Assembly: GCA_035084275.1 (NCBI GenBank)
Contig: CM068742.1
Location: 127,968,001-128,032,000, forward strand
Length of the DNA: 64,000 bases
Direction of reading: 5' to 3'
Origin: Hydrolagus colliei
Taxonomy: Eukaryota
The notes under the pieces: generated by a model
Told to the model about the DNA's origin: nothing
Seen by the model: the letters and a program-made list of their open reading frames with translations, nothing else
Database searches by the model: none
Shown: one piece after another, positions 1 through 64,000 of the stretch
Layout: each line of letters begins with the position of its first letter
Numbering within the stretch: position 1 is the stretch's first letter
Position numbers and translations under genes: made by a program

Positions 1-124
1 TCTTTTTCTCATAATTAAGTGCATAGCCTTTGGTAAAAGCTTGGTGTCAAGCTCTGTTAAATATCCCAAGACGCTGTTTCAAGTGAAGCTAATGAAAATG
101 CAAGCTGTTGTTGTTATTTGATAT

Positions 125-465
125 GTCAGCCTAACTCCGTTGCAAGCATTGTCACCTCCAAGTCGAAAGGTTGTGGGTTCAGATCCTAAACAGGATTTTG
201 AACTTGAATATTCCAGGATGACACTCCAGTGCTTGTGCAGGCGTATGTTAAATATTCCACGGCACCATTTGAAATGAGAAGAAGTTATTCCTGGTGCTTT
301 GGACCACAATTCCCCCAAATAAAATTGGTCATACACTTCACAGTTACTTGTGGCTTATTGCTGTGTGAAGATTGGCTGCCACAATTGCCTATAAAATACA
401 CAGCCACTCCACTTTGCAGCAAATCCTGTGAAGCACTTTGAGTTGAGACATCCTCTGATGTAATG
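125..465 (+). mobile_element. Old tRNA-derived SacSINE1/DeuSINE-like SINE, degenerate
   Basis: Head GGTTGTGGGTTCAGATCC, Deu-like core TTGTGG..TTGCTGTGTGAAGATTGGCTGCC and tail GTGAAGCACTTTGAG; similar to many other copies in the window. Confidence 0.7.
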
Positions 466-510
466 ATTGTGTCAAATATAAGAATTATTTACATTTTTTA
501 ATATAGAAAT

Positions 511-1501
511 TAGGGAACGGCGATATGGGAATTTTCTGGATATGGATATATCGGTTGGCTCATATCGAGATATACCGATATTTTCAGTTTTTTCGTACTG
601 CGCATGCGCGCGCACATCGGAGTGCGCGCGTGTTCCGGGTGCGCGCGCTTTCGGGGTGTGCGCGCATTCGGGGCCTATCTTCTCAGGAGGTAAATATATT
701 TCTCTCTCTGTGTCTCTCACTCTCTCCATCTCTGTGTTTTTCTGTCTGTGTCTCTCTATGTCTCTCTCCCTCTCTCCTCTCTCACATCCCCCCCCATCTC
801 TATCTATCTGTATATTATCACATCCACCCCGTCTCTCCCCCCCCCCCCCCCACCCCGCCATCCCTCTCTCGCACCCCCCACCCCCGTCGTCTCTCTCCCC
901 CACCACCCCTCCAGCCATCTCTTTCTCCCCCCGCCCCCCCCCCGCCGTCTCTCTCTCCCTCCCCCCCCAGCTGTCTCTCTCCCCCTCTCCTCCCCCCCCC
1001 CACGCCGTCTCTCTCACTCCCCCCCCAGCCGTCTCTCTCCCCCTCTCCCCCCCCACCCAGCCGTCTCTCTCCCCCTCTCCCCACCCCAGCCGTCTATCTC
1101 CCCCTCCCCCCAGCCGTCTCTCTCCCCATCAACCCCCCCAGCCGTCTCTCTCCCCCTCACCCCCCCCCCAGCAGTCTCTCTCCCCCTCACCCCCCACCCC
1201 CAGCAGTCTCTCTCCGCCTCCCCACCTCAACCCACAGCCGTCTCTCTTCCCCCACCCCTTGCATACCTGTATTATGTATTCGAGGACTATGTATACAAGA
1301 TGGCGGCTTTGCACCTCGGTCTGTGCATTGTGTATAGAGATGAGCATTCTGGGTCTTGTAGTTGATTGTGCTCGCATCCCGATTTTCTCCCTTGATATAC
1401 CGTTTTTCGATATATCGGTATTTTTAAAATGTCTATATCGGCATACCGATACGAAAATCATATCGGGTTTTACCGATATACCGATATATCGCCGTTCCCT
1501 A
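511..1501. mobile_element. Non-autonomous hAT-type DNA transposon (MITE-like), copy 1
   Basis: Perfect TIRs TAGGGAACGGCGATAT (511-526) / ATATCGCCGTTCCCTA (1486-1501). 8-bp TSD ATAGAAAT at 503-510 and 1502-1509. Subterminal CGATAT/ATATCG repeats; no transposase. Confidence 0.93.
825..1258 (+). repeat. C-rich minisatellite (~CCCCCAGCCGTCTCTCTC)n inside the hAT element
   Basis: Variable-length units of about 20-26 bp read directly; source of the Pro/Ser and Gly/Glu/Arg low-complexity ORFs. Confidence 0.9.
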
Positions 1502-1555
1502 ATAGAAATATATATACATGATAATCTCCACCTACGTTGACTCAGTAAAAAAGTT

Positions 1556-1596
1556 ATGTCACTCTGACATCGATGCTATTGATGTCAGAGTGACAT
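1556..1596. repeat. Short near-perfect palindrome
   Basis: ATGTCACTCTGACATCGAT-gct-ATTGATGTCAGAGTGACAT: 19-bp arms, one G-T mismatch. Confidence 0.85.
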
Positions 1597-1966
1597 CAAG
1601 ATCTGTAGAAAATCCTTTATAATTAGATAAGGAGGCAAAAATACAAAACCTCTATTATCTGTACCAATCCCAAGTCCCTGCATTCTAGGCACTCAGATAT
1701 AAGTAAGTAAGATATAAGTACTTGCCCTCCATAGAGCAACACATTATGTTAAAATATTTGAAAATGCTTTGCAGAGGTTTTCTATCACGTGTAGTGACTG
1801 AACTCATGGGCAAATGCAGAAGATTGTTAGCCAGGACACAGGAAGAAGTTTATTTATTCTTTCTAAGAGGGTTAGTGCATTTTTGATGAGCACTTGAACA
1901 AGCAGACAGGATGTCAGTTTTTTATGTCTCATCTGAAGGATAGCACTTCCACAAACACTGTAATAG

Positions 1967-2004
1967 CAGTTCTGATGAAGGTTCGTGGACCCGAAACGTT
2001 GACT
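1967..2004 (+). ncRNA. Minimal type I hammerhead ribozyme motif (Penelope-associated)
   Basis: AGUU-CUGAUGA-A-GGUUC-gug-GACCC-GAAACGUU^GACU. Core CUGAUGA 1972-1978 and GAAA 1993-1996; stem II 4/5 pairs; palindromic ACGU in place of stem III; stem I AGUU/GACU. Confidence 0.8.
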
Positions 2005-2097
2005 TACTTTCCTTTCTCCATAGATGCTGAGTGTTCCCAGCAACTTTTGTTTTTATATCAGATTTCCAGCATTTGCAATATTTTGCGTTTTGTTTAG
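1967..2097 (+). mobile_element. Penelope-like pseudo-LTR (pLTR) mini-insertion, 131 bp
   Basis: 11-bp TSD CACTGTAATAG at 1956-1966 and 2098-2108. Sequence matches the terminal repeat of the Penelope remnant at 14083-14214. Confidence 0.85.
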
Positions 2098-2669
2098 CAC
2101 TGTAATAGTGTCAGTCCAGACTTTGAGTCCAAACACCTGACATGGGGCTTGCTCCCCAACCCCAACCTCTGACTTTGAGGTGAGGATGCTACCCACTGAA
2201 CCAGGAGGACACCTACCAATCGTTTTATATGGCATTTTTTCTCTTCAGTGGCAAAGCATTATTAGTCTTGAATTTTACAGAATTCAAGCTATGTCCTGAG
2301 GTTTTTCCGTAGAAGCAGCAAGATGGGGGGAGGGGAAGTGATGTCTCCCATGTCAACTTGCATTCCGATAAACATCACTCTAGACAATGTGGAGCATGAG
2401 AGAGATGAGCGACTTTGAGGTGTCATTTCCCTTCCTATGGCATTATTAAAGCAAAGTAATGCCATAACTCTGAGATCATTTCCTTCCTCATTTCCTTCAT
2501 GGTGTAACCTATTTAGACAAATTCTTTACATTTCTTATCGACACAAGTTTCATGGATATGTTCTTGTCCCACAGATTCCTGAGTAAAAATGACTGATATC
2601 TGATGATTTGCACAACAAAAGTCAATTACTTACATGGACAGATTTGCCTAGATACTACACTTCTATATA

Positions 2670-2988
2670 CCACAGAAACCTGCGTTCTATTCCCAGCGAG
2701 TCAAATTGTTGGTCAAGCTTCCTTGTTCCACACACCTCTGTGTGTGGAACAATAAGTACGAGTTGTTAGTCAATTAGCAGATTGCTTTTCTGAGGATAAT
2801 AATGCTTTGAAAAAACAATAAGAATTTGGTCACTCCATCCACGACTGTTTGTGGGACACTGCTGTGTGCAATTAACTGCCGCTTTCCGCCAACAAATATA
2901 CAGTCCATTCACTTTACAGTATATTCTGTGAAGGGCTTTGAGACGTCTAGAAAGGGCTGTATCAATTGCAAGGATTATTATTATTATT
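2670..2988 (+). mobile_element. tRNA-head/Deu-core SINE with (TAT)n tail
   Basis: Core GACTGTTTGTGGGACACTGCTGTGTGCAATTAACTGCC; tail GTGAAGGGCTTTGAGACGTCTAG...GCAAGGATTATTATT. Confidence 0.85.
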
Positions 2989-3034
2989 TCAGCATAAAAG
3001 TCCTGCGAAGGACTTTAAGACCCCCGCCCGAACC

Positions 3035-3207
3035 GCCCCACCATCGGTGGCCGGGCTTTCAGCCTCTCTGCCCCCACACCTTCCCCCTACCCCGATTCCC
3101 TCCCCACCTCGCTTGGGTCCCGACCTAATTGTTCAGCACCTTGGGATGTCCTCCCAATATGAAATGCGCTCTATAAATGTAATTTTGTTGTTGTTTGTTG
3201 TTGTTGT
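3035..3207 (+). mobile_element. L2 LINE 3' end fragment
   Basis: CCACCATCGGTGGCCGGGCTTTCAGC...CTTGGGATGTCCTCCCAAT..GCTCTATAAATGTAATTTTGTTGTTG, the same tail as the L2 at 14265-15222. Confidence 0.8.
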
Positions 3208-6200
3208 AAGACATTTCAAGGCAGTGCCTTGTGTTTTAAACCACAATATGTGCTGCACAATAGTGCCTCTTGACCAAGCTTCTAACTGTCACAGTTCCCA
3301 TCACCCTGAATGCACTATATGAACCTGTGCCCTCCCCATTACCTTCCTTGGTATTCCACCCCATCTCTGTGAAGTGTTGCAACATGTCCTATGTGAAGGA
3401 CGTTATACAAATGAAAGTTATAGTTTTTACCATATTCTTAAAATAGTTTTTTATATATAGTTTCGCAAAAGACTTTCATTGTAATGCAGTGACAGCTCAC
3501 CCTTTTGTTTCTTATGTGAAAGAGACTCTTTTCCACTGCATCCGTTCAGCATGGACTATTAGCTTTTACTATCCAAATGCAAGTTATAACAATAATCCTT
3601 CTAGTTGATTTAGCATCTTATCTGACTATTGAGGAGTCTCAAAGTGTTTCACAATATTGTGAAGTTTAGTGACCGTGTTTTGTAGTGAATGTGGTAGCCA
3701 ACAAACATTGAAGACATGAAGTTATTGACCAATTTTATTTGAGGGGTTGTTAATGCAACCTTTTGACTTAATTAAAATAGGGAAACTCAGCATAGACTAC
3801 AACTTGAACCTGTGTCCTCTGGTCTCGCACTGAACAGTGCCTTTTGACCACTGGGTCATTGAGGGATATGTATTTCGAACACCAGATTTTTTCTGTCTTC
3901 CTCGTAAACAGAAGATTGGAGAAGAGATAAGAAACTGCGTGCTTCTTTTTATAAATCTTTTTATAAATAGCTTTGGATTCTGCATCTGTTTAAATACTGC
4001 CCTTCACTGCAGGGATACCACTTAGTGCTGTTGCACTCTCAGCATGAACATTGTGATCACACAAGTTGATTGCAGACATCTCATATGAAACACTTTTTAA
4101 TCTTACACAGCCTGAATAATACATTACAAAAGCACCAGGTAGTCATCACCAGAAGAGCCAAAATGCTCTTGCATTTGAAGAAAATTTGTTAATGTATTCT
4201 TTATCAACAAATAAAGTACAACATAATTCTGCGTCTATTGTGCAGGGAGAATTTAATCACTCTCTTTTGATCTCAGGTAGACTTTTTTTTTGCATTGGAA
4301 GTCTCTGGATTCCGAATTTACGTGTTTATTTATGCTTATACAGATTATGGATTATACAGTGAAATACTGATTCATATAAAATTCATATTGCCATTGTCTT
4401 CAATAAAAATCTGCCTCTTAGAACACATATGACAACCTCTCTCCTCCCCACTCTCCGTTGCTCACTGTTCAACCCCATGCTTCTAAAGCTTTTCAAGATG
4501 AATCCTACATGAAGGACGTTATAGAAACAAAAGCTGTTGTTGTTGCTGTATTCCAGCTGTCTTCATGTGTGTCGTTGCTTTCTTTTTTGTTCCTTCTGAG
4601 TTTGCAACCCACATCAAACTGGATACATGGAGAGAAATTCCACCTCAATCTATGTTTACTGTATTAGCTGAGCATTTTACAGCATCCACTAAAAATATAC
4701 AGTAAATACACTTATATACAATACATCCTGTGAAGCATTTTGAGATGTCTCGACGACCTGTTAGGTGTGATATCAAATATAAGGATTATTATTATTATAT
4801 CTGTAATCAGGCCTGTTTATCCTTATCTGCACCTCTGTGACTGGCACAGAAGATCTTTTACAATAATGTAAACCTGCATGCATCACAGGCGAAAATATAG
4901 AGTTAGAATATGACAGTCATTTTGAAACACTCCTGCTGATTTGACTCTTGTGGGGTTGAGGCTCTTTTGAGCTATGAAATACACTAGCACATATTATTAA
5001 TTGTTGGGTCTATTTCCACGTTCTGCTAAAGAGCCTAATGATGCTATTTGTGATTTATAATGCTACTTGTGGCTGTGGAAGTGTTATTGACGGCAGAGAA
5101 GAGTATGCAATGGAGGCGTAACAAATGCGTGTCTTTTTTTACTTGTTAACACCTTTTGTTATTGATGAATATTGACATTTTCTTTCTTCAATGTGTTCAG
5201 TGGACATGTTTCAATAATGCCGATCCATGGGAATTTTACCCTGATTAGCAATTGGTTGGGAGTACACCTTGGAAATCATTTGCCTAAGGTTTTGCAACTG
5301 AGCCAAGAAGCTGTACAAATAACAAACATTCATAACGATAGAAAGCTCCTGTATGTAAAGCTGCAATTAAATGAGACGCCTTGTTAATACATATATTATG
5401 TATTTTTTCCCTGCCTGATGGCACATATGCACAATTATATATTGAGTATCAGCAGTGTAAGTCTAGGCTAGTTAAGAAATCTTATAAATGCAAGGTTAAG
5501 TCTTCAAACAACATTGCTGTCTACAGCACCCTGATCAGTTATATAGCATGTTCTTTGGCTATTGTGTGCACAGGGAGAAGGTTAGCACTCAGGGATCATT
5601 TTTAGTTAAAGTAAACGTTCCACTACAAATTTTAGCTCAGTAAAGTAATGGATGTTATGTAATAACAATGAAATGTGAAATAATCATATCAAAATGGTAA
5701 TAAAAATATTGTTACAGTTCATAGTGGTGCATTTGTGTATTTTATATATACATAACGTTCTCTGAGTTTTGAGTGATGCGCATCTTAGTTGATTTGTGCC
5801 GCAGAAACATTTTTTTTCAATTTTTACTAACGCAGCCAGCCATATTTGCAAAGGTTCCTGTGGTACCTTGTGGCAGCCTGATTCACAAAAAAAATAGAGA
5901 AAATCTCTGTGGCCTTAATTGGAGAAGCTATAAGGAAGAGTGTGTGCAATAAATTGCTAGTGAATGAAATTTATCAGTGCATTGAAACAAATTACCCACA
6001 TATCCGGGAGGAAACTGACATTCACAGAAATTGCATCTGCCAGTAGTTAAGTGTGGCCTCATGCTTTCACAGAATGGCTAAGAAATACCAAAATAAATGG
6101 TGTCAAATTTGGATGTTCAATTCATTGTTCGCCTCCATTTTCTCAAAAGCACTTTATCAGATGTCTGACACGAGCTTATTTCTTGCCTTTCTGAAGAAAT

Positions 6201-7227
6201 TGGTGTATGTATTGCAGAGGACAACTGTGATTTGCGTGCGTGTTGACAGCATTCCAGTGGGTAAAAAGAACCTCTCCGTTCCATATGGACTCAGACAGCT
6301 TTTTATGTTTTTGAATGGTTCCAGCACAGCTAAATGAAAGTACTGAAACAAACAACATATGGGATCCGAATACCTACAAAGCAGGGAACAATGCTAAAGA
6401 TTTTGATCGGAATCACAGAAGGTTTGTGGGAATTTTAAGTGGTACATCCCGGAGGTATGATAGTACAGAGACAATGAATAAATCAAAGGGTTAATTTATT
6501 AATCAATGAAACAGTTATTAAACAATTACAATTTTCATGCTTATAACTGCAGAAGGTGATTCAGGGTAGGCTTTCCCTGGGGACACCAGCACACCAATAA
6601 CCCTTTGGCTAATTGTTTAGCAACAAACCCACATGGCCCCATAGGATGCAATATCTCCACAGTGTCCAACTGTGTCTAACACATGGTGTCCAATCTATTA
6701 ACATTTGGTTAGTTAATATACCCCAAAGTTTGAACACATGGTGATGATATAAGAAGGTGTAGCCAGAGGCCATTCTACCCAATCAAAGTTCACAGTTTGC
6801 CTAATCATATTTCAGAATTGATCCATCCAATCATCTTTCCAAAAATCCTAGGTTATTGAGGTTTTAATCTCTGGAATTTTTTAACTCTTTTTGAAGCATC
6901 TGATACCAAATGTGAAAAGTTTAATTTGACAGTTAATTGTCCTTCTTTGACACCTTCACATCGTAAAATACAACACTAGAAGACTGGCTTCAAAATTAAG
7001 GTTGAATTCAACAATTTTACAAAAGATTCCATGTTCTGAAATATCAAATAATGGAATAAATCTAGACCCAAGTGAAATTTCTCCTATGTGTTTTAGAAGT
7101 GACCTGTTGCTTAAATGAAGCGTCATTAATTACTTGTGTTACCCTAATATCTTCAACTCTCCTTTTCTGAAATAAAGACCTCTGCTGTGAAACTCTTCCA
7201 AACTCATTCCACACAATGCACAACAAT

Positions 7228-7258
<31 letters not shown>

Positions 7259-7430
7259 GTTACATTTATATAGCGCCTTTCACGTCGAGAGAACGTCCAA
7301 AGGCGTTGGGACATGTTGTAGAAAGTTGTACTCCTATTGGCTGCAATAAAAAACAAAAACAACAACAACAACAAGATCTTGCATTTATATATCGCCCTTC
7401 ACGCAGGTAGCATCCCAGAGCACTGCACGT
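7228..7430 (-). mobile_element. Two tandem short L2 3' tails with (ATCA)n and (CAA)n microsatellites
   Basis: TACATTTATATAGCGCCTTTCACGTC..GTCCAAAGGCG and CTTGCATTTATATATCGCCCTTCACG..CATCCCAGAGC. Confidence 0.7.
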
Positions 7431-9891
7431 AATCTCTTTACTTGCAGCAAAACCTTTTCTCAGAAATGCACATGTGGAAAAGTGTTCCATGAATAAATAT
7501 GTGTTCCAGCCTTGTAAAAGCTCTCCCACGTGTGTGGTTGCTTTTTGGGGGGCTTGTTAAACTGCCTACTTTTGTTGTCAGAAGGCTTCTGGCATCCCAG
7601 GCTTAGATTGCTTCCTGCTCTCTCTTCTTGTGGATGGGATAATGCTATCAAGCATACTACTGAAATATAGGTAACAAAACATGTTTTCATCGTTTTACTC
7701 CATAACCATTTTAGTCTCGGAAAGTATCCACCATTGAGTGAAGAACACTGATATTTGCATATGAATGGGGGGTATTGAATCTTCCATGAAACAAATTGTC
7801 TTCAAAAGCAATAATTTGACAAACACTGTCTTTTAAAGCTATGTTTCAAAAGAACAATGGAATATTAAGCATGATATTGTTTTGATGGGGTTCTTATCAC
7901 TATTGAAGTGCAGAACATTGGAGCCAATTCAACATGCCAGTACTAGATAGATGTTTGTTGGACCTTATTCTTAGTTATCAAACACGATAATTGTTTTAAC
8001 TGTTTTGTATTTGAAGACCAGGATTCCCCACAAACACAAAACAAAACTGTGCATTTGATATTGAATCCATCAAATTGCTGTTTTGAACAATTGCTATTTA
8101 TAAGTTATAGAAATTGGAGGCTATAAAGTGTAATTACCACTTTCTGAAGCTTTAGGCATGTTTTACATGACACTTCCCATTCACAAGGATGATATTCAAT
8201 ACCAGTACTGAGTAAATGTGATATTTTCATTTGCTGAGTTTTAATCATAGTAAACAATAAGCCATCATAAATTCTCTACAACTGTGGGTTTGTGATTAGA
8301 TTTGGGGTCATTAGAATAAATGAATTGAGTACCTCCTGAGTATTCTCACATCTTCTCATTGAACCCATAATAATTACAATGACATGGCCCTTGTTGAAGC
8401 ATTATGGAATGGCCACTCTGTTTCATGCTTGCTGTCAAAATGACAAATTCTGTCCTGTGTTCAGTCAGTTTTAAAGCAGGTGGGTTTACTCAGAATAAAA
8501 TTACATATAATTCAATTGAATGACAACTACAATTGCAGACTGTTTGTACCAAATGCGAAGGATTTGTGGGATGGAGAAACAAAAGTAGAGAGAATAGCAA
8601 AGAAAAGGAAGACAGCAACAAAGTGGTGTAGAGATGGAACCTGCATGTAACCCACGTGCTTGAAACAAACTCTACACATTTATACTCCCTGTGAGCTTCT
8701 AGCCCTCCTAATCCCATCACCCATTTCCTATGACCCTCCAATGAAATACCTTTGATTATTGCTCATCTTCTTTGGCTGCCAATTTTTCACCTCCAGTAAA
8801 TGAAACCAAGGCTAAGAAGATTATTGGTGGTAGAACGGCAACAGTGAGTGAATCCAACCGGATGACTGAGCCACATTAATGGTCATATTTCTTACGCAAT
8901 GTGCTGTGCAAACTCCTGCTTATTCATTTTTCTAAACAACAACGACAAAATTAAATTTTTAGAGTGTCTTTCAAGTCTGGAGGACGTCCCAAAGCGTTGA
9001 ATTGCTCAATGAAAATAGTTTCAAATAAAATAAAAATGTGGGATCGTTTGTTTCAAAACCTCAGAGATCCATTGCATCAAGTAGCATGAAGACAATAAGA
9101 TTAAGAATGGAAACAATTAAACTGTTTTGATATGTTTTGGTGCTTTGTTCTCAATCCTGAGCATATCTCATACAAAGCATATTGAATCCCATTTGCAATA
9201 TCACCTTCACATTGTTGTTTCTATCTCTATCTTGCTTTAGATCTCTCTGCCACCTGCCCGTTTCAAGGCTGTTCTTTGTACCTCTGAAATTGATTTCATT
9301 AACAGAGCAAAGTGGAGTGTAATTTAACTGAAAACAGATGAAAAATTTCAGTATATGCAAAATCATTTACATGCTATTTAAAATTACTCTGAAGGTTGTT
9401 GGCCTTTCCAATGGGTCAATGAGAGCTTTCTAGGGAATATGTGAGCGCAGAACTCAAATTGAAGCCAGGCCAGGGTATTTATAGAAGCGTGAACAGGACT
9501 GCTGTGAAACCACCTTTTTTAGATTATTCCAGAGGGAGAGACTCCCAATGAAATGCACAATGTCTGCTTTGCACTGTTGAATCCTTGGCTGATTTCCTGT
9601 CAAGCACACATGTTAAATGGAAGACTTGTCTCAACTTCTCTTTATTTAGTTTTGTTGCAGTTTTTCTGTGCCCCAGAAAACCCATTTGGCCATTAAATCT
9701 GCACTTGCTCTCAAAATGAGCTATTGCTCCAATGACTTCAATGTTCCGCCTTGCCTCCTTCTTCCCATCTTCAGATGAAACCTGAATATCTTCCTCATCA
9801 AATTGTTGGAGCTTGATGCCGAGCTGGGATGATGTGACTAATTTTAAGTGCTCCAAAATGCTATCCTGACTATTTAAATGCAAGGTGTTTT

Positions 9892-10369
9892 TCATAGAAT
9901 CATAGAATTTTTACGGCACAAAAGGAAGCCATTCGGCCCATCTAGTCTGTGCTGGCTCTTTGAAAAGAGCAACTCAGTCCCACTGCCCAGCTCTTTCCCC
10001 ATAACCTAACAGACCTGTTCTCCCTAAATAAAGATCTAATTCTCTTTTAAAAGCTATTATCGAATCAGCCTCCACCAACTTTTCAGGCAATGCATTCCAG
10101 ATTCGAACAACCCGCTGAGTGAAAAAAATTCTCCTCAGCTCCCCTCTGCTTTGTTTTTTGAAAATATTTTAAATCTGTGACCACGAGTCACTGATTCGCC
10201 CACCAGTGGAAACAGTTTTTCCTTATTCACACTGTCAAATCCCCTCATGATTTTATAAACCTCTATTAGGTCTCCTCTCAACCTTCTCTGTTCTAAAGAG
10301 AATAAACCTAGCCTAGCTAGCCTTTCCCCATAACTGAAGTCCCTCAATCCTGGTAGCATTCTAGTAAAT
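9892..10369 (-). mobile_element. CR1 LINE 3' fragment
   Basis: ORF 10135-10359 (GLRDFSYGERLARLGLFSLEQRRLRGDLIEVYKIMRG) plus (CATAGAAT)n tail; same family as 30527-31518. Confidence 0.95.
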
Positions 10370-10734
10370 GGTACCAGGATTGTGTTGAATGTACATTCAA
10401 TCTCATGGCATTCATTCCTACACTAACTCCATATTATTTAGAATCTGAATCACTGCTCAATGTTGAATTTGAGGAATGTATCCCTGTATGTATTATATAT
10501 ATTTAGCAATGGTTGTCACAATAATATGGATCCTTTTATTCAGAGAGCATCATGAAGGGCTTTGTATAGTGTATCTGAGGAGCTGTGGCAGAGTTTTATC
10601 TACAGCTCTTGTTTTCCTGTTTCTGATTTGTATTTGTATGTACAACACTTGTATTTTGATAATTACTGGTTAGTGGCTGGTAGTTTAGAATTGCAACATG
10701 TTTGATCTAATTGTGATCGTAGTTAGCTTTAATC

Positions 10735-11375
10735 CTATTATCCTTCCTCCCCTACATCCATTCCCTCACGTACCACCTTCTTCCATCTCTGATACATCGC
10801 CCATCTCTGCCAATGTCTCACCCCAAAAGCCGCTGAAATCCTGGTCCACCCCTTTGTCACCTCTCGGCTGGACTATTCAAATGCCCTCCTCGCTGGTCTC
10901 CTCTCCGCTACCATTCATAAACTCCAGGTCATCCAGAATTCTACTGCCCGCATTCTTACTCTTACCAAACTCCGCTCCCCGTCTTCCCCAGTCCTTGCCA
11001 GACTGCAGTGGCTCCCTGTCCCGGAGAGGAACAATTTCAAGATACTCACTCTTATTTTCAAATCCATCCACCCCTCTGCACCCCCTACCTCTCTGACCTC
11101 CTCTCTCCTCACAACAATACCCGTTGCCTTCGCTCCACTCGTCCTTGTCCCCCGAATCCTCCACTCCACCATCGGCGGCCGTGCCTTCAGCCACTATGCC
11201 TCAAGCCTTTGGAACTCCCTTCCTCATGCACTTCACTTCACCTCACTCTCTTGCTACTTTCAGGTCTCGGCTAATGACCTTTCTTTTTGACCCTCCCCTT
11301 GACTCAGCCCAGGGATCCGTTATCTGAGACGCCGTCCGGCGTGGAGGGACCTATATAAATCCGTGTTGTTGTTGT
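10735..11375 (+). mobile_element. L2 LINE 3' fragment (frameshifted ORF2 end)
   Basis: Encodes LVHPFVTSRLDYSNALLAGL...IHKLQVIQNSTA and a GGRAFS motif; ends CTATATAAATCCGTGTTGTTGTTG. Confidence 0.9.
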
Positions 11376-11714
11376 ATTTCAGTTTCTACATATGCCACAT
11401 CAAGACACTGTGGAAAGAGCAATTTATCAGAAAAATGTCATCGTTTCACTTCTGCCTGATAACTAAAGTGACTTTTATCTCTTCTCTTCCACATGAAACT
11501 CCATATCGAAGACAGTAGTATAACTATGAAATCAAATCTGTTTGCTTTAGTATTATATAGTGCTTTATATAGCAGTAGGTTTTATGGAATATTTGTTCAC
11601 TTAGAATTTGTATTGCAAACATTTCAAATTTCATCAATTATCTTAACAAGGAATAAGATATATTCTTGAAAACTAGGACTATTTAATATTATGCATAGCA
11701 GGCAGAAGATTGGC

Positions 11715-11912
11715 ATTAGGAAAATTGGTGATTCACTTCATGGCTGTTTGTGAGCTATTGGTGTGGACAATTTGGCTGCCATCTTCCTCTATGAATTACA
11801 TAGGCATCAAACTTTACAGTGATTCCTATGAAATACTTTTGTGCCAACCCAACATAAAAGGTATTATATCAAATTCACAAATTACTATTATGATTATTAG
11901 TATTATTATTGT
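11715..11912 (+). mobile_element. Deu-core SINE 3' half, degenerate
   Basis: GCTGTTTGTGAGCTATTGGTGTGGACAATTTGGCTGCC followed by a (TAT)n tail. Confidence 0.6.
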
Positions 11913-12369
11913 TATGAGGTTAGGTGTGGTATCTGAAGATAAATACCAGCGTAGATGTGATCAATTGAATGGGCTTTTTCTGTGTGGTGAAATTCTATGA
12001 TTTCACTTGTGGGAGTTCTTGGTTTTTGCTGAAACAGACATTCCTTGTCAGGGGCAACAGAAATGCATGGCAGAATTTGGTTCAACAGCGCATAACTTAA
12101 TCAGCGAATCTTCTAAAGCTTTTATTGACAGTCTAACATTGGCAGATCTATCAAAAATTGAAGAAGAAAAGTAATTAGATGGAGCCAATGTAGAAATTAA
12201 TTGCCATCAAAAGACACAGTGAGCAAATTCTTCGCAACCACAATGTCAATTCCTTTCATTATTTACACACCTCAATCAAGTAATTATTTAAACTCCTCAA
12301 CCCAAAGGAATATAACATATGTCTGCACAAACTTTCATCGTAGCTAAGACCCTTCATCCCAGGTATTAA

Positions 12370-12790
12370 TCAAGTGAATCTGCTGGAAGCCCTGCAAGTC
12401 TGGTACACCAATCCTAAAATTAGGAGCCCAAAGATGAATAGGATTATAAAGGATTATGAAAGGGTAAATAGCAATATAAATTATTTTGACTGGTTAGTGA
12501 ATCCATCATTTAGCAGATTTAAATGTCAGGAGGATGAAGGGAAGGCTATAAAAAGAAATATTTTCTCAGTGGATGGTTGGGATCTCTGCGATTGTTGAAG
12601 CAGAATCCAGACATTATTTTAAATGGAAATTAGACAAGATCCTTGAAGAGAAAGAATATTAATGGGCGAGGGGAACTAGTGGAATGGAATTAAACAAAGT
12701 TGGTCACTCTGTGGAGAACAAGACTCACTGATACAGATCTAATGGCCTGAATGACCTGTTTCTGTGCTGTACAATTCTACAATTCCATAC
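12370..12790 (+). mobile_element. Old CR1 LINE 3' fragment
   Basis: Degenerate IIKDYERVN...RFK...KRNIFS..WD; 3' stem ATGGCCTGAATGACCTGTTTCTGTGCTGTACAATTCTA. Confidence 0.7.
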
Positions 12791-12949
12791 CATTTGTGTT
12801 TGTTCCCCGATAATTGCATGGTCATTTCTAAGGCTTCACCAGACAATGAATGCTCTTCACAATTCTTAACAACTAAGGCAACAATGCTTGAAACAGCAAA
12901 ATAACCCAGGCAGATTCAAAAAACTTGAAATAAGATTGGGTCAAATAGT

Positions 12950-13460
12950 TTCAATCAGGTTTAGTTGGTAGCATTCTCATCTCTGAGTCAGAATGTTATC
13001 GTTCCAGCCCCAGTTCAGGACTTGGAGCTGCCAGCCTTCAAATGACGTACAGTACTAAACTTTCGCCCACAAATATACAGTCAAATTCACTTTACAGTAT
13101 ATTCTGTGAAGCGAACTGAGAAGTCAATAAGATGTGAAAAGCACTATATTAAAATTGAAGGATTATTATAATTATTATTAAACTGAGGTCCTTCTTGTCT
13201 TCCTGTATTTGAGTGGAAGTTAAAGATCTAATGGCATAATTTGAAAAGAGAAGGGATTTTCTCCTGGTATCCCAGCAAACAACCCCGCACATACAATTGA
13301 TCTTTCACTTCTTCGTTGTTTGTGGAACATTTCTATGTGCAAAGTATCTGTTGGACACAAAATATACAGTCACTGCACTTTACAGTACATTCTATGAAGC
13401 ACTTGAAGATGTTTTCATGGTGTAATAAGGTGCTATGTCAAATCAAGGATTATTTTTTAT
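12950..13460 (+). mobile_element. SacSINE1-like SINE with a nested younger SINE tail (13062-13178)
   Basis: Head AGTTGGTAGCATTCTCATCTCTGAGTCAGAA. The insert ends in (TAT)n and is flanked by TAAACT on both sides; the host resumes AACTGAGGTCC. Confidence 0.7.
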
Positions 13461-13556
13461 CAAATGACTACACCAAAATGCTCTGCTTCTTTAGTGCAGA
13501 TATTTCCTAGGACATTATCTAAGACCATGTGCGTTATTGTAATTCTACAACATGCC

Positions 13557-13981
13557 CAGATAATCCATCCAGTCAAGGTGTAACACAGACTTTTCAATCA
13601 AACCTGAGGTAAAATTAAGTGAGTATTAGTTCCTGTGTACCAGTTTATTTGGAGATATTTTAATACTACAGGGAGTGATCCTCTGTGTGGAAATTAGCTT
13701 TGATTAATATTTTTTCTTCCAATGCATAAACAAAAGTGTAGTTTTGCTCCTTGGTGATTCAATCTAATGATTAGTACTGTGATTAGTTTGCCATTTCAAT
13801 GTTCAATGTATGGTAATTGACCTTATCATTATTTTATGAGTCTATTTAGCGCTAATTAAAATAGTTGTTTTGAGACAACATAAAGGGCTCCAACTGGCAC
13901 ATCAGACTTAATGCCGATTTAATTTTACCTCAGGTTTTAATGAAAAGTCTACGTTACAAATTTGACTGGATGGGCTCTCTG
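13557..13981. mobile_element. Old MITE-like element with long imperfect inverted termini
   Basis: CCATCCAGTCAAGGTGTAACACAGACTTTTCAATCAAACCTGAGGTAAAATTAA vs the reverse complement of TTAATTTTACCTCAGGTTTTAATGAAAAGTCTACGTTACAAATTTGACTGGATGG; no TSD seen. Confidence 0.65.
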
Positions 13982-14082
13982 TTCTAGTTAAAAGCTATAC
14001 CTAAAGAGTAAAAAGCTATGTCTCAATTTTGTATCAATATGCATGTATTTTTAAAGCTAACTTGTTATATGGGAAAAAAAGG

Positions 14083-15500
14083 CAATATACTGCAAATGCT
14101 GGAAATCTGAAACAAAAACAGAAATCACTGCGCACACTCAGCAGGTAAGGCAGCAACTATGGAGAGAGGAAAAGTGAGTCAACATTTTGGGTCCAAGAAC
14201 ATTTATCAGAACTGGGGCATAGTGGGAGGGAGAGGCTTTTAAGTACTAACAAAGAGGGAGAGGGAACAACAACAAAAACAAAATTACATTTATTTCACAT
14301 CGGGAGGACGTCCCAAGGCGCTGAACAATTAGGTTGGGACCCGATCAAGGTAGGGGTGGGGTGGGGGGGGGGGGGGGGGGGGGGAGTGAGAGTGGGAGGG
14401 TAGGGGTGTAGGAGAGTAGGAAAGGGAAAGAATTAGGAGAGCAGCAGAAGGCACAGTTGAAGAGGAAGGTCTTGAGACTGGCCTTGAAAGAGGAAAGGGA
14501 GGAAGATAGGCAAAGGGATTGCAGGATGGAGTTCCAACGTGTAGGGGCAAAGAGGCTGAAAGCCCAGCCACCAATGGTAGAGTGGTTCGGGCAAGGGACA
14601 TGAAACATGGCAGAGCCCACTGAACGGAGGGGATGGGCAGCCTGATAGGGAGACAGTAGGTTGGAGAGATAGGTGCAGGCAAGGCCGTGAGTGGCCTTGA
14701 AGGTGAGGACGAGGATCTTGAATTCAATCCTCTGGGAGATGGGGAGACAGTGGAGACGGGCAAGGGTGGAAGTGATATGGTCACTGAGCCGAGTGCGGGA
14801 GAGTACTTGAGCTGCAGAGTTCTGAATAATCTGCATCTTGTGAATGGAGGAGCTGGGAAGGCTGAGGAGGAGAGAGTTCCCGTAGTCGAGCCTTAATGTG
14901 ATGAATGAGTGGACGAGTGTTTCGGCAGTGTCAGCGGTGAGGCAGTGGCGGAGTCTAGCAATGCTGCGGAGGTGGTGGAAGGCAGTACTGGTCATGGTGC
15001 GGATTTGGGGGAGGAAGGATAGTTTGGGGTCAAACAAGACGGCCAGATTCCTGACTGGCTTCGAGATATGGCAAGTACAGCCTTGGATACTGACGTTGCC
15101 AGTGCCTGAGGTGCGAAGATGCTGACGTGAGCCAATCAGGAGGGCCTCCATCTTTTTGACATTCAGTTGGAGGAAGTTGTCCCTCGTCCAGGATTCAATG
15201 TCGGACAGACATGCAGGCAGGGCAAGGAATAGAAAGCAGAAAACGAGGTATTGGTCAGGAGATGATGGGTTAAAGAGGTGTTAATTTGACAAACAAAAGG
15301 GAGAGATTCCAACAAAACTGGAGAGAAGGGGTGTTAATAACGTGAAACAAAGATGGGATATGGTGGCCAAAGAACAGGTTGATAAGACAGTTGCAGAAGA
15401 AGGGGAAGATGAGCTGTCATGGCCTGAAATTATTGAAATCAATATTAAGGCCAGAGGGCTGTAAGGTCCCAAGCAGATAGATAAGGTGCTGTTCCTTGAC
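14083..15500 (-). mobile_element. Penelope-like retroelement 3' remnant (GIY-YIG C-terminus, UTR, pLTR with decayed hammerhead), split by an L2
   Basis: 15500->15417 translates VKEQHLIYLLGTLQPSGLNIDFNNFRP*, the E..(W/L)I..L.T..P.GLN end of the Penelope GIY-YIG endonuclease. 14177-14214 minus reads CAGTTCTGATAAATGTTCTTGGACCCAAAATGTTGACT. Confidence 0.8.
14265..15222 (-). mobile_element. L2 LINE 5'-truncated copy (ORF2 C-terminus)
   Basis: ORF 14345-15151: VRNLAVLFDPKLSF...AETLVHSFITLRLDYGNSLL...LPISQRIEFKILVLTFKA...GGWAFS...FKASLKTFLF; (GTT)n tail at about 14265. Confidence 0.95.
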
Positions 15501-16099
15501 AGCCAATGATGGGGTGGGCCAGAAGGGGGATATAGAGCTGGCTGGAGTTTGCTGAGAAGAGCGAGCAGACAGGTTAATATGGAACACATAGTTAGAGATG
15601 TATTTTAGTCAAAGTGGTGTCCTGTCTTTACTCAGGTATACTAGATGATGGTTTGGCAGAGATTTGGTACATTGTGTAATACAGACAAGGACCAAATATT
15701 CTTATCATCATTATCTGATTAAATTGGTGGGTTGTTGTGGAAATATTGGACTGTTGGTTACTGTCAGCATATACCGTATCTCCACTAGATCATTTCATTT
15801 CCAAGCCATGGTCCAATTTCCTGAATCTTGGCTTAATTTTCCCGCACAACATTTACTTGAGGAGTAAAGAACAAAAGATACAGACCACCAAATGATGGCA
15901 TTAATTTCTTACAGCTCAATGCTTTGTACAATAAAATAGCAGCAGTGATTCCCCAAGGAATCAAGTTACAGCAACATAATTAATTGACAACCAACAAAAA
16001 TGCAAACACATGTTTTATTCAGGCATATATTAGTAATCTTGCTTGGAAATTAACCTGTGGTCTTGCCATTTCTGTTGCTATGTGTCATGACCCGTGCTG

Positions 16100-16555
16100 G
16101 GTAGTGTTCTTCGGATGAGATATTGAACCTAGGGTTTTGTTGCAGATCCCATGTCATGACTCAGACAAAGAAGGGATTTGCTCCCGGGTTGTTGGCCAAC
16201 ATTCCTCCAAATAAAATTAGTCACTTGCTTCATGACTATTCGTGGGACATTGCTGTGAACAACTTGGCCACCATGTTTGGCTACAAAATACACACGGTCT
16301 CTTCACTTGACAGTAAATCCTGTGATTTCAATGCTTTTCAACAATGTGATAAAAATAATAATGATCCTTACATTTGATAGAATGCCTTATAATAAATAAT
16401 ATAATAATAATCCTTACATTTGATATAGCGCTTTTCACGTCTTCTAGACATCGCAAAGTACTTCACATTATATATTGTAAGTGAATTGCTATATATTTTG
16501 TAGGCAAGGCACAGTAGCCAACTGCACACAGCAGTATCCTGCAAACAGTTGAGTG
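16100..16555. mobile_element. Two Deu-core SINE fragments tail-to-tail (+ 16100-16330; - 16390-16555) with a duplicated tail stub
   Basis: GTGGGACATTGCTGTGAACAACTTGGCCACC on +. ATAATAATCCTTACATTTGATATAGCGCTTTTCACG...GCACACAGCAGTATCCTGCAAACAG is the minus copy. Confidence 0.75.
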
Positions 16556-17994
16556 ACTAAGTTATAAATTTTCTATCGTTATTTAATTAAATCAAATATA
16601 GCACTATGTCAAATGGGAGGATCATTCTTAAGTAATATCTGCTTGGTTTTAAAAGTGGTGGGCGGTGTTGCCATTTATATATTTTACAGTGAATAAGAAA
16701 ATTGAGAAGTTTTCCAATTTTTCACGCTTTTCACTGCTAGCAGAGATAAGGTCAACCAGAAGCCATCCCTATTACCGCATTGCTGAGATGTTACATCTTT
16801 ACTTAAAATAGCTTCTTACCTCTGTAGAATGAGCAAGGATCTATTGTGAGTTCAAGGTAGAGGCTAAAGGTTTGCAACAAACTAAGTTCTCCTGTTCAAT
16901 CCCAAGCCCTGTTTAACTGCTGGGTGGGTATTTTAAACTGTTTGTCACTCATGGTGGCTATTTAGGTGTGAAAAAATGTCATAACACTGACAGAGTAGTT
17001 TTGCAAATATTTGACCATGGTGGTCACTAACTATTAATATTGCAGAATAAACCAAGTGTTATCGAGCCAGAATTGCGATCAGTCATAACAAGTTTATACT
17101 TGCCTAAAACAAATATCCAGCCTCATAAATCTGATCGCTACCCATTACAGTTGTGTAAGTACCCTTGCACTATAGTTTTTGACAAATGCTATCAATCACG
17201 ATTAACTAAATAACTTCATGCCACAAAAATTGCATAACCCATTGATTTGCGAGAATTGATTTTACATCACTGTTGTCCACTTTTTGAAACTATTTTCAGT
17301 TTTAATAATAGGAATATGTTCCATTGTTAAAAAGGGCGTAGAGGACTATTATATAAGGGCAATTTAACATCAAGCCTTCTGACATTTACAAGTGAAGCAA
17401 CATGAAATCCACTGCATTTAGAATCCCACTGTTCACTGAAGAGGAAAATACTCAAGAGCACTATGGACTTGAAGAAGACCTTCACAGCGAATGAGATCTC
17501 AGTTAGAAATGCCACAAGCACTTTTCTCATAGCATCAGAACTCTAGAAAGAAGCCCACATCAGTCTAACTAAAAGGGAAAATACAACAGAAATCCAGACA
17601 AAGGATGGATCCCAAGTTCCAACCCCTGTTTAGTTTTATACCCTGATAGAATAGCAGTTTGTTCAGGACCACGTATGAGATATGGAAGAAATACCTTAAG
17701 GTCAGATGTGGGTACAGTAATTCCATCATCTGTATACCAGGGTGGTAAGACAAGCAATATCATATGATGAGAGTGGGGTAAGAGCATAACATTGGGATTA
17801 AAGCACAGGAGAAACTCACTATAATACAGTTGTTGAGATCCAGGAAATTATAATTGAAGCAGAGTTTAGAGAAACTGACCTTATTTCCTTTTTTTACATG
17901 AGCATATATCACTATATTGAAGGGAGTTGTAATATACAATACAATTTACACTTGTACAGCACTTTCATTTTGGTAAGATGTTTTGAAGCAGCTG

Positions 17995-18310
17995 ACTACA
18001 ATAACAACAACTTGCGTTTATGTAGAAGCCATTTGGCAGGGCACCCTATACTGGGAGGCACTCACGCTGGGAGTGGAGCAAGAGGGGTGGAAAGTGGATT
18101 GATGATGAAAGGCTCATTAAAAGAGGCATGTTTTGTGAATTTCCCCTTAAATAAGGTGAGGGAGGGTCCAAGTCAGAGTGATTGCAAAATTGAATTCCAG
18201 AGAGTGGGGGGAGAATACCAAAAAACTAATTGCCCATCAATTGTAAGGTATATAGGGTGGGGGGATATGAAGCAGACCAGGGTCTGCTGAGCTCACGGAG
18301 TGGGTGGGTA
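17995..18310 (-). mobile_element. Degenerate L2 3' fragment
   Basis: (CAA)n CTTGCGTTTATGTAG tail and a GAATTCCAGAGAGTGGGGG motif shared with other L2 copies. Confidence 0.6.
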
Positions 18311-18464
18311 GGTGTGGTAATGGGGTTCACCCCCCAATATAGCTCCAGTGTGCTAACTGGCATCAGCAAAGGCAAAACAGGCTGAATTGCATCCTTATAT
18401 ACTTTTGTTCTTCATCTGTTAAGATACATTGAATATCAGAATTTGTATATATATTCAAATCACG

Positions 18465-18705
18465 AAATATTGCAGATGCTGGAAATCTGAAACAAAAACA
18501 GAATTCGCTGGAAACACTCAGCAGGTCAGGCAGTATTTATGGAGAAAGGAAAGTGAGTCAACACTTCGGATCCATGATGGGGCATGTTGGAAGTGAGTGA
18601 CCCAGTTCTGACGAAGGGTTGTGCACCCAAAATGTTGACTCAGTTTTCTTTCCCCATAGATGTTGCCTGACCTACTAATGATTCCCAGCAACTTCTGTTT
18701 TTCTT
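18465..18705. mobile_element. Inverted pair of Penelope pLTRs with a decayed hammerhead (18603-18640)
   Basis: Left arm (minus copy) TGCAGATGCTGGAAATCTGAAACAAAAACAG...GTGAGTCAACA. Right arm CAGTTCTGACGAAGGGTTGTGCACCCAAAATGTTGACTCA...CCAGCAACTTCTGTTTT. Confidence 0.8.
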
Positions 18706-20110
18706 TATATATATTTATATATATATATAGTGATGGCTAGAAAGAAAACAATAAGGGTGAGAAAGGACAAACTTTGCAAGTGCCAGGAAATGGGGCCTAA
18801 CTTAGAAAACATTCCATTTGTGATGGTAGTAGATTCAGGATTAGTACAAAGATGGAAAAAGAATCAAATTAAATTGTTGCCCAGACTCATTGCGTCCACA
18901 AAATAAATCTCATCTAGTTGGATGAATGAATTTAAAGGACCAGATTAGGAAGATGCTGTATGATAATGGAATTTTATCCTCATTTTAGCCAGCACTTTCA
19001 AGTTACAGTTCAGAAGGGAAAATGAAGAAACGGTGCATTTCAGCTTTTAAGGTTTGAAATTAAAGCAATCATATCACCTATGGAGAGTGGAATGATCAAT
19101 TTGCACTGAATGAACGATATCCAAAAGCGACCAGACAAATTTCATGGCCCCGTTTTGTTCTTCAATCCTACTGCAAGGATTGTGAGATGGAACCACATTA
19201 CAGTACTTTATTTTGATGGATAATGAATCTCCCTGAGAAAGTCATGTCAGGCGATGCATTCTGCTGTACATTATTTATAGTGCAAACTGAAAACCTGCCA
19301 GTTAGCAGAAGTAGGACAAATGCTGTTTCTAAAACTTAATACAGTTCTAATGTTTAATTTAATATGTGAATAATTAAAAGCAGCCAAGTAGTGTTAAAAC
19401 CTACCAATATTTGACGTCATTCCCACAATCCTGGGGGTCAACTTTCCACTGGGTTCACACGTATCGTAGCATTTCGGAACATGAAGAATTTGGTCATTTT
19501 TAATCTTAATTTTGAATGGTTCCCCTCAGATTTTTCTAAGAATTGCAGAAACCCAGCTTTGAAATTGAGACCGCACTCTCTGCAATGCTAAGAAATAGTG
19601 AAAGTCTGGATCAAGTGTTTAATTTCTTCATGCTCCCATAGAAGATGTCATGTAGATAGCAGCTGTAGCAATGAGCGAAGAATCCTACTAGTGAGATCTC
19701 GATAGTTAAATCATAGGTATTAAGATTGCACAGGTCTTCTCAACAACAACAATAACAAAGTTACATATAAGTTACACTCACATCAGGAGGATATACCAAG
19801 GCACTGGATTCTTCTCACTATGTATTGTTTGCTACTTATTTGTGGTTCATATATCCATTTTTCTAGTTATGGCATTTAACAAAAAAAACTATTCTCATGT
19901 CGTCCTGATATCTATATAGGACAGTTAGTCAAGAAATTTGCAAAGTGAATGTGTGTATTTCGTCGGATTTACTGTGAAAAGGCCTTGTGCACACATTTTT
20001 CTACATGGCGAGCTTCCATCCTTGGCAAGTCAGGAAGTCAAAAAGGCTGAAGCAATAACCAGTACTTTTTCCACAGTAATAGAAATTACTTTAGAGAATC
20101 TACTATCAAC

Positions 20111-21116
20111 TGGCGTCCATCGATATGGAAATTTTCCGATTTAGATATATCGACGGGCTCATATTGAGATATACCAAAATATCGATACTTCAGGGTTTTT
20201 CGTACTGCGCATGCGCGCGCTGCGCACGCATTCGGGGTACGTGCGCATTCGGGGCCTATCTCCTCAGGAGGTAAATATTTTATCTCTCTGTGTCTCTCAC
20301 TCTCTCCATCTCTGTGTTTGTCTGTCTGTGTCTCTCTCACACCCCCCCCATCTCTTTCTATCTGTATATTATCACAACCACCCCGTCTCTCCCCCCCACC
20401 ACCCCCCGCCGTCCCTCTCCCTCCCCACCCCCCCACCGACCCTCTCCCTCCCTACCCCCCCACAGCCATCTCTATCTCCCCCCCCGCCCCGCCATCTCTC
20501 TCCCCCCCCACCCCCCAGCCATCTCTTTCCTCTTTCCCCCCCCGCCATCTCTCTCTCCCTCCCCCCCAGCCGTCTCTCTTCCCCCCCAACACCCCCCAGC
20601 CGTTTCTTTCCCCCTCCACCCCCCCACCATCTCTCTCTCCCCCCCACACATACCCCCACCAACTCTCTCTCCCCGCCACCCCCCCCAAGCCGTCTCTCTT
20701 CCCCCCACCACCCCCAGCCGTCTCTCTCCCCCCCACCACCCCCCAGCCGTCTCTCTCCCCTCCACCCCCCCCAGCCATCTCTCTCCCCTCACCCCCCCCA
20801 GCCGTCCGTCTCCCCCTCACCCCCCCCCCCCCCACCCCAGCCTTCTCTTCCCCCCCCCCCCCCCCCCACCCCTTGCATACCTGTATATTGTATTCGAGGA
20901 CTATGAATACAATGTGGCGGCTTTGCACCTCGGTCTGTGCATTGTCTATAGAGATGAGCATTCTGGATCTTGTAGTTTAGTGTGCGCGCATTCCGATTTT
21001 TCACCTCGATATATCGATTTTCCGGTATATCAATATTTTTGAAATGCCTATATCGGCGTATTGATATGAAAATTATATTGGGTTTTAGCGATATATCGAT
21101 ATATCGCCGGACCCTA
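20111..21116. mobile_element. Non-autonomous hAT-type element, copy 2
   Basis: Right TIR ATATCGCCGGACCCTA (21101-21116); decayed left TIR TGGCGTCCATCGATAT. Perfect 8-bp TSD CTATCAAC at 20103-20110 and 21117-21124. Colinear with copy 1. Confidence 0.92.
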
Positions 21117-23789
21117 CTATCAACACTTCAAAACAAAAATGCAAGAAAGACCTCTCTATAAATAATGTAGAGAAACAATTTCAATGTAATGTTGATGAAA
21201 AGTGATTTGTTAATGCAGGTGAATGTATCTCTCAACTCACTCCAGAGGGTAAAAGTTTGAAGGTGCTTAATTGCTTAATGTCTAAAACCAACTTGTCACC
21301 TACTGATTTCAAAAAAATACCTTGAAAAATGGGGTATGAAAATTAAGTAAATCAAATAAACTGATCGATCAAAAAAGAAGAATGAATGGAGATTTCTAAA
21401 AAAAGTCTTAATTTTTCAATTTATTTTCACTTGGGTGAAGATTTGGTACATTTCAATAAGTAGAGTTGTGTATGGTAATGAAGCACAGAAACAGGCCATT
21501 TGAACAATCTAGACCATACTGGTATTTATACTCCATATGAACCCCCATCCCTTCTATTCTAGTGATAGGAACGTGCTGCTGGGAAGGGTAATATATATGT
21601 ATTGTGCGAAAGGCATTGTTTGCACATAACCTAGTCTACTGCTTATCTATCACTCCAGTAGATTTTATCCGGCATTATACTATACAAAGGTTATTTGAAA
21701 CTGTGTCAAAAATCAATGGATTCTTCTTATAAGATGGACAGTTTAATCTTTTAGCAGTCTTTTCACAGACTTAATAAAGAGTGGTTAGGTGGCTTTGTGA
21801 TGGTGGCAGGTCTTACCATCACAGAATATTTGAGCTGTCACACACCATATGTCTTATCATCCATTATCTTTTTTTTAACATATCGTACTTGCCAAGCTGG
21901 CTGACTGGTTCTGTATGCTTCTTAAGAACTTTACATATTGATTCACCGACTTTCTTTACTTGTGACGCAAATACATTGTGGGGCTGTCCCCAAGTACCAA
22001 CATGTTTACACTGTAAACAATTTTATTTGTGTCTCAGATCAATTTAAAAAACATTTAATAAATACACACCAAGTGCAGTTAGTTGCAAATCATGCAGTGC
22101 TCCCTTAGTGTATTAGGAGCCTTCAAACTGTATGAATAATGCACACTAGCTACAGTTAAATGGAATTAATTGCTAATTGCCATCGAAGGCTGCTGCAATT
22201 TTTTTAAAAACATTTTGCTTTTAGTCATTTAATATTTAATTGTTATTTAAGAGGTGGTGTGAGATGTTAAATATCATCCTGAATTACTATAATTTGATTA
22301 AACTGGTTGCACTACCATTACTTACTCAACAGCAGTTTGAGAAAAGATCTTTTCAGGCATACTGCTTTTATGTGCTTTCAGACCCTTTCCTCCGTGAAGG
22401 ATGCTGCACAAATTCAAGTTGTTCTTGCTTTTTTTAAAAACTTTTCAAGCCTGGAACAAACAATATTAAAACCAGCATACATCAGTAATTTAAATGTTTG
22501 TTTTCAAATATATATTGTGTGGGGGGCAGCTGGGGGCTAAGAAACCCATCACTTTTAAGATTATCCATTCAGTACAGTGTTAATGCAACAGTTGGATTGC
22601 CTGTATAAACTTATTATATTCTTAGTATAAAGTTAAAGTCTTAATAAGGTGAAGGATCTGAAGTTGTAGATGAGATATCTGCCAAAGACTGGGAATCACC
22701 TTGAGAGCTCTGGGCATCAATGGCTGAATACATTCAGATACGCATTTTCCATCTTTTGTGGGCATTTCACCCATAAAATGATCCCATCAATGCACTCTTC
22801 TCCTTTCTTTTCCTTTCAATTTAAAAGCAAAGCCTGGCTACCTGATTCTGAGTACTGACAGGTGGTAATGGTACCAATAACCAATTGTATGTCAAGTCCC
22901 TGTCATTTAAAATTATTGTGTGAATGCCATAATATAATGTTGCCTTATTATAAGCAAAATAAGAAATGATGTTATACTAATTCAAACATATAGAAACATA
23001 ATTTTGGGTTTGAGTGATACCATAACTACCCAGAGGTTACAGTCTGAGTTTATGATCTGAGTTCAAGAACTCAACTCTTGTGTTATAATGAGGACACTTT
23101 GTAGCACAGTAGTATAGTGAATACACAATATTATGAACAGTAGAAAGGGTGAAAAATGATGGTGGTATTGAGAAACATTGAGCTACAGGATAATCCTCCA
23201 AAAATCTCTTGATGATTATGTTACTAACTAAACCCCAAGAGTAAATTACAAGACAACTTACTCACGATAAACCATCTATAATTTTATGTGTACGTATAAT
23301 ACAGTATAATAACTATGCAATGAGACTTGGCATTTTTCCAGTAAATCTATGCAAAGATCAGTTGAATTCAATATCAGAACCCACCAAATAATCCATGAGT
23401 GACAAAGTATTCTATGACGTTGGGCCTGCCTATTGAATGAATACATACAAGTCAAATTAAAAATGATATTTCCAAGGTAAACATGAAATATTAATGAAGC
23501 TGAGAAAGAGTTCCTTATGAAATGATGCCTTGAATGCTCTGATTCATTGTTGATTCATAGAAGATAGCTATAAGAAAGGTAGCTATTGTCACGGCTCTGA
23601 TTGAAAGGATTATTTTTAATATCAGTGTTACTCCCTATTTATTTTTTATTACTCCTTCCCCCATTCTAATGATTAAAGATGAAAGTTTTCAATGCAGTGA
23701 ATATGTGGAACAAATACTCCCCGGAAAGTACTTGACGCTGCTTTGAATAGCTCCTTATCTGTTTGTGAACTGATATATAGTATATGATA

Positions 23790-24268
23790 AGTGGAGATAA
23801 GTGCAGATTGGGATAAGCAAGTACACTTTTTGAATGGTGAATGGTTGTTTTTCAGACTGGAGTGAAGTATACAGTGATTTCCCCCAGGGGTCAGTATTAG
23901 GTTCACTTTTCTTTTCAATATATACACAATGACTTAGACTTGGATATAAAGAGCAAAATTTTAAAAATTGAAGATGACACACAACTTGGGAATGTGATAA
24001 ATAGTGAGGAGGATGGTTGCAAACTGCAGGGGGATGTAGACAGATTGGTAAAATGGGCAGACACATGGCAGTTGAAGTTTAATGCAGAGAAGTGTGAGGT
24101 AATGCATTTTGTGAGACAGAATGAGGAGAAGCAATACACACTAAAGGGGGTTTCAGGAGCAAAGAGACTTAGGGGTTCCCATACATAGGTCTTTGTAGGT
24201 GGCAAGACAGGTTGATAGAAAGAGCTGTTTAAAAAATGCATATGGGATCCTTGGCTTTGTAAATAATT
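23790..24268 (+). mobile_element. Older CR1 reverse-transcriptase fragment
   Basis: PQGSVLG motif; ORF 23940-24188 KIEDDTQLG...LQGDVDRLVKWADTWQLKFNAEKCEVMHF. Confidence 0.9.
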
Positions 24269-24435
24269 ATTCACTCAATCCATGACTATTTGTGGGACAC
24301 TGTTGTGCACGATTGGCTGCCGTGTTTCACCCATAAAATATAGTCAGATCTCTTTAAAGTATATACTACAAAGTGCTTTGGGATATCTCGAGAATGTGAT
24401 AAAGCGCTTCATCGAATGTAAGGATTATTATAATA
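24268..24435 (+). mobile_element. Deu-core SINE 3' half
   Basis: GACTATTTGTGGGACACTGTTGTGCACGATTGGCTGCC...AAGGATTATTAT. Confidence 0.8.
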
Positions 24436-24849
24436 ACCAGCAAGTAAATCTCATTGTTGTTCAGTGAACGTTTATGGAAGATCCCATGCATCACATGTTG
24501 TAAAATGAATGCTGTGGACGCACTTAAATAGTTGCACAGTAATTCCTACAGTTACTCTTTTTTACTTCAGCGGCATTTCATTTATATGCATTAGCTTTTT
24601 AACCCATTTTGTCACATTTGCTCAGAAACATTATTTTCCCACACAACATTTGATACTCTCAAGAGAAAAATGGTAACAATAGAAATTGTTTTAGCAGCGG
24701 GTCGCAAAATGCTCTAATCGCTGTTGATTCTAATTTTCTTTTTCGTCTCCTCTGAGCATCATGTTAATTTCCATCGTGTCTCAGGTTATGTTGCCTCCAG
24801 ATATGTGGTTAAGGCAAGACACACCTCAGAACAGGTAGCCATCTCTGGA

Positions 24850-25172
24850 GACAACAGCTTGCATTGTCAGAGATACTGTTCTTCAGGCAATTAGTGTCCC
24901 CCTCTGCCTATTCAGGTGGATGATACAGATGCCATGGCACTCCTTCAAAAGAGATTTTTTAGATTTTTCTGTTGTCTTGGCCTATGGTCTTCTAGATAAA
25001 ACTAGTCATTCACTTCATGGCTGTTGATGGGATATTGCTTTGTGCAAATTCACTGCTGATACCTTGTACAAAATAAACGGTACAATCCACATCGATATAT
25101 CCTCTCGATGTAAAATATGCTTTTTCAGATGCCTGTATTATTATCATTGTTATTATTGTTATTATTATTATT
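24850..25172 (+). mobile_element. SacSINE1-like SINE, degenerate, with (TAT)n tail
   Basis: CTGCCTATTCAGGTGGATG..AGATGCCATGGCAC; GCTGTTGATGGGATATTGCTTTGTGCAAAT. Confidence 0.6.
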
Positions 25173-25929
25173 GCCATCAGGCAACAGTGCCTGCATATCA
25201 GCAAATGGAAAGATTATTTTTATTATTGACATAAGCATCATCAGTACATTTTGCCTCGTTAATGTGACTCCAGTATTGCAAAATGTGTCAAGAGGCTGGT
25301 TGGTGAATGCAATATTTACAGCAACCTATAATACTTATTGGAAGGATGAAAGCCCCAAGTATCCACCACATTATAAATTGTAAATGTTAAATCAGTTGAC
25401 CTTTATTTGGACTAAAACTGATTATTAAAGTTAATATGGAACAACATGTAAATCTTTCTTTAAAATACTGTAGTCTTGCCCCGGCATCCAATGCCCAAAC
25501 ATACCATTCTTTTTCTTTGCTTCTTTCATTTTTCTTTGCTACTTTCTCTCTCTTTCTCGCTTAGTTTTCTTCCCGTTCCTTCCCTTGTCCTCCCTTTGCG
25601 GAGCAAAGCACACCAGAAACCAACTGTTACAATTCCCGTGGAGTTAGCAGGCCAGCAGCAAGCCTGATCTCTTTTCCACTGTCTGACTTCCTCTGACGTC
25701 TGCTGTTCAGTCTCAGAGGTGCCTGGTGCTAAAGTCACAGGAAGCTCTAAACACTGACAGGTAGCAGCAACAGCTTTCACCCTTTCATGACCAGTAAATG
25801 CTTCAGATGCAACACCAGAATTGCTGCCACCCACGAAAAACACGGACAATAGCTTAACATTACCAATTGTGCTCCCATAAACGTCGACACTTGAGAAATC
25901 CCCTGTGGTGATTGGCTATGCTGATCTCA

Positions 25930-26690
25930 GAGACACACCTCCTTGGAAACATTTTTCCAGTGCCGTCCTTCTGCATAATGCTCTTGCCCAGTTCAAATCT
26001 TACCTCACCCACTGTCTCCACTTTGTTGCCACAAAAGGCTTCTCCTCCAGCCTCCGCACTGCCATGTATAGCACCCCTCAGGGCTCTGTACTTGGCCCTC
26101 TACTTTTCATTATCCATATGCTTCACCTTACTGACATAATCCGCGGATGTGAAGTCAACTTCTACCTGTACGTGGGTAACACCCAAGTCTACCTCGCAGC
26201 CTTCACCCTCGTTCCTAGGACCACTCTTGTCCTGAAAGAATGTCTGTCAGACATCGAAGTCTTGGATGACAGCTAACTTCCTGCAGTTCCTGCAAGACTG
26301 AAGCCTTCCTGCTTGGTTCCCATCATACTTCATACCTCAGTCACCGACAGCATATCCCTTCATGAATGCACTCTACATCTCACAGAGCCAATACAGAATC
26401 TTGTTGTCCTATTTGATCCTCAGCTGTCGTTCATATCCCACATCCATGGCATGACACACTCCACAATTCTCCACCGCCGCTGTCTCACACTGCAGGCCGC
26501 CGAGACCCTCAAACACGCATCCATAATGACCAGGCTGATGATGCACACTCCCACAACTTCTTCCTCCATAAGCAGCAGATCATCCAGATGTCTACAGCTT
26601 ATGACTGCACTGGCCTCCCATCAGACAGAGGATATGGTTCAAAATCCTGGTCCTCACTTTCAATGCTCTCCATGGCTTGGGGTCGATTCC
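25930..26690 (+). mobile_element. Degenerate L2 reverse-transcriptase region
   Basis: PQGSVLGPLLFII...YVGNTQVY (decayed YADDTQ)...CLSDI; IQNLVVLFDPQLSF...AAETL. Confidence 0.85.
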
Positions 26691-27148
26691 CAATAGGGCA
26701 AAACCGTGGGCGAGTTTCCAGCCTGATACAAATATACAGTCAACTCTCTTTACAGTATATTCTGTGAAGCACTTTGAGACATCTAGAAGACATGAAATGC
26801 CAAATGCAAGCATTCTTATTGCCCAGCATGTTAGGACTCGCGACATGAACTGTAATATTGTTGTTGTTAAGCCTGGAGCGTAATTCAGCAGACTGCATGC
26901 CATTGATTTTATGTGGCTCTCAACAATTTCCAATTTCCACTCCCACCTTCCCTGGTGAACATCCTCCCATGGCAGCAGTAGGAGCCAGCGGTTGGGAGTA
27001 TGTAGTACATAAATCTTTCACTACAATCCGTCAAGAATGTAAGTGTGTCTCTTACCAACCCAGTCCTTAGCAACCAACCACCGGTTCCTGCAACCACTTA
27101 CTGATGCCCCAATGCAGGGCTGGGAGAGTGCCACATTGTCAGAGGTAG

Positions 27149-27335
27149 NNNNNNNNNNNNNNNNNNNNNNNNNNNNNNNNNNNNNNNNNNNNNNNNNNNN
27201 NNNNNNNNNNNNNNNNNNNNNNNNNNNNNNNNNNNNNNNNNNNNNNNNNNNNNNNNNNNNNNNNNNNNNNNNNNNNNNNNNNNNNNNNNNNNNNNNNNNN
27301 NNNNNNNNNNNNNNNNNNNNNNNNNNNNNNNNNNN
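27149..27335. other. Assembly gap
   Basis: Run of N. Confidence 1.
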
Positions 27336-28334
27336 TAGTATTTGGCCGACCAGCTGGCTCACACTGGGATGTTTCTCAAATAGGGAATCCAGCCCATGGC
27401 AGCCAAAAGCGATAGACCACCTTAACTGAACACCTTGGTGTTGTCCATCTTCCTCTGTAACGCTTGTATCACATATCATTTATCAGATGTCTTCTCTGTT
27501 GTCTCAGTGGCTGTGTTCTACAGGCAGCTCCACCAACTTATCAGCTACTTCATACTTCATCACGGAGTTTAGGCCCATGTGTTACTCATTTGTGCTTTTT
27601 GCGCTCTCCCTCCCTTGTGCGTGCGTGTCACATGAAGGTAACGGTGATGGTGTCTAAATCTTGTGATCTGGCCATGTGCCACTACTCGAGTGCCATCTAC
27701 TGTGCGGTATGAGTGCAGATGTCTTCCTCAGGAGCTGTCGATCTTCAAGTTTGCCTTGTGGTTCATGCATACTCAATTCAGAACATTTCATTCAAATGAC
27801 TCACAAAAAACCAAGCAACCTTGAAATGACTGGAGGATATAAACTTAAGGTTTGGGAAATCCTGTTGTATTGTGGCAATGCTTGCGAACTGGTGTTGTCA
27901 GTGAAAGGAAAATAAAGTAAATATGTGTGTAAAAATATAACCAATGGTTCAGCCTTTATTACGACATTGAGCATTTTTCAAGACCTCTTGAATTTTATAG
28001 ACAATCGCTTTTCCACTTTTCTTCTAAAACAAAATCAATATATCACTTGGGAAACTGAAGCTTTGTAGCTTTGTCAATTTCTCTTTGTCAATTCATAGCC
28101 GTCAGTGTAACATTGAGGAAGTGTTGCAGTGAATGGAGTAAGTACAGTACAGTAAATTGGAGCAAAATTTGTATCAATTGAGTGCCCAAATCAACCTAGG
28201 AACCTTAGCTACAAATTGCAATTTGAAACATGTTACTCCGTTTCAACAGCATGCTGAAGACATTATTTTACATCTTTAGAATTTTGCGATGCATAAGCAA
28301 AACTGTCAGTAAAAAAATGTTTGGGGCAAAATAC

Positions 28335-28495
28335 CCTTGACTGTTTGTGGGACACAGGTGTGCAGTTAGCTGCTGCATTTTGCCCACAAAATATACAGTC
28401 AATTCACTTTACAGTATATAGTTTTAAGCGCTTTGAGATATCTAGAAGATGTGATAAGGCGCTATATCATATTCAAAGATTATTACTATTATTAT
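28335..28495 (+). mobile_element. Deu-core SINE 3' half
   Basis: GACTGTTTGTGGGACACAGGTGTGCAG...AAGCGCTTTGAGATATCTAGAAGATGTGATAAGGCGCTATATC. Confidence 0.8.
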
Positions 28496-28959
28496 TTGAA
28501 TCATCATACTTACTATGACTTTGAATTATTGATCCTTACTTTTACTATTGAAGTCACTTTGGAGACAAGTTTTATTTCACATACTGTGCTCCAAAATGAT
28601 TTAGTACTAAGTTATCCCTGCCCAGTACATATTTGTATCACAGTGTCTGTAGTTATTTCACACTCCTGAGAACACCACAAAGTTAACGGGAAATAGATCT
28701 TGATATTGATTTTGGTATCTCTAGTCCAAAATGTTTGAAATAAAAGCTAAAGGTTGAATCCTATGCACTGAAGCACTGTTGCAGTGGTGGATCCAGCAGT
28801 TGCTTTGTTGCATTTACAGTAACAATACGGGCACAGATACACAGGAGCATATGAAACCTACTGAGGTACTAGATGTGGGTGATAAACCCGACTGAAGCTA
28901 TTAAACTCCATTGCTGCATCCTTACTCTAGCTAGCACCATTCCTCATTCTCAGACACCA

Positions 28960-29265
28960 GCAAGAAATAATTTGGATTTTTATGGTGTCTTATTACATTA
29001 AACTACTGAAACTCAAAGTACTTCACAAGTAATTACTGTCAAATGGAGTGATTGTTTTTCTTTATAAACACAGCAGGCATTTATGCCAGCAACATCCCAC
29101 AAACAGCAATAAACTCAGTGACCAGTTAATTGGTGGGAGTGTTGATAGAAGCTGTGAGATGCTCCTTTCTCTATTCAAATTGTGCCATCGGATCTTTACC
29201 ATACACCTAAACAGGCAAAGGGGACCTCGGTTTAACATTTCCTCAACAAATTATAGCACTTCACC
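28960..29265 (-). mobile_element. SacSINE1-like SINE fragment
   Basis: CAGCAACATCCCACAAACAGCAAT...GTGCCATCGGATCTTT..CACCTAAACAGGCAAAGGGGACCTCGGTTTAACAT. Confidence 0.7.
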
Positions 29266-30144
29266 CCAATTTGGAAGAAAAACAATCCAGACTTTGCTCT
29301 CTTATATCTCTGTAAGTCCCAGCCTGATTATTGATCCCAACCACTCTACTCAGTCTTCTCAAGGTACTGGCTGCTTCTCTGACATCTGAATGTCAAACTC
29401 ACTTTAACATATTAAAATGAGCATCAATTCAAAGCAATTAATGAATTGCTTTAATTTTTGATTTTTTTTAAACAAAAATAAAACATCTGTAAAACAATTT
29501 AAAGAGATCACAAAGGAAGATTTGTTTTTCTCTAGGTCAACCTGACACATTCGGACACTTATTACCATGCTTAAAGAATATCCAACCCAGAGTGAGCCTG
29601 ACCTTTCAAAATCTGCTGATGAGGCGGGCTGGCTGGCTGGTCCATCATCATCAGTGCCCTAGAGAAGTGTGGACCTGCCTGGCTCAGGAAGTTGATTACA
29701 GAGACCACCACAGAGGGTTGGCTCGATTTCGACATTCTATTGCCAGCACATCACCTTGGAGCCAGGAACACAAATGCTAATTTGGACCTGCTCCCAGATA
29801 TCCCAGGGCTCTATCAGTGACTGGGCCATTATTCCTCAGGTGCCGAAGCTGGTATTTTGGCAGCAACAATTCTATGTGTAATGGGTAATAGATGAACATT
29901 TCTGGTTAAATATACAGAGGGCATTCACTGATTATCAGCAATTTTACTGACCTCTGTAGTCATTATAATTTGATATAAGATATGTTACGTCATGATGGCA
30001 TCTCAAATTAATTCACTGGATTTACTGTAAAGCAGACTGAATGTGTGTTTGTAGGGAATCACAGCAGACAATTTTCCACATAGCAATGTCCTGTTATTAA
30101 GTGAATTACTTTTTTTTATTTTCAGGGGGATGTTGAACAGGAAC

Positions 30145-30478
30145 CCAAGTAAGGGAGAGGAGCAGGGTAAGGGGGAGGGCAGGAGAGAGTTAGGAGGGGA
30201 GGGAGAAAATTGAGAGGGCAGCAGAAGGCATGGTCAAAGAGGAGAGTCTTGAGACCGGCTTTGAAGGAGGTGAGGGAGGGAGTGAGGTGAAGGGACTGTG
30301 GGATGGAGTTCTAGAGTGTGGGGGCAGAGAGACTGAAAGCTCGTCCGCCAATGGTAGAATGGGTCGGGCAGGGGACATGGAGCAGGCCGGAGTCCGCTGA
30401 ACAGAGGAGGCAGGGAGATTCATAGGGGGACAGCATGTCGGAGAGGTAGGGGGCAAGGCTGTGAATGGCCTTGAAGGT
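30145..30478 (-). mobile_element. L2 3' fragment
   Basis: Minus-strand ORF TFKAIHSLAPYLSDMLSPYESP...HVPCPTHSTIGGRAFSLSAP; closely resembles 14430-14706. Confidence 0.9.
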
Positions 30479-30526
30479 TATCTGAAGGATGGTACATCCA
30501 ACAATGCAGCAAACCTCCAACTTAGA

Positions 30527-31518
30527 TCATTGCTGTTTGTAATCTACATCAATGATCTGGACTTGGGTGTACGGAGTACAGTTTCCAAGTTTGCAGATGA
30601 CACTAAGTTAGGGAGAATAGTAAACAGTGAGGAGGATAGTAGCCATCTGCAAGAGGATATAGACAAATTGGTAAAGTGGGCAGACACATGGCAGATGAAG
30701 TTTAATGCACAGAAGTGTGAGGTGATGCATTTTGGGAGAAGAAATGAAGGGAGGCAATATAGGCTAGATAGTACAATTTTAAATGGTGTAAAGGAACAGA
30801 GAGACCTGGGGGTTTGTGTTAGTGACTCGTTGAAGGTGGCAGGACAGGTAGACAAGGCTGTTAAGAAGGCATATGGGATACTAGGCTTTATAAATAGGGG
30901 TATAGAGTACAAAAGTCAGGAAGTGCTGACTAACCTCTATAGGACTTTGGTGAGGCCTCAGCTGGAATACTGTGTTCAATTCTGGTCACCACACTACAGA
31001 AAGGATGTGAAGGCATTGGAAAGGGTACAACGAAGATTTACTAGGATGGTGCCAGGATTGAGGGACTTCAGCTATGAGGAGAGGCTAGATAGGCTAGGGT
31101 TATTCTCTCTGGAGCAGAGAAGATTGAGGGGAGACCTAATAGAGGTTTATAAGATCATGAGGGGTTTCGACAGGGCAAATAGAGAAAAACTATTTCCACT
31201 CGTGGGTGAATCTGTGACTCGTGGTCACAGATTTAAAATAGTTTCAAGGCGCAGTAGAGGGGAGCTGAGGAGAAATTTTTTCACTCAGCGAGTTGTTCGA
31301 ATCTGGAATGCATTGCCTGAAAAGGTGGTGGAGGCTGATTCGATAACAACTTTTAAAAGGGAATTAGATCTTTATTTAGGGAGAACGGGTCTGTTAGGCT
31401 ACGGGGAGCGGGCAGGGCAGTGGGATTGAATCGCTCTTTTCAAAGAGCCGGCACAGACTAGATGGGCCGAATGGCCTCCTTTTGTGCCGTAAAATTCTAT
31501 GATTCTATGATTCTATGA
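30527..31518 (+). mobile_element. Young 5'-truncated CR1 LINE with an uninterrupted ORF2 C-terminal part
   Basis: LFVIYINDLD...SKFADDTKLG...KCEVMHFG...RPQLEYCVQFWSP...RNFFTQRVVRIWNALP, open to 31429; 3' tail (ATTCTATG)3. Confidence 0.97.
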
Positions 31519-32779
31519 TATGAGTTCCAAGTCAAAATGTGGAGCAAGAACCTGCAACCTTCTATGTCAGAGGCAAGAGTGCAACCAGCTGAAGTACATG
31601 CCAATAGCTCAGACTGACACATGCCAGTAGTTCATGCTGGGAACTTTCCAAATCAGTGGGACCTGCCGACCAGCAGAGATGTGCTTGGCTTGCAAGATTA
31701 GTGAACAGTTAGAGAATTCTTCCCTATCACTCGTTCACATTGTTGAAATGTGTGCACTTTTTTAAAATAAAGGAAGGTGTAATTAAATATTTGATCTGAC
31801 AAACTCAGAATATTACTGACAACTGGATGGATGATTAGTTTTGTATGCAAATTACACTGACACACAGTTACAAATCTCTCTCACTATGACACCGAGGTAT
31901 TTTTCATTCTTCACATTTTCCTTTTATTGTTATTTTGCGGTTGAGGACAAGGAATTTAGGGCATTGACTTGCCATGGGAGTACCTCACTGCTGCATGACA
32001 ATGATTGTGTTAGTACATCAGTGGCAGCCTCAGGGAGGCTATTTAAATTACCTAGTTGTTTCAATAGCAGGAAATGATTGTCTTAAAAAGTACATAACAG
32101 TCAGTAAAAGCTCTTCAATTCAAAAGACTTATGCTGTAATCATAAAGGTTGATCGACAGTGTAATCTATTTTGAAACAACAACTAGCATTTATATTGTGT
32201 CCTTCACACAAGATAGACCTTGCAGTGTTTAACAGTATTGTAGCATGGCTCTGAGCCAGGGTTGTACTGTTTGTCAACCACAACACAGTTTAACCTCAAT
32301 AGATCCTTTATTTCAAACTTACACTCCCTTCAACACTCTGTTCCTTTCTCAGAATTATTTTATGCTTCCTACTTGCTTCTTATTGGTCAATGTCCAATTT
32401 AACCTACAAGCAATATGCAACAAGGGGGAAGCAGGTAGATGATCAAAGGCATCATTCAGGTGTGATCTGAAGATGGGCAAGGAGAAGGCAAGGTGAGGTG
32501 ATTGAGGCAGAAAGTTTGAGAAATTCGCATCATAGTGAAAGCTGTGAATGGAGGTGACAAAATGTGCAGGACACGAGAGCCAGCTGAGCAAAGAGGTTAT
32601 AAACAGATCAGAGGTGTAGGGAAGTGTTAGGGTATGAAGTGATCTTTATGCGAGTGTGAGGGTCACTCAGATCATATAGTGGAGTCATTTTCCACATGTT
32701 CTCTAATCAGAAAATATAAATTATGAATGAGTAGGTTTCCTTCTGATGTACAATTATGAGACTGTCAATGCTTTGACAA

Positions 32780-33035
32780 GAACAACAATAAAATTATACT
32801 TGTATAGCGCCGGCAGGGCATCAAAAGGCGCTGGACAGTCAATGTTTCAGACCCGATCTGGGGTCGGATATGGGGAGGGTGGAAGGAAATGAGGGGATTT
32901 GGGGTAACCAATGGGACCATCAAAGAGGAGGGTCTTGAAGCAGGACTTGAAGGAGGTTAGGGAGGGGGCAAGATGCAGGGATGGATAGAATTCCAGAGTT
33001 TAGAGGCAGAGTAGCTGATGAATCGCCCACCAATG
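32780..33035 (-). mobile_element. L2 3' fragment
   Basis: (CAA)n tail; GGAGGGTCTTGAAGCAGGACTTGAAGGAGG...TTCCAGAG..GGCAGAG..GCTGA..TCGCCCACCAATG. Confidence 0.75.
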
Positions 33036-33328
33036 TTTTATGCCAACAGATATTCTGTTGATATTCTGATACAGTGGACTAATTTATTGAAAGCTTGGCT
33101 CTCTCCAACAAAATAGGAAGTACCTTTTCCCTTTTCTAACCCAGCGCTCAATGAACACAGACTGAACGAAATGAAATGCTTATACGTCCTGGTAATCAGC
33201 AATTTTTTCTATTGTCTCTGTATTGCTACAGATCGCTAAGCAAGCTTTGTACATGCCCACATTCATTTCAAAGAATCACAGAAACCTACGGCCCAGAAGG
33301 AGGCCATTCAGCCTCCTTCTGTTGTTAC

Positions 33329-34917
33329 TAGGGTCCGGCGATATGGAAATTTTCCGATTTAGATATATCGATGGGCTCATATCGATAGATATTTTGGGGT
33401 TTTTCGTATTGCGCATGCGCTCACGTTCCGAGGTGTGCGCGCATTCAGGGGTGCGCGCGCATTCGGGGCCTATCTCCTTAGAAGGTAAATATCTCTCTCT
33501 CTCTGTGTCTCTCACACTCACTCTCTCCATCTCTGTGCTTTTCTGTCCGTGTCTCTGTGTCTTTCTCCTCTCTCACATCNNNNNNNNNNNNNNNNNNNNN
33601 NNNNNNNNNNNNNNNNNNNNNNNNNNNNNNNNNNNNNNNNNNNNNNNNNNNNNNNNNNNNNNNNNNNNNNNNNNNNNNNNNNNNNNNNNNNNNNNNNNNN
33701 NNNNNNNNNNNNNNNNNNNNNNNNNNNNNNNNNNNNNNNNNNNNNNNNNNNNNNNNNNNNNNNNNNNNNNNNNNNNNNNNNNNNNNNNNNNNNNNNNNNN
33801 NNNNNNNNNNNNNNNNNNNNNNNNNNNNNNNNNNNNNNNNNNNNNNNNNNNNNNNNNNNNNNNNNNNNNNNNNNNNNNNNNNNNNNNNNNNNNNNNNNNN
33901 NNNNNNNNNNNNNNNNNNNNNNNNNNNNNNNNNNNNNNNNNNNNNNNNNNNNNNNNNNNNNNNNNNNNNNNNNNNNNNNNNNNNNNNNNNNNNNNNNNNN
34001 NNNNNNNNNNNNNNNNNNNNNNNNNNNNNNNNNNNNNNNNNNNNNNNNNNNNNNNNNNNNNNNNNNNNNNNNNNNNNNNNNNNNNNNNNNNNNNNNNNNN
34101 NNNNNNNNNNNNNNNNNNNNNNNNNNNNNNNNNNNNNNNNNNNNNNNNNNNNNNNNNNATCTAATCTATCATCACATCCCCCCCCGTCTCTCGCCCCCCC
34201 TTCTCTCCCCCCCGTCTCTTCCCCCTCCTCCCCGTCTCTCTCCCCACCACCCTCGTCTCTCTCCCCGTCTAACCTCCTTCACTCTGCCGTCTCCCACCCC
34301 CCGCCATCTCTTCCACCCCCACCGTCGCTCCCCACCCGTCTCTCTGCCCCCACGGCCCTCTCCCCCCCACCGTCTCTCTCCCCCCCCGTCTCTCTCACCG
34401 TCTCTCTTGCACCCACCCCCCGCCGCCGTCTCTCCCCCCACCGCCATCTCTCCCCCCCGCTGACTCTCCTCCCCCTCCCCCCGTCTCTCCCCCCCCTCCC
34501 CCCGTCTCTCCCCTTCCCTCCCACCTCTCCCCACCCCCCATCTCTCCCCCCCTTCCCCCCATCTCTCCCCCACCTCCCCCTGTCTCTCCCCCCCCTCCCC
34601 CTGTCTCTACCCCCCTCCCCCTGTCTCTCCCCTGCCTCCCCCTAATTCTCCCCCCATCCCCCCGTCTCTCCCCCCACCCCTCCCATCTCTACCCCCCCAA
34701 CCCTTGCAAACCTATATATTGTATTCGAGGACTATGAATACAATATGGCGGCTTTGCACCTCGGTCTGTGCATTGTGTATAGAGATGAGCATTCTGGTCT
34801 TGTAGTTCAGTGCGCGCACATTCCGAATTTTTCGATATTTTTTAAATGTCTATATCGGTGTATCAATATGAAAATGATATCGGATGTAACCGATATATCG
34901 TTGTTCGCCGGACCCTA
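33329..34917. mobile_element. Non-autonomous hAT-type element, copy 3 (contains assembly gap 33580-34158)
   Basis: Left TIR TAGGGTCCGGCGATAT; right end TCGCCGGACCCTA. TSD GTTGTTAC (33321-33328) / CTTGTTAC (34918-34925). Sits next to a CR1 tail remnant (33270-33315). Confidence 0.9.
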
Positions 34918-35182
34918 CTTGTTACCTATCCATCTACCAATGGAAACAGTTTTTCATATTTAAGAAAAACAATCATCCTAGCTTCTCCAGTTTCTCCATG
35001 TCCCACTTCCCTTATATCTTCTATCAACATTACAGAAATTACACTGGAAAGGTCCTAGGTACCATACCATATCTAATCTGTAAGTCCCTAAGGATGAATG
35101 TTAAATCTGTGCTGTGTTAACTGTTACAGTTGGCTTTTGGATGCCTGGGTAAAGGAGATAAAAATTGGTCCCTGCTGATTGC

Positions 35183-35891
35183 TGTAAAGATTACTTTAAT
35201 CTCATGACCCTGCGGTGAAATAAGGACAGACATCAATGTTGTGGAAAGAAAATACATGTTTATTAATTCAGATAAGCAATAGTTATAATTAATTAAAAGT
35301 TTACATCACGACAATGCTTATGTATCAATGCATAGCTCACAACAACTTATGTTGACAAAAACAAATACTGCGGGAGGGATAGAGTAGCAAAGTCTCATTT
35401 AATATCCATTTTAATACAAATATATGTCCATCAAAATGTATCCAAGTATTGTTGTATGGTTTCCAGTTTGATATCCAAAACTATCCAGGTATTGTATATT
35501 CCATCATTCGAAAGTATTTAGGTATCATAGCACGTCCAAATTCTATTATAGTATGTCCATTTCGATCTCTCCTCTTCAATTCTCTCTTCTAGGCATCAAT
35601 TCTTTCTTCTGATTCACAATTCTTTCTTCTTAGTATCAATTCTTTCTTCTGATTCTCTTCCAAATCGATCTCCATTTATACAGTTCATTAGGTGACCTTT
35701 CACCTGTTGTCGTTTGCAAGATGGTTCTTCTGCAAAAACAAAAGCAACACAACTCTCTTTCTCCATCTGCAGACAATTTCTCCATGAAAAATTACTGATA
35801 AGGACTGAAAACTGTTTTTTTGTTTTTAAACAGTCTTTTATTTCTTCTGCAAAGCTAGTCACAACCAACTTCCATCAAATGTGATGTCTCA

Positions 35892-35922
<31 letters not shown>

Positions 35923-35973
35923 TGCTACTAAAATTTTAGATATTATTCAACACATTAATTGCAGAATCTTACA
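35183..35973 (-). mobile_element. Solo-LTR-like insertion
   Basis: Termini TGTAAAGATT...AATCTTACA; 4-bp TSD TTGC (35179-35182, 35974-35977). Minus-strand TATAAA at 35675-35680 and AATAAA at 35259-35264. Confidence 0.65.
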
Positions 35974-37009
35974 TTGCTATCTAGTGACTTGACATGGATT
36001 TATCTGGACATCGGGATGAATCTGATTCATCTGCCATGGCTTTGCCGAATAACCCGCCAATATTTACTGTACATACACACATACCTTATGACCATTTGGA
36101 GAGTTCACCACAGAACTATTCTCAAGTGGGAAGGATAAAATCATCAAATGTTTTCAGGTGAGCAGAAAAGGAGGGGAGGAAATAAGTGAAGAATGCTAAA
36201 TCTTGAATGTTAGGTGATTTCAGAATGTATTCTGATCCTAATAATTAAAATCACAAGCAATCATAACAAGATAATTCAAAACTGTTCATCATGGCAGTTA
36301 GATTCTTGAATGAGAATCATTTAAATGATCATTAAGCAAAACACCTCCCAGATATCCGTTACTGGTTCACCAAATGTCTACTTCTTTTCAATTAAATATA
36401 TCTTTAAAGGCCTATGTAGTCAGTGCTTCACATTGAAATGAACAAATCTACTCCAAACTGAGATTAATTGTTTTGCACTAGTGCGCTTTGTCAATAGTCA
36501 ACTCCTGCTGCTAAATAAACAAATATGATTCCATGCCCATTGAGATTAAGTTCTGAATCAGAATCTAGTTCACAATTTATGACTATTCTAAAGTCTAATT
36601 AACAGAATTGTTATCATGCAATTCAGACTCAAATAGAACCGGTATTTTATGCAGCTTTTTACGAGTTTAGCTCCCAAGGCAAGCCTGCCTTTGGTGGAGA
36701 AACACTTGATATAATAGGCTTGATTATCACTTTCCGACACCCAGTCTGAATGAATGATGCTTGGATTAATTTTCCAGTCTGAGATGCAACCCTGTGAAGG
36801 TGCTATATAAATGCAATTTGTTGTTGTTACCTCTCCACACAGGAGATCTGACTTCTTAGTGAAAGGGCCAACACACAGTTCCTTGTTCCCTGAAATCATA
36901 AACATCATCAGAGGCTACAATCTGCCATCAGCCTCCAGTTTGGCTTTAGCAGGTACAGCATAAAAACCTAATTTAGAGCAATGTTTTACTTTAGTCCACA
37001 GAACGTAGA

Positions 37010-37350
37010 CCAGACTGACATTCCATCAAAGGTGCCATCCTTCAGATGAGACATTCTTATATCCATCTATCTGTTCAGCTGGATTTTAGTGATCACTTGG
37101 CACAATAACAAAAACGGAAGGCAGCTTCTCACCGTGTCCTGACCAACAACTCTTGAGATAAATTAGAAGCTTATCTGGCTGTTTGTGCTACCTTGCTGTT
37201 TGTGAAATGGCTGCTGTGTTTGCCTGCTGGAATTGTCACTAGACATTTTAATGCAATCGCCATGGGACGACCTCCCAACATGACAGGCGCTCTATAAATG
37301 TAATTTTGTTGTTGTTGTAAAGCGCTTTGAGACACTTTAATGTTATAAAA
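37010..37350 (+). mobile_element. SacSINE1-like SINE with an L2 tail inserted at about 37260-37318
   Basis: AGGTGCCATCCTTCAGATGAGAC...GCTGTTTGTGCTACCTTGCTG..AAATGGCTGCTG; the host resumes AAGCGCTTTGAGAC after (GTT)n. Confidence 0.7.
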
Positions 37351-37884
37351 GCAAGGATTTGGGAATTATTCCTATTATTCAAACATAATATTTAATTGCT
37401 AAATTCTAAGTGCTTGGGTAACAGTTATAAATTGATTGATGTTTGGTGTCTTGACTAGTTGAAGATAGCTCCTACAATTTTCAGAAATTGTTAGAGGTTT
37501 AATGAACAGTATCTCCTCTAAGCAGTTCTGCATCTGAATGGTTTAAAATGTGTACGTGAAGTATGAATATGCCACTTGTGTTCTTTGATAGCAAATTCAA
37601 GTAACCACTTTGGAGTTTCTAGCCAGAATGCAGACTCATTTCTTTCACAGTTTACAGGTTACGGGTCAAACCTCAGCACTTTCTGCTTGTCTAGTAAATT
37701 GTCTGTCTGGGACCATTATATAACGGTTCAGAAGTGCTTGCTTGTACATTTTTTGCTTAACTTGCAGTGTGTCCTCCACCCTTAATGAAATTAATAAGTA
37801 CAGTATGACCACCGAACAGAAATGGGCAGAAGGAGGGTGACTAAAGCTACGTTCGAAGAGGAGGTTCTTCAAATGGGTCAAGAA

Positions 37885-38060
37885 CTGCCTTCCTCAACCC
37901 CTTTGCATCAATCACTCCTTCCCATGTTCTCTTCAACCACGCTTACGGTCAGCATCCCCCTCCTTCTCACTTGGCTTCTGTCTCCAACATTGTTAAACAC
38001 TTTGAGACACCACCCTCTCAGAGTGGAGGGTGCTATATAATGCAAGTTGTTGTTGTTGTT
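37885..38060 (+). mobile_element. L2 3' tail
   Basis: TTTGAGACAC..GTGGAGGGTGCTATATAATGCAAGTTGTTGTTGTTG. Confidence 0.65.
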
Positions 38061-39005
38061 GAAAGAGGCAAGGGAGGGGTCAACATAAATCCTTCTGATA
38101 AAATTGCATAAATAAAGTAACTCTAAACACTATAAACACAGGTTGGAATTTATTCATGCAGATCCCATTACATAAATTAAGAAGGAGTCATCCCAATAAT
38201 AAGGTTATTTAATTGTCTGCCTCATGGGTTTTTAAAGGGGAGATGGTTGCCAAATTCACCAGCAAAAAAAAGTCACTACACGTCACAATTATTATTGAGA
38301 ATTATTTGAGATGTTTTTCAACATTATAAACATTCTGAAAATGCAAACTCTTTCTTTCATTTCATTTATTTCATTTCAATTTCTTCCACTACAAGAAAAA
38401 GAACAATATCACAATGCATTCTCTGGGGTCCCCAAGCCTTGACTCTTGCCATTCTGTGCCTAATACTTTGTGAAATTAGAAAAGCAGCATTCGATCACAC
38501 TGGGGAACAAGTTCATGTTCTTTTCCAGACATGGAATATATCTGTGTCTGTGCGGCATATATATGTGGAACACTTGTTCTGATGCTTAGTATCCACCCAT
38601 ATCAGTCACTTGGTGACCAGAAAAAAAAAGTGTTAAAATCTGCCATTAGCTTGTATCAAATTTCATTAATTCACATGTGAGTAGATTTAAAACCTTATTG
38701 ATTGATCTTTGATAACCTTAAAAGCAAAGGGTCTCAGGGGTATGATGTGAACACATGATTTGGTTCTATTACCTGATGATATATTATCTGTTACCAATGC
38801 AGGATGAAAGAATGAACACTTAAATAGCTTTAGCCCATCTTATCTCATCCAGCGATCCATCTCTGATCCCTCTAGAATACGTTCCCTACCATTGCAGCAT
38901 CAAGCTACTTTTTAAATGAGTTCAATGACTAACATCACACCCTTCTTTGGAATCTGTTCCAGTTGTAAAATATTCTTTGAGCAAAGAAAAACTTTCTGTT
39001 ATCCA

Positions 39006-39330
39006 GAATTATAGAATCATAAAATATTACAGCACAGAATTAGATAATTCAGCCCTTCATGCATGTGACGGCTCTTTGGAAGGGCTACCCAATCAGTCCC
39101 ACTCCCCCGCTCTTTCCCCATAGCCATGCAAAGTTTTCCTCTTCAGTTTCTATCTAATTCCTTTTGAAAGTTATTATTGAATCTGTCTCCACCACCCTTT
39201 TCAGGCAATGCATTCCAGACTGTAACAACTCTGTGTTGAAATTGTCCTTTGTACTTTTAAATTTATGTCAGCTTGTTCTTCTGTCTTAATGCATCCTGAA
39301 GTATTCTTCTCGGTTTACTTTTTTCAATGC
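39006..39330 (-). mobile_element. CR1 3' fragment
   Basis: AGAATCATAAAATATTACAGCACAGAA...AGTCCCACTCCCCCGCTCTTTCCCCATAGCC...TTCAGGCAATGCATTCCAGA. Confidence 0.85.
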
Positions 39331-40182
39331 TGTGCAAAATCTAACACAGTTGGCTAGCAGCGGAAGGGTTAATGTACCTACCAATAAAGAGAAGAAGTCT
39401 GGAATCTTAGACCACATCATTTATTTCTCTACAACTCTCCAATCCTGAGAGCTGGTGCTATTTCAGCACTTTTAGATGAACACCGAAAGTCAGCTTTCTT
39501 GACAATCTTCATTGTTTCAAACATTATTAAGGGATTAATTGCATCATTTTAACGTGCGAGTCATGTTAAGAAGATGAAACGTAGACTAGAGGCTGCACCA
39601 ATGTCTCAGTGAGTGTAACTTCTGTGCTGGAGTAAAGCAGTATATATGTTCTTGTTCTGTGGGTCTATTGAATTATCATCAAAGGTCATGCAGCAAAAAA
39701 CAGGAATGGCTGAGTAAATCTGATCATCCTTGAAGACTGTGTAGTGAAGTGGAGAGCTAACTGGATTAAGCAGATCTTGCTGTCCCTAGCAAAGTACACA
39801 ATTAGTGTGGAAACTACCAAGGACAGCAATTATTGTTCATGTGATAACATGCTGATTTGGCATTGCAACCAGAAAAAATAGAGATTTGCACGGTCCTTAT
39901 TGATGTAAGAAAGCGACTTTTTCTTTTATGTGAAACAAAATTTCTCTAATCTCTGACTTTATTTTGATTAAAGCACACAATGACATTGACAAGAACTAAA
40001 GCAAAAAGGATATAATTTACAGTTTGAAATTGTTTTTCAGGTATGCCCTTAAACACTATTGCAAAATACTAAGATTTTCCATATTCTATAGTACCATTTT
40101 CCCCTTGTGTTTAAATATTTGAAAGAGATTTAAAAAAGAGATAATTATTATCATATGTTCACTTTAACATTTATGATATTAA

Positions 40183-40519
40183 TAATAATAATCTTGCATT
40201 TAATATAGCACTTTTCATATCTTCTAGATATCTCAAACCCTTCACAGAATATAGTGAATAAAGTGAATTGACTGTATATTTGTGGCGAAACATGGCAGCC
40301 GATTGCTTACAGCAGTGTCCCACAAACAGTCAACAACAACAACAACAACTTGGATTTGTATAATCATGGATTGAAATGACCAATTTACTATCTTTTTTAG
40401 GGATTATTACTAGGCATGTGGAGTAAGGAAACTTGCCGAAGGTTTTACCCTGCCTGGAATTTAACCCAGGTGTCCCACTTGTAAGGTGTGTTCTCTAACC
40501 ACTGAGCTATAGGACTCCA
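40183..40519 (-). mobile_element. Full-length tRNA-head/Deu-core SINE
   Basis: Minus-strand head GTCCTATAGCTCAGTGGTTAGAG..CCTTACAAG..CCTGGGTTAAATTCC; core and (TAT)n tail present; L2 tail stub inserted at about 40331-40362. Confidence 0.9.
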
Positions 40520-41261
40520 CAGGGACAAGAGGACAACATTAGCTTTGACATCTTTATTATGGTAGGTCAATAGTTGTGAACTATTAGGAGTCAGTATTAT
40601 TACTCCTTCCAAATCTTATTGTGCTCCTTCCAAATCTTAGTGAAAGACCCATATTTGCCAAAAAGAGCGCACATCTTCTTTTAATCTTTATTCCACAAAA
40701 TGTCCATGTTTCTACATTTAATCAACAACACCAACACCTTCCATGCTGTTGGGTATATGAACCAAAGCTCTGGGATACAATAATACATGCCAAGTAGATC
40801 AGTAAGTTTACAGCAAAACCTGATGGTACTGAACTCATGCATTGAGTATGCTGTATAATTTTCTAGATGGATTTAACGTGAGCAGAGGGCCTTGTTGGAC
40901 ATCTGCATGTGGAGAAGGGAGGATAGACATTTCCAGGAGGGCAAATTCCATCTGAGCATTAGCTCTGCTGATAGTTACTACCCCAGGGAGCCGGTGTGCA
41001 AGAAGAAAGTCAACCTCCTGCAATTTACCCAGAAGCAATGTGCGAAGAGGCCTTGGCTGAGTCTGGAGCAGTGGCATCTGCTATTGGGATGCCTGTGAGT
41101 CACTCATCAGTTAAAATAATGCTACTAATAGCAGTGAAAGCGAATACCGCCTTTGGTGTTTTTGCTGCTGGTTCATTCGAGGCATTCACTGCAGCAGCGC
41201 TTGAACGAGTCACTGTGTTCTACCCCAGCATTGAGATATTTAACACTCCAATCAGGAAGAA

Positions 41262-41262
<1 letters not shown>

Positions 41263-41302
<40 letters not shown>
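41263..41302. repeat. (CT)n(AT)n compound microsatellite
   Basis: Read directly. Confidence 0.95.
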
Positions 41303-41629
41303 GAATATGTTACATATATATACACATACAAATATTGTGTACACTAATACACATAGATGCACACACACTGAACTGTAATGCATTCACTTATCAAAGACAT
41401 AAGAAGAGATGCTGATCACAGGACTGCAACCACTCGATTGGAAAAGATTCCCGGATGGAAATGCAACCACATCGATCACAGAGGAAAGATCGCATTCACT
41501 AAACCCTAATACCTGGGTAGAACTCACCCTCTGATATTTGGAGATCATAACAGCAATTGGGAAGTTTGAAAGGGAAGTAACAACAACAACAAATTACATT
41601 TGTATAGCACAGGATGGAAGAATGTAACT

Positions 41630-41930
41630 ATCAGTGGTTGGATCTCTCACCTTACGAGTGAGAGACCTGGGTTTGATTCCAGGCAGGGCAAAACTGTAGG
41701 CAAGTTTCCTTACTCGCACACCTGATAATAATCCCTCAAGAAAAAAATCAATAATAATTTGGTCATTTCAATTCACGACTGTTTGTGTGACACTTCTGTG
41801 CATAATTGGCTGCCATGATTTGCCCCAAATTTACAATCAATTCACTTTACAGAATATTCTGTGAAGCGCTTTGAGACATTTAGAAGACGTGAAAAACACT
41901 ATATCAAATGCAAGGATTATTATTATTATT
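41630..41930 (+). mobile_element. Near full-length tRNA-head/Deu-core SINE
   Basis: TCAGTGGTTG...CCTGGGTTTGATTCC (partial A box, B box), core, GCAAGGATTATTATTATT tail. Confidence 0.9.
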
Positions 41931-42335
41931 AAGAATGGCTACAATGAGACATAGATTGGCAGCAATATTTTGCCTCCCGACACCTCTCTATAGATACTTT
42001 CACCGAAACTTTCACTTTGTGCTTTCACCGAAAATAATTTATTGCCAGGTACATAAGCAATCAAGGCTGCTGAACAGAAAACGTTTGACATCCTCAGACA
42101 AAAAGGTTTTGCTGCATGTATTATTTGGGTCATGCACCGCAGTATACCTCACAGTATGTGGTTACTATAAGGCAAATGTGCTGTATGTTGCAAGGAGACT
42201 GAGACAGATATTAAGATGCTTCAGTGATGACTGATCATGTGATTTTACAAAACTGCCTGAAACATTCACGGGAATGTTTCTGGACTTCACAATTGTGGTT
42301 GTGAGGGCACTTGTGTAGACAAGAAAACAAACAAA

Positions 42336-42476
42336 NNNNNNNNNNNNNNNNNNNNNNNNNNNNNNNNNNNNNNNNNNNNNNNNNNNNNNNNNNNNNNNNN
42401 NNNNNNNNNNNNNNNNNNNNNNNNNNNNNNNNNNNNNNNNNNNNNNNNNNNNNNNNNNNNNNNNNNNNNNNNNNNN
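42336..42476. other. Assembly gap
   Basis: Run of N. Confidence 1.
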
Positions 42477-44064
42477 TGCCTTATAATATTTAACACATGA
42501 AGCATTATCAAATGTTTATGGTGGACCAGGGTTGAATGGCCTTTTCCTCTTCTGATGTGATGGTGTGACCTGCCATTGAGCTGTGTTAAGCCCCAGGAAA
42601 TATTATCAAACTTAAAGCGTAATAGAAAAGGTACATTTTCCGTCTGTTTCAAACAGCTCCATAATAGCAAGCACATAATTTGGTGATTGCGGAAGCTGAA
42701 TGGAAATCAACTGTGAAGAGCCTTCTTCTTTCTTCATTAAACCTGAAGGAAAATTATAATTGAATTTTTAATTCATATGTGCAGAATTCTAGCAAGGTTG
42801 GGGGGGCAGGGCGGTGTGGGGTGTGGGGGCTGGGGTAGTTAGATCCCCAAAATGCATTGATGCATATTGGGCTTGGAAAGATCAGCTCAATCAACTGGGA
42901 TATGAAATGCTTTTTCACATTTTGATAACACACTAATAATGTCAGTCAAACTACTGACGAAAACCCAAAAATAAAACAGCAAAAATTCTTGCTCAACCTC
43001 CTCTTGTGTTCACCAACCACTCTCGACAAGCATTGAACCCATACTTTGCGGTAGCAATGATTTGAACGAATTCAGATACTGCAGGAAAAATAAGGCTAGA
43101 TTTGAGTGAGTGCAAATATCAGCCTCTACTGCTGCCACCTGGATTTGCAGCCGCTCTGCAGACGTTTCGTTCAATCCCCACGAGTGTTTTGGTGCCCCCA
43201 GATCAAATCAAGTGGCCCAGTCAAGGTCAATAAACCTGGTGCCTATTTTAGAGATTAATTGGTCTAATATTTCGATATCTCCATTGAAAGACTAGGGTTA
43301 CAATGTTTTCTCAGTGCAGGATGGGACTGGGCAGGAGAGGCTTCTTGGAGGGGGAGGTGGTGGGGGTGGTGGTGAGATTGAAAGCTCCAGAAATCCCTCC
43401 TCAAAGGATTTTGCTTTACCTGTTGTGTAAATTTTTGCCATGGTGAGGTGGGAACAAGGGAATATCTCTGGAATTTTCATGTGTAGGTGGAATGTGTGAA
43501 GCTCTGTTTGATTTGATAACTCTTAAGCAAGGTGATGGGTTTCTCCATTTGTCAGACACCCAACTGAACAAAAAAATAGAACAAGCAGCAGTGACCCATT
43601 TCACATTGCAACAGGTCTTCAGAGCCTATTAATTCCTACACAGAATCATAAACACTTTATTTGTGGAATCTCACAATCATTTGAGATGAATAAGTCAATC
43701 CCAAGTTTTTTGATTAATATTCATCCTATGGATTGTTCAGAAGCATCGTAATTTGCAGTATTCCAAAACTGGATTACTTGCAGTCTGCAGTATTGGAACT
43801 GATATTGTGTCAACCCAACACACACAGCATGGCTTTTGTTTGTGACAGTATGTGGCGTCTGTTCAGATTCAATTGGAACTTCCAATTTCAAACACAAATG
43901 GGAGGTGAATTTGAGTTAACAGATTCTAAATCAACATGTATTGAATTTAAATGTACCACTGTACTGTGTACGTGCTTTAGCAACTCAAAGGCAATTGCCA
44001 CAGAACAGTCCCGCACACACGAACACACACACATTGATATAAGACTGTTTCTGCTTTTGTGAAA

Positions 44065-44440
44065 TTCATTTCAATTACTATAAAGGACCTCCACAGCCTC
44101 ATCCAATCCTGTCTTTGTGACCTCCTGCAACACAACTGACCTGAAGCCTCAATTTCCTCAGTGTCCATTGGCCTGCTTTGTGCCTAATGCCTTATTCACC
44201 AACCAGTGATACTGAGATTTTAGCCATTCTGCTCCCATGTTCTGGAGCTCCAACCGGGAATCCCTCTGAGTTATCTCCTGAATCCCACTTTCAAAACCCA
44301 GCTCAAGACTTACCTCATGAACCACATTTTTGCCTCCCCATCCCTTTCATCTCCCACCCCCAGCTCGGGTACCTACCCAATAGTGTTAAGTGCTTTGGGT
44401 CATTCTAGGACACGAAAGATTGTATAAAATGGTAAGTTGT
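44065..44440 (+). mobile_element. Old L2 3' fragment
   Basis: Decayed L2 end: CTTTCAAAACCCAGCTCAAGACTTACCTC; tail AAGTGCTTTGGGTCATTC..TGTATAAAAT. Confidence 0.6.
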
Positions 44441-47400
44441 ATTATATTTCACCAATGATCTAACTGAAATGATGTACAGATAGCCAAGAAATTAGGTGTC
44501 CAGCATTTAATTAACATTTGCTGTAGTGAAGCTGCCGGAGAGGTGACATTGTTTTTCACCACATATGTACATCATCAAATTATTTATTGGCTGACTCAGG
44601 GCCAACACCTAATGACATATTTTACTATGTGGCTTACCAGAACCCTGTGAAGATTGATAAGAAATAACCCTATCAGACCTGGATCAGCCCCACCAAATCA
44701 GAATGTTAAAACCCTCAAGGGAAATAAACTATACATTAACCACCTGTCTGTTCAGCTTCATTATTACTTTCCAGGAAGAGCCTGGCACATTATTTTTCCT
44801 GTTCTGGGCACATTTCCACATCCTTTGGCTACGGTTACCTGCGCTCTGAGACACCGTCCGGCATGGAGGGCACTATATAAATCAAAGTTGTTGTTGTTGT
44901 CCTCAGTTGACATTCCTGCTGCAGTGGCCAATGGCCCAGTCACCTCTGAGATACGTACATCTCCAGCATGACTGTGCACCCTGGTAAACACTCAGATTTC
45001 ATTTTAATTACTCAGTACAATACACTACAATATAAATTTATATTTATCTAGAGCTATATCATATTGGGAGGATATTCTTGCTTCCTTCAAGGATCTTCTC
45101 AAGACATTCCTCTTTCACCATGCCTTTGGCCATCCTCCTACATCCACCCCCTTTCATCCCAACCCCGAGCTCAGGTGCAAACGTTTCACTGCCCAGCACA
45201 AACCCCTCACTGCCCAGTGCCTTGGGATGTCCTCCCAATGCGAAAGGCGTGATATTAATGCAATTTAGGGACGTCCCAAAGCACTGCAAGGCATTGTGGG
45301 AATGAGGATTGAGGACCAAAAAAACTAGGAAACAGGGAAAATTCTTGGAGACATCCTGCATGAACCAGATGAAAATATAAGAATTTGAAACCCGTTTAGT
45401 GGCTTTACATAACCGGGGTTCTAAACGTATTCTGTTTCTCTGATGTTCCAGTCAATGTTAATGGTGTATTGGATTAAGGGTCTCAGCTCTTCACTTTAAT
45501 TCTCGATTTTAAAATCGTTATTGATTGCTGAAATGAACCTTCTTCGAGATTCACCCTTACATACTGGTTGTCCTGAACACTTCCGGGAAATTTAAATTGC
45601 CCATGACTAACTATCACTTTACAATTTCATACAGGCTGTCTTGCTTGCCTCTGTGTGTCTCTGTCTACTTGTTCAGTTTGAGCTCGAGGGTGACTGTAGA
45701 TGTCAATTGTCAATTTGTTGCCCTTGTCATTGCTGATATTCACCCTGATTTCTTAAACCATCTTACTAATAAGGTCACAGATTACATGGGTCCTTTCCAG
45801 CAAAACGTTTTAGACCTACTTATTTCAATCTCATCGACATCTTCTGTACACAGTCACATTTCAGAGGCAGGGTTCTAATTCCAAACAGTATTTCCTGATG
45901 CTCCTTGTACTAGAACATAAAAAATTACAGTTTGTCCTTCAAAACATTCTTGCGCCTTGTTAATCCTTTTGTTATAGTTTCTCCCTCTCAACAAGAGCCT
46001 GAATGCCAGCACCTATCTGACTGACGGCATCAAAGTTTGTGATCAGAGCAAGCTAACAGCTATCTCATGTTACATGTTTTACGAGTGTGCTCTTAGGTCG
46101 TTTGGGTCTTTTACGCTGTTTGAATGACTGATGAGTGCTGACTAATTTATGGCATTCATTTTCACCTTAGGGTGATAGCAGATGCTCCTGTAAAGAAGAC
46201 GTTCATGCTGGCAGATCCAAGGCCAGAACCATAATTACGCTCAGTTTCCACAGCAAACTGTTTCTGATATTGATTGACAATTTAACTTTTTCTTAAAACT
46301 CTTGCACGGGTTTAGGTGTTCTCAATTCAGCGCCGGCAAATGACCAAGTAAGAATATCTTACATCCGGTTTAGATGCTCAGAGGACTTTAATTGAGTTAA
46401 AATGGCAGTAATAATATCATGAGTTCAAGGTTAGTGCTTGCAAAAACAAAAATGAACTGGATGTCATGGAGAGGCGTATGATGCTGAAGTGCTGATCCTG
46501 TCAGTGCATACTTGGAATGGGCAAATACAATTATCGCTATATATTTGGTGGAGAATTGCCACAATTTGGGAAACAATTCCCCCCCCACCGCCAACACAAA
46601 AATAAAACTAATTTAAATAGAATTTGACTCAGTGTGAATCAAGCACAAGCCCTCCTGGCAAAGAAAGACAATATTTGTACGAGTAGAATTAAAAATCACA
46701 GAGCATATATGTCGTGAATGAGAATCACACTGTGCTTTGTACCCTTCATTTAATGTCTCACCTGGAGAATAGCACTTCCAACAATGAAACACTGACTTGG
46801 TGTGTCAGTCTAGATTATGAGCTCAAACTCCCAATGTGGCATTCTTTAATATAATTTAATATATAGTACATATTGATCATTCTGACTTACTGCAAAGAAA
46901 GGTTACTTGGGCGAGGCGCCAGACCTCGGGAAAAATCAATGATTTTGTTGGGGAAGAAGGGGAATTCATTATAGGTTTCTTGAAGCTAACAGTGTGGGTA
47001 CACTTGAGGGGATGTGGGGGGGAGGGGAGGGAGTTGAGTAGAACTAAATTGCTCTTTAAGCAGGAACAGACATCTAAACTGGTACTAAAATCCCAGCTCC
47101 TTGTTCCCTATTCGGCAAGTGTCAGGTAGCTGTTCACATTTGGTGACTGTGCAGGCATCACACCCTGTACAATAAGTGAAGACGGGTCCGCTTGTTCTGC
47201 TTTTGTGAGATTTCAGTTTCGGCAGATCATTCGAGGTGTCACCTTTCTATCCCACCTGCTCCAAATATACACACAACAGCTGCCAGCAGTGTAGCGTGTT
47301 CAGTTGCTGCACAAGTGAGGCTGACAGATCGCTCGCAAGTAACAATCATTAGCAGGCGATGGTTAGTCTCCAGTTCCCAGATTACAAAAAAAATAGGATT

Positions 47401-47889
47401 TTATTTTCTAGTTCACATTGCCGAAGAAAATCAATTAAAACCAGATTTCTGGACTCACATTGTTCTGTGGAAACATAATATTTGATTTTACTGGTATTTC
47501 TGCACTCAAGTGTTATAAATAGAAGATAGCAGCGGGCTGTCGGTTCATTACATGGCAATAATTCAACTGAGAATTTAAATCATAAATCATTAGTGCAGAG
47601 CTCAGGCCAGTTTCTCTCAGCAGTACCCCAAGAATGGATTACTACCTGGAATCCACATTTATCCATCTGGCATTCTTTATTGTCTATATATGTATGTATA
47701 AAGCAAGGCAAATTGTTAGTTTCTTCTTCAAACAAAAAAAATCTCTTTTTCTTAGCAGCAATATATTTGGCACTGCCTACGAGGCTATTGTGCGTGTGAT
47801 GTAATATCTTACTGTATAAGTTGCTATATGGAAATAATTCACTCTTCTCCTTATTTCATGAAGAACTCTAGTCTGTTCATTAATGCAGA

Positions 47890-48425
47890 TAAATGGCTAC
47901 TACTGTGAAATTGTGGTGCAACCTTGTGTGTGGCACTGGCACTGAATATTGCCTAAAAACACAAAGTCACAAACTTCACAGTAAAGTCCTTCAAAGTGCT
48001 TTGAGATACTACAAAATTGGATCTGTAAAGTGCCAGGGATTAGAACTGGAGTGGGAGGGGTTGCAGGGGGTTGTTGAGATCTGGAAGGGTGTATGCCAAA
48101 GAGGGTAGGAGGGTGGCCAAAGGCAGGTCAAAGAGGAGAGCCTTGAGGCATCCCTTGAAGAAGGCAAGGGAGGGAGTGAGGTGAAGGGTATGTGGAATGG
48201 AATTCAGTGGGTTGTGGCAGACAGGCTGAAGACCTGACTGCAAATGGTGGAGCGGGCCAGGCGAAGGCAGTACGGAGGGAGCGGGATATGGAGCAGGCTG
48301 GAACCTGCTGAATGGGAAGTTTATAAGGTGTTAGCAGATAGAATAGGTAGGAAGGGGCAAGGCCATCAACACACGTCTTGTTCACGCAATAAGGATCCAT
48401 ATCGAATGCAAGGATTATTATTATT
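47890..48425. mobile_element. Deu-SINE (+) split by an L2 fragment (-, about 48035-48370)
   Basis: SINE AAAGTGCTTTGAGATA precedes, and ATCGAATGCAAGGATTATTATT follows, an L2 segment matching 30145-30478. Confidence 0.7.
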
Positions 48426-49989
48426 GAATACTGTGATCTTCATTTGTAATATTCTCAAACTGCGATAACTGTGATTTCCGGTTTGCAAATACTGAGGGTT
48501 GGGGAGTGGTGGGGAGGGAATCCCGATTCCAGGACATAACAAACCAAACGATTCACCACATTACATTGTGCAGAGCAAAAGTGCCAATCACATATCCCCA
48601 ACAAAAGACTCGGGAGCAAAAGAGCAAAACGTAAGCAAACACCCAGCCTCATAATGTGCAAATGTCAAGTTTCAAAAGTATCCTTCCCAGCTGTAGTGTC
48701 TTTGGATGCAAGGCTGATGTTCAAAGCTGTGGAACGCCATCAAGAATTAGTCATGCACAGTTAATACCCACCTGACATTGCGTTTCTCATCATTTATTCT
48801 TGAAGCTGAGTTTAGATAAGGCCGAGCAAAGGTTAAATGCTGCTGAATCTGTAACAATTAGCCCATGTTTATTTGAGGGTGATACAGTGCTTGTAAAATG
48901 GTCTTGGTATGGCAACATTACAATGGAGATGCTGAATTGTTCTCAAGTTGAAAGTTGGCCTTGTGATTTATGCTCTGTTTTGAGGGATGGAGTGAATGAC
49001 AAACATAGTGAATGCTGGCAAACAGAAATGCAAACAGTAAAACGATGTCACCCTTTAGGACACTATCACTTTGATGGACTCTGAGCAAAAAGAAACCCTT
49101 ATAAGGCTGGCCATTTGCTCACTATTATCCCTTGATTGACCCAAATAAATCCTGATAATCTGCAATGCCATCAAAATGACACCTTGTTGTTGATGTCATT
49201 AGACATAACTTTTCTTTTTTGTCTTTGCCAAACTTAGGTTGTTGTGTGCTGCCAGCACAAAACAATGATTACAATAAGAAAACTGAAAAATATCTCACAA
49301 ATGCTTGAAACTGCAAATGTTGTTTCTCAAAGGATTTTTGCTGGGGAGGAAGTTGAAAGAATGCAGCCTGATCTTCTCTTCCAGGGTAAAACTGATAGGG
49401 CATTCTTCAGCTTGTGTTATGATCTAAATCTTTTGATTAGATTCCAGCCTGATAACTCGCTCCCATATAGTCAGCATTTTCTGCATTACAAATAAAAGGA
49501 GACGGTTTAATAAATGTGATTTTGCATGCTGTTCATATTTTCTTCATGCCGCTGTTGCTGTGTTGGTAAAATTACTGAGAATTACCTGTGAGCTGTCAAG
49601 TCTATGTTGATCCACATACGGCAATGCACTGGATGTCTCATTCAGAGCCCTGCTTTGCTGTATATGTTAATGTCTTAATGAATGCAGAGCTGACATGGCC
49701 TAATGAACAGATTATAAATCAGCCATTAAAGAGCTGGAAAATTTATAATAAACATGGGCTAAGTAGTATACTCATTTGAGGATTGATTATAAATATCATA
49801 ACGTAATCTCTTTTGTTTTCATATAAATGGCAATTGTGATGCTGATGTCTCATTGTAAGTCATTGGCATATCACTCCTGATTGTGGTGCTTCTTCAGAAG
49901 GAGCACTGTTCTTTTACCTTGGTATTTATAATTTATTGTGTGATATTATTTCTTATAGGTGAACAGTTTTATCATTGTAATTATATTTA

Positions 49990-50380
49990 TAGTATCATGG
50001 AAATTTACAGCTCAGAAGGAGGTGATTCAGCCCATCAAGTATCAGGTCTGCACTATCTTTTAGAGCAAGCTCTTCATTAAATCCCATGGCCTCTCCATAT
50101 CAACATGCCTTGCCGAGTCTCTAACTTCCATGTTGCTCTCTACTTTCCTCTTGAAACCCAGAATAAAATCTGCCTCTACGATTTACTTGGCAGGGCAGTC
50201 CACGTCCCAACACTCAGTGAAAAAAATTCTCTTAAATTCTCCTTCACTCTTCTTGCAACTATCATATTAATATCCTCCAGTTAATGATTCCTCATCCATG
50301 GAATCAGCTTCTCCCTGTTTACCCTGTTAATAATCTTCTTTAGCCCTATCAGGATATCTCTCAAATTTCTCACAATTCCT
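49990..50380 (-). mobile_element. Old CR1 3' fragment
   Basis: ATCATGGAAATTTACAGCTCAGAAGGAGGTGATTCAGCCCATC...CTCAGTGAAAAAAATTCTC. Confidence 0.75.
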
Positions 50381-50519
50381 TCGTTATGAGAAACAGAGTG
50401 CAGCCATGGAAAATCTTTATTCTGAGACTTCTGACATGAAAGTCACTAAACAAGTGTAATTTTTTTCTTGTTATTGTGAAAGAAAATTACTTTATAACAT
50501 TTGTGGGTAGCACCAAGCT

Positions 50520-50630
50520 AACAAAATAAAAACAGAAATCGCTGCAAATACTCAGTAGGTCAGGCAGCATCTATAGAGAGAAGAAAGTGAGTTAAAGTTT
50601 CAGGTTGATGACTTCTGTTTTTATTTCAGG
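50520..50630. mobile_element. Collapsed inverted Penelope pLTR remnant
   Basis: AAATAAAAACAGAAATCGCTGCAAATACTCAGTAGGTCAGGCAGCATCTATAGAG...TTCTGTTTTTATTT; the two ends are complementary. Confidence 0.7.
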
Positions 50631-51244
50631 CAAAAATCAGATTAAGGGACAACAGGATCGATGTCTTTCATACACTAAGAGTTAGCTTTAAACATCAAAT
50701 CTGACTTAGACCAGGAGAGCAGAACAGAGGATATGATAGTTTCAAATGAAAAAGCCTCAAATGGGATAACATCAATAGCAACCTCAATGCGACTTCTGGG
50801 TTTAAAATAGGAATGCTGTATAAATTGTTATCTGTAACCAGAACCTAATGTGCATTGCTGCTGTACACATTCATGATGTAGTTTGTCAGATGCCAAAAAT
50901 AAAGACTGTCCTGACATAAATTACATGACATAAATTGCTGTGATCATTAGAAGTGAAATGTTAGTGTTTTCCCAGCTCAAATGTGTCTTTTTTGCAGCCC
51001 GCCAATTGCTTTAAAAGTCAGCAGAGTAAAGCTGTACGTGCTTGGCATTGAAGAATGAATGTGGATCCCTGGAAATAGAGCCTTAGCAAAAATGGGAGAC
51101 TTTTTTTTTAATAATCACTTCAAATCACCTGCACACTTGGTTATTGACAATCTTTTGAGTCGATCTTTTGTTGACCAAACAACTGCTCCACTTGTACCAA
51201 GTTCATTTAATGATTGCACAATAATAATAGATTGGCTATCGATA

Positions 51245-51530
51245 CAAAGAGCTTGATAGGAATTTTTGTGAAATGTAGTGAACGTGTATTTGTCGGCAAC
51301 TGTGGCAGCCAACGTGTACAACCCGATTTCTTTCAATAACATCCACCTGGACATGACTTCAGTTTAAGGCCTCGTGACACAGGTGGATGGCACCTGAGCA
51401 AATGGAGTGCTCTCCCAACATTGCAATGGAGTGATATAATGGGCTATGAGTACAAAGTTATAAAGTGCGGCTTCAACCCATAACGTTTGACTCAGAGCTG
51501 AGAGTGCTGCCAACTAAGTCAGGCTGACAC
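51245..51530 (-). mobile_element. SacSINE1-like SINE
   Basis: TGTGGCAGCCAA...TTCAACCCATAAC.TTTGACTCAGAGCTGAGAGTGCTGCCAACTAAG. Confidence 0.65.
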
Positions 51531-52739
51531 CGCAGAACCATTACTCTTGTTTTAGTTTTGTTTATTGAATATCAGTGGACGATTTGCCATGGGAAGAATA
51601 AAAAGATCACCTCATGGGATGAACTGTGAAGCATTGGTGGATAACCTTTATGGCCAGCCAACAAAATACATTATGGAATAAATCAAGAAATATTCAATCA
51701 GAAAAACCTGAAAGCATAGTACTGCTCAAATGCAGACTTGCTAAGACTAGTGCTAATGTTTGGGGTGAATGGGAGGCTGTCATTGATAGCCTTCCATAGC
51801 ATTTTAGCACATGGACCATAGGTTGCCCCACTACTGCTCTAAAGTGTAGTGACTGTGTGTTTTGTGGGCAAACACAGTTGTCAATTTACACGCAGCAATG
51901 TTCAACAAACAGCCCACTTAATGCAATGTCGACATTCACACAATTCCAAAAGGTTCATCCTGTCATTTTATATTGAATTCCCTTTTGAAATAATTTGTGG
52001 TATTTGCTTCAATTACACATAGTTAGAGAAATCTACCTTCCAACCATCATCTGCATCAGTACAATTTTATAAACTTCCATTTATAATATAATAATTACTA
52101 TATAATAATTCCCTTAAATAAATGTTGTGTTTATTGTAAAATCATATTCACTTGTCTTAGACTCACTGATCAATGAAAATCTTCTCATATAATTTACGCT
52201 ATCGTAACCTGTCCTTATCTTAAAGACCTTTGTTCTGTCATCTCCTTAAGCTTCTCTAGTGAATAAAATCTCCAACCTCTCAACTTCTCCACTGACTGGA
52301 TAAGCTTGCTGAGAAATCAACGCAGGGAGTCAAAGTGGTAAAGAGATTAAAGAGGCACAGTCTTTGTGCAGGGAGAAAGAGCTGTGTTGTCATCATTAGA
52401 ACAATAGAAATTTAAGGACAGAAGTAGGCCATTCAACCTATCATGTGTCAATGTGATATTATGCATAAATTAAGCATTTGGTTTTTAGATGTCACATTGT
52501 ATCCCTCAAAACCAAGAGTAAATGGCTCTGCCAAGACATTGTTTCATATAAGAAAGTAACTTCCTTTGAAAAAAAGCAGTGTGAAGAGAGGCAGGTTTCA
52601 ACATTACGTATCACAGTTTGAGCTCTGCAAAGCGAGCAGGCATCAGCTGTAGCATTTTGTTACTAACTGAATAATTCCTGATACTGTATTTTGGTCTGAA
52701 CTCTTTCAATGAGAGGAATTAACTAATTAATTCCTTGTT

Positions 52740-53175
52740 GGAAAGTAAAGAGAAGTCTGTGGGTTTAAGTCCCATATCGGGACTTTGAGCTTGCAGTCTA
52801 GACTGACTCCAAATCAGTGTTTGCGGTGCATTGCATTGTCGAAGATGCTATCCTTTCAATGAGAAATTAAACTGTCTGCAAAATTAAACCATTAAACTGT
52901 CTAGTTGCTCAGTGGGAAGTTAAATATCAGAGACCTATTCAAAAAGTGAAGGGAGTTTTTTTTCCATTATGATCACCAATAATCCCACAAATAAAATAGT
53001 TAATTCACTCATTGGCTGTTGTGGGGCATTATTGTGTACAAATTGGCTGCCACATGTGCCTACAAAATACAGTCACTACACTTTACACAATATGTTTAAA
53101 GCACTTAGAGATCTCCTCCTGAAGAGAAAGGCAATATATCAAATGCAAGTATTAGTATATTGGATTATTATTATA
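52740..53175 (+). mobile_element. SacSINE1-like SINE
   Basis: GTGGGTTTAAGTCCCA..GACTTTGAGC..CTAGACTGAC; GCTGTTGTGGGGCATTATTGTGTACAAATTGGCTGCC; (TAT)n tail. Confidence 0.75.
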
Positions 53176-53357
53176 TAAATGTACTATTATGTAATAATAT
53201 TTTTAAATGTTTTTATTATTACAAACAGGTTTCCTTTGACCAATACCTATTCCTTTAAAGGAAGATAAGAATCTGTGAATGAATGTGTGGCTGTGATATA
53301 TATGCAGTAAATAAGCTGTTGGACATGCTAGGTTCAATCAAAAATAATGTTTAGCAA

Positions 53358-53679
53358 ATAGAATCATAGAATCATAGAATTTTACGGCACAAAAGGAGGC
53401 CATTCGGCCCATCTAGTCTGTGCCGGCTCGTTGAAAAGAGCGATTCAATCCCACTGCCCTGCCTGCTCCCCATAGCCTAATAGACCCGTTCTCCCTAAAT
53501 AAAGATCTAATTCCCTTTTAAAAGTTGTTATCGAATCAGCCTCCACCACCTTTTCAGGCAATGCATTCCAGATTCGAACAACTTGCTGAGTGAAAAAATT
53601 TCTCCTCAGCTCCCCTCAACTGCGCCTTGAAACTATTTTAAATCTGTGACCACGAGTCACAGATTCACCCACGAGTGGA
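53358..53679 (-). mobile_element. Young CR1 3' fragment
   Basis: Nearly identical by eye to the reverse complement of 31195-31515, including (CATAGAAT)n. Confidence 0.96.
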
Positions 53680-54691
53680 TGGGAGGGTTTGGACTAAACA
53701 AGTTAGATTCATGTTCTGATGGCTTTCGGTAAACTTTTGAGTGAGGTTGAAAGGATTTAGACCAAAACTGCCTTAATTTGTCTTTTCATCACTGAATATA
53801 TAATTTCAAATAACTATTGTTTTGAATCCTTGAAAATGTTGATTTTATTTATACTTCAGTCAAATAATAAAGCCTGTCGACAGGTTCAGTAATACCAGTG
53901 TTGTAAGAGCAATTTCAACTGTGGTGAAGTAAGAGCAGTGACAGCAACATGCATGTATCCATATTGCTATACAGACTCCAGGATGACAGGAATATAGGAA
54001 CACCAGAGAGGCATCCTGAGATAACAAGGGAAGTGTGGATCCCTTCCGCCATCTGATCTCATCTTTCCAGAATACCCACTCTCCCTTTGCCCATCAAATC
54101 ATTCAGCTGTAACTTAAATGTATTCATTGTCTGACCTCTATCACCTGTCTTGTAGAGGCCAGGTAATGGGTGACCTGTTCCAGCTGTTGATCATCCTCTG
54201 CTTAAAGAGGTATTTCTTCACGTCAATGTTAAAATTGTTCTTCATAACCCTGAATATCTATTTTCCTGCCTTCTGTCCTCAGTCTATCTGAAAGTCATGC
54301 AACTCAAATAACCCATCCGAATGTCAAGCTCATGCCTGCAAAGACCAAGTAAAATTTACTGCATTGTACATTCCAACCCACCCAATTAATCGCCACCTTT
54401 GAACCACCTTTCAGCTCCCCTTCTCAGCTGTCCCCTGCATGACATACAGTAGTCATGTGAAGCCTTTTGAGATATCTTCCCACTGTGAAAGGCACTATAG
54501 GAACACTGACATCTACTGTGCAGAAGGAGGCTATTCGGTGAATTGAGTCTGCACCAGCTCCCAGAGCAAGGAGATCATTATATGAATGTAAATTGTCGTT
54601 GTTGCTCTTATTAGTTTGGAAGGACTGAGCACCCTTTATTTTTTTTTAATGTTTGTCTTTCACTCAGTTAAAACCTAAAATAAAAATATAG

Positions 54692-55065
54692 AGCCCTGTA
54701 GCTCAGTGGTTAAGAGACCTGAGTTTAATTCCCAGCAGGGCAAAATGTTGGGCAAGTTTTGTTACTCCACATGTTCCTGTTTACCTGGCAGCAAGTAGAA
54801 ACCTGGTTTTTAGTTGATTGGTGGATCGCATTTCCAAAGGTAATAATTCCTTGAAAAAAAATTGGTCACTTTGATCCACAACTGGTTATTTGACACTGCT
54901 GTACACAAATTGCTGCTGAGTTTTGCCCGCAAAATATTCAGTCGTAAACTTAATGGCTAAAGTAATATACTTATTGTATATTCTACGAAGGGCTTTTCGA
55001 GTGTCGAAGACATGATTAGGTGTTGTTTCAAATGCAAGGATTATATTGTTATTATTACTATTAAT
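54692..55065 (+). mobile_element. tRNA-head/Deu-core SINE, long variant
   Basis: CCCTGTAGCTCAGTGGTTA..CCTGAGTTTAATTCCC; extra CCTGTTTACCTGGCAGCAAGTAG segment; tail GCAAGGATTAT. Confidence 0.85.
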
Positions 55066-56329
55066 ATAAGTACTGTAGTATGATAGAACCATATTATACC
55101 ATTGACCAGATCAAAGTGTGATTGATGGGATGCTAACTAGCAGCCTCTGAGTTGTGCCAGTGATCCTTACTCCAAGGGTTACCACTTTATCACAGAGGTT
55201 TAACCCAGTGCTGAATATCTAAAGGCAGTGGATTAAAAACATCAATTAAGTGATTTACTTGGGGTGAGGAAAAACTAATTAACATTGGACATATTGAAAA
55301 TTCCCAACGTGCTGTAATTTACTGCTGTTGTAAATTGCGCTTGGATGAGCCTTAATCTCTGCCAATGAGCCACTGAGTCAGTGCAATTGAAGTATTTTCT
55401 GATAACTGCCTGAAAGTGTCAGCTACAATGAGCTTGCTAAGATGTGAGGCCACATTTTACTCTGATATGGATGAGTTGCCCACACACCAGTGAACACTGC
55501 GGGAGGTCGATCAGAACATTTTTTTTCAATTTATTTGGGATGCTAATGCAATATTTAAGAGTGTGGGTGTATTTGTTTTAAGGGGCATGGAATTAATTTA
55601 TTATTGAAATTGGAATAAATGAGGACAAATTCAACATCAGAGCAAGACATGAAAGTGGTGGCATGAAAGTGCCCCCTTCCCCCACATGACTCTTTTTCCT
55701 CAGTTGCATTATATGTGTTCAGACACACAAAGTCAAAGATAGAGTCTGGAAAAAAGTCTCTGAAGGTATGGTTATAGCTTGTTACAGAGTCACAGTGGCA
55801 CACTGCACTTCCACAGAGTGGTCTCTGGTTCCCTTTATTATTAGTTCCTTATGAAAGGAGATGCATTTAGTCATGGAAGCCAAGTGAGGAGAGTCACAGA
55901 AGTTCCACCATCCACACCAGGGTCTAAGCCAGGGAACAAGCTGCCTGGCCTCTCTTGTTCCTGGGGATTTTGTGTGTGTTTTGAATCGACTCCAAAAAAA
56001 CAAATAAAATAATTCTGAAATGCATCTGAATTGTTCCATGATGCACATTTTTAGCCAAACCATTGATTTTTTCCCCCAAGTGTTGCTGTATTTTCACAGG
56101 GACACATTTTGCAAATAGGTCAGACACAAAGAGTGCATTTTAACCAGTCGTGAGTGCAGGTCCATTAAAGCTTTGACAGAAATTCCAACCAGCATGTAAA
56201 CCAAGCATTCTGTCAAAACATATACTGTAAGAAAGCTCAACGCTGTGAAAATTTTCACTTCAGTAAGTGTTATTAATGAAAGTAATACTTGCCTGTGATG
56301 CGGTTTATCATGTTGATATCTCGCAAAAC

Positions 56330-56625
56330 TTTTCACACAGTTTGTTACTTAAAATGCAGTGACTGTTGAAGTGTCAGTCAATTTTTCTCCTTCAACTTCC
56401 CACAAAAATGATGAGAGGAATGGCTACAACATGTTTATTCAGTGGCAAATTTGGATGGAGGAGGGATATTGACCAGGAGAATCCCCTATTCTATTTCACA
56501 GCAATGTCATGGGATCCTTAGCATTTACTGGAATCAATAGATGAGGCAGACACAATCTCAGTTGACTACCTAATTCATAGGGTCACACTACTAGCAGTGT
56601 AGCACCCCCTCAGTCCTGCAGCAGA
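56330..56625 (-). mobile_element. SacSINE1-like SINE, degenerate
   Basis: CCCACAAA...TGTCATGGGATCCTTAGCAT...GCAGTGTAGCACCCCCTCAGTCCTGCA. Confidence 0.6.
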
Positions 56626-57824
56626 TTGAGAGCCTTTTATGTCCTGACAACATCTCGTAGCCCGAGCTTGGCAGGGAGGGAAAAGCTACCTATATATTGC
56701 AAGAAATGTACTTAAATATACAACTTCAAATAACCTTTAATCGACTGCTTTGGAGACAAGAGAGCAAATAAATGAGTCAAATGTTAGTAGAACAGAGAAT
56801 TGTTCCTTCTCGCTTAAGGATTTTAAATAAAAATTCTGCTTGTATCGTGAGGAACATTGATATTTTCCAGCAGGCATATCATCAGTCAGCAATGTCACTG
56901 TCCAGCAGTGTTATGTAAATGGCAGGAGCAAGGTCTGCCCATTGTTCATGAGGATCATTGGGATTATGCACGCAACACAACAGTCATGAATCTCTGATAA
57001 CATTGTGAATGCTCTTTGGCTGGATTCAAATAATCCATGAAGCTGGTGATATCAAACTCTTTAGCTGCCCTGGAGTGGAGGAGAGCATCTTGTCACATCA
57101 TCAGCTCTATCACGATTAAAACTTGTGTTCAATAGTTTTGTTTCTCTCTGAAATTAATGTAACTTACCCAATCCCTGGTGGAGTGGTTTTTAATCATTAT
57201 CTCCAATGTTTTCACAAATGATTTGGACATTTAATGAAAAAACACTCTTAGCTACAATAGGCACAACAATTCTGGTTAGTCTGAGGCTGTAAAGCCACAC
57301 CATCTTAAAATGTCCTAATAAACAAAACAGCTTTCCACATTTCTGAAATATTTCCTATGTGGGCAGTGCATGCTTACACTTAACTCCAGACGTCTGTGTC
57401 TTGCACATTTCCAAATCAGTTAAGTCAACAGATGCATAATTTCCTCTTGAAACAATGTTTATACAAATATGGGATCTGTTGCTGTGTCGGCGAAAACAAT
57501 AGCAATCATTTGCCATCTGCAATCATTTGCCATATTTCTTTTTATTCCTTCTCCTTGAATAGACAGGGCACAGAGATTATTCAATAGGTAGAACAGGTTG
57601 CTGGCAAGCATGGTTGAAGCCAATCTGGTGGACTCGTGGAACAAACAGTGAGATGCTATTATGGGAGGATTGTAGAGTGAGTATTCGGGAATGACAAGGT
57701 GAACTGAGACTAAAGCCCTTCTTCATCTGCTTCTCTCCTGTGATCATATGGTTTGTAAAATGAAAGTCCCTCAGAATATCATTTTGTCATTGCAAGGATG
57801 CGGCTGCCATTTCTCATACCTCCC

Positions 57825-58143
57825 TATAATAGTAATGATAATAATAATTCTTACATTTGATACAGCACTTTTTACGTCTTCTAGGCATCTCAAATCGCTT
57901 CACAGAATATACTGTAAAGTGAATTGACTGTATATTTGCATGCTAAATGCGGCAGCCAATTGTGCACAGCAGTGTCCCACAAACATTGGTGGGTTAAAGT
58001 GATCAATTTATTATTTTTGAGTAATTATTATCAGGAGTGTGGAGTAAGGAAACTTGCCCAAGGTTTTGTGCTGATGTGCCCAGAATCGAACTCAGGTCTC
58101 TCGCTTGTAAGGCGAGTGCTCTAACCACTGAGCTGTATAGACT
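57825..58143 (-). mobile_element. Full-length tRNA-head/Deu-core SINE
   Basis: Minus-strand head CAGCTCAGTGGTTAGAGCACTCGCCTTACAAGCGAGAGACCTGAGTTCGATTC; core; (TAT)n tail. Confidence 0.92.
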
Positions 58144-58984
58144 GAGACATGGACACGATCAGAAAGATTGCGTCCCATCATATTGCCCACTTTTCCACAA
58201 ATCACACTCTGCTACCCAAGTTGGATAGAGCACATCTGAAGCAAACTGAGCAGTTTGCCTTCAGTATGAAAACTGTGCGTTTCTACTTGCCACGAAGATC
58301 AGCTTGACAACACATCTAAACACATTGAGTTGTCTCCCTATGCACCTTGTTGCTATGCCACCTAAGAGAACAAACGTGCTAAAATGATCTGAGATGTGAA
58401 ATCCACCTCAAGCAGACAGCACTAGTGGCACTTCACTTCGTAGCTTTGATACTGGTGATCCCGGAGATGCTCGGCAGAAAACTGTAAACACAGGCAGTTC
58501 ATTCTCTCAAACGGTTCCCATACAGAACATTAGGCAATAATTCCATCCTTGAACCGTCATGCTTCAGTTACAGGTCAGGGTAGCTGCAAGCAATTTAGTT
58601 TGGATACTAAGCAAAACTAATCTTATAGCGAAAAGGGAAGCTAACTTTTGGGTTGGATAGTAGAGTATAAGAACAAATAGCAAGTTTGTGTTCATTTTAC
58701 CTCTACGTACACCCAGAAGAACAATTGCCCACCTGAATGCTTTATTACAGCTGCCTGACCCTTTTCGTGAAGTGAATTAAACCAGGGGGAATGTGCTGTT
58801 CTTAGCCTAAACATGCTTAAAAAATGTTAAAGCAGCACTCCATCATACAGTGTTTTATTTGCAAAAATCTTTGAAATACCATTTTAAAAAGGCCTCTTCT
58901 CAGCTAGTCTCGGGACATAAACATATTGTTGCTCAAACATTTTTCAGATGTGGCACCCAGGTCTTAGTCGATGTGTTAAAGTTA

Positions 58985-59150
58985 TAATAATAGTCTTTTG
59001 ATACAATGCTGTATTACATCATCAAGATGTCTTAAAGTATGCTACATGATTTTACTGTGAAATTGAGTCACTGTGTATTTTTAGATACATGCTGCAGCCA
59101 ATTTGCACACAGCAATGTGCCACAAACAGCAAGGAGATAAATGACCAATA
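58985..59150 (-). mobile_element. Deu-core SINE 3' half
   Basis: GCAGCCAATTTGCACACAGCAATGTGCCACAAACAGC. Confidence 0.7.
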
Positions 59151-60039
59151 GTTATCTTGCTAAGATTGCTAAATTTGCACCACCTTATGTAAACTGATAC
59201 ATAGGTATCAATTAATTATGACGGATTTCATTATTTGAATTAACACATCACAATACTGCAAAATTTACACAAATACTTAATACAACAACAATGACAAAAT
59301 TACATTTGTAGACGCCTTTCACGTCAGGAGAACATCTCAAGATCTGTCCCAAGGACATCCCAAGGCGCTAATAAATCTGGCAGGGAAGGTTATAAAATTT
59401 TTTCATTGAGAATTAAAAGTGCACAAAATGTGATGTAGCATTTGATTCTTCTGCTTGCTAGCACTCTTACCTTGTAAGATTGAGGAATTGTGAGAGTATA
59501 AGGTCTGGCACAGATTAATTGGGTCAAATGGCCTGTTTCTGTGCCATATCATTCTGTGTAACAATGACTGTCGACTGAGTGTGCCCAAACCTCTTTTCTT
59601 TTCCAATTGTGTAAATGGATTACCCTTCCTCATCTACACATATTTCCTGTTTCCTGATCCAATATGCATTACCTTGCATTTATCCGATCAATCTGTTACT
59701 TCCATCTGTTAAATGGCTTAAGATCTTTTTGAATGTTGTTTGTTAGCTACCTGGCTCTATATCTTCAGTAATGTTCCACTGTTATTAGGAGGAATCTTTA
59801 TGAATACTGTAAATCTGAGAGGACCAGGAGCCCAATCCCAGTAGAGCATTTCTAGTCACCAACACCAGGCAAGAACTTATTCCAGTTGCCATCATTTAAT
59901 GTTTCCCTTTGCTAAAACGGTTTTCAATACTGTTTGTTAGTTTGCCATTAATTTCACGATTTGTTAAACCATTGTTAAAAGTTTCACACGTGAAACTGCA
60001 TCATATTGGTGTTTTGGTGTGTTAAAGTGTTAAAAAAAA

Positions 60040-60290
60040 TGTGATCACTCAATCCACAACTGTTTGAGGGACACAGCCATGTACAATTTGCTTCTGTGTT
60101 TCGCCCACAGAATACAGTACAGTGAATCCCGACCCCAGCTCAAGTCTGAAACACTGACTGTTCAGCTCCTTGGGACATCCTCCCAATGTGAAAGGCACTA
60201 TACAAATGTAATTTTGTTGTTGTATTTGAGATGTCTCAATTAGGTGATAAGGCGCTTTTCCAAATGCAAGGATTCTCATTATTATTATTC
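60040..60290 (+). mobile_element. Deu-core SINE 3' half split by an L2 tail (about 60128-60223)
   Basis: CTGTTTGAGGGACACAGC...; L2 CTTGGGACATCCTCCCAATGTGAAAGGCACTATACAAATGTAATTTTGTTGTTG; the host resumes TTTGAGATGTCTC..GCAAGGATT. Confidence 0.75.
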
Positions 60291-61269
60291 ATAGGGTTGA
60301 GGTGGTACCACAGAGCACAGTGGGGATGTTGACACTGGAGGAGATATCTCCAGTCCAGATGTTTCCCTGTACGGGCTCTCCTCTTGCACTCCCATTTCCT
60401 TCTAGCTGGTAGTAGGTATTCAACCAGCAGCTGATTGACTGATCTGGACAATGGTTCCTTTTACCCTCAGCCCAAAGTTCAAAAAACCAGCAGGACTGTA
60501 ATGCCTTGCTGAACATCCCAACAACATCCCATTGGGAACATCAGAAAACAGGACTAGGGGAGGCCATTCAGCCCAATGAACCTGCTGCACCACCATCCCC
60601 AACAACAATAATTTGCATTGATATAGTGCCCTTCACTTTAAGGTCAGCATCTCAGAGCGCTTTACTATATTCTTAGTTTATTAGAAGTCGCTAGACCTTT
60701 TAATTCTAGTGTCTTTGTGCCTTACCCTATTAAGCCTAATACAGTGCATTGCCTGTGTGGTTCATGGCCTGAATGGCGACCTTGTTGGCTCGACCCCAAA
60801 AGACATCACACCACAAATAGCAAGCAGTTTATTAACTCAGTTGCACCTCTTGAATTATGTCTCTTTGTTTTCAGTCATGTCTTGGAAGTCAACAGTTCTT
60901 TGAGGTATCACACTACCTTTTATCTAAACTCCAGGTCTCAATTTGTCAGAGAATAAAAGGCCTCCTTGTCTGCCACCGTATGTTCCCTGTTGTAGATGGG
61001 TTTGGGTAGGTTCCAATTGGCTTCCAGTGAACACAAGGAAAGATTGCCTATGAATCAATGCTAATTGTCACTGAATTAGCAATAGCTAAAAGACATAGGC
61101 TTGAAATTAACAAGCCTTAAGTAAGACAAGATATTGAAGCACGTTTTGTCTTCTCTGAGCAGTGTTTCCATGTCCATTCCCACACCAGGCTTTGTGAACG
61201 TAGCATTCTCTCCTTACTCAGCTCTTTTAACTCCCCACCCCCCTGGGATTGAGTTAACACTTGTCATTC

Positions 61270-61640
61270 TCCCCCTTAAATTTCTCCACACTCGCAACAC
61301 ACTCTAACCTCCTCAAACTATCCTGAGCTCCTTCTGTTCAGAAAACACTGGTGTGTTTCACGACTCCCACCTTATCAGCTCCACCATCAGTAGTCAGGCT
61401 TTCAGGCTTTCTGCTCCCGATCTCTGGAACTCCATCACGGATTCTCTTCAACTTGGTCCCTGGCTTAACTTGTTCAAGATTAATCTCAAGACCAAACATT
61501 TTGAGTGTCCTTTTTGGTCATCTTCCATTTCCCTACCCCCCTTTCTCCCACTTCCAGCTCAAATGCCCAACCAGATCCTTTAAGCACTTTGGGACATCCT
61601 CCTAATGTGAAACACCCTGTATAAATGTAAATTTGCATTT
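61270..61640 (+). mobile_element. Old L2 3' fragment
   Basis: STISSQAFRLSAPDLWNSI...FKINLKTKHF; tail AGCACTTTGGGACATCCTCCTAATGTGAAA. Confidence 0.8.
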
Positions 61641-62723
61641 TATTGCTTATAGTTTCACACTCCTACCTGAAGCATCTGACATGTTGAGTTCTCCTAAAAA
61701 TATAAAAGAATTTGTTTGGCATTCTGGACTGGGTTGAGGCAAGCAAGGTCTCCTCAGAGCTGAACGTGTGACATGGTCAAAAATGGAATGTTGGAAACCA
61801 ATCACCCCTTTCAGGTAGCCCGGTTCCTGACCCAGGTGGGTCTGCAGTATTCCAGGGCACTGCTGATGAAAGCCCAGCTAACCTGACTCACCAGCTGGAC
61901 TTGGAAGGGCAGCCAAGTCATTGGGGGTTGGGTACTTCCCATTCAGCTCCAGTTAACCCTGCAAGCAAAGCCCTAAGGGGTATGTTGGTCCTAGCTGGAC
62001 AAGTAGTGGGAAAGTTTGCCAGACAGCAAGCTGTGCGGTTTTAGTTTCATCAGAAATATGGAGGGAATTACCATTCTTATTTGGGGGATTGTTCACCAGG
62101 ACACTGGGAGAAACTCCCTTTCTCTTTTCGAATATTGCTCTGGGATTTTCAACAAGCAAATGCGGTCTAGCATCTCTTCTGAAAGACAAAACCTCCAACA
62201 ATGCAGTGCATAAGAACATAAGAATTAAGAGCAGGAGTAGGTCATTCGGCCCTTCGAGCATGCCCTGTGCAACTATTTACTCTATTTAGGCGGTATTTGT
62301 GAACATCCGAAACAATATGTTGAATTTAGTGTGAACTTTTGAAGACATTTTTTCCGCAGTTCTTAAAAGAAACTTACACAAAGGCAAGGCACAATTTAAG
62401 AAATTTCCAAATTCTGGATGCTCTGCATTTGAAAGAATGTTGAGTAAATTGGGACCCAGGTAGAATGTCTCCCCAGAGTTTTGCGCAGAGCAATGACACA
62501 AAAGGACTCGAGGCCTTTCTCACTTTCAGGTAATGCTGCAAAGTGACATGGGATCTAAACAATTATCAAGCTTAGGCCTGCTGAGACTTTGGTAATTCAT
62601 CATCCTGCATATAGTTTTCAATAACCTAGTTGCAAATTACAAAGGAAATGGCTCACAGAACAGTGGAATTTTAAATATATTTGGATGAGTGAAATACTGT
62701 GTGCAATGCAACCCAATGCAATA

Positions 62724-63037
62724 TTAATAATAATGATGCTTGAATTTAATATAACACCTTATCACGTCTTTTAAATGTCTCAAAGTGCTTCACAGAATAT
62801 ACTGTAAAGTTAATAGATTGTGTTATTTGTGGGTGAAACGCGGACAGCCAATTGCGCACAGTAGTATCCTACAAACAGTCATGGGTTGAAGTGACTGAAT
62901 TATTATTGTTATTTCTCTTGAGGGATTATTATCAGGCATATGCAGCAAGGAAATTTGCCAAGATTTCACCTTACCAGGAATCAAACCTAGGTCTCTCGCT
63001 TATGAGGCTAGTGATTTAACCACTGAACTACAGGACT
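62724..63037 (-). mobile_element. Full-length tRNA-head/Deu-core SINE
   Basis: Minus-strand head GTCCTGTAGTTCAGTGGTTAAATCACTAGCCTCATAAGCGAGAGACCTAGGTTTGATTCC; core; (TAT)n tail. Confidence 0.9.
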
Positions 63038-64000
63038 GCACAGGACTGTGGTGTGCAAGCATATGTACAAATGTGGTTTTATTTTGAAAAAAAAGTATGG
63101 GCTTGTCAACAAGACACAAGAATAAATCCTTCCAGAATACCGTTGTGAGATTTATAATCTCCTCCACCCCAAAAGAAGTAAGTGTTTGACAGCAAGCTGT
63201 TCATTTTATGTTTTCTTTTCAAATAAATGAACTTGTTTTCATCTTGCCTTCAGCCATCATATTGTTCCCAGAAAAGCAACTTAAGTTCCCTGGCTGTAAA
63301 TACATCCAGTGCCAATGTAATTGCAATAAATAATACATTACAAACTGTCTAATACAGCAAAATATTTTCCGCAAGACAGATACAGTATATTGAACTGGTT
63401 CAAGGATGCTAAAGAGATGTGTTAATTTGAATGTAAGTATGCAGTGTTCCTGTATATTTGTTGCCTGATGATTAACAGTTAATGAAATTGTAATGCTTTA
63501 ACACCTGATGCAACCAACACAGGAAACATTCTAATAGTGTGAACTTGATGCTTGGTGTGTGTGGGAACCCACAGGCCAGCTTTGTTCACGCATGCAAATT
63601 GAGAAATTTATTTTTTATTTTAGACATCTTTCCACTGTCACTGAATATTAATCCTCTCCCAATCACAATGCTTCAGACCAGAGTGGAGCTGTTTCCTAAT
63701 GCCTTTACAGTGCAGCCAGGAGTCACCATGTATTATTTTAGCACCAGTTATTTCATTGCTGTTTTAATCTTCTGCCATTGTAAAGAGCAACTCTTGTCAA
63801 TTTATCAGGGTTGGCATGTTTGAATTTTTTTATTCACTGCATTTGAACATTGTAATGGAGTTGGACTGAGCTCACTTTATAATGTATACTGTGTCAAGGC
63901 TTTGCGACTTAACTGCTGATTATGCTGAGGTATTTCTTTCCTTACATTATATATTAATAACATTGAGACTTTACTTAAGCTCCCCCTGTAATGATGTCTG

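Follow-up and report, generated by a model that had tools for sequence, protein, structure and literature searches.

Pack-type DNA transposons include Pack-MULEs and Helitrons with captured promoters. DNA transposons with factor motifs are also already known, and the hAT family described here, with its YY1/SBS block, adds a new member to them. In Xenopus, the Kolobok-T2/REM1 element of X. laevis and the piggyBac-N2A-like element of X. tropicalis are normally heterochromatic and can recruit p300 (PMC5655803). In mammals, MLT1J retroelements carry ZNF143/THAP11 SBS2 sites to which binding of ZNF143 has been shown (PMC3627581). In a literature search that covered few subscription journals, we found no paper on the present hAT family, or on a vertebrate hAT with NRF1, YY1 and ZNF143 words. 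In the account that we consider probable, the family is a non-autonomous hAT built from the ends of a parent element and a captured block and amplified in trans; its copies are methylated after insertion, and the promoter-type motifs that they carry are passengers.

The window, by which we mean the whole stretch of 64,000 nucleotides of Hydrolagus colliei DNA that was analysed, holds three copies of the family, all on the minus strand when read in the sense of the parent transposase. Copy 1 (511..1501) belongs to the young (TAGGGAAC) subfamily and is flanked on both sides by the 8-bp TSD ATAGAAAT (503..510 and 1502..1509, plus strand). Its TIR is perfect over 16 bp (left, 511..526, plus strand; right, 1486..1501, inside the arm at 1403..1501), and an identical TIR is found on the parent copies L081, L082 and L085. 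Copy 2 (20111..21116, TSD CTATCAAC, 8/8), whose left TIR has decayed, and copy 3 (33329..34917, TSD 7/8, with a run of N at 33580-34158) are of the older subfamily, which has the TAGGGTCC-type TIR. The TIR of the family starts with TAGGG, in agreement with the hAT-type (C/T)AGGG start. A non-autonomous hAT is what a sequence-only reading of this DNA had proposed, and the 16-bp TIR, the 8-bp TSD and the ends held in common with a transposase-coding parent bear this out. That reading had listed an NRF1-type word TGCGCATGCGC (599, 20206 and 33410, one per copy), a donor-like AGGTAAAT (688, with its GT at 690, 20269 and 33483) and YY1-site words (CAAGATGGCGGC at 1296, CAATATGGCGGC at 34741 and CAATGTGGCGGC at 20910), and all of these are present, in all three copies. 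It had also described CpG-rich arms in a CpG-depleted background, which fits the CpG o/e of 1.6-1.7 in the arms of copy 1 and 0.30 in the remaining window. Taken whole, the copies have CpG-island composition (GC 0.58 and o/e 0.81-0.87, for thresholds of GC >50% and o/e >0.6), but the GC comes from a minisatellite and the CpG largely from subterminal words: 13/17 of the arm CpGs fall in CGRTAT/ATAYCG words. A SINE-like repeat is also abundant in the window, where many copies lie in either orientation (e.g. 304-477, 2819-2981 and 41753-41923). Reverse-transcriptase-like frames at 30401-31429 (+), 14345-15280 (-) and 10793-11290 (+) are presumably fragments of CR1/L2-type LINEs; such repeats and the CpG depletion point to a vertebrate genome.

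The parent was located via a genome search for the hAT dimerisation domain. It is a set of elements of 4.8-5.7 kb (L080-L087) that share these TIRs, have 8-bp TSDs and encode an intron-split transposase. The transposase has a zf-BED domain (E=1.5e-7) and a hAT dimerisation domain (Dimer_Tnp_hAT, E=6.7e-20); among named proteins it comes closest to a ZBED1-like one, with 42% identity. The right ~95 bp of the element (arm 1403..1501 in copy 1, minus strand) correspond to the parent 5' end at 82-91%, and the left ~155 bp (arm 511..668, minus strand, with CGATAT-type subterminal words and a GCGCGC array) to the parent 3' end at 77-80%; the plus strand of the window is therefore antisense to the transposase. 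Between subfamilies the arms differ at 12/138 and 11/92 positions (9-12%), and the young arms are nearer to the young parents, so that the arms follow the parent lineage. As the ends are shared and the arms track the parent in this way, the family is likely mobilised in trans by a ZBED1/Ac-type transposase with the same ends. CGATA/TATCGATA are sites of the BED proteins DREF and BEAF, which the CGRTAT/ATAYCG words of the element resemble (PMC7471704), and the BED domains of Hermes bind the transposon end (PMC10368747). By analogy, the CGRTAT/ATAYCG words may be transposase binding sites here, and binding of the BED fingers of the transposase to CGATAT-type words would explain the CpG-rich arms. 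A probe with the parent ORF gave no match for transposase coding in the block-bearing copies, and a coding role for the frames of the element was rejected, these being low-complexity frames only.

Several other observations were made on the parent family. A genome-wide zf-BED search gave 1859 first-look candidates; 28 of the best 30 loci belong to the parent hAT family, and internal-deletion copies are common among these best loci (L096, L120). In L081 (G000:C2:121485000-121494000, element ~3850-4832) a decayed older 3' end lies ~950 bp inside the one now in use, from which a purine-rich tract separates it; the parent family appears to gain new ends by uptake of flanking DNA. At G000:C1:150.15 Mb (L061/L062/L077), oppositely oriented transposase fragments flank several non-autonomous copies in what looks like a local inverted duplication. 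Finally, L291/L063 (G000:C6:29.44 Mb) has a single 667-codon frame with zf-BED and hAT dimerisation domains and no TIR by pattern, and is likely a domesticated host gene of ZBED1 type.

Inside copy 1, the NRF1-type word (599-609) heads a ~17-bp tandem GCGCGC array (599..669) whose unit number differs from copy to copy. The same word stands ~95 bp from the 3' end in 4/6 of the parent copies examined there, where it closes a GCGCGC array; the parent has this array at both of its ends. On sequence grounds, the word and the array are subterminal repeats of the parent 3' end. A donor-like GAG|GTAAAT (687..695, plus strand, 7/9 consensus) follows. The word was correctly placed by the sequence-only reading, but as a 5' splice site it does not rise above chance, since the window background has 2.1-2.3 donor matches of 7-of-9 quality per kb, and the element 1 per kb on each strand. 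The CT tract and the C-rich (minus strand G-rich) minisatellite at 700..1258 are the chief source of length variation among the copies. The composition of the minisatellite is G4-prone, as had been claimed: an absolute G4Hunter-type score of at least 1.5 is reached in 379/450 of its windows versus 439/59503 background windows. Beyond it lies the YY1-type word CAAGATGGCGGC of the young subfamily (1296..1307, plus strand), which in older subfamilies has T at position 4 and still fits CCATNTT. The variant CAATATGGCGGC at the YY1 site is not decay but the state of the older subfamily, being found in 15/22 old copies, with G in 0/22. Two further words had been missed: a ZNF143/THAP11 SBS2-like 19-mer, ACTACAAGACCCAGAATGC (1344..1362, minus strand), and, downstream of the SBS-like and YY1 words, a donor-like CAG|GTATGC (1261..1269, minus strand, 7/9). 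NRF1-, YY1- and M4-type words occurred jointly in 0/5000 dinucleotide shuffles, and singly, in segment-wise shuffles, in 445/5000 (NRF1), 57/5000 (YY1) and 36/5000 (M4), with patterns that were picked after the sequence had been inspected, so that the true surprise of the trio is smaller, yet real. The promoter-type words are to this extent more than chance.

The arrangement of these words is a different matter from their presence. They had been read as one ordered cassette of NRF1 site, donor, G4 tract and YY1 site, which does not hold up: the NRF1/GCGC array is reversed parent 3' region and the YY1 block stands separately at the opposite end, so the cassette falls into two modules, one from each end. 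The Puffin model gives YY1 a directional effect immediately past the start and donors an effect from ~50 bp downstream; NRF1 and ZNF143 work in both directions in it (10.1101/2023.06.27.546584). ZNF143 placed downstream can act as a roadblock to transcription (10.1101/2024.05.13.594008). In the direction originally proposed, ~600 bp separate the donor from YY1, which is followed after 37 bp by the SBS-like word. Only the minus strand has a compact promoter-like order, and this points into the element. We also rejected the idea that the cassette is the transposase promoter, in its NRF1 part with the word at the parent 3' end and in its YY1/SBS part with no such block within 400 bp on the upstream side of the BED finger at any of 28 parent-family loci. 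The parent does have a 5' GCGC array ~90-150 bp before the transposase ATG.

The YY1/SBS block, of ~130 bp, is absent from the parent copies examined. In all of the 171 contexts counted (167 by pattern and 4 by eye) it lies between hAT arms, and no stand-alone block was found among these 171. In an older subfamily (L139, L142; 291 first-look candidates) a long parent 5' arm runs up to the GCGC array, with the block directly after it, and a diverged inverted copy of the block stands ahead of the 3' array (alignment score 79 versus at most 33 in shuffles). This 3' copy has a disrupted SBS word and keeps a YY1 core, the core being present in both diverged arms. L146 shows the long 5' arm but lacks the 3' block copy. 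The form seen in the window may derive from such elements by two internal deletions that would have removed the 3' block copy and most of the 5' array, and the junction at 670..679 (670-679 in copy 1) would mark the loss of the inverted second YY1/SBS block. The inverted pair, which in the older subfamily bounds an inner unit, is also what would be expected if the block were the TIR of another DNA transposon, now extinct, that had lodged between the hAT arms, with the motif likeness coming from the protein-binding ends of that element, and the parent family has itself a nested old end in L081. We regard this as possible but somewhat doubtful, given that no stand-alone copy occurs among the 171 contexts and that by eye no TSD surrounds the inner unit. 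It concerns the origin of the block only, and is compatible with the motifs being passengers in the present copies.

With family copies unmasked, neither 60 YY1/TBS-anchored loci nor 4 pattern hits yielded a host source of the block. Two non-family loci (L323 and L324) have a canonical SBS2 followed by the YY1 core GCCATNTT, and L324 additionally carries TCTCGCGAGA and a donor-like word; both are likely host housekeeping promoters. It is their shared order of SBS2 then YY1 that makes capture of the block from a host promoter plausible. The captured promoter module of the sequence-only reading can thus be retained for the YY1/ZNF143-like block, read on the minus strand, and has to be given up for the NRF1/GCGC array. 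The family SBS word fits a looser SBS2 pattern, ACTAYRNNNCCCR. It agrees with the THAP11 site ACTACANNTCCCA (PMC3627581) at 12/13 positions, with A in place of T, and so falls short of that site; the AGAC state is found in 77/81 copies. A canonical T-type SBS2 as the ancestral state was rejected, as five T variants are scattered over different subfamilies. The canonical ACTACANNTCCCAG has 571 occurrences genome-wide (reversed control, 86), and among the first 30 of these loci 10 reach the island threshold, 2 of them family copies.

Whether the copies behave like promoters in the germline can be read from the decay of their CpGs. On one chromosome (C1), the first 44 young and the first 41 older ends were taken up, except those already sampled or adjacent, which left 40 of each. 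Unclosed copies, parent derivatives, block-less copies and three long-arm copies were then set aside, and the analysis covered 31 young and 22 old closed copies that have a TSD and the two interior blocks. CpG transitions were compared with non-CpG C>T/G>A changes, and exceed them 2.4x in young copies (65/1589 versus 56/3343) and 3.6x in old copies (95/1082 versus 51/2100). In the part with the YY1/SBS words the excess is 3.7x (young) and 3.8x (old). Parent controls gave 3.9x (exon 1, 8 copies) and 3.3x (last exon and 3' UTR, 14 copies), so the decay missing from DNA protected from germline methylation is present here. The young left arm alone has an excess of 1.6x (p 0.16), with a CpG rate of 0.051 that is not low. 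CpG loss is evenly spread, with 3 loss-free young copies versus 3.7 expected and 0 old copies versus 0.3 expected, and no overdispersion among the 53 copies (p 0.16 and 0.31) that would betray a protected subset, in a sample where a co-opted minority below a few percent is undetectable. This decay reports average germline methylation and not somatic or embryonic states. Because they mutate like methylated DNA, most copies are probably silent.

The motifs are also not kept better than their neighbours, an outcome that the sequence-only reading had itself named as refuting its promoter proposal: non-CpG changes number 13/1006 in the SBS word and 7/530 in the YY1 word versus 45/3071 in the spacers of that block. 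Least intact is the NRF1 word (exact in 17/31 young and 7/22 old copies), and all three loose motifs are retained in 19/31 young and 7/22 old copies. Between subfamilies the block core differs at 1/103 positions and the motif-free donor and CT block at 1/90. The sole core change, from old to young, makes the textbook YY1 word and thereby hints weakly at selection. Of 54 flanks, none is island-like. It is in the light of these data that we hold it very unlikely that the element is a working portable promoter or enhancer, in line with what the sequence-only reading had suggested, with a sizeable share of its copies bound, open and initiating transcripts. The minus-strand order of SBS2-like word, YY1, donor and G-rich tract does resemble the host-like L323 and L324, the element contains four of the motif classes that the Puffin model uses (10.1101/2023.06.27.546584), and in Xenopus many new p300 peaks come from a Kolobok family (PMC5655803). 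However, the CpG decay equals that of the parent coding controls with no protected subset, the motifs are not preferentially kept, the donors are at chance and the flanks are not islands. In addition, in the direction first proposed YY1 stands ~600 bp beyond the donor, and the SBS-like word just beyond YY1 is in a position where ZNF143 can block transcription (10.1101/2024.05.13.594008).

The family is large. In the genome of 1.0 Gb there are 1346 exact young left ends and 4567 TAGGGTCC-type ends, related derivatives included, and the SBS-like 19-mer has 6807 exact occurrences among 7167 matches to the degenerate pattern. The 19-mer is retained in 27/31 young and 14/22 old copies, from which share we estimate 8,000-10,000 copies, or about 1% of the genome. 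The family contributes about 95% of the ZNF143-like 19-mers of the genome. Exact CAAGATGGCGGC occurs 1741 times, and among the first 30 of these matches 25 are the hAT family and 5 resemble host CpG-island promoters. For motif scans this is a warning, in that 6807/7167 SBS2-like 19-mers and most perfect YY1 12-mers belong to one repeat and not to promoters. The TSD is perfect in 48 and has one mismatch in 8 of 57 closed copies, and is perfect in 20/24 of a separate set. A MITE in the strict sense is short, uniform in length and high in copy number, with a typical limit of ~600-800 bp; here the copy number is high, but the length is variable and greater (0.4-2.0 kb, median 0.9-1.15 kb). Related ~1.2-kb derivatives (L048, L049, L059, L065, L066) have only the last ~85 transposase codons between the arms, a ~60-bp block and GCGC array directly repeated at both ends, and an outward-facing donor-like word in the 5' arm. 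Five closed, TSD-flanked minimal derivatives of 254-367 bp (L145, L147, L150, L154, L168) have neither YY1/SBS block nor minisatellite.

Block-bearing forms are commoner than block-less ones (31/40 in the older-end sample). This numerical lead would be explained if the motifs were under selection at the level of the transposon, such that binding of host YY1, ZNF143 and NRF1 near the ends opens germline or early-embryo chromatin and helps the transposase to load. We think this unlikely. Block-bearing forms dominate both samples, the motifs lie 140-210 bp in from the ends, and three 5' lineages have the SBS-like word without change and all retain the YY1 core, as does the inverted partner. Yet between lineages the interior outside the motifs is conserved just as well, the 3' copy of the older subfamily has a disrupted SBS homologue, the SBS word is off the THAP11 site in 77/81 copies, and block-less miniature derivatives did transpose. 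A bolder proposal, which strikes us as quite improbable, would have the hAT capture a housekeeping-promoter fragment (ZNF143/THAP11-like, YY1, donor) and outcompete its block-less kin as host factors open its ends, leaving some 10,000 latent promoters in which most occurrences of these words in the genome would lie and which would wake, or titrate the factors, whenever methylation drops.

For the motifs as passengers, which we prefer, the following course of events can be suggested. A ~130-bp block with an SBS2-like word, a YY1 word and a donor-like site, probably from a host promoter and first exon or from another mobile element, would have been taken up next to the 5' GCGC array of the parent and then duplicated in inverted form at the other end. 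After the internal deletions described above, the arms would have changed with a newer transposase lineage as the interior was copied passively, and each copy, once inserted, would have been methylated and left to neutral decay. Some of our findings count against this account. The motif trio is beyond shuffle chance and the source of the block was not found in the loci searched; block-bearing forms are more numerous; the YY1 core is kept in both diverged older arms; the one core change produces a textbook YY1 word; and the CpG excess of the young left arm is just 1.6x.

The family offers a well-resolved case of a non-autonomous hAT assembled from parent ends, captured DNA and deletions. If binding aids transposition, or if a minority of copies is open, it would also allow a direct test of the spread of housekeeping motifs by DNA transposons in a non-mammalian vertebrate. 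Like other vertebrate non-autonomous hATs of the Ac/ZBED1-Tramp type, it has a short TIR with TAGGG, an 8-bp TSD, subterminal repeats and no ORF, and its ends are common with an element in the same genome that encodes a BED-DDE-dimerisation transposase; unlike them, it ranges from 0.4 to 2.0 kb, with an interior not derived from the parent and a YY1/SBS2-like block. With the Kolobok-T2/REM1 and piggyBac-N2A-like elements of Xenopus it shares being a young non-autonomous DNA transposon of thousands of copies with factor motifs, but those are of other superfamilies, carry T-box and homeobox developmental motifs and are described with chromatin data (PMC5655803), whereas the motifs here are of housekeeping type and predicted from sequence. 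As with MLT1J, a mobile element has spread an SBS2-type word through a genome, although MLT1J is a mammalian LTR element with ZNF143 binding and the present one a DNA transposon with a non-canonical, putative site (PMC3627581). In Pack-type transposons, as here, foreign DNA, possibly a promoter and first exon, is amplified between transposon ends; the present family differs in that no host source was found among the loci searched and in that the captured block once formed an inverted pair.

Follow-up and report, generated by a model that had tools for sequence, protein, structure and literature searches.

The 64,000-nucleotide window of Hydrolagus colliei DNA analysed here carries an insert of 131 bp whose first letters, CAGTT, are followed directly by the hammerhead core sequence CUGAUGA. 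This raises the question of why a mobile fragment should begin at a ribozyme motif: as an element in its own right, as a random remnant of a longer one, or as the product of a defined step in copying. The features of the locus, in positions of the window, are as follows:

1904..2215 (limits approximate): older dispersed repeat interrupted by the insert; we take it to be a SINE on the minus strand
1956..1966, plus strand: left target-site duplication (TSD), 11 bp, CACTGTAATAG, exactly repeated at 2098-2108
1967..2097, plus strand: short unit of a Penelope-like element (PLE) that extends from the hammerhead edge to the tail and belongs to the oldest subfamily, on an 8.5% end branch
1968..1971, plus strand: 5' strand of stem I (AGUU); skip junctions at the edge begin most often with A1968
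1972..1979, plus strand: hammerhead core CUGAUGA (1972-1978) with an extra A (1979) between positions 9 and 10.1
1980..1992, plus strand: stem II, 5 bp with a GUG loop, GGUUC/GACCC, strands 1980-1984 and 1988-1992, one U-C mismatch
1993..2000, plus strand: GAAA core and loopless palindromic stem III, GAAACGUU; predicted cut after 2000 from hammerhead numbering
2001..2004, plus strand: 3' strand of stem I (GACU), pairing with AGUU at 1968-1971
2029..2030, plus strand: junction at which 12 nt present in the family are deleted
2046..2057, plus strand: T-rich end of the pseudo-LTR (pLTR), the proposed inner priming site, where inverted partner copies begin (49/60 adjacent inverted copies start at +89 to +106)
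2058..2096, plus strand: tail, made up of 34 nt and 5 more that match the beginning of the element 5' UTR; the proposed outer priming site
2098..2108, plus strand: right TSD, the second copy of CACTGTAATAG

An earlier note on this DNA had described a mobile unit that splits a SINE and is flanked by an 11-bp duplication. The duplication is exact at both flanks, the interruption is confirmed by 7 of 14 fetched relatives of the repeat, which align through the empty site without the insert, and the piece was inserted as one unit. CUGAUGA, the extra A, stem II with its single mismatch, GAAACGUU and the pairing of GACU with AGUU all lie where they had been read; the core boxes, the extra base at 9/10.1 and the palindromic stem III give the motif the geometry of a minimal type I hammerhead. 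The window holds five copies of the unit, the nearest lying 12 kb from the insert, and only the copy at 1967-2097 retains an intact core; the note had called it the best preserved. It carries a G-to-T change at 1982, which disrupts a stem II pair retained in most copies. The length of 131 bp is real for this copy but does not describe the family, whose unit measures about 143 nt; 12 nt are missing here between short direct repeats. This deleted form has 19 exact matches in the genome and is spread over short, truncated and long copies alike, and 131 bp is therefore not a family length. In a tree, the copy sits on an end branch of 0.085 within the oldest of three subfamilies. It is a dead, old and decayed end-piece of a known kind of PLE, an ordinary fossil.

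The Penelope origin proposed earlier is borne out by longer copies, which carry, upstream of the unit and on its strand, a pyrimidine-rich 3' UTR, GIY-YIG, a Cys linker and RT motifs. The RT motifs are visible in translation without a Pfam RT match, and the Pfam GIY-YIG match (E = 0.0034, 18.1 bits) lies below the cut-off of 22.6. Between RT and EN, L048 and L189 show a C-x4-C-x2-C linker; a Cys zinc-finger linker is given as a mark of Neptune or Nematis PLEs (10.1101/2021.04.23.441226). The order 5' UTR-RT-EN-3' UTR-unit is found in L398, L401, L406 and L407, and the unit stands at both element ends in L398, L400, L401 and L406. Three of these loci (L398, L401, L406) read partial unit, 5' UTR, RT, EN, 3' UTR, unit, showing that the unit is a repeat at both ends of the element, and the 34-nt tail continues into the 5' UTR of the element body, which shows that a front repeat exists. 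Typed from these domain, linker and repeat features, the insert is the hammerhead-to-tail repeat of an abundant Neptune-type PLE. The window also holds, at 14074-14214 and 15417-15497 (both minus strand), a longer member of this PLE family whose hammerhead has decayed; the end of its ORF lies upstream, separated from the unit by an insert of about 950 bp that is presumably LINE-like. At 18456-18702 two units stand head to head, with the tail on the minus-strand copy and both cores damaged, a typical inverted PLE insertion.

To locate the 5' ends of the family, copies were picked by an exact 3' tail motif only, a selection blind to the 5' end, and positions were counted from C3 of CUGA. The first sample comprised the first 90 of 742 matches, reduced to 87 by dropping the segmental duplicates L036-L038, and the second the first 70 of 1,044 matches from a younger subfamily. 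Copies start at -7 to 0 in 31/87 and 31/70 cases, respectively. When the samples are pooled, 94 of 157 copies reach this edge and 62 of them stop within its 8 bases, against 3.5 expected (p ~1e-64). At the edge 12% of copies stop per base. The rate is 0.47% on its downstream side and 0.44% on its upstream side, and near the predicted cut site it is 0.49%. The earlier note had asked whether 5' ends pile up among genome copies; they do, and their piling at the hammerhead edge rules against the random extreme 5' truncation that it had offered as one reading. TSDs were found in 35 of 61 short non-inverted copies and in 0 of 301 shuffled pairs, and those of the short copies mostly abut or show 1-4 bases of microhomology. 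The 5' ends of these short copies, hereafter stubs, are therefore real. The same edge recurs among the 60 adjacent inverted copies found in the 157: 49 start about one tail length short, and 31 of the 60 stop at the hammerhead edge. Of the copies with 5' UTR behind the unit, nine reach the edge, and six of these begin between -7 and -2. None of the six RT-bearing copies that enter the front repeat starts there, one beginning at -154 and five at +38 to +95. The starts of these five (L398, L400, L401, L404, L406) lie within the front repeat, on the downstream side of the predicted cut site, in a small sample. A candidate cap-derived G was scored by eye in 14/26 cases, with a pattern whose first letter excluded most long copies, and in 6/15 in a second count. 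PolyA single-cell runs, whose organism is possibly another, and contigs contain reads from many copies on both strands, in which neither starts nor ends pile up; this is evidence neither for nor against an RNA start at the edge. Among the RNA reads, a GGG joint was considered as a template-switch (TSO) product; this reading was rejected, the joint being likely a genomic copy with a short inverted tail.

Upstream of the edge, 20 of 27 long copies have a TTAA-type box at a distance of 28-30 nt from the A at -4; one copy has it at 36 and six have no match. The box stands at promoter distance in all three subfamilies. From consensus and spacing, we assume it to be TATA-like, off the consensus TATA, and the A at -4 to lie in an Inr-like context. 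Four near-identical loci on one contig (L035-L038), segmental duplicates of a divergent variant, have a TTAA box 36 bases before the edge. In 437 loci, 35 skip junctions were seen. Ten of them resume between -8 and -4, with the A at -4 as the point of return in six; because two of the ten are adjacent loci sharing a junction, 9 are independent. The remaining 25 lie dispersed over about 2,600 bases, a spread of landing sites that is biased by the inclusion of loci fetched with 5'-region queries. In L390-L394, L396, L399, L429, L434 and L192, a unit starting at the edge is fused straight to the element 5' region. Seven of the 18 loci with 5' UTR behind the unit consist of a unit, a partial 5' region and a second unit from the edge, without a preceding 3' UTR. 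In the insert the A at -4 is A1968, where we infer that transcription of the element RNA would start.

We consider it probable that the edge is the RNA start, and that a stub arises when RT primed at the tail of the front repeat runs off that start. The fixed stop before the ribozyme motif, shared by hundreds of pieces, likely marks the start of the element RNA, where the copying enzyme would run off or jump to another RNA. The main rival places at the edge a strong site of RT arrest on a continuous RNA, caused by a bound protein, a ribozyme dimer or the C-rich run; stubs would then come from the 3' repeat, and skip junctions would be jumps within the same RNA. Arrest would suit the 32 of 94 copies that pass the edge, the RT-bearing copies without starts there, and the 3' extension into the 5' UTR, which does not separate short from long copies (the short ones reach no further, p = 0.25). 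However, the stop falls on the far side of the hammerhead, after its structure has been copied, the stop rate is equal on either side of the edge, and a box is found at promoter distance in every subfamily; we hold arrest to be unlikely, though it deserves weight. Splicing was also weighed: the sequence leading up to the edge has a pyrimidine tract, a branch-like motif and CAG, and at the Drosophila Penelope hammerhead a D. virilis intron is described as ending at helix I (PMC4209133), so that stubs might be copies of RNA spliced at a 3' splice site. Against this, none of the 62 stubs has element sequence upstream, and the seven landing sites read are scattered and have no GT donor, two of them sharing CAG with the edge. 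On these sequence grounds the edge junctions look like template jumps, and we reject splicing as very improbable. That the hammerhead cut itself gives the template its 5' end has almost nothing left in its favour. The five RT-bearing copies that stop beyond the cut site would agree with it, but no more than 3 of the 157 ends fall 2 nt or less from that site, which is the background rate and no excess, a single one of the 60 inverted copies ends there, and the stubs contain the whole, uncut motif. For the stubs this reading is refuted.

The earlier note had offered a non-autonomous, retrozyme-like family as its other reading, and fixed ends, TSDs and high copy number would fit a short unit that propagates itself, as a retrozyme monomer or SINE-like element mobilised by the PLE protein; vertebrate retrozymes are reported to derive from pLTRs (10.64898/2026.07.22.740005). 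Such a family should form its own lineage. In a tree built from 63 short units and 25 long ones, the short/long label changes 25 times, compared with a mean of 22.1 after shuffling, and 500 of 500 shuffles need as few changes, in a tree of weak resolution (132 columns, many open forks). Each of the three subfamilies holds short and long copies, and long copies also show the 12-nt deletion. The upstream box is absent from stubs, which would therefore not be transcribed on their own. No tandem repeat with at least two complete hammerheads, as in retrozymes, was seen at the insert, which stands singly and has no tandem partner. The idea of a self-propagating family is thus largely refuted and, to us, highly improbable. 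On the evidence of the tree and the 5' ends, the stubs are neither random truncations nor a family of their own.

Observed across the family are a parent element, two fixed 3' ends, one sharp 5' edge, TSDs, uncut hammerheads and jumps at the edge. In the run-off reading that we prefer, Pol II would start at the edge, set by the TTAA box and the Inr-like bases, from a promoter lying in the upstream 3' UTR. The element RNA would be terminally redundant, with the unit at both ends, and the protein would prime on nicked DNA at the pLTR end or at the tail. From the front repeat, about 143 bases would be copied across the uncut hammerhead before run-off, and the short cDNA would join the target by microhomology or jump to another element RNA. 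The spread of 5' ends over -7 to 0 counts against this model, and the RT-bearing starts at +38 to +95 and -154 are not explained by it. Several of its steps have counterparts in other PLEs. An anole PLE was found in vitro to prime internally at the pLTR end and the tail and to use uncut RNA as template, and cleavage by its hammerhead requires protein (PMC11167929). In Drosophila Penelope, the upstream pLTR promoter is described as driving the downstream copy (PMC2377424), and rotifer pLTRs are described as containing TATA and Inr-like motifs (PMC3846280).

LTR retrotransposons make minus-strand strong-stop DNA, a short cDNA run off the start of a terminally redundant RNA, which is then transferred to another template. 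We tentatively suggest a similar first step for PLEs, as a possibility that falls short of being probable. Priming at the front repeat would yield a strong-stop cDNA with an uncut hammerhead, which could be integrated as a stub or be passed on to a second element RNA. If passed on to the 3' repeat, it would restore a promoter-bearing pLTR, and the copies reading unit-5' UTR-unit would be misdirected transfers. In contrast to the strong-stop DNA of LTR elements, the product here would be primed by nicked target DNA and would often integrate as it is, so that the likeness is one of analogy and not of membership. If such a step exists, the hammerhead at the RNA start would be less a cutter than a structural or protein-binding element.

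The element belongs to a known class, and its motif, tail and inverted copies are known features too. EN+ Neptune-type PLEs (10.1101/2021.04.23.441226; PMC3846280) are described with the same RT, Cys linker and C-terminal GIY-YIG, pLTR repeats, adjacent inverted copy, tail of 30-40 bp, TSDs and heavy 5' truncation. Their truncation is presented in these accounts as variable, whereas here, of the copies extending as far as the edge, two thirds stop at it, and, unlike the EN+ PLEs described there, some units here are fused at the edge base to the element 5' region. The minimal type I hammerheads of metazoan PLEs described in PMC4209133 share the core boxes, the extra 9/10.1 base, G10.1-C11.1, the palindromic 15.2-16.2 and a short helix I, and are likewise mostly solitary and thought to derive from truncated PLEs. 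That paper proposes cleavage and circularisation, whereas the stubs here are uncut and no ends pile up at the cut site. PAc, the Poseidon element of Anolis (PMC11167929), resembles our family in two priming sites that bound the tail, internal priming, an uncut RNA template, and a product length determined by the template's 5' end, as proposed here; it differs in belonging to another clade and having an ORF that starts in the hammerhead, and its natural 5' end is unmapped in the main text. Non-LTR retrozymes (10.64898/2026.07.22.740005) also combine a small pLTR-related unit, a type I hammerhead and dispersed monomers, but the account given there defines them as tandem repeats with at least two complete hammerheads, whereas the copy at 1967-2097 is single and the stubs have no lineage of their own. 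In the literature searched, consisting of main texts with few subscription papers, we found neither a fixed 5' edge nor jumps at it described for PLEs. PMC2377424 states that no obvious mechanism is known for the regeneration of pseudo-LTRs, and the role of the PLE hammerhead is called unclear in 10.1101/2021.04.23.441226. The family pattern bears on both questions and makes that of the pLTR testable: thousands of copies provide a base-level map of template ends, indicate that the templates of stubs were uncut, and preserve jumps at the edge, and precise predictions can be drawn from the pattern for CAGE and for the in vitro PLE assay already available.

The hammerhead motif itself is not due to chance: genome-wide its full pattern is matched 2,610 times and the reversed control 9 times, whereas CUGAnGA alone occurs 49 times in the window against 37.7 expected, barely above chance. 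Rfam gave no hammerhead in the window at E values up to 10; the minimal form lacks stem III. In 48 tail-picked copies, the core boxes, the extra base at 9/10.1, G10.1-C11.1 and the palindromic stem III are the majority letters. Conservation in family copies is 0.91 for the core and 0.91 for the downstream unit, with loss of CpG. Stems I and II show no compensatory double change in 14 rows, with 91% of cells paired, and the subfamily alleles in the stems are one-sided changes that preserve pairing. Judged from these alignments, copies decay neutrally once inserted. A young sub-lineage (L305, L339, L358, L359, L365, L367) has C for U at the base of stem I, turning U-G into C-G.

The earlier note had also raised the possibility that the insert cleaves a host intronic RNA. 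The hammerhead fold of the copy at 1967-2097 reaches -2.1 kcal/mol compared with -9.3 for a rival fold, while three family copies have hammerhead folds of -7.3 to -8.8 kcal/mol and retain stems I and II in their best folds. The folding stability of the insert is not above that of shuffles (z -1.05). No host exon was found, with 0 Pfam matches among 100 ORFs scanned of the 183 unmasked ORFs in the window. Cleavage of host RNA by this copy is therefore unlikely: it is single, without a near partner, a stem II pair is broken, a rival fold competes and no host exon was found. Even intact minimal hammerheads are reported to cleave poorly, and not at all as monomers (PMC4209133; review PMC6765202), and 8 of 9 frog retrozyme dimers assayed are reported not to cleave (10.64898/2026.07.22.740005).

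Two further observations concern the rest of the window. A short inverted repeat at 1556-1596, about 370 bases before the insert, gave a weak microRNA-family match below threshold. On the minus strand, 40445-40516, 58079-58134 and 62966-63037 gave tRNA-like Rfam matches, which are probably heads of another SINE family.
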